Positions 1 through 20,888 of a stretch of DNA of 20,888 bases are shown piece by piece. A model generated the notes under the pieces. It was not told where the DNA came from and did not search any database. It saw nothing but the letters and a program-made list of their open reading frames with translations. The position numbers and the translations under genes are program-made. Location: positions 1 to 20,888 of the forward strand of contig CAXHJY010000896.1 of the NCBI GenBank assembly GCA_964016885.1, written 5' to 3'. The stretch's first letter is position 1. Each line of letters begins with the position of its first letter. The DNA is from Eledone cirrhosa (taxonomy: Eukaryota).

Positions 1-240
1 ATATACATATATATACATATATATATACATATATATACATATATATATACATATATATACATATATATACACATATTTATACATATACATATATATACAT
101 ATATATATCAACATATACATACATATATATATACCTACATATACATACATACCTACACACACATATATATGTATACCTACACACTCATATATATATATAT
201 ATAGATATATATACATATATATACATATATATAAACATAC
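1..240. repeat. (TA)n/(TACA)n compound microsatellite
   Basis: Directly visible simple repeat. Confidence 0.95.
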
Positions 241-488
241 ATTAAAAAAATCTATTAAGCATATTAAAAAGATGATCGTATGTTTATGCAAAGACTATAT
301 TTAATAAACTCCAAAACATTGATTCTCTGTATATAAACGAAATATTTTTAAAACTGTTATATAAACATAAAATTAGTTTCATATGGTGTTGAGATCGATA
401 AAATCAAAACGATATTTATTGCTAAGTTATATAAATATATGGTGGTATTCTAATTTTCTTTTCTTCATATATATATATATATATATAT

Positions 489-683
489 ATAGGAACGAGT
501 AGGACACCGACGGCTGAGCTCAAGCCGTTTCGACGGCTAATTCTGGACTAACTAATTAGCCGTCGAAACGGCTTGAGCTCAGCCGTCGGGGTCCTACTCG
601 TTCCTATTACCCACTCTACTATCCTAAGTATTGAGTACTTTGGTGCGTTATGGTCCACCTGGTTCCTTACCACATTTCCTCCG

Positions 684-684
<1 letters not shown>
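489..684. mobile_element. Foldback (hairpin) interspersed element, family A, most complete copy
   Basis: 54-bp inverted arms at 489-542 and 554-607 (1 mismatch) plus a one-sided tail 608-684, flanked by (TA)n on both sides. Homologous copies at 5579-5682, 10928-11057 and 19585-19746. Confidence 0.85.
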
Positions 685-749
<65 letters not shown>

Positions 750-798
750 AAGGAATGAAGAATAACAAGATTCGGCTGTACAAAAGGGTTTACTTGCA

Positions 799-889
799 GT
801 ATTAACAATTGTTTCGTTAATCAGGTGAGTTTAAATTTACGTTACTCGACCTTAATTACAGTCTATGTCTGATCAAATCATCAGAAAAC
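799..889 (-). ncRNA. Degenerate type-I hammerhead ribozyme motif with extended stem II
   Basis: Minus strand reads GUUUU-CUGAUGA(884-878)-U-UUGAUCAG...CUGAUUAA-C-GAAA(815-812)-CAAUUG-UU-AAUAC. Stem II is 8 bp, stem III is palindromic, stem I pairs 4 of 5, and 10.1:11.1 is a U-C mismatch. Confidence 0.55.
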
Positions 890-914
890 ATATATATATA
901 TATATGTTTATATA

Positions 915-1500
915 CCTGTCCCATGGTCGGGTCGTTGGCGACTAAACTGGCAACCCCACCAAGGTTTTTTGGTGAGGAGGGTGACTTTGGACATCCTGCA
1001 GGACTAAAAACAAAACCTGTCAAAGGGCAAAGGAGCTCTTAAGAGTCAATGGCCATCCAAAATCACCGGGAGAGATGACCCCTCAGCCTTTGTCAAGGCA
1101 GAATTCTAAGAGAAGGAAAACTCTGATATAACACCTGCAACCCTGATGGTATCCAATGATCTTGACTTGTTCTTCTTTTTGGTAAATATCATCTTGGTTA
1201 AGAGAGTGGGACTGGCTTTGTGCAGTGCCTTTGCTCACTATAAAAGTTTCACGGCACAGGCATTGCTTTATATCTAGAGATCTCTCTGCACTTGTCGTCA
1301 TATGGCACCATGGGCCCAGCACTATGTGTCAATAATTGTCACAAGTGTAGTGTTTGTACCAGAGTTTGTACCAAGTCGTTGGCTGGACTAAAAAGTCACA
1401 CTCGTTCAGCGCATCGGTAGGGGTTCTCCTACATGGATATAAAGTAGTGGCCGTACTCAAAGACGAGTTGGCAGCCACCATGTATGTATGTATGTATGTA
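915..1500 (+). mobile_element. Internally deleted, non-autonomous RTE-clade LINE derivative
   Basis: 1337-1420 translates CHKCSVCTRVCTKSLAGLKSHTRSAHR*, resembling the C-terminal CxxC...SxxGLxSHxRxH zinc finger of RTE-type ORFs. A short 3' UTR and (TGTA)n tail follow. The 5' part contains GAGAAGGAAAACTCTGAT, which I recall from RTE 5' regions. No EN or RT coding sequence lies between. Confidence 0.65.
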
Positions 1501-1694
1501 TGTGTGTGTGGTGTATGTATGTGTGTTTGTTTCGATGACTTTGAAATATGTACAACAGGATTATATAATAAATAGACGATGTACACTTAAAACCATCTCT
1601 CATTTTTATTATATATATATATATATATATATATTGACTCGTCAAGTATGAAATTTGTTTAGATTTGTTTTATTTTTTCTACAAATCTCTACAA

Positions 1695-1775
<81 letters not shown>

Positions 1776-1946
1776 TATATATACACATATATAAAAACCT
1801 CTCAAAGATTGCCCGCATATACAGAGTATGCAGAAAATGGGGGGGGGCTATAAGGTTTTACTTTCTCCATTAACTGATTGGTCAATATTGTGTCAAACAT
1901 GACGTAACGAGATGTAATATGATCGAACATAAAAGGAAAGGGACGT

Positions 1947-1982
1947 TATATATATATATATACATACATACGCACATATATC

Positions 1983-2017
<35 letters not shown>

Positions 2018-2112
2018 ATATATGTATGTAGATATTTATGTATGTAGATATATATGTATGTATATATATATATGTATATATATATGTACATATATGTATA
2101 TATATATATGTA

Positions 2113-2194
<82 letters not shown>

Positions 2195-2244
2195 TATATA
2201 TATATATATATATATATGTACATATATATATATATATATATATA

Positions 2245-2288
<44 letters not shown>

Positions 2289-2421
2289 TATATATATATA
2301 CATATATGTACATATATATATACATATATATCTACATACATAAATATCTACATACATATATATATACATACATACATATACATACATATACATATATATA
2401 TATATATATACATATATACAT

Positions 2422-2462
<41 letters not shown>

Positions 2463-2477
2463 TATACATATATATAT

Positions 2478-2540
<63 letters not shown>

Positions 2541-2545
2541 CATAC

Positions 2546-2576
<31 letters not shown>

Positions 2577-2577
2577 C

Positions 2578-2662
<85 letters not shown>

Positions 2663-2809
2663 CATACATACATATATACATACATATATACATACACACA
2701 TATATACATATACGTACATACATACATATATACACATATATACATATATATATACATATATATACATACATATATACATATATATACATACACACACACA
2801 CACATATAT

Positions 2810-2844
<35 letters not shown>

Positions 2845-2872
2845 CGTATTTATACACACATATATATATATA
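1947..2872. repeat. Long (TA)n/(TACA)n microsatellite block
   Basis: Directly visible; source of the poly-YI ORFs. Confidence 0.97.
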
Positions 2873-3067
2873 TCTAACATAGCCTTCTTTTCCTTCTCCT
2901 TTCCCTTCTCCTCTTTCAAATACCCCCTCCCCCTCTCCGACTTCTGCATGTTTATTTATTTATTTATATATTTATATTGTTTTCCATTCATGCATTTTAT
3001 GTTGTCTGACTTTCTCACCAATGTATCTGGTGTCGTCTGCCCTCTTCCTTTATCTTGCCACCACTGA

Positions 3068-3070
3068 AGT

Positions 3071-3103
<33 letters not shown>

Positions 3104-3110
3104 AACAGTA

Positions 3111-3157
<47 letters not shown>

Positions 3158-3730
3158 GACAACAGTAACTACTACGACTACTACTACAGTAACTACGACT
3201 ACTACTACTACAACAGTAACTACTACTACTACTACTACGACAACAGTAACTACTACTACTACTACTACAGTAACTACAGTAACTACTACTACTACTACTA
3301 CTACTACTACGACAACAGTAACTACTACTACTACTACTACAGTAACTACTACTACTACTACTACGACAACAGTAACTACTACGACTACTACTACTATTAC
3401 TACTACAGAAGCTACAACAATAACTACTACGACTACTACTACTACTACTACTACTACTACAGAAGCTACAACAATAACTACTACGACTACTACTACTACT
3501 ACTACTACTACTACAGAAGCTACAACAATAACTACTACGACTACTACTACTACTACTACTACTACAGAAGCTACAACAATAACTACTACTACTACTACTA
3601 TTACTACTACAGAAGCTACAACAATAACTACTACGACTACTACTACTACTACTATTACTACTACAGAAGCTACAACAATAACTACTACGACTACTACTAC
3701 TACTACTACTACTACTACAGAAGCTACAAC
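3068..3730. repeat. (ACT)n-based compound minisatellite with ACAGTA and ACAGAAGCTACAACAATA subunits
   Basis: Direct inspection. Two sub-domains (T/V-type, then TTEATTI-type), with an open Thr-rich frame 3021-3755. Confidence 0.9.
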
Positions 3731-3792
3731 ATTCACATTCCTTCTGATAGATTAAATTATAGCATTCTTTGTTGTCTTCCTTCTCTTTATTA

Positions 3793-4315
3793 ACTACACA
3801 CCCCCACAGACCATCACATCATCACCACCACCACCACAACACCTCCACCACAGACCATCACATCATCACCACCACAGACCTCCACCACAACACCACCACC
3901 ACAGACCTCCACCACAGACCATCACATCACCACCACCACCACCACCACAGACCTCCACCACAACATCACCACCACAGACCATCACATCACCACCACCACA
4001 GACCTCCACCACAACACCACCACCACAGACCTCCACCACATCACCACCACCACAGACCTCCACTACACCATTCCACCACCACCATCACATACCTCCACTA
4101 TACCATTCCACCACCACCACCACCATCACAACACTACTCCACTACAGCTCGCCCCACCACCACACTCCTCCACCACAACCTACCCACACTACATCCTCAT
4201 CCCACACCCCACCAACCACTACACCGTTCCACCCCGCCACTACCAACCACAACACCCCTCCCTCCACTACAACACCCACCATCACAACACCACCCACCAC
4301 CCCACCACCCACCCT
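3793..4315. repeat. (CAC)n/ACAGACCTCCACCAC low-complexity repeat
   Basis: Directly visible. Confidence 0.9.
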
Positions 4316-4369
4316 TATTCTCTCATCTTTCTACATAGAAAATGAATAACCTTCATGTCATTTCCCCTT

Positions 4370-4590
4370 TACACACACACAGACACATACACACACACAG
4401 ACACATACACAGACACACACAGACACACACAGACACAGACACACACAGACAGACACACACACAGACACATACACACACACAGACACACACACAGACACAG
4501 ACACACACAAACACACACAGACACACACACACACACACACACAGACACACACACAGACACACACACAGACACACACACACAGACACACAT
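4370..4590. repeat. (CA)n/(CAGACA)n microsatellite
   Basis: Directly visible. Confidence 0.95.
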
Positions 4591-4636
4591 ATACCCCTGT
4601 AAAGGCTCTTCTACTGACTATCACAGACAGCACTGT

Positions 4637-4940
4637 TAGTACATCAGTAGTAGTAGCAGCAGCAGCAGCTGTAGTAGTAGTAATACTAACAGTAGTAGTA
4701 ATAGTAGCAGTAGTAGCAACAGTAGTAGTATCAGTAGTAGTAGCAGCAGCAGCAACTGTAGTAGTAGTAGCAGCAGCAGTAATAGTACCAATAGTAGCAG
4801 TAGTAGCAACAGTAGTAGTAGCATTAGTAGCAGCAGCTGTAGTACCAATAGTAGTAGTAGTAGCAGCAGCTGTAGTACCAATAGTAGCAGTAGTAGCAGC
4901 AGCTGTAGTACCAATAGTAGTAGTAGTAGCAGCAGCAGCA
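4637..4940. repeat. (TAG)n/(CAG)n microsatellite
   Basis: Directly visible. Confidence 0.95.
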
Positions 4941-5019
4941 CATTCTCATGGAGATCTAACCAGTTCTATTGTTATTATGTCAGTAATTTAAGCAGGGGTG
5001 GGGGTTAGCAACTTGAGAT

Positions 5020-5202
5020 GTAGGGGTGGGGGGATCGATTAAATCGACTCCAGTATATGACAGGTACTTATATTTTATCGGATCCGGAAGGATGGAAGTA
5101 AAAAAAAAAAAAAATAAATAAAAAAAAAAAGTTGACTTCACCGAGATTCGAACTCAGAAGGTCCGCATGTTTTACCCGAATCGCTAACGATTCTTCTACC
5201 CC
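5020..5202 (-). mobile_element. tRNA-derived SINE family 1, diverged copy with internal poly-A expansion
   Basis: Minus strand has B-box-like GAGTTCGAATCTC (5155-5143) and the body motif CATCCTTCCGGATCCGATAAAAT..AAGTACC shared with other copies in the window. Confidence 0.75.
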
Positions 5203-5241
5203 ATCAATCAAGGTATTTTAGCTAAGGTTACCTAATACCTT

Positions 5242-5255
5242 GTCTCCATAGCAAC
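5242..5255. promoter_or_regulatory. RFX X-box-like motif
   Basis: GTCTCCATAGCAAC matches the X-box consensus RTHNYY-WT-RRNRAC and lies in a unique island that also contains CCGCCCC (5351-5357). Confidence 0.3.
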
Positions 5256-5518
5256 CGTCTTTTACCTTCTTCAAGAAATATCTTCCACTTACATAATTCC
5301 TCATTCCTCTCATCAGTGTGTCTTCACAAGCATCAATCTTAACGGCCCGACCGCCCCAGCCACTTACCAGCTACACTTTAGGTGACTAGCTACAGTAACA
5401 TTCTATGTTTCAACCCACCGTTGTTTATATAACTGTTCGACGTTACAGACGGATCTAACACTCTGCACTAAATGAATGGAATGGATGGATGCGTATGTAT
5501 GTATGTGTGTGTGTGTGT

Positions 5519-5549
<31 letters not shown>

Positions 5550-5578
5550 CGCATCCATCCATTTATATATATATATAA

Positions 5579-5681
5579 AGCCGTCGGGGTCCTACTCGTT
5601 CCTATTACCCACTCTACTACCCTAAGTATTGAGTACTTTGGTGCGTTATGGTCCACCTGGTTCCTTACCACATTTCCTTCG

Positions 5682-5682
<1 letters not shown>
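5579..5682 (+). mobile_element. Foldback family A, truncated copy (end of right arm plus tail)
   Basis: Near-identical to 581-684 and embedded in (TA)n. Confidence 0.85.
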
Positions 5683-5731
<49 letters not shown>

Positions 5732-5790
5732 CGTTTCTGAATTTGTTTAGCAAGATTCTTTATCTGAAATCGTGTGTTGAAACCGATATT

Positions 5791-6025
5791 GTTATACTTT
5801 GGGAGGGTCATGTTGCCAATAAAGGAATCCCCAGTCACTGAAGAGGTCACAGAGTGTGTGACGAAAGAACTATGACTATATATAAACAACTATCTGGTTG
5901 TGGAACCAACCAACCAACCAGAAATTTATAAATTTATAAATTTATTATAAATTTATAATAAATTGAAGTGAAAGCAACTGGTGCATGTGTTTCTTATTGG
6001 CAACATGACCCTCCCAAAGTATAAC
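5791..6025. mobile_element. Short element bounded by a perfect 32-bp inverted repeat and carrying a hammerhead motif
   Basis: GTTATACTTTGGGAGGGTCATGTTGCCAATAA at 5791-5822 and its exact reverse complement at 5994-6025. Internal perfect 26-bp palindrome at 5939-5964. Confidence 0.8.
5833..5877 (+). ncRNA. Minimal type-I hammerhead ribozyme
   Basis: AGUCA (stem I)-CUGAAGA (5838-5844)-G-GUCACA gagug UGUGAC (6-bp stem II)-GAAA (5863-5866)-GAAC-UA-UGACU (stem I'). All conserved core nucleotides are present and predicted cleavage is after A5872. One extra nt after A9 and a vestigial stem III. Confidence 0.75.
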
Positions 6026-6073
6026 TATATATATATATATATAGGTGATTCAGTGATTTACTGACGGTGGTAG

Positions 6074-6256
6074 CAACACAATGAAGCTCTTGCTCGGAGT
6101 GGATTTATCGATAAGGTAGCATATACAGAGTACGAAAATAGACCTAGAAGAAATAGATCCCGTCGCATTTGTTGGTATAACCCACCATATAATATGGAGG
6201 TGGCCACACCATTAGCTAAGATCTTTATTTCCCTTATTACGAAGCATTTTCCCCCT
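6074..6256 (+). pseudogene. Penelope-like retroelement ORF fragment (region between RT and GIY-YIG endonuclease)
   Basis: Manual translation: QHNEALARSGFIDKVAYTEYENRPRRNRSRRICWYNPPYNMEVATPLAKIFISLITKHFPP. This matches the recalled PLE motif 'Y.EAL..SGY...R.IIWFNPP(Y/F)...V.T.IG..F..LI.KHFP'. It has no start codon and is absent from the ORF track. Confidence 0.75.
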
Positions 6257-6982
6257 ACACACACACATATATATAAATATAAATATATATAGGGGGGGGT
6301 GAATGCGTACATAGATATTTTTTGAAATATGTATATATATGTAGATATGTATGTGTGCAAGCGTGTATATATGTGTAAATGTACTGTACTATGAACGTAG
6401 ATATATGCATGCCTGTGTATATATATATATATGTGTGTGTGTGTATCTATTCACGTACATTTTTATATATGTATGCACGTAGACGTACGCCGGTATATAT
6501 TTCTGACTGTAAGCATAAGTAGTAGGCACTTATACGTAGGTAGGTATGTAGGTAGGTGTATATACTTGCTTCTAACCTGTCCTTTATCTGATGTGTATGT
6601 TTAGGTAATGTATCTGTTAATATAGAAGGGTGTTTGAGAGAAGTCTTTATCTCCACATGTTCGGCGATGGTGGGGGTGTTAGTGGGGTGGTGGGGGTGTT
6701 AGTGGGAGGGGGCGTGGTGGGTAGTGATGGAACCTTCTAAAGAATTCCTCAACAGATACAAATACTTCTGTTAATGAGACTATAACTTCGGTGGTAGAGA
6801 ACACGACTGATGAAAGAGTTCAGTGTGGGTAGGTGTGATAGCTTTATATATATTGTCATATATATACATATATATATATATAGAGAGAGAGAGAGAGGGG
6901 GGGGGGTTGTCCCCACAAAATATATACACACTTTGATTACATGTACAGCCAATATTTATTAGAATGTTAGAATGGTGTTGAA

Positions 6983-6983
<1 letters not shown>

Positions 6984-7070
<87 letters not shown>

Positions 7071-7077
7071 GTATATA

Positions 7078-7164
<87 letters not shown>
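6984..7164. repeat. (TA)n microsatellite
   Basis: Directly visible. Confidence 0.95.
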
Positions 7165-7167
<3 letters not shown>

Positions 7168-7343
7168 TATCCCGGGTTCAATCGGGGATAACTACAGTAA
7201 GTAAGGTACTCAATACATAGCAGAGTATAAATATTTAATATATAAATGGCCTCTACAGAACTAAAACTATTTCATTCGGGAGAAATCACTAGGGCTTCCT
7301 GATGATTTCTCCCGAATGAAGCAGTTCTAGTCCTGTAGAGGCC

Positions 7344-7353
<10 letters not shown>
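7165..7353. mobile_element. Foldback element with head-to-head degenerate hammerhead cores
   Basis: Imperfect ~55-bp arms at 7238-7292 and 7299-7353. The right arm begins CTGATGA-TTTCTCCCGAAT-GAAG and the left arm is its mirror (CTAGTGA...GAAA on minus). The one-sided tail shares GTACTCAATAC with family A. Flanked by (TA)n. Confidence 0.7.
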
Positions 7354-7398
<45 letters not shown>

Positions 7399-7492
7399 TA
7401 CAGATTAAAAGTTTAAGCAAAATATTTCTGCTTTCACGCTTAGCGGGATCATCTAAAGCTCTTTGAATTTTGTTCTTTATATTTAATATTAC

Positions 7493-7529
<37 letters not shown>

Positions 7530-7543
7530 CGTGGTCATTTATC

Positions 7544-7575
<32 letters not shown>

Positions 7576-7699
7576 GGGTGGTTCTTTTATCCTATATATG
7601 AATGTCTGTGTATGTTTGAGTGTGTGTGCATGTGGTTCCTTTAACATATACACACAAATATTCCACAGATTCTACGGTGCCAGTGTATGAAAAAAGTTT

Positions 7700-8080
7700 G
7701 GTTAGAATCCTGAATTCTAGCGTGAGCATGTGTGGCTGCATACAAGTAGACTTTTGGCTTTCTGTTGTAGCGTACCATATAGGAAGTGATGTTATCAAGA
7801 CTGCATTAGCGAACCTTAACTTTATAAGAGTTGAAGTGTTTATGATATTTATGATTAATTTCAAGACCTCCAACCAACGGAAACTCTTAATAGCATATTC
7901 CTAAACTATAGTCTCTATTTTGTGTTTCATTTATTTACAAGCATCTGAAGGAATTGGCAGTGTTTATGTTTATGAAACCTCAGGTTAGGCATAAATAAGT
8001 TAAACTCTCGATACAGACAATCTCGTTTTCCATATTTGATGATGCTTACTTCATTCTTATATTTTCAACGAGACCTGCAC
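7700..8080 (-). pseudogene. Highly decayed non-LTR retrotransposon (RTE-like) RT C-terminal relic
   Basis: Minus-strand pieces in the expected order: AGLVENIRMK (like GLxINxxKT), NEIVCIESLTYLCL (like IExVESFTYLGS), and LIKLRFANAVLITSL / LYG (like TKLRxYNAVVxxxLLYG). Contains frameshifts and stops. Confidence 0.45.
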
Positions 8081-8086
8081 ACACAG

Positions 8087-8139
<53 letters not shown>

Positions 8140-8229
8140 TTATTATGTTGTTATCTGAGTAATAATTTGTGAATTGTAATTGCGAAAAATACTGAGCCCT
8201 AGATACGTGAACATATCGGCATTTTATAT

Positions 8230-8739
8230 TACACACATATATATGTATATATATATACATACATATATATATACATACATGCACACATACATACACACAC
8301 ACGTATATATACATATATATATACATACATATATATATATATATACATATCTATATACATACATATCTATATACATACATATATACATACATATCTATAT
8401 ACATACATATCTATATACATACATATCTATATACATACATATACATATATCTATATACATACATCTATATACATATCTATATACATACATATACATATAT
8501 CTATATACATACATACATATATATATACATATATCTATATACATACATCTATATACATATCTATATACATACATATACATATATCTATATACATACATAC
8601 ATATCTACATACATATCTATATACATACATACATACATACATACATACATACATACATACATACATACATACATACATACATACATACATACATACATAC
8701 ATACATACATACATACATACATACATACATACATACATA
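8230..8739. repeat. (TACA)n and ATACATATCT-type compound microsatellite
   Basis: Directly visible. Confidence 0.95.
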
Positions 8740-9044
8740 GTGTTAGTTCTCTGCGATCTTTTAAGAAGGAGATAAAAAAAACAACTACAGGCCAGAGGAC
8801 ACTAACCTACATAAAAACCGCAGATGAAGTGAATCTAACAATATGTATTTTGCAGTCTTTAAAATATTCGCTGCCTTTTTCTTCCCGTTTTTTTCCATTT
8901 TCTTTCTCTACGCTCTGGTCTTCATGGAAGTACAAACATATCAATATATTTCTATTTAACCTTTTCGTGACAATATTTCTAATGGAATATATTCTATTTC
9001 GATTAATTGATGAACATTTTGCAAGGATTTAGGGCGGCGGGTGG

Positions 9045-9172
9045 GGATTTAGGGCGGCGGGTGGGCAGAATTGTTAAAATATCAGACAAATGTTTGGCAG
9101 TATCTATTTAAGTTCTTTACCTATTGTATTCATCCTCCTCCTCCTGTGGTCGATAGAATAAAGTAGCAATGA
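9045..9172 (+). mobile_element. SINE family 1, diverged and internally deleted copy
   Basis: Head GGCGGCGGGTGGGCAGAATTGTTA, body TTCATCCT...GGTCGATAGAATAAAGTAGCA, and a 20-bp tandem duplication at 9025-9064. Confidence 0.6.
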
Positions 9173-9223
9173 TGCCAGTGCCCAAGCATGGCCTCAGCCT
9201 GACTGCTGGAGTACGTAATAGAG

Positions 9224-9556
9224 CAGAAGTTCTCAAATTTTTAGGGCCACGGGCCCCACTCACGGCCGCATAATACGCTCAGCGCCCCAAACCTTATTTC
9301 CAGAGAGACCTGTCTACACGCAAATTGTGCATAATATATCATAAATAAAACAGTTAATTTATATATAATAAATAATATAATATATACTATGCATGAATAT
9401 ATATTATATATATTTTTTATTTTATTATATATATATATATATAATATGTATCATTTGATATTTAATATACTATTATATCATTTCTACCAGCCCCACACCC
9501 CATGGACCTTCTCAACGCCCCCAGGGGAGCGGTATCCCCCACTTTGAGAACCTCTG
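9224..9556. mobile_element. hAT (Charlie/Buster-type) MITE, 333 bp
   Basis: TIRs CAGAAGTTCTCAAA / TTTGAGAACCTCTG, perfect 8-bp TSD TAATAGAG (9216-9223 and 9557-9564) with central TA, and a non-coding AT-rich interior. Confidence 0.9.
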
Positions 9557-9585
9557 TAATAGAGGCATAGGGTCATGGCCTGAAG

Positions 9586-9712
9586 AGGGGGGGTCGATAA
9601 AATAAAGTAGCAGTCATGTCCTGGGGTGGGGAGTCGATATTTTCAATACCCCGTTCCAACACACCCGACCCTCAAAATTCTAGCCTTTCGCCTAAATTAC
9701 AAACCATTATTA
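9586..9712 (+). mobile_element. SINE family 1, 3' portion
   Basis: GGGGTCGATAAAATAAAGTAGCAG body and AAATTCTAGCCTTTCGCCTAAATTACAAACCATTATT tail, homologous to other copies. Confidence 0.65.
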
Positions 9713-9728
9713 AGACAGCATTAAGTCA

Positions 9729-9870
9729 GAGGGTGGAGGATTGGCAGAATCGGTAGAGCGTCGTACCCCACGCTTTGCGGCATAGAGTTACGCCTTTTTA
9801 TTGTCTGTGTTCAAATCAGTAATGCACTGGGTAATTGCTGGCCTTGTGCCTAAAGTAGAAACAATTATTA
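9729..9870 (+). mobile_element. SINE family 1, head fused to 3' tail (body deleted)
   Basis: A-box-like TGGCAGAATCGG and B-box-like GTTCAAATC, followed directly by AGTAATGCACTGGGTAATTGCTGGCCTTGTGCC. Confidence 0.7.
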
Positions 9871-10324
9871 AGACAACATTTATAACATAACTTACATAAA
9901 TGGTAATCATATAAAATTATGCTGAAAGACTTTATTTAATATATATAGGAAGCCTTACATGTGTGTGGTTCTGTTACGTAGAAGCTGAACCGGTTTGGGG
10001 CGAGGTTTTATATGAAAAAGATTAAAATATCTAAGTGAAGACGAAGGCTTCTAGAATTTCTATGGAAATCTGAATGTAAGAGGGACTGTCAATTGTCACC
10101 TGTTTGTCTCTGTGGCATTGTGGCCACGAAGACACAAAGAAGTGTGGACAGTATTATTTAGTGCTTAGATGTGACATGTCTGAACATATAACATACCTAA
10201 ATTCCTATCAGTATACAGAGAGAGAGAGAGGGGGGGGGGGGGGAGAGAAAAGGAGAAGTTGGAAATAGCACGGAAAATAGATTTAAGGGTCTGTTTTTCT
10301 TTTTTGATTCGTCAAAGTGACAAC

Positions 10325-10435
10325 AATCCCGCCGAGGTTAACTTTGGCTTTCATCCTTGTGGGGTCGATAAAATAAAGTACCAGTAATCTACTGGGTAAT
10401 TGCTGGCCTTGTGCTAATAGTAGAAACAGTTATTG
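10325..10435 (+). mobile_element. SINE family 1, 5'-truncated copy
   Basis: AATCCCGCCGAGGTTAACTTTGGCTTTCATCCTTGTGGGGTCGATAAAATAAAGTACCAG...GCTGGCCTTGTGC. Confidence 0.8.
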
Positions 10436-10495
10436 AAAAGACAACATTATTGAAAAAATGAGAGGGAGAATTCTTTTTAAAAAATGTTTTATAAT

Positions 10496-10796
10496 GTATA
10501 TAAAATATATAAAGTATATAAAATATATAAAGTATATAAAATATATAAAGTATATAAAATATATAAAGTATATAAAATATATAAAGTATATAAAATATAT
10601 AAAGTATATAAAATATATAAAGTATATAAAATATATAAAGTATATAAAGTATATAAAGTATATAAAATATATAAAATATATAAAGTATATAAAATATATA
10701 AAGTATATAAAGTATATAAAATATATAAAGTATATAAAATATATAAAATATATAAAGTATATAAAGTATATAAAATATATAAAATATATAAAGTAT
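10496..10796. repeat. 9-bp minisatellite (TATAAAATA/TATAAAGTA), about 33 units
   Basis: Directly visible. The two variants alternate strictly in the left part and irregularly in the right part. Confidence 0.95.
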
Positions 10797-10869
10797 TACC
10801 GGTTTCGATGTAATTCATCAAATGTTGAGTATTGAAATAAAAATGAAAAAGAATTAATAGGAGTTAAAA

Positions 10870-10928
10870 ACTAAAAATTAAGGATTTAAAGTTAAAATGA
10901 TTTTAACTTTAAATCCTTAATTTTTAGT
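10870..10928. repeat. Perfect palindrome with 29-bp arms and 1-nt centre
   Basis: ACTAAAAATTAAGGATTTAAAGTTAAAAT-G-ATTTTAACTTTAAATCCTTAATTTTTAGT. Confidence 0.95.
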
Positions 10929-11054
10929 GTGGTAAGGAACCAGGTGGACCATAACGCACCAGAGTACTGGATACTTGGGGTAGTAGAGTGGGTAATAGGA
11001 AAAGAGTAGCTGTTGAAACGGCCGGAGCTCAGCCGTCGGGGTCCTCACTCTTTT

Positions 11055-11057
<3 letters not shown>
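10928..11057 (-). mobile_element. Foldback family A, inverted copy missing most of one arm
   Basis: Reverse complement of the family A tail, then the distal arm GAAACGGCCGGAGCTCAGCCGTCGGGGTCCT, ending in (TA)n. Confidence 0.8.
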
Positions 11058-11117
<60 letters not shown>

Positions 11118-11161
11118 AGAGAGTAGTGTGATGGTGTAGCTTCGGTGATGGTATTTTCACC

Positions 11162-11462
11162 TGTAGTATTGTACAGAGGGAGAGGGGGGGGAGAAACCTA
11201 TTGGATTTCTGTCCCATTGTGTGGAGAGTGGGGAAAGCAGAGACACCTATCGGATGTTTGTCCCATTGTGTGGAGAGTGGGGAAAGCAGAGACACCTATC
11301 GGATGTTTGTCCCATTGTGTGGAGAGTGGGGAAAGCAGAGACACCTATCGGATGTTTGTCCCATTGTGTGGAGAGTGGGGAAAGCAGAGACACCTATCGG
11401 ATGTTTGTCCCATTGTGTGGAGAGTGGGGAAAGCAGAGACACCTATCGGATGTTTGTCCCAT
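11162..11462. repeat. 49-bp minisatellite, 5 identical units plus a diverged leading unit
   Basis: Unit GTCCCATTGTGTGGAGAGTGGGGAAAGCAGAGACACCTATCGGATGTTT starts at 11211, 11260, 11309, 11358 and 11407, with a partial at 11456. Confidence 0.95.
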
Positions 11463-11564
11463 CGAGAAGCTCGGCAGTCTTCCAATAAACATTGTCACTT
11501 TTCTAGAAAATATCTCCTGGCTTTCAGCTTATCACGGTCTATGTCCATCTGTCAATTGGTGTGA

Positions 11565-12140
<576 letters not shown>

Positions 12141-12143
<3 letters not shown>

Positions 12144-12243
12144 ATTGTTTCAACTTTTGGCACAAGGCCAGCAAATAGCCAGTGTATTACTGGTACTTTA
12201 TATTATCGACCCCGTAAGGATGAAAGGCAAAGTTGACCTCGAC
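12141..12243 (-). mobile_element. SINE family 1, 5'-truncated copy
   Basis: Reverse complement of the body and tail, near-identical to 19271-19365. Confidence 0.8.
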
Positions 12244-12520
<277 letters not shown>

Positions 12521-12569
12521 CTATCCAATTATAAAACATATCATATATCAACATAGATATAATATATAC

Positions 12570-12760
12570 CTGTTATCTTATTGTTTGCGCCATTTTAATT
12601 ACAATTCACTTCCGTTTCATTTCCGTTCATTTCCGTTTATGGAGTCTGACTGTCACCGTCTATTAACAGTCATATTAGTGTCACGTGACTGAAACCTATT
12701 CCTAAACCGAACTTCAAACGTTTTTCCACCGACTGATCGAAACCAATAAGCGCCACAGTC
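12570..12760 (-). promoter_or_regulatory. Promoter-like island with possible non-coding first exon
   Basis: YY1-like CGCCATTTT (12588-12596), three ETS-like (A)YTTCCG sites (12608-12635), palindromic E-box GTCACGTGAC (12680-12689), CCAAT (12743-12747) and a minus-strand donor CAG|GTATAT after 12570. Confidence 0.5.
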
Positions 12761-12790
12761 ATACTATGTCTTATTATGTAATACAATAAA

Positions 12791-13003
12791 GGTCGATGCA
12801 CTGACAAAGTCGGTGGAGCGCCAGAACGAATACTTTGTGGTATTTGTCTTAGCTACTTGCCTGCGATCAGAGTTCAAATCTCACCAAGGCTAACTTTGCT
12901 TTTAATCCTTCTGTGATCGATAAAATAAAGTACCAGTTATATATCAGCGAGGATATAATCGGCTCTCCCCTCCCCCAAATTATTGGCCTTGTGCCAGTGT
13001 TAG

Positions 13004-13006
<3 letters not shown>
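12791..13006 (+). mobile_element. SINE family 1, near full-length diverged copy
   Basis: A-box-like TGACAAAGTCGG, B-box GAGTTCAAATCTC, body TTAATCCTTCTGTGATCGATAAAATAAAGTACCAG and tail TGGCCTTGTGCC. Confidence 0.75.
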
Positions 13007-13052
<46 letters not shown>

Positions 13053-13107
13053 GTGTGTGTGTGTGAAAGGAAATAGGATTTCGCTTCAAGCATAGCTTTA
13101 TACAATA

Positions 13108-13417
13108 TGTATAAATATTTCGTATCTCCAAAGAAATACGGTTTTAGGAAGCCGTAGCTATGCAAACTACCGGGGGGGCTAACTCCCTCTGGTGATGTCC
13201 AGCAAAAGCAAGGGAGACAACCGTCTATGTATTTCAGGCTTAACTGGTCATCATCAGGACGGTCCCCCCCCCCCCACCGCTTGCGACTGTGAAATCCATA
13301 GGCGGTTGTTCCCCCTTGCTTCTGCTGGACATCACCAGAGGGCGTTAGCACCCCGGTGTTTGCATAGCTACGGCTTCCTAAAACCGTATTTCTTTGGAGA
13401 TACGAAATATTTATACA
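13108..13417. mobile_element. Foldback element with ~128-bp inverted arms, built from two head-to-head hammerhead units
   Basis: Arms at 13108-13236 and 13290-13417, with the outer ~55 bp essentially perfect. The spacer holds the hammerhead cores and a poly-C run. One-sided tail 13066-13107, flanked by microsatellites. Confidence 0.88.
13219..13264 (-). ncRNA. Minimal type-I hammerhead ribozyme motif with decayed stem II
   Basis: Minus strand reads GACCGUC (stem I)-CUGAUGA (13257-13251)-UGACCAGUUAAGCCU-GAAA (13235-13232)-UACA-UA-GACGGUU (stem I'). Stem I is 7 bp and the core is intact, but stem II pairs poorly. Confidence 0.65.
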
Positions 13418-13519
13418 CACACACACATATATATATAGATATATATATGTATATATATATATATAGTAATGAGATGACTGACTGTATTTGGGAAACAATG
13501 CAGAGCTACATAGTAAAGC

Positions 13520-13521
<2 letters not shown>

Positions 13522-13559
<38 letters not shown>

Positions 13560-13676
13560 CAACAGTAGTGGTAGTGGTGGTAGTATGTTGGTATATAATA
13601 AAGTCTTTTGATAATACTCCTGTGTTCAACTTCCTTGTTTCGGTAGTAGTAGTGGTAGTGGTGGTATGTTGTGTTG

Positions 13677-13710
<34 letters not shown>

Positions 13711-16700
13711 CAGCAGTAGTGTAGTAGTGTAGTATGTTATGTTGGGTTGGTAGTAGTAGTAGTAGCAACAGTAGTGGTGGTAGTATGCTGGTATATAATA
13801 CAGTCTGTTGATAACACAGCACTGTTCAACTTCCTTGTTTTGGTAGTGGTAGTGGTAGTGGTGGTATGTTGTGTTGGTAGTAGTAGTAGTAGTAGCAACA
13901 GTAGTAGTAGCAACAGTAGTAGTAGCAACAGTAGTAGTAGCAACAGTAGTAGTAGTAGTAGTAGCAACAGTAGTGGTAGTAGTAGCAACAGTGGTGGTAG
14001 TAGTATGCTGGTATATAAGACAGTCTGTTGATAACACTGCACTGTTCAACTTCCTTGTTTTGGTAGTGGTAGTGGTAGTGGTGGTATGTTGTGTTGGTAG
14101 TAGTAGTAGTAGTAGCAACAGTAGTAGTAGTAGTAGCAACAGTAGTGGTGGTAGTATGCTGGTATATAAGACAGTCTGTTGATAACACTGCACTGTTCAA
14201 CTTCCTTGTTTTGGTAGTGGTAGTGGTAGTGGTGGTATGTTGTGTTGGTAGTAGTAGTAGTAGTAGCAACAGTAGTAGTAGTAGTAGCAACAGTGGTGGT
14301 GGTAGTAGCAACAGTAGTGGTAGTAGTATGCTGGTATATAAGACAGTCTGTTGATAACACTGCACTGTTCAACTTCCTTGTTTTGGTAGTGGTAGTGGTA
14401 GTGGTGGTATGTTGTGTTGGTAGTAGTAGTAGTAGTAGCAACAGTAGTAGTAGTAGTAGCAACAGTGGTGGTGGTAGTAGCAACAGTAGTGGTAGTAGTA
14501 TGCTGGTATATAAGACAGTCTGTTGATAACACTGCACTGTTCAACTTCCTTGTTTTGGTAGTGGTAGTGGTAGTGGTGGTATGTTGTGTTGGTAGTAGTA
14601 GTAGTAGTAGCAACAGTAGTAGTAGTAGTAGCAACAGTGGTGGTGGTAGTAGCAACAGTAGTGGTAGTAGTATGCTGGTATATAAGACAGTCTGTTGATA
14701 ACACTGCACTGTTCAACTTCCTTGTTTTGGTAGTGGTAGTGGTAGTGGTGGTATGTTGTGTTGGTAGTAGTAGTAGTAGTAGCAACAGTAGTAGTAGTAG
14801 TAGCAACAGTGGTGGTGGTAGTAGCAACAGTAGTGGTAGTAGTATGCTGGTATATAAGACAGTCTGTTGATAACACTGCACTGTTCAACTTCCTTGTTTT
14901 GGTAGTGGTAGTGGTAGTGGTGGTATGTTGTGTTGGTAGTAGTAGTAGTAGTAGCAACAGTAGTAGTAGTAGTAGCAACAGTGGTGGTGGTAGTAGCAAC
15001 AGTAGTGGTAGTAGTATGCTGGTATATAAGACAGTCTGTTGATAACACTGCACTGTTCAACTTCCTTGTTTTGGTAGTGGTAGTGGTAGTGGTGGTATGT
15101 TGTGTTGGTAGTAGTAGTAGTAGTAGCAACAGTAGTAGTAGTAGTAGCAACAGTGGTGGTGGTAGTAGCAACAGTAGTGGTAGTAGTATGCTGGTATATA
15201 AGACAGTCTGTTGATAACACTGCACTGTTCAACTTCCTTGTTTTGGTAGTGGTAGTGGTAGTGGTGGTATGTTGTGTTGGTAGTAGTAGTAGTAGTAGCA
15301 ACAGTAGTAGTAGTGGTAGTAGTAGCAACAGTAGTAGTAGTAGTAGCAACAGTAGTGGTAGTAGTAGCAACAGTAGTGGTAGTAGTATGCTGGTATATAA
15401 GACAGTCTGTTGATAACACTGCACTGTTCAACTTCCTTGTTTTGGTAGTGGTAGTGGTAGTGGTGGTATGTTGTGTTGGTAGTAGTAGTAGTAGTAGCAA
15501 CAGTAGTAGTAGTGGTAGTAGTAGCAACAGTAGTAGTAGTAGTAGCAACAGTAGTGGTAGTAGTAGCAACAGTAGTGGTGGTAGTATGCTGGTATATAAG
15601 ACAGTCTGTTGATAACACTGCACTGTTCAACTTCCTTGTTTTGGTAGTGGTAGTGGTAGTGGTGTGTTGTGTTGGTAGTAGTAGTAGTAGTAGCAACAGT
15701 AGTAGTAGTGGTAGTAGTAGCAACAGTAGTAGTAGTAGTAGCAACAGTAGTGGTAGTAGTAGCAACAGTAGTGGTAGTAGTATGCTGGTATATAAGACAG
15801 TCTGTTGATAACACTGCACTGTTCAACTTCCTTGTTTTGGTAGTGGTAGTGGTAGTGGTGGTATGTTGTGTTGGTAGTAGTAGTAGTAGTAGCAACAGTA
15901 GTAGTAGTAGTAGCAACAGTGGTGGTGGTAGTAGCAACAGTAGTGGTAGTAGTATGCTGGTATATAAGACAGTCTGTTGATAACACTGCACTGTTCAACT
16001 TCCTTGTTTTGGTAGTGGTAGTGGTAGTGGTGGTATGTTGTGTTGGTAGTAGTAGTAGTAGTAGCAACAGTAGTAGTAGTGGTAGTAGTAGCAACAGTAG
16101 TAGTAGTAGTAGCAACAGTAGTGGTAGTAGTAGCAACAGTAGTGGTAGTAGTATGCTGGTATATAAGACAGTCTGTTGATAACACTGCACTGTTCAACTT
16201 CCTTGTTTTGGTAGTGGTAGTGGTAGTGGTGGTATGTTGTGTTGGTAGTAGTAGTAGTAGTAGCAACAGTAGTAGTAGTGGTAGTAGTAGCAACAGTAGT
16301 AGTAGTAGTAGCAACAGTAGTGGTAGTAGTAGCAACAGTAGTGGTAGTAGTATGCTGGTATATAAGACAGTCTGTTGATAACACTGCACTGTTCAACTTC
16401 CTTGTTTTGGTAGTGGTAGTGGTAGTGGTGGTATGTTGTGTTGGTAGTAGTAGTAGTAGTAGCAACAGTAGTAGTAGTGGTAGTAGTAGCAACAGTAGTA
16501 GTAGTAGTAGCAACAGTAGTGGTAGTAGTAGCAACAGTAGTGGTGGTAGTATGCTGGTATATAAGACAGTCTGTTGATAACACTGCACTGTTCAACTTCC
16601 TTGTTTTGGTAGTGGTAGTGGTAGTGGTGGTATGTTGTGTTGGTAGTAGTAGTAGTAGTAGCAACAGTAGTAGTAGTGGTAGTAGTAGCAACAGTAGTAG

Positions 16701-17991
16701 TAGTAGTAGCAACAGTAGTGGTAGTAGTAGCAACAGTAGTGGTAGTAGTATGCTGGTATATAAGACAGTCTGTTGATAACACTGCACTGTTCAACTTCCT
16801 TGTTTTGGTAGTGGTAGTGGTAGTGGTGGTATGTTGTGTTGGTAGTAGTAGTAGTAGTAGCAACAGTAGTAGTAGTAGTAGCAACAGTGGTGGTGGTAGT
16901 AGCAACAGTAGTGGTAGTAGTATGCTGGTATATAAGACAGTCTGTTGATAACACTGCACTGTTCAACTTCCTTGTTTTGGTAGTGGTAGTGGTAGTGGTG
17001 GTATGTTGTGTTGGTAGTAGTAGTAGTAGTAGCAACAGTAGTAGTAGTGGTAGTAGTAGCAACAGTAGTAGTAGTAGTAGCAACAGTAGTGGTAGTAGTA
17101 GCAACAGTAGTGGTAGTAGTATGCTGGTATATAAGACAGTCTGTTGATAACACTGCACTGTTCAACTTCCTTGTTTTGGTAGTGGTAGTGGTAGTGGTGG
17201 TATGTTGTGTTGGTAGTAGTAGTAGTAGTAGCAACAGTAGTAGTAGTGGTAGTAGTAGCAACAGTAGTAGTAGTAGTAGCAACAGTAGTGGTAGTAGTAG
17301 CAACAGTAGTGGTGGTAGTATGCTGGTATATAAGACAGTCTGTTGATAACACTGCACTGTTCAACTTCCTTGTTTTGGTAGTGGTAGTGGTAGTGGTGGT
17401 ATGTTGTGTTGGTAGTAGTAGTAGTAGTAGCAACAGTAGTAGTAGTGGTAGTAGTAGCAACAGTAGTAGTAGTAGTAGTAGCAACAGTAGTGGTAGTAGT
17501 AGCAACAGTGGTGGTAGTAGTATGCTGGTATATAAGACAGTCTGTTGATAACACTGCACTGTTCAACTTCCTTGTTTTGGTAGTGGTAGTGGTAGTGGTG
17601 GTATGTTGTGTTGGTAGTAAGTAGTAGTAGTAGCAACAGTAGTAGTAGTGGTAGTAGTAGCAACAGTAGTAGTAGTAGTAGTAGTAGCAACAGTAGTGGT
17701 AGTAGTAGCAACAGTAGTGGTAGTAGTATGCTGGTATATAAGACAGTCTGTTGATAACACTGCACTGTTCAACTTCCTTGTTTTGGTAGTGGTAGTGGTA
17801 GTGGTGGTATGTTGTGTTGGTAGTAGTAGTAGTAGTAGCAACAGTAGTAGTAGTGGTAGTAGTAGCAACAGTAGTAGTAGTAGTAGTAGTAGCAACAGTA
17901 GTGGTAGTAGTAGCAACAGTAGTGGTAGTAGTATGCTGGTATATAAGACAGTCTGTTGATAACACTGCACTGTTCAACTTCCTTGTTTTGG
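13522..17991. repeat. Composite satellite: 24 copies of a ~55-bp core separated by variable (TAG/TGG)n-GCAACA tracts
   Basis: Core TATGCTGGTATATAAGACAGTCTGTTGATAACACTGCACTGTTCAACTTCCTTGTTTTGG. Unit lengths are 151-220 bp, mostly 172 and 199, and the two left-most cores are diverged. Confidence 0.97.
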
Positions 17992-18104
17992 TCTAAAGTG
18001 ACTTTCTTTGGCGGATTTCGGTTTTAGTTTCTCTTACAGCTGATCATATTGTTACTTTCTCTTTTATTGATTACCTTTCTACAAAATATATCGATCTATC
18101 GATC

Positions 18105-18188
18105 ACGACCACGATAATGGCGGTGATAATGATGATAATGATGACGACGACTACGACGATGACATTGATGATGATGATGACGATAATA

Positions 18189-18220
<32 letters not shown>

Positions 18221-18255
18221 ACTAACGGCGCTGACAATGATGATGGTGATGGTGG

Positions 18256-18286
<31 letters not shown>

Positions 18287-18325
18287 GACGATGATGATGA
18301 TACTTAACGACGACTACGATGATAA
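18105..18325. repeat. (GAT)n microsatellite
   Basis: Directly visible. Confidence 0.93.
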
Positions 18326-18409
18326 AGACCTCGTACAATGCAAAAGTGAAATATACAGCCTTAATATTTTCCATTGTATTCAAAGAATGACGAGAAATCA
18401 CGTGATTTG

Positions 18410-18485
18410 TTATTACTATTACTATTATTATTATTATTACTATTATTATTATTATTATTACTATTATTATTATTATTATTACTAC
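18410..18485. repeat. (TAT)n microsatellite
   Basis: Directly visible. Confidence 0.95.
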
Positions 18486-18572
18486 GGATCGATCAATCAA
18501 TCTTGACTTTGAATCTTCTACTTAGAAAAGCAGCGTCTTACATTTTCCGGGATGAGGTACTTTGTATGTGTC

Positions 18573-18574
<2 letters not shown>

Positions 18575-18647
<73 letters not shown>

Positions 18648-18736
18648 GTATATATATGTGTGTGTGTGTGTACATATATATGTATATGTGTGTATATATG
18701 TATATGTGTGTATATATATATATATGTATATGTGTG

Positions 18737-18779
<43 letters not shown>

Positions 18780-18889
18780 ATATATGTGTGTGTCTATGTA
18801 GGTGTGTGTGCGTACATATGTGTGTGTATATATATATATACATATACACATATATATATATATATACACATATATATATATATACACAC

Positions 18890-18920
<31 letters not shown>

Positions 18921-19120
18921 TATACACATATATATATATATATACACATATATATATATATATATGTGTGTGTGCGTGCGTCTATGTATTTGTGAGTACA
19001 TGGGTATGTATATGTAAGTGAAAATATATATATATAGAGGGAGGGAGGGAAGGGGGGAGAGGGAGCGAGGGAGAGGGAGAGAGAGAGAGGGAGAGAGAGA
19101 GAGGGAGAGAGAGAGAGGGC
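18575..19120. repeat. (TA)n/(TG)n/(GA)n microsatellites
   Basis: Directly visible. Confidence 0.93.
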
Positions 19121-19270
19121 AATGATAGATTCTGAGGACATTTGAATTCTTCACAACACGTTCGAGTGTGTGTGTGTGTGTGTGTAAATAAAAGCCCGAC
19201 ATAATATGACACCTACACGCACACATACATATATGTATGTATATATATACACATACACACAGATACATAT

Positions 19271-19365
19271 ATAATTGTTTCTACTTTTGGCACAAGGCCA
19301 GCAATTATCCCAGTGCATTACTGGTACTTTATTTTATCGACCCCGTAAGGATGAAAGGCAAAGTT
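19271..19365 (-). mobile_element. SINE family 1, 5'-truncated copy
   Basis: Near-identical to 12141-12235. Confidence 0.8.
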
Positions 19366-19580
19366 CACACACATATATATATATAATACAGACAGACATA
19401 TATATAATACACATACACACACACATATATATATAATACAGACAGACATATATATAATACACATACACACACACATATATATATAATACAGACAGACATA
19501 TATATAATACACATACACACACACATATATATATAATACAGACAGACATATATATATATAATACACATACACACACATGT
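19366..19580. repeat. 50-bp minisatellite built from CA/TA repeats, about 4 units
   Basis: CAGACAGAC recurs at 19389, 19439, 19489 and 19539. Confidence 0.9.
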
Positions 19581-19584
19581 ATAT

Positions 19585-19746
19585 CTGGATTGTTAGACCA
19601 TTATTCATAAGAGAACTCAATACTTTGGATAGTAGAGTATGCCGGGGCCCGACGGCTGAGCTCTTGCCGTTTCAATAATCTGATTCCAGGCTAGAACTTG
19701 CTGTTGAAACAGTAACAGCTCAACCAACGGGCCCCGGGTCTTTCTA
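19585..19746 (-). mobile_element. Foldback family A, old diverged copy
   Basis: Tail ACTCAATACTTTGGATAGTAGAGT and arm CCGACGGCTGAGCTC..GCCGTTTC match family A, with imperfect inverted arms at 19642-19675 and 19704-19737. Confidence 0.7.
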
Positions 19747-19782
<36 letters not shown>

Positions 19783-19920
19783 AGGCGTGTGGCTGATAGA
19801 AAATTGGATTCACAATCGTGAGGTCGTGAGTTCGATTCCCGAATCGGGCGATGCGTTATGTCCTTGAGTAAGGCACTTTATTTCACGTTGCTCCTTCTAC
19901 CTGGAGTTGCGACCGATAGA
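19783..19920 (+). mobile_element. tRNA-derived SINE family 2 (CORE-like body), 3'-truncated
   Basis: B-box GAGTTCGATTCCC (19828-19840) and GTCCTTGAGTAAGGCACTTTATTTCAC body, homologous to the inverted copy at 20574-20718. Confidence 0.8.
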
Positions 19921-19930
19921 TATATATATA

Positions 19931-20122
19931 TCGACAGTCGATCGACTTTCGAAAAATCAGTGATGCATCTGGACTCAGTTTATTGCGTGTTACAATTGTT
20001 TCGCCGTCAGGTTGCTCCGAACGAACTACCCGTGTCTGAAGGAACCTGCAGCCGTAGAATCAGCCAGATCCATGCAGTGATCATGTCTCGAGCTACCTGT
20101 CGGCGAAACACTTGTAACACGC
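19931..20122. mobile_element. Foldback element with hammerhead-like remnants
   Basis: Arms at 19985-20017 and 20090-20122 (30 of 33 complementary). Plus strand has CGUGU-CUGAAGG (20036-20042)...C-GAAA (20105-20108)-CACUUG-UA-ACACG, and the mirror arm has GAAA-CAAUUG-UA. Confidence 0.65.
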
Positions 20123-20240
20123 CACTACCACTACATCACCACCACTACACCACACCACTACATCGACCACCACCCACACCACCACCGCCACACCACCACC
20201 ACCAGTACACCACCACCCCACCACCACCACTACACCATCT
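20123..20240. repeat. (CAC)n low-complexity repeat
   Basis: Directly visible. Confidence 0.9.
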
Positions 20241-20509
20241 ACTGTCATTACATCAACACACTTAACTCATTACCAATGTTATGAATTAATAAATGTGTTG
20301 TTGTTTCTTAATGGAAAGTTGACCTGGCTTTCTGAAGGTTGCGAGGAAGAGGAAGGGGGAGGAGGGATGGGGGGGGGGGGCTGTGTATAGTGTGTGTGTA
20401 TATATATATTATATATGTACGTGTGTGTATGTGTGTATATATATATATGTTTGTGCGAGTGTATGTACATATATATGTATGTGTATATATGTGTGTGTAT
20501 ATATGTATA

Positions 20510-20718
20510 AAAAACTTTCGTCAAATCGGACCGAGGAAACAATGTTTCCGTTGGTCTTTCCAGTTGCTAATACTATCTATGGGTCGCAACTCCATGTAGA
20601 AGGAGCAATGTGAAATAAAGTGTCTTGCTCAAGGACATAACGCATCGCTCTATCCGGGAATCGAACTCACAACCTCAAGATTGCGAATCCAGTTCTCTAA
20701 CCACTCAGCCACGCGCCT
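20510..20718 (-). mobile_element. tRNA-derived SINE family 2
   Basis: Minus strand has A-box TGGCTGAGTGG, B-box GAGTTCGATTCCC and body GTCCTTGAGCAAGACACTTTATTTCAC. The 3' boundary is uncertain. Confidence 0.8.
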
Positions 20719-20720
20719 TC

Positions 20721-20888: not shown

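What the first reader, a model, noticed from the sequence alone, without database searches (positions are those of the whole stretch)
5833..5877. Best-preserved hammerhead ribozyme, enclosed by a perfect 32-bp inverted repeat
It has a complete catalytic core, a 5-bp stem I, a 6-bp stem II, a CUA cleavage triplet, a single extra G after A9, and a 1-2-bp stem III. It lies just inside a flawless 32-bp inverted repeat (so young or homogenised) and about 200 bp from a PLE ORF fragment. This is the best candidate for a still-active self-cleaving RNA in the window.
Basis: partly seen in the sequence, partly recalled or inferred. Interest (0 to 1): 0.75.

Follow-up and report, generated by a model that had tools for sequence, protein, structure and literature searches.

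The report
Ordinary hammerhead in Neptune retrotransposon end
This is a real hammerhead-shaped RNA motif, one of thousands of identical copies at the end of a Penelope-like jumping gene; the inverted repeat around it is the usual two-armed insertion shape of such elements, and the motif is predicted to cut itself only weakly.

Summary
The anatomy is as described and is not chance (0 of 1,000 shuffles). The copy is not special: its 45 bases occur 3,842 times exactly in this genome. It lies in the terminal repeat (pLTR) of a young Neptune-type Penelope-like element (PLE). The extra nucleotide after A9, long stem II and 2-bp stem III are published PLE-hammerhead features.

The inverted repeat is the two ends of one 296-bp insertion (5730-6025) into (AT)n, and it is perfect in 24 of 32 comparable loci. 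The nearby ORF fragment matches a Hydra-type PLE, not this family.

Sister families show compensatory stem II changes, so the fold is kept. Activity of this copy is doubtful: stem III needs a partner, and 0 of 100 copies start at the cut site.

One side result: in 34 of 34 two-armed insertions the ~60-nt tail sits at exactly one end. This points to paired use of two reverse-transcription start sites. The scan noted similar two-site ends earlier on other DNA of this genome. No RNA data were available.

The parts
5683..5729 (.). (TA)n target tract, left side
5730..5785 (-). 'Tail' of the inverted arm: 56 nt of the element's ORF start (+27 to +82 from the ATG), present on this arm only
   Evidence: continues in frame into the ORF in L032
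5786..5822 (-). Rest of the inverted arm (pLTR 3' end and ORF start); 5791-5822 is the perfect 32-bp arm
5821..6025 (+). Sense arm: 5'-truncated pLTR of a Neptune-type PLE, ending at the tail-less site; 2-nt overlap with the inverted arm at 5821-5822 (5 nt against a rare variant)
5833..5877 (+). Type I hammerhead: stem I 5 bp, core 5838-5844, extra G5845, stem II 6 bp, GAAA 5863-5866, 2-bp stem III with AA loop
5872..5873 (+). Predicted cleavage site, 3' of A5872 (triplet CUA); untested
   Evidence: inferred from hammerhead numbering
5994..6025 (+). Right arm of the 32-bp inverted repeat; holds the ORF start codon at 6005 and the first 7 codons
6026..6042 (.). (TA)n target tract, right side

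Best explanation
The 45 bases are a type I hammerhead motif in the terminal repeat of a high-copy, Neptune-type Penelope-like retrotransposon, and the 32-bp inverted repeat marks the two ends of one short two-armed insertion (5730-6025) into an (AT)n tract, likely made when the element's enzyme nicked both target strands and primed copying at two start sites 60 nt apart; the ribozyme is predicted to cut after A5872 only weakly, as a dimer or with the element's protein. Shown: anatomy, copy number, parent element, insertion layout, tail at one end only, stem II covariation. Inferred: two-site priming (by analogy to the anole Poseidon element), uncut RNA as the template, and weak dimer- or protein-dependent cleavage in tandem full-length copies rather than at this lone arm.
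For: 3,842 exact copies of the 45-mer, control 0. L032 holds pLTR-ORF-pLTR with the hammerhead 245 nt after the stop and 172-180 nt before the ATG. L081 has a 1,167-aa open frame with DKSG, DVVSLYP, YVDD, CX4CxxC, VVY..YIG and C..C..H..H motifs; homologues carry weak RVT_1 and GIY-YIG hits. Tail at exactly one end in 19 of 19 evaluable pairs and 15 of 15 short-arm insertions (p 5e-11 if ends were independent). 0 of 100 copies begin at the cut site. 8,892 sister-family cores against 39 controls, with stem II paired in 96.5% of cells and two pairs changed on both sides. Published parallels: PMC4209133, PMC11167929, PMC3846280, PMC8557442.
Against: No cleavage assay and no transcript evidence in hand. 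Rfam hammerhead models do not match. No Pfam family matched the L081 protein itself. Neptune assignment rests on motifs, not a tree. The two stem II compensatory changes separate two family groups and may be only two events. The core and stem III were forced by the search pattern. One BLAST-picked locus (L002) has an inverted arm starting at 5871-5873, at the predicted cut. The two-site priming data come from a Poseidon element, where top and bottom strands did not differ in start site.
Confidence: 0.85

Rival explanations
1. This copy is an efficient self-cleaving RNA in its own right, kept intact at this locus.
For: Complete core; stems I and II form in the isolated 45-mer (pair probabilities 0.72-1.0); sequence identical to a major family variant (22 of 97).
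Against: A 2-bp stem III with a 2-nt loop needs a partner, and no second intact copy lies in the window. AA-loop dimer -19.2 against -21.4 kcal/mol for two monomers. Stem I probability falls to about 0.35 in 5823-5993 and 0.13 in 5730-6025. An extra G at this position was strongly detrimental in a viroid hammerhead (review PMC3705267, passages). PLE hammerheads tested singly did not cleave (PMC4209133) or needed protein (PMC11167929).
Confidence: 0.07
2. The fold is conserved but this subfamily (G10, AA loop, CUA) is catalytically dead even as a dimer; it survives as an RNA structure or passenger while transposition uses uncut RNA.
For: 0 of 100 copies start at the cut. Hammerhead mutants did not affect insertion by the anole element in vitro (PMC11167929). 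Unfavourable dimer energy for the AA loop.
Against: Across sister families the free positions N7, the extra base, loop III and N17 vary, N17 staying H by the pattern, while stem II covaries, as expected under selection on a hammerhead fold. The GA-loop variant (64 of 97) gives a favourable dimer, -23.3 kcal/mol.
Confidence: 0.25
3. The inverted arm arose by fold-back self-priming or template switching rather than by priming on both target strands (concerns the repeat only).
For: Proposed for rotifer Penelopes (PMC3846280, passages); 2-5 nt overlap at the 5821-5822 junction.
Against: Does not by itself explain why the two outer ends always fall at two different fixed sites (34 of 34). The anole enzyme cleaves and extends both strands in vitro (PMC11167929).
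Confidence: 0.2
4. A MITE-like or retrozyme-like unit with terminal inverted repeats that carries a hammerhead.
For: Short unit, perfect terminal inverted repeat, no coding capacity at this locus.
Against: The left boundary is not shared: family copies continue upstream into the 3' UTR and GIY-YIG ORF, arm lengths vary from about 10 nt to kilobases, and the repeat is the ORF start of an autonomous element.
Confidence: 0.02

Closest known systems
PLE hammerheads with small helix III (Cervera and de la Pena 2014, PMC4209133; parts 1-2 of 4 read)
   Same: Type I, in the pLTR, helix I 4-5 bp, large helix II, unpaired base between A9 and G10.1, G10.1-C11.1 pair, tiny helix III, thousands of mostly solo copies.
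   Different: Loop III (AA or GA) is not a Watson-Crick palindrome; the extra base is G in this family and U in sister families; very low sequence variability, as in D. virilis.
Poseidon element PAc of the green anole (Frangieh et al. 2024, PMC11167929; parts 1-2 of 4 read)
   Same: Insertion ends lie inside the ORF start at two sites that define the tail; AT-rich target; genomic copies read across the cut site.
   Different: Here a Neptune-type linker; hammerhead about 170 nt upstream of the ATG instead of overlapping it; tail about 60 nt instead of 30-40; both start sites carry the same hexamer with ATAT matching the target, whereas PAc start sites were reported as not homologous to the target.
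Inverted pLTR plus optional tail of Adineta vaga Penelopes and of Naiad, Neptune and Nematis PLEs (PMC3846280 and PMC8557442, passages)
   Same: Inverted 5'-truncated copy at the 5' end, tail on one end, pLTR includes the first codons, (TA)n target, N-rich ORF insert.
   Different: The papers describe the one-ended tail as 'optional' or 'often'; here it is 34 of 34.

Membership tests
Type I hammerhead ribozyme | Core C3 U4 G5 A6 N7 G8 A9, G12 A13 A14 A15.1, U16.1 H17 | tested here: met
   87 of 97 family copies
Type I hammerhead ribozyme | Stems I and II flanking the core, open at stem I | tested here: met
   fold; stem II covariation, inner stem I pairs 19 of 19 and 17 of 19
Type I hammerhead ribozyme | Stem III stable as a monomer | tested here: not met
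   2 bp round a 2-nt loop; typical of metazoan type I motifs that work as dimers (PMC4209133)
Type I hammerhead ribozyme | Match to an Rfam hammerhead model | tested here: not met
   no match at E<=10
Type I hammerhead ribozyme | Self-cleavage 3' of N17 | not testable with these tools
   needs an assay
PLE-type hammerhead (Cervera and de la Pena 2014) | In a pLTR; extra base between A9 and G10.1; large helix II; G10.1-C11.1 | tested here: met
   extra G in 97 of 97; G-C in 18 of 19
PLE-type hammerhead (Cervera and de la Pena 2014) | Palindromic 15.2-16.2 and loop 3 | tested here: inconclusive
   15.2-16.2 is G-C; the loop would give tandem A.A (this copy) or G.A (64 of 97) mismatches in a dimer
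EN+ Penelope-like element | Single ORF with RT and C-terminal GIY-YIG between pLTRs; inverted arm; tail | tested here: met
   L032, L081; Pfam RVT_1 and GIY-YIG only on homologues and below cut-off
Neptune clade | CX2-5CxxC linker before GIY-YIG, CCHH in the endonuclease, endonuclease C-terminal | tested here: met
   against the description in PMC8557442
Neptune clade | RT phylogeny with Neptune rather than Nematis references | not tested
   no reference sequences in hand
Hydra clade (neighbouring ORF fragment 6113-6259) | RWK, DKT and CxCX5C motifs | tested here: inconclusive
   the motifs are present in the L031 ORF, which the fragment matches at 16 of 35 residues, E 3e-11; the fragment itself is too short to hold them
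MITE or TIR DNA transposon | Fixed terminal inverted repeats shared by copies | tested here: not met
   junctions and arm lengths differ among copies

The most novel reading that the evidence does not exclude
Two-armed insertions of this Neptune-type family never use the same reverse-transcription start site twice: one target strand is always primed at the site about +22 to +26 from the ATG and the other 60 nt further on, both on an ATAT match to the target. This would mean one asymmetric enzyme dimer copies a single, uncut RNA from two fixed positions, with the hammerhead acting at another step. The family (thousands of near-identical copies, a 1,167-aa open frame) is a ready test system.
Probability: 0.5. 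Interest if true: 0.45.

Novelty: new member of a known kind. Interest (0 to 1): 0.2.

Why it matters
As a ribozyme it matters little: it is one of thousands of identical copies of a published motif type. The family is of modest use for the open question of how Penelope-like elements transpose and what their hammerheads do. It offers a young Neptune-type system, a strict one-ended tail rule, no sign of cut RNA among copy ends, and natural variants (G or U extra base; AA or GA loop) for a direct activity comparison.

Tried and rejected
Rfam scans: only microRNA and low-complexity noise, no hammerhead model. Search for 5' ends at the cut site: 0 of 100; the single L002 case in the BLAST-picked set was not taken as proof. 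Sequencing runs: no RNA holder listed, so expression is open; no reads were laid. Link between the hammerhead and the ORF fragment at 6113-6259: rejected. A 5-nt junction microhomology: reduced to 2 nt because the variant giving 5 nt was seen in 0 of 100 sampled copies. Inverted-repeat perfection as a clock: too short. Pfam on the family ORFs: no match. Lunse et al. on dimeric PLE hammerheads was not held and is known here only through review PMC6765202. De la Pena and Flores 2001 was seen only through PMC3705267 and PMC1636495. The one supplementary file of PMC8557442 searched listed octopus Naiads and held neither of two family motifs; its sequence and hammerhead files were not among those searched and may hold related families. 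An earlier-findings search by sequence returned nothing.

Full report
Observation. A hammerhead descriptor finds only this site on either strand of the window and no site in 1,000 dinucleotide shuffles. Rfam gives no hammerhead match on 5760-5930 at E<=10, nor among the 150 of 263 rows shown for the whole window.

Copy number. The window is G000:C923:1-20888 in a 3.0-Gb genome. The closest named protein relative of the element is an Octopus vulgaris protein at 69% identity; the resemblance of neighbouring repeats to octopus SINEs is recalled, not tested. The exact 45-mer occurs 3,842 times (control 0), and a 24-mer just after the cut site 5,189 times. I fetched the first 100 of those 5,189 places, all on contig C1. 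Of these, 97 align without gaps to the motif (3 dropped: truncated or deleted). Among the 97, 22 are identical to the window, 42 differ only by a GA loop III, 87 have an intact core, 77 have core and all stems, and all 97 have the extra G. The window's sense arm differs from its nearest sampled copies by 1 mismatch and one gap in about 205 bases (median 5 mismatches).

Parent element. L032 holds pLTR-ORF-pLTR, with the ORF broken near its N-terminus by an insertion that looks like a SINE. The hammerhead core lies 245 nt after the stop codon and 172-180 nt before the ATG. L081 has a 1,167-aa open frame with RT motifs, a CX4CxxC linker, GIY-YIG and CCHH-type residues. These are the features given for Neptune and Nematis in PMC8557442 (passages). 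Pfam found nothing on this protein; homologues gave RVT_1 and GIY-YIG hits below cut-off. No tree was built, so 'Neptune-type' rests on motifs.

The inverted repeat. The insertion is 5730-6025 between two (TA)n tracts. Its sense arm (5821-6025) is a 5'-truncated pLTR ending 21 nt into the ORF (ATG at 6005). Its inverted arm (5730-5822) is the same end read backwards plus 56 more bases of ORF. The one mismatch in the longer 37-bp match is at the target junction. This layout, an inverted truncated copy with a tail on one end and the first codons inside the pLTR, is described in PMC8557442 (passages) and PMC3846280 (passages). The repeat is perfect in 24 of 32 sampled loci with one arm on each strand, and 32 of 32 matches only bounds divergence below 8.9%. 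It is therefore an insertion product and a poor clock; youth is better shown by the thousands of identical copies.

Tail rule. Of 100 sampled ends, 46 carry the tail, 53 do not and 1 could not be scored. Twenty-one loci had anchors on both strands; one with three anchors was left out and one could not be scored by the script. The remaining 19 of 19 have the tail at exactly one end. Of 55 single-anchor loci, 15 had a detectable short inverted arm, and 15 of 15 follow the same rule. If the ends were independent this has p 5e-11. Tail-less arms shorter than about 24 nt would be missed. Both end sites sit on the same hexamer of the ORF, at +22 and +82, whose ATAT matches the target. For the anole Poseidon element, the tail was shown to be the stretch between two internal reverse-transcription start sites, with both target strands cut and extended (PMC11167929, parts 1-2 read). 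I infer the same here, with paired use of the two sites. Searches found the one-ended tail described only qualitatively. I made this count before consulting earlier notes; two notes on other repeats of this genome report similar two-armed, two-site ends (not checked).

The ORF fragment next door. 6113-6259 does not align with the family ORF (E 0.42). It aligns with an ORF in L031 (16 of 35 residues, E 3e-11) that has the RWK, DKT and CxCX5C motifs of the Hydra clade (PMC8557442 section 11). Both clades target (TA)n, which explains the neighbourhood.

Is the fold under selection? A pattern that excludes this family's N7 finds 8,892 cores against 39 controls. In 19 chosen variants (window, L044 and 17 from the 30 loci), stem II is paired in 96.5% of cells, with two pairs changed on both sides. 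The innermost stem I pairs hold in 19 and 17 of 19, and the outer ones break in the sister family. The core, stem III and C11.1 were forced by the pattern, and the compensatory changes may be just two events. The extra base is G here and U in sister families. The extra base, long helix II and small helix III are listed as general PLE-hammerhead features in PMC4209133 (parts 1-2 read).

Would it cut? The isolated 45-mer forms stems I and II (-10.9 kcal/mol), but stem III cannot close alone. The double-hammerhead dimer scores -19.2 against -21.4 for two monomers with the AA loop, and -23.3 with the GA loop (nearest-neighbour energies only). In longer RNA from this locus, stem I falls to probability 0.35 (5823-5993) or 0.13 (5730-6025) through a rival pairing; folding during transcription could differ. 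An extra G was strongly detrimental in a viroid hammerhead (review PMC3705267, passages). PLE hammerheads were inactive singly and weak as dimers (PMC4209133), or needed the element's protein and were dispensable for insertion in vitro (PMC11167929). In the sample, 0 of 100 copies begin at the cut site; six begin at scattered points 9-40 nt upstream of the anchor. So the copied template was mostly uncut or religated. Against this, L002, from the BLAST-picked set, has an inverted arm that starts at 5871-5873.

Verdict. A genuine hammerhead motif of a known kind in an undescribed or unannotated family (searches found no paper on octopus PLE hammerheads of this clade; PMC13282606, passages, lists recently active octopus Penelope families without mention of hammerheads). 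This copy is a typical dead-on-arrival fragment. Interest 0.2; the tail rule is the only result that reaches beyond the known description.

Noticed in passing
window 6113-6259 (+): Fragment of a Hydra-type PLE ORF (RT-endonuclease linker region), unrelated to the hammerhead's family; in L031 a Hydra-type ORF likewise follows a Neptune-type end across a (TA)n tract.
   Followed up: yes
window 7271-7350 (+): Decayed hammerhead of another family: core at 7299, GAAG in place of GAAA, inside a fold-back junction.
   Followed up: partly
window 13141-13410; core at 13257 (-): Two-armed insertion of a third family with an intact core and stem I, a 2-bp stem III and an AUA triplet, but a poorly paired stem II.
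   Followed up: partly
window 489-682, 5579-5682, 10928-11056: A (TA)n-inserted family showing only the 3' half of a hammerhead (GAAA, 4-5 bp stem III with a palindromic loop, GUC). 581-731 and 5579-5729 are 98.7% identical; the 5579 copy starts 6 nt before the predicted cut.
   Followed up: no
G000:C1:63066974, 63071397, 63075820 (+): Three exact hammerhead copies spaced 4,423 bases on one strand: probably tandem full-length elements, the natural setting for dimer cleavage.
   Followed up: no
L081:1228-4728, L032:1969-4944: The family ORF has a long Asn/Thr/His-rich stretch before the RT, like the N-rich inserts reported for rotifer Penelopes (PMC3846280, passages).
   Followed up: no
window 13500-18000: Homogeneous 172/199-bp tandem array built on (GTA)n units.
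   Followed up: no
protein P0070: An Octopus vulgaris protein annotated as dynein regulatory complex subunit 6-like matches 20% of the RT-endonuclease region at 79% identity: an element piece in a gene model, or exonisation.
   Followed up: no
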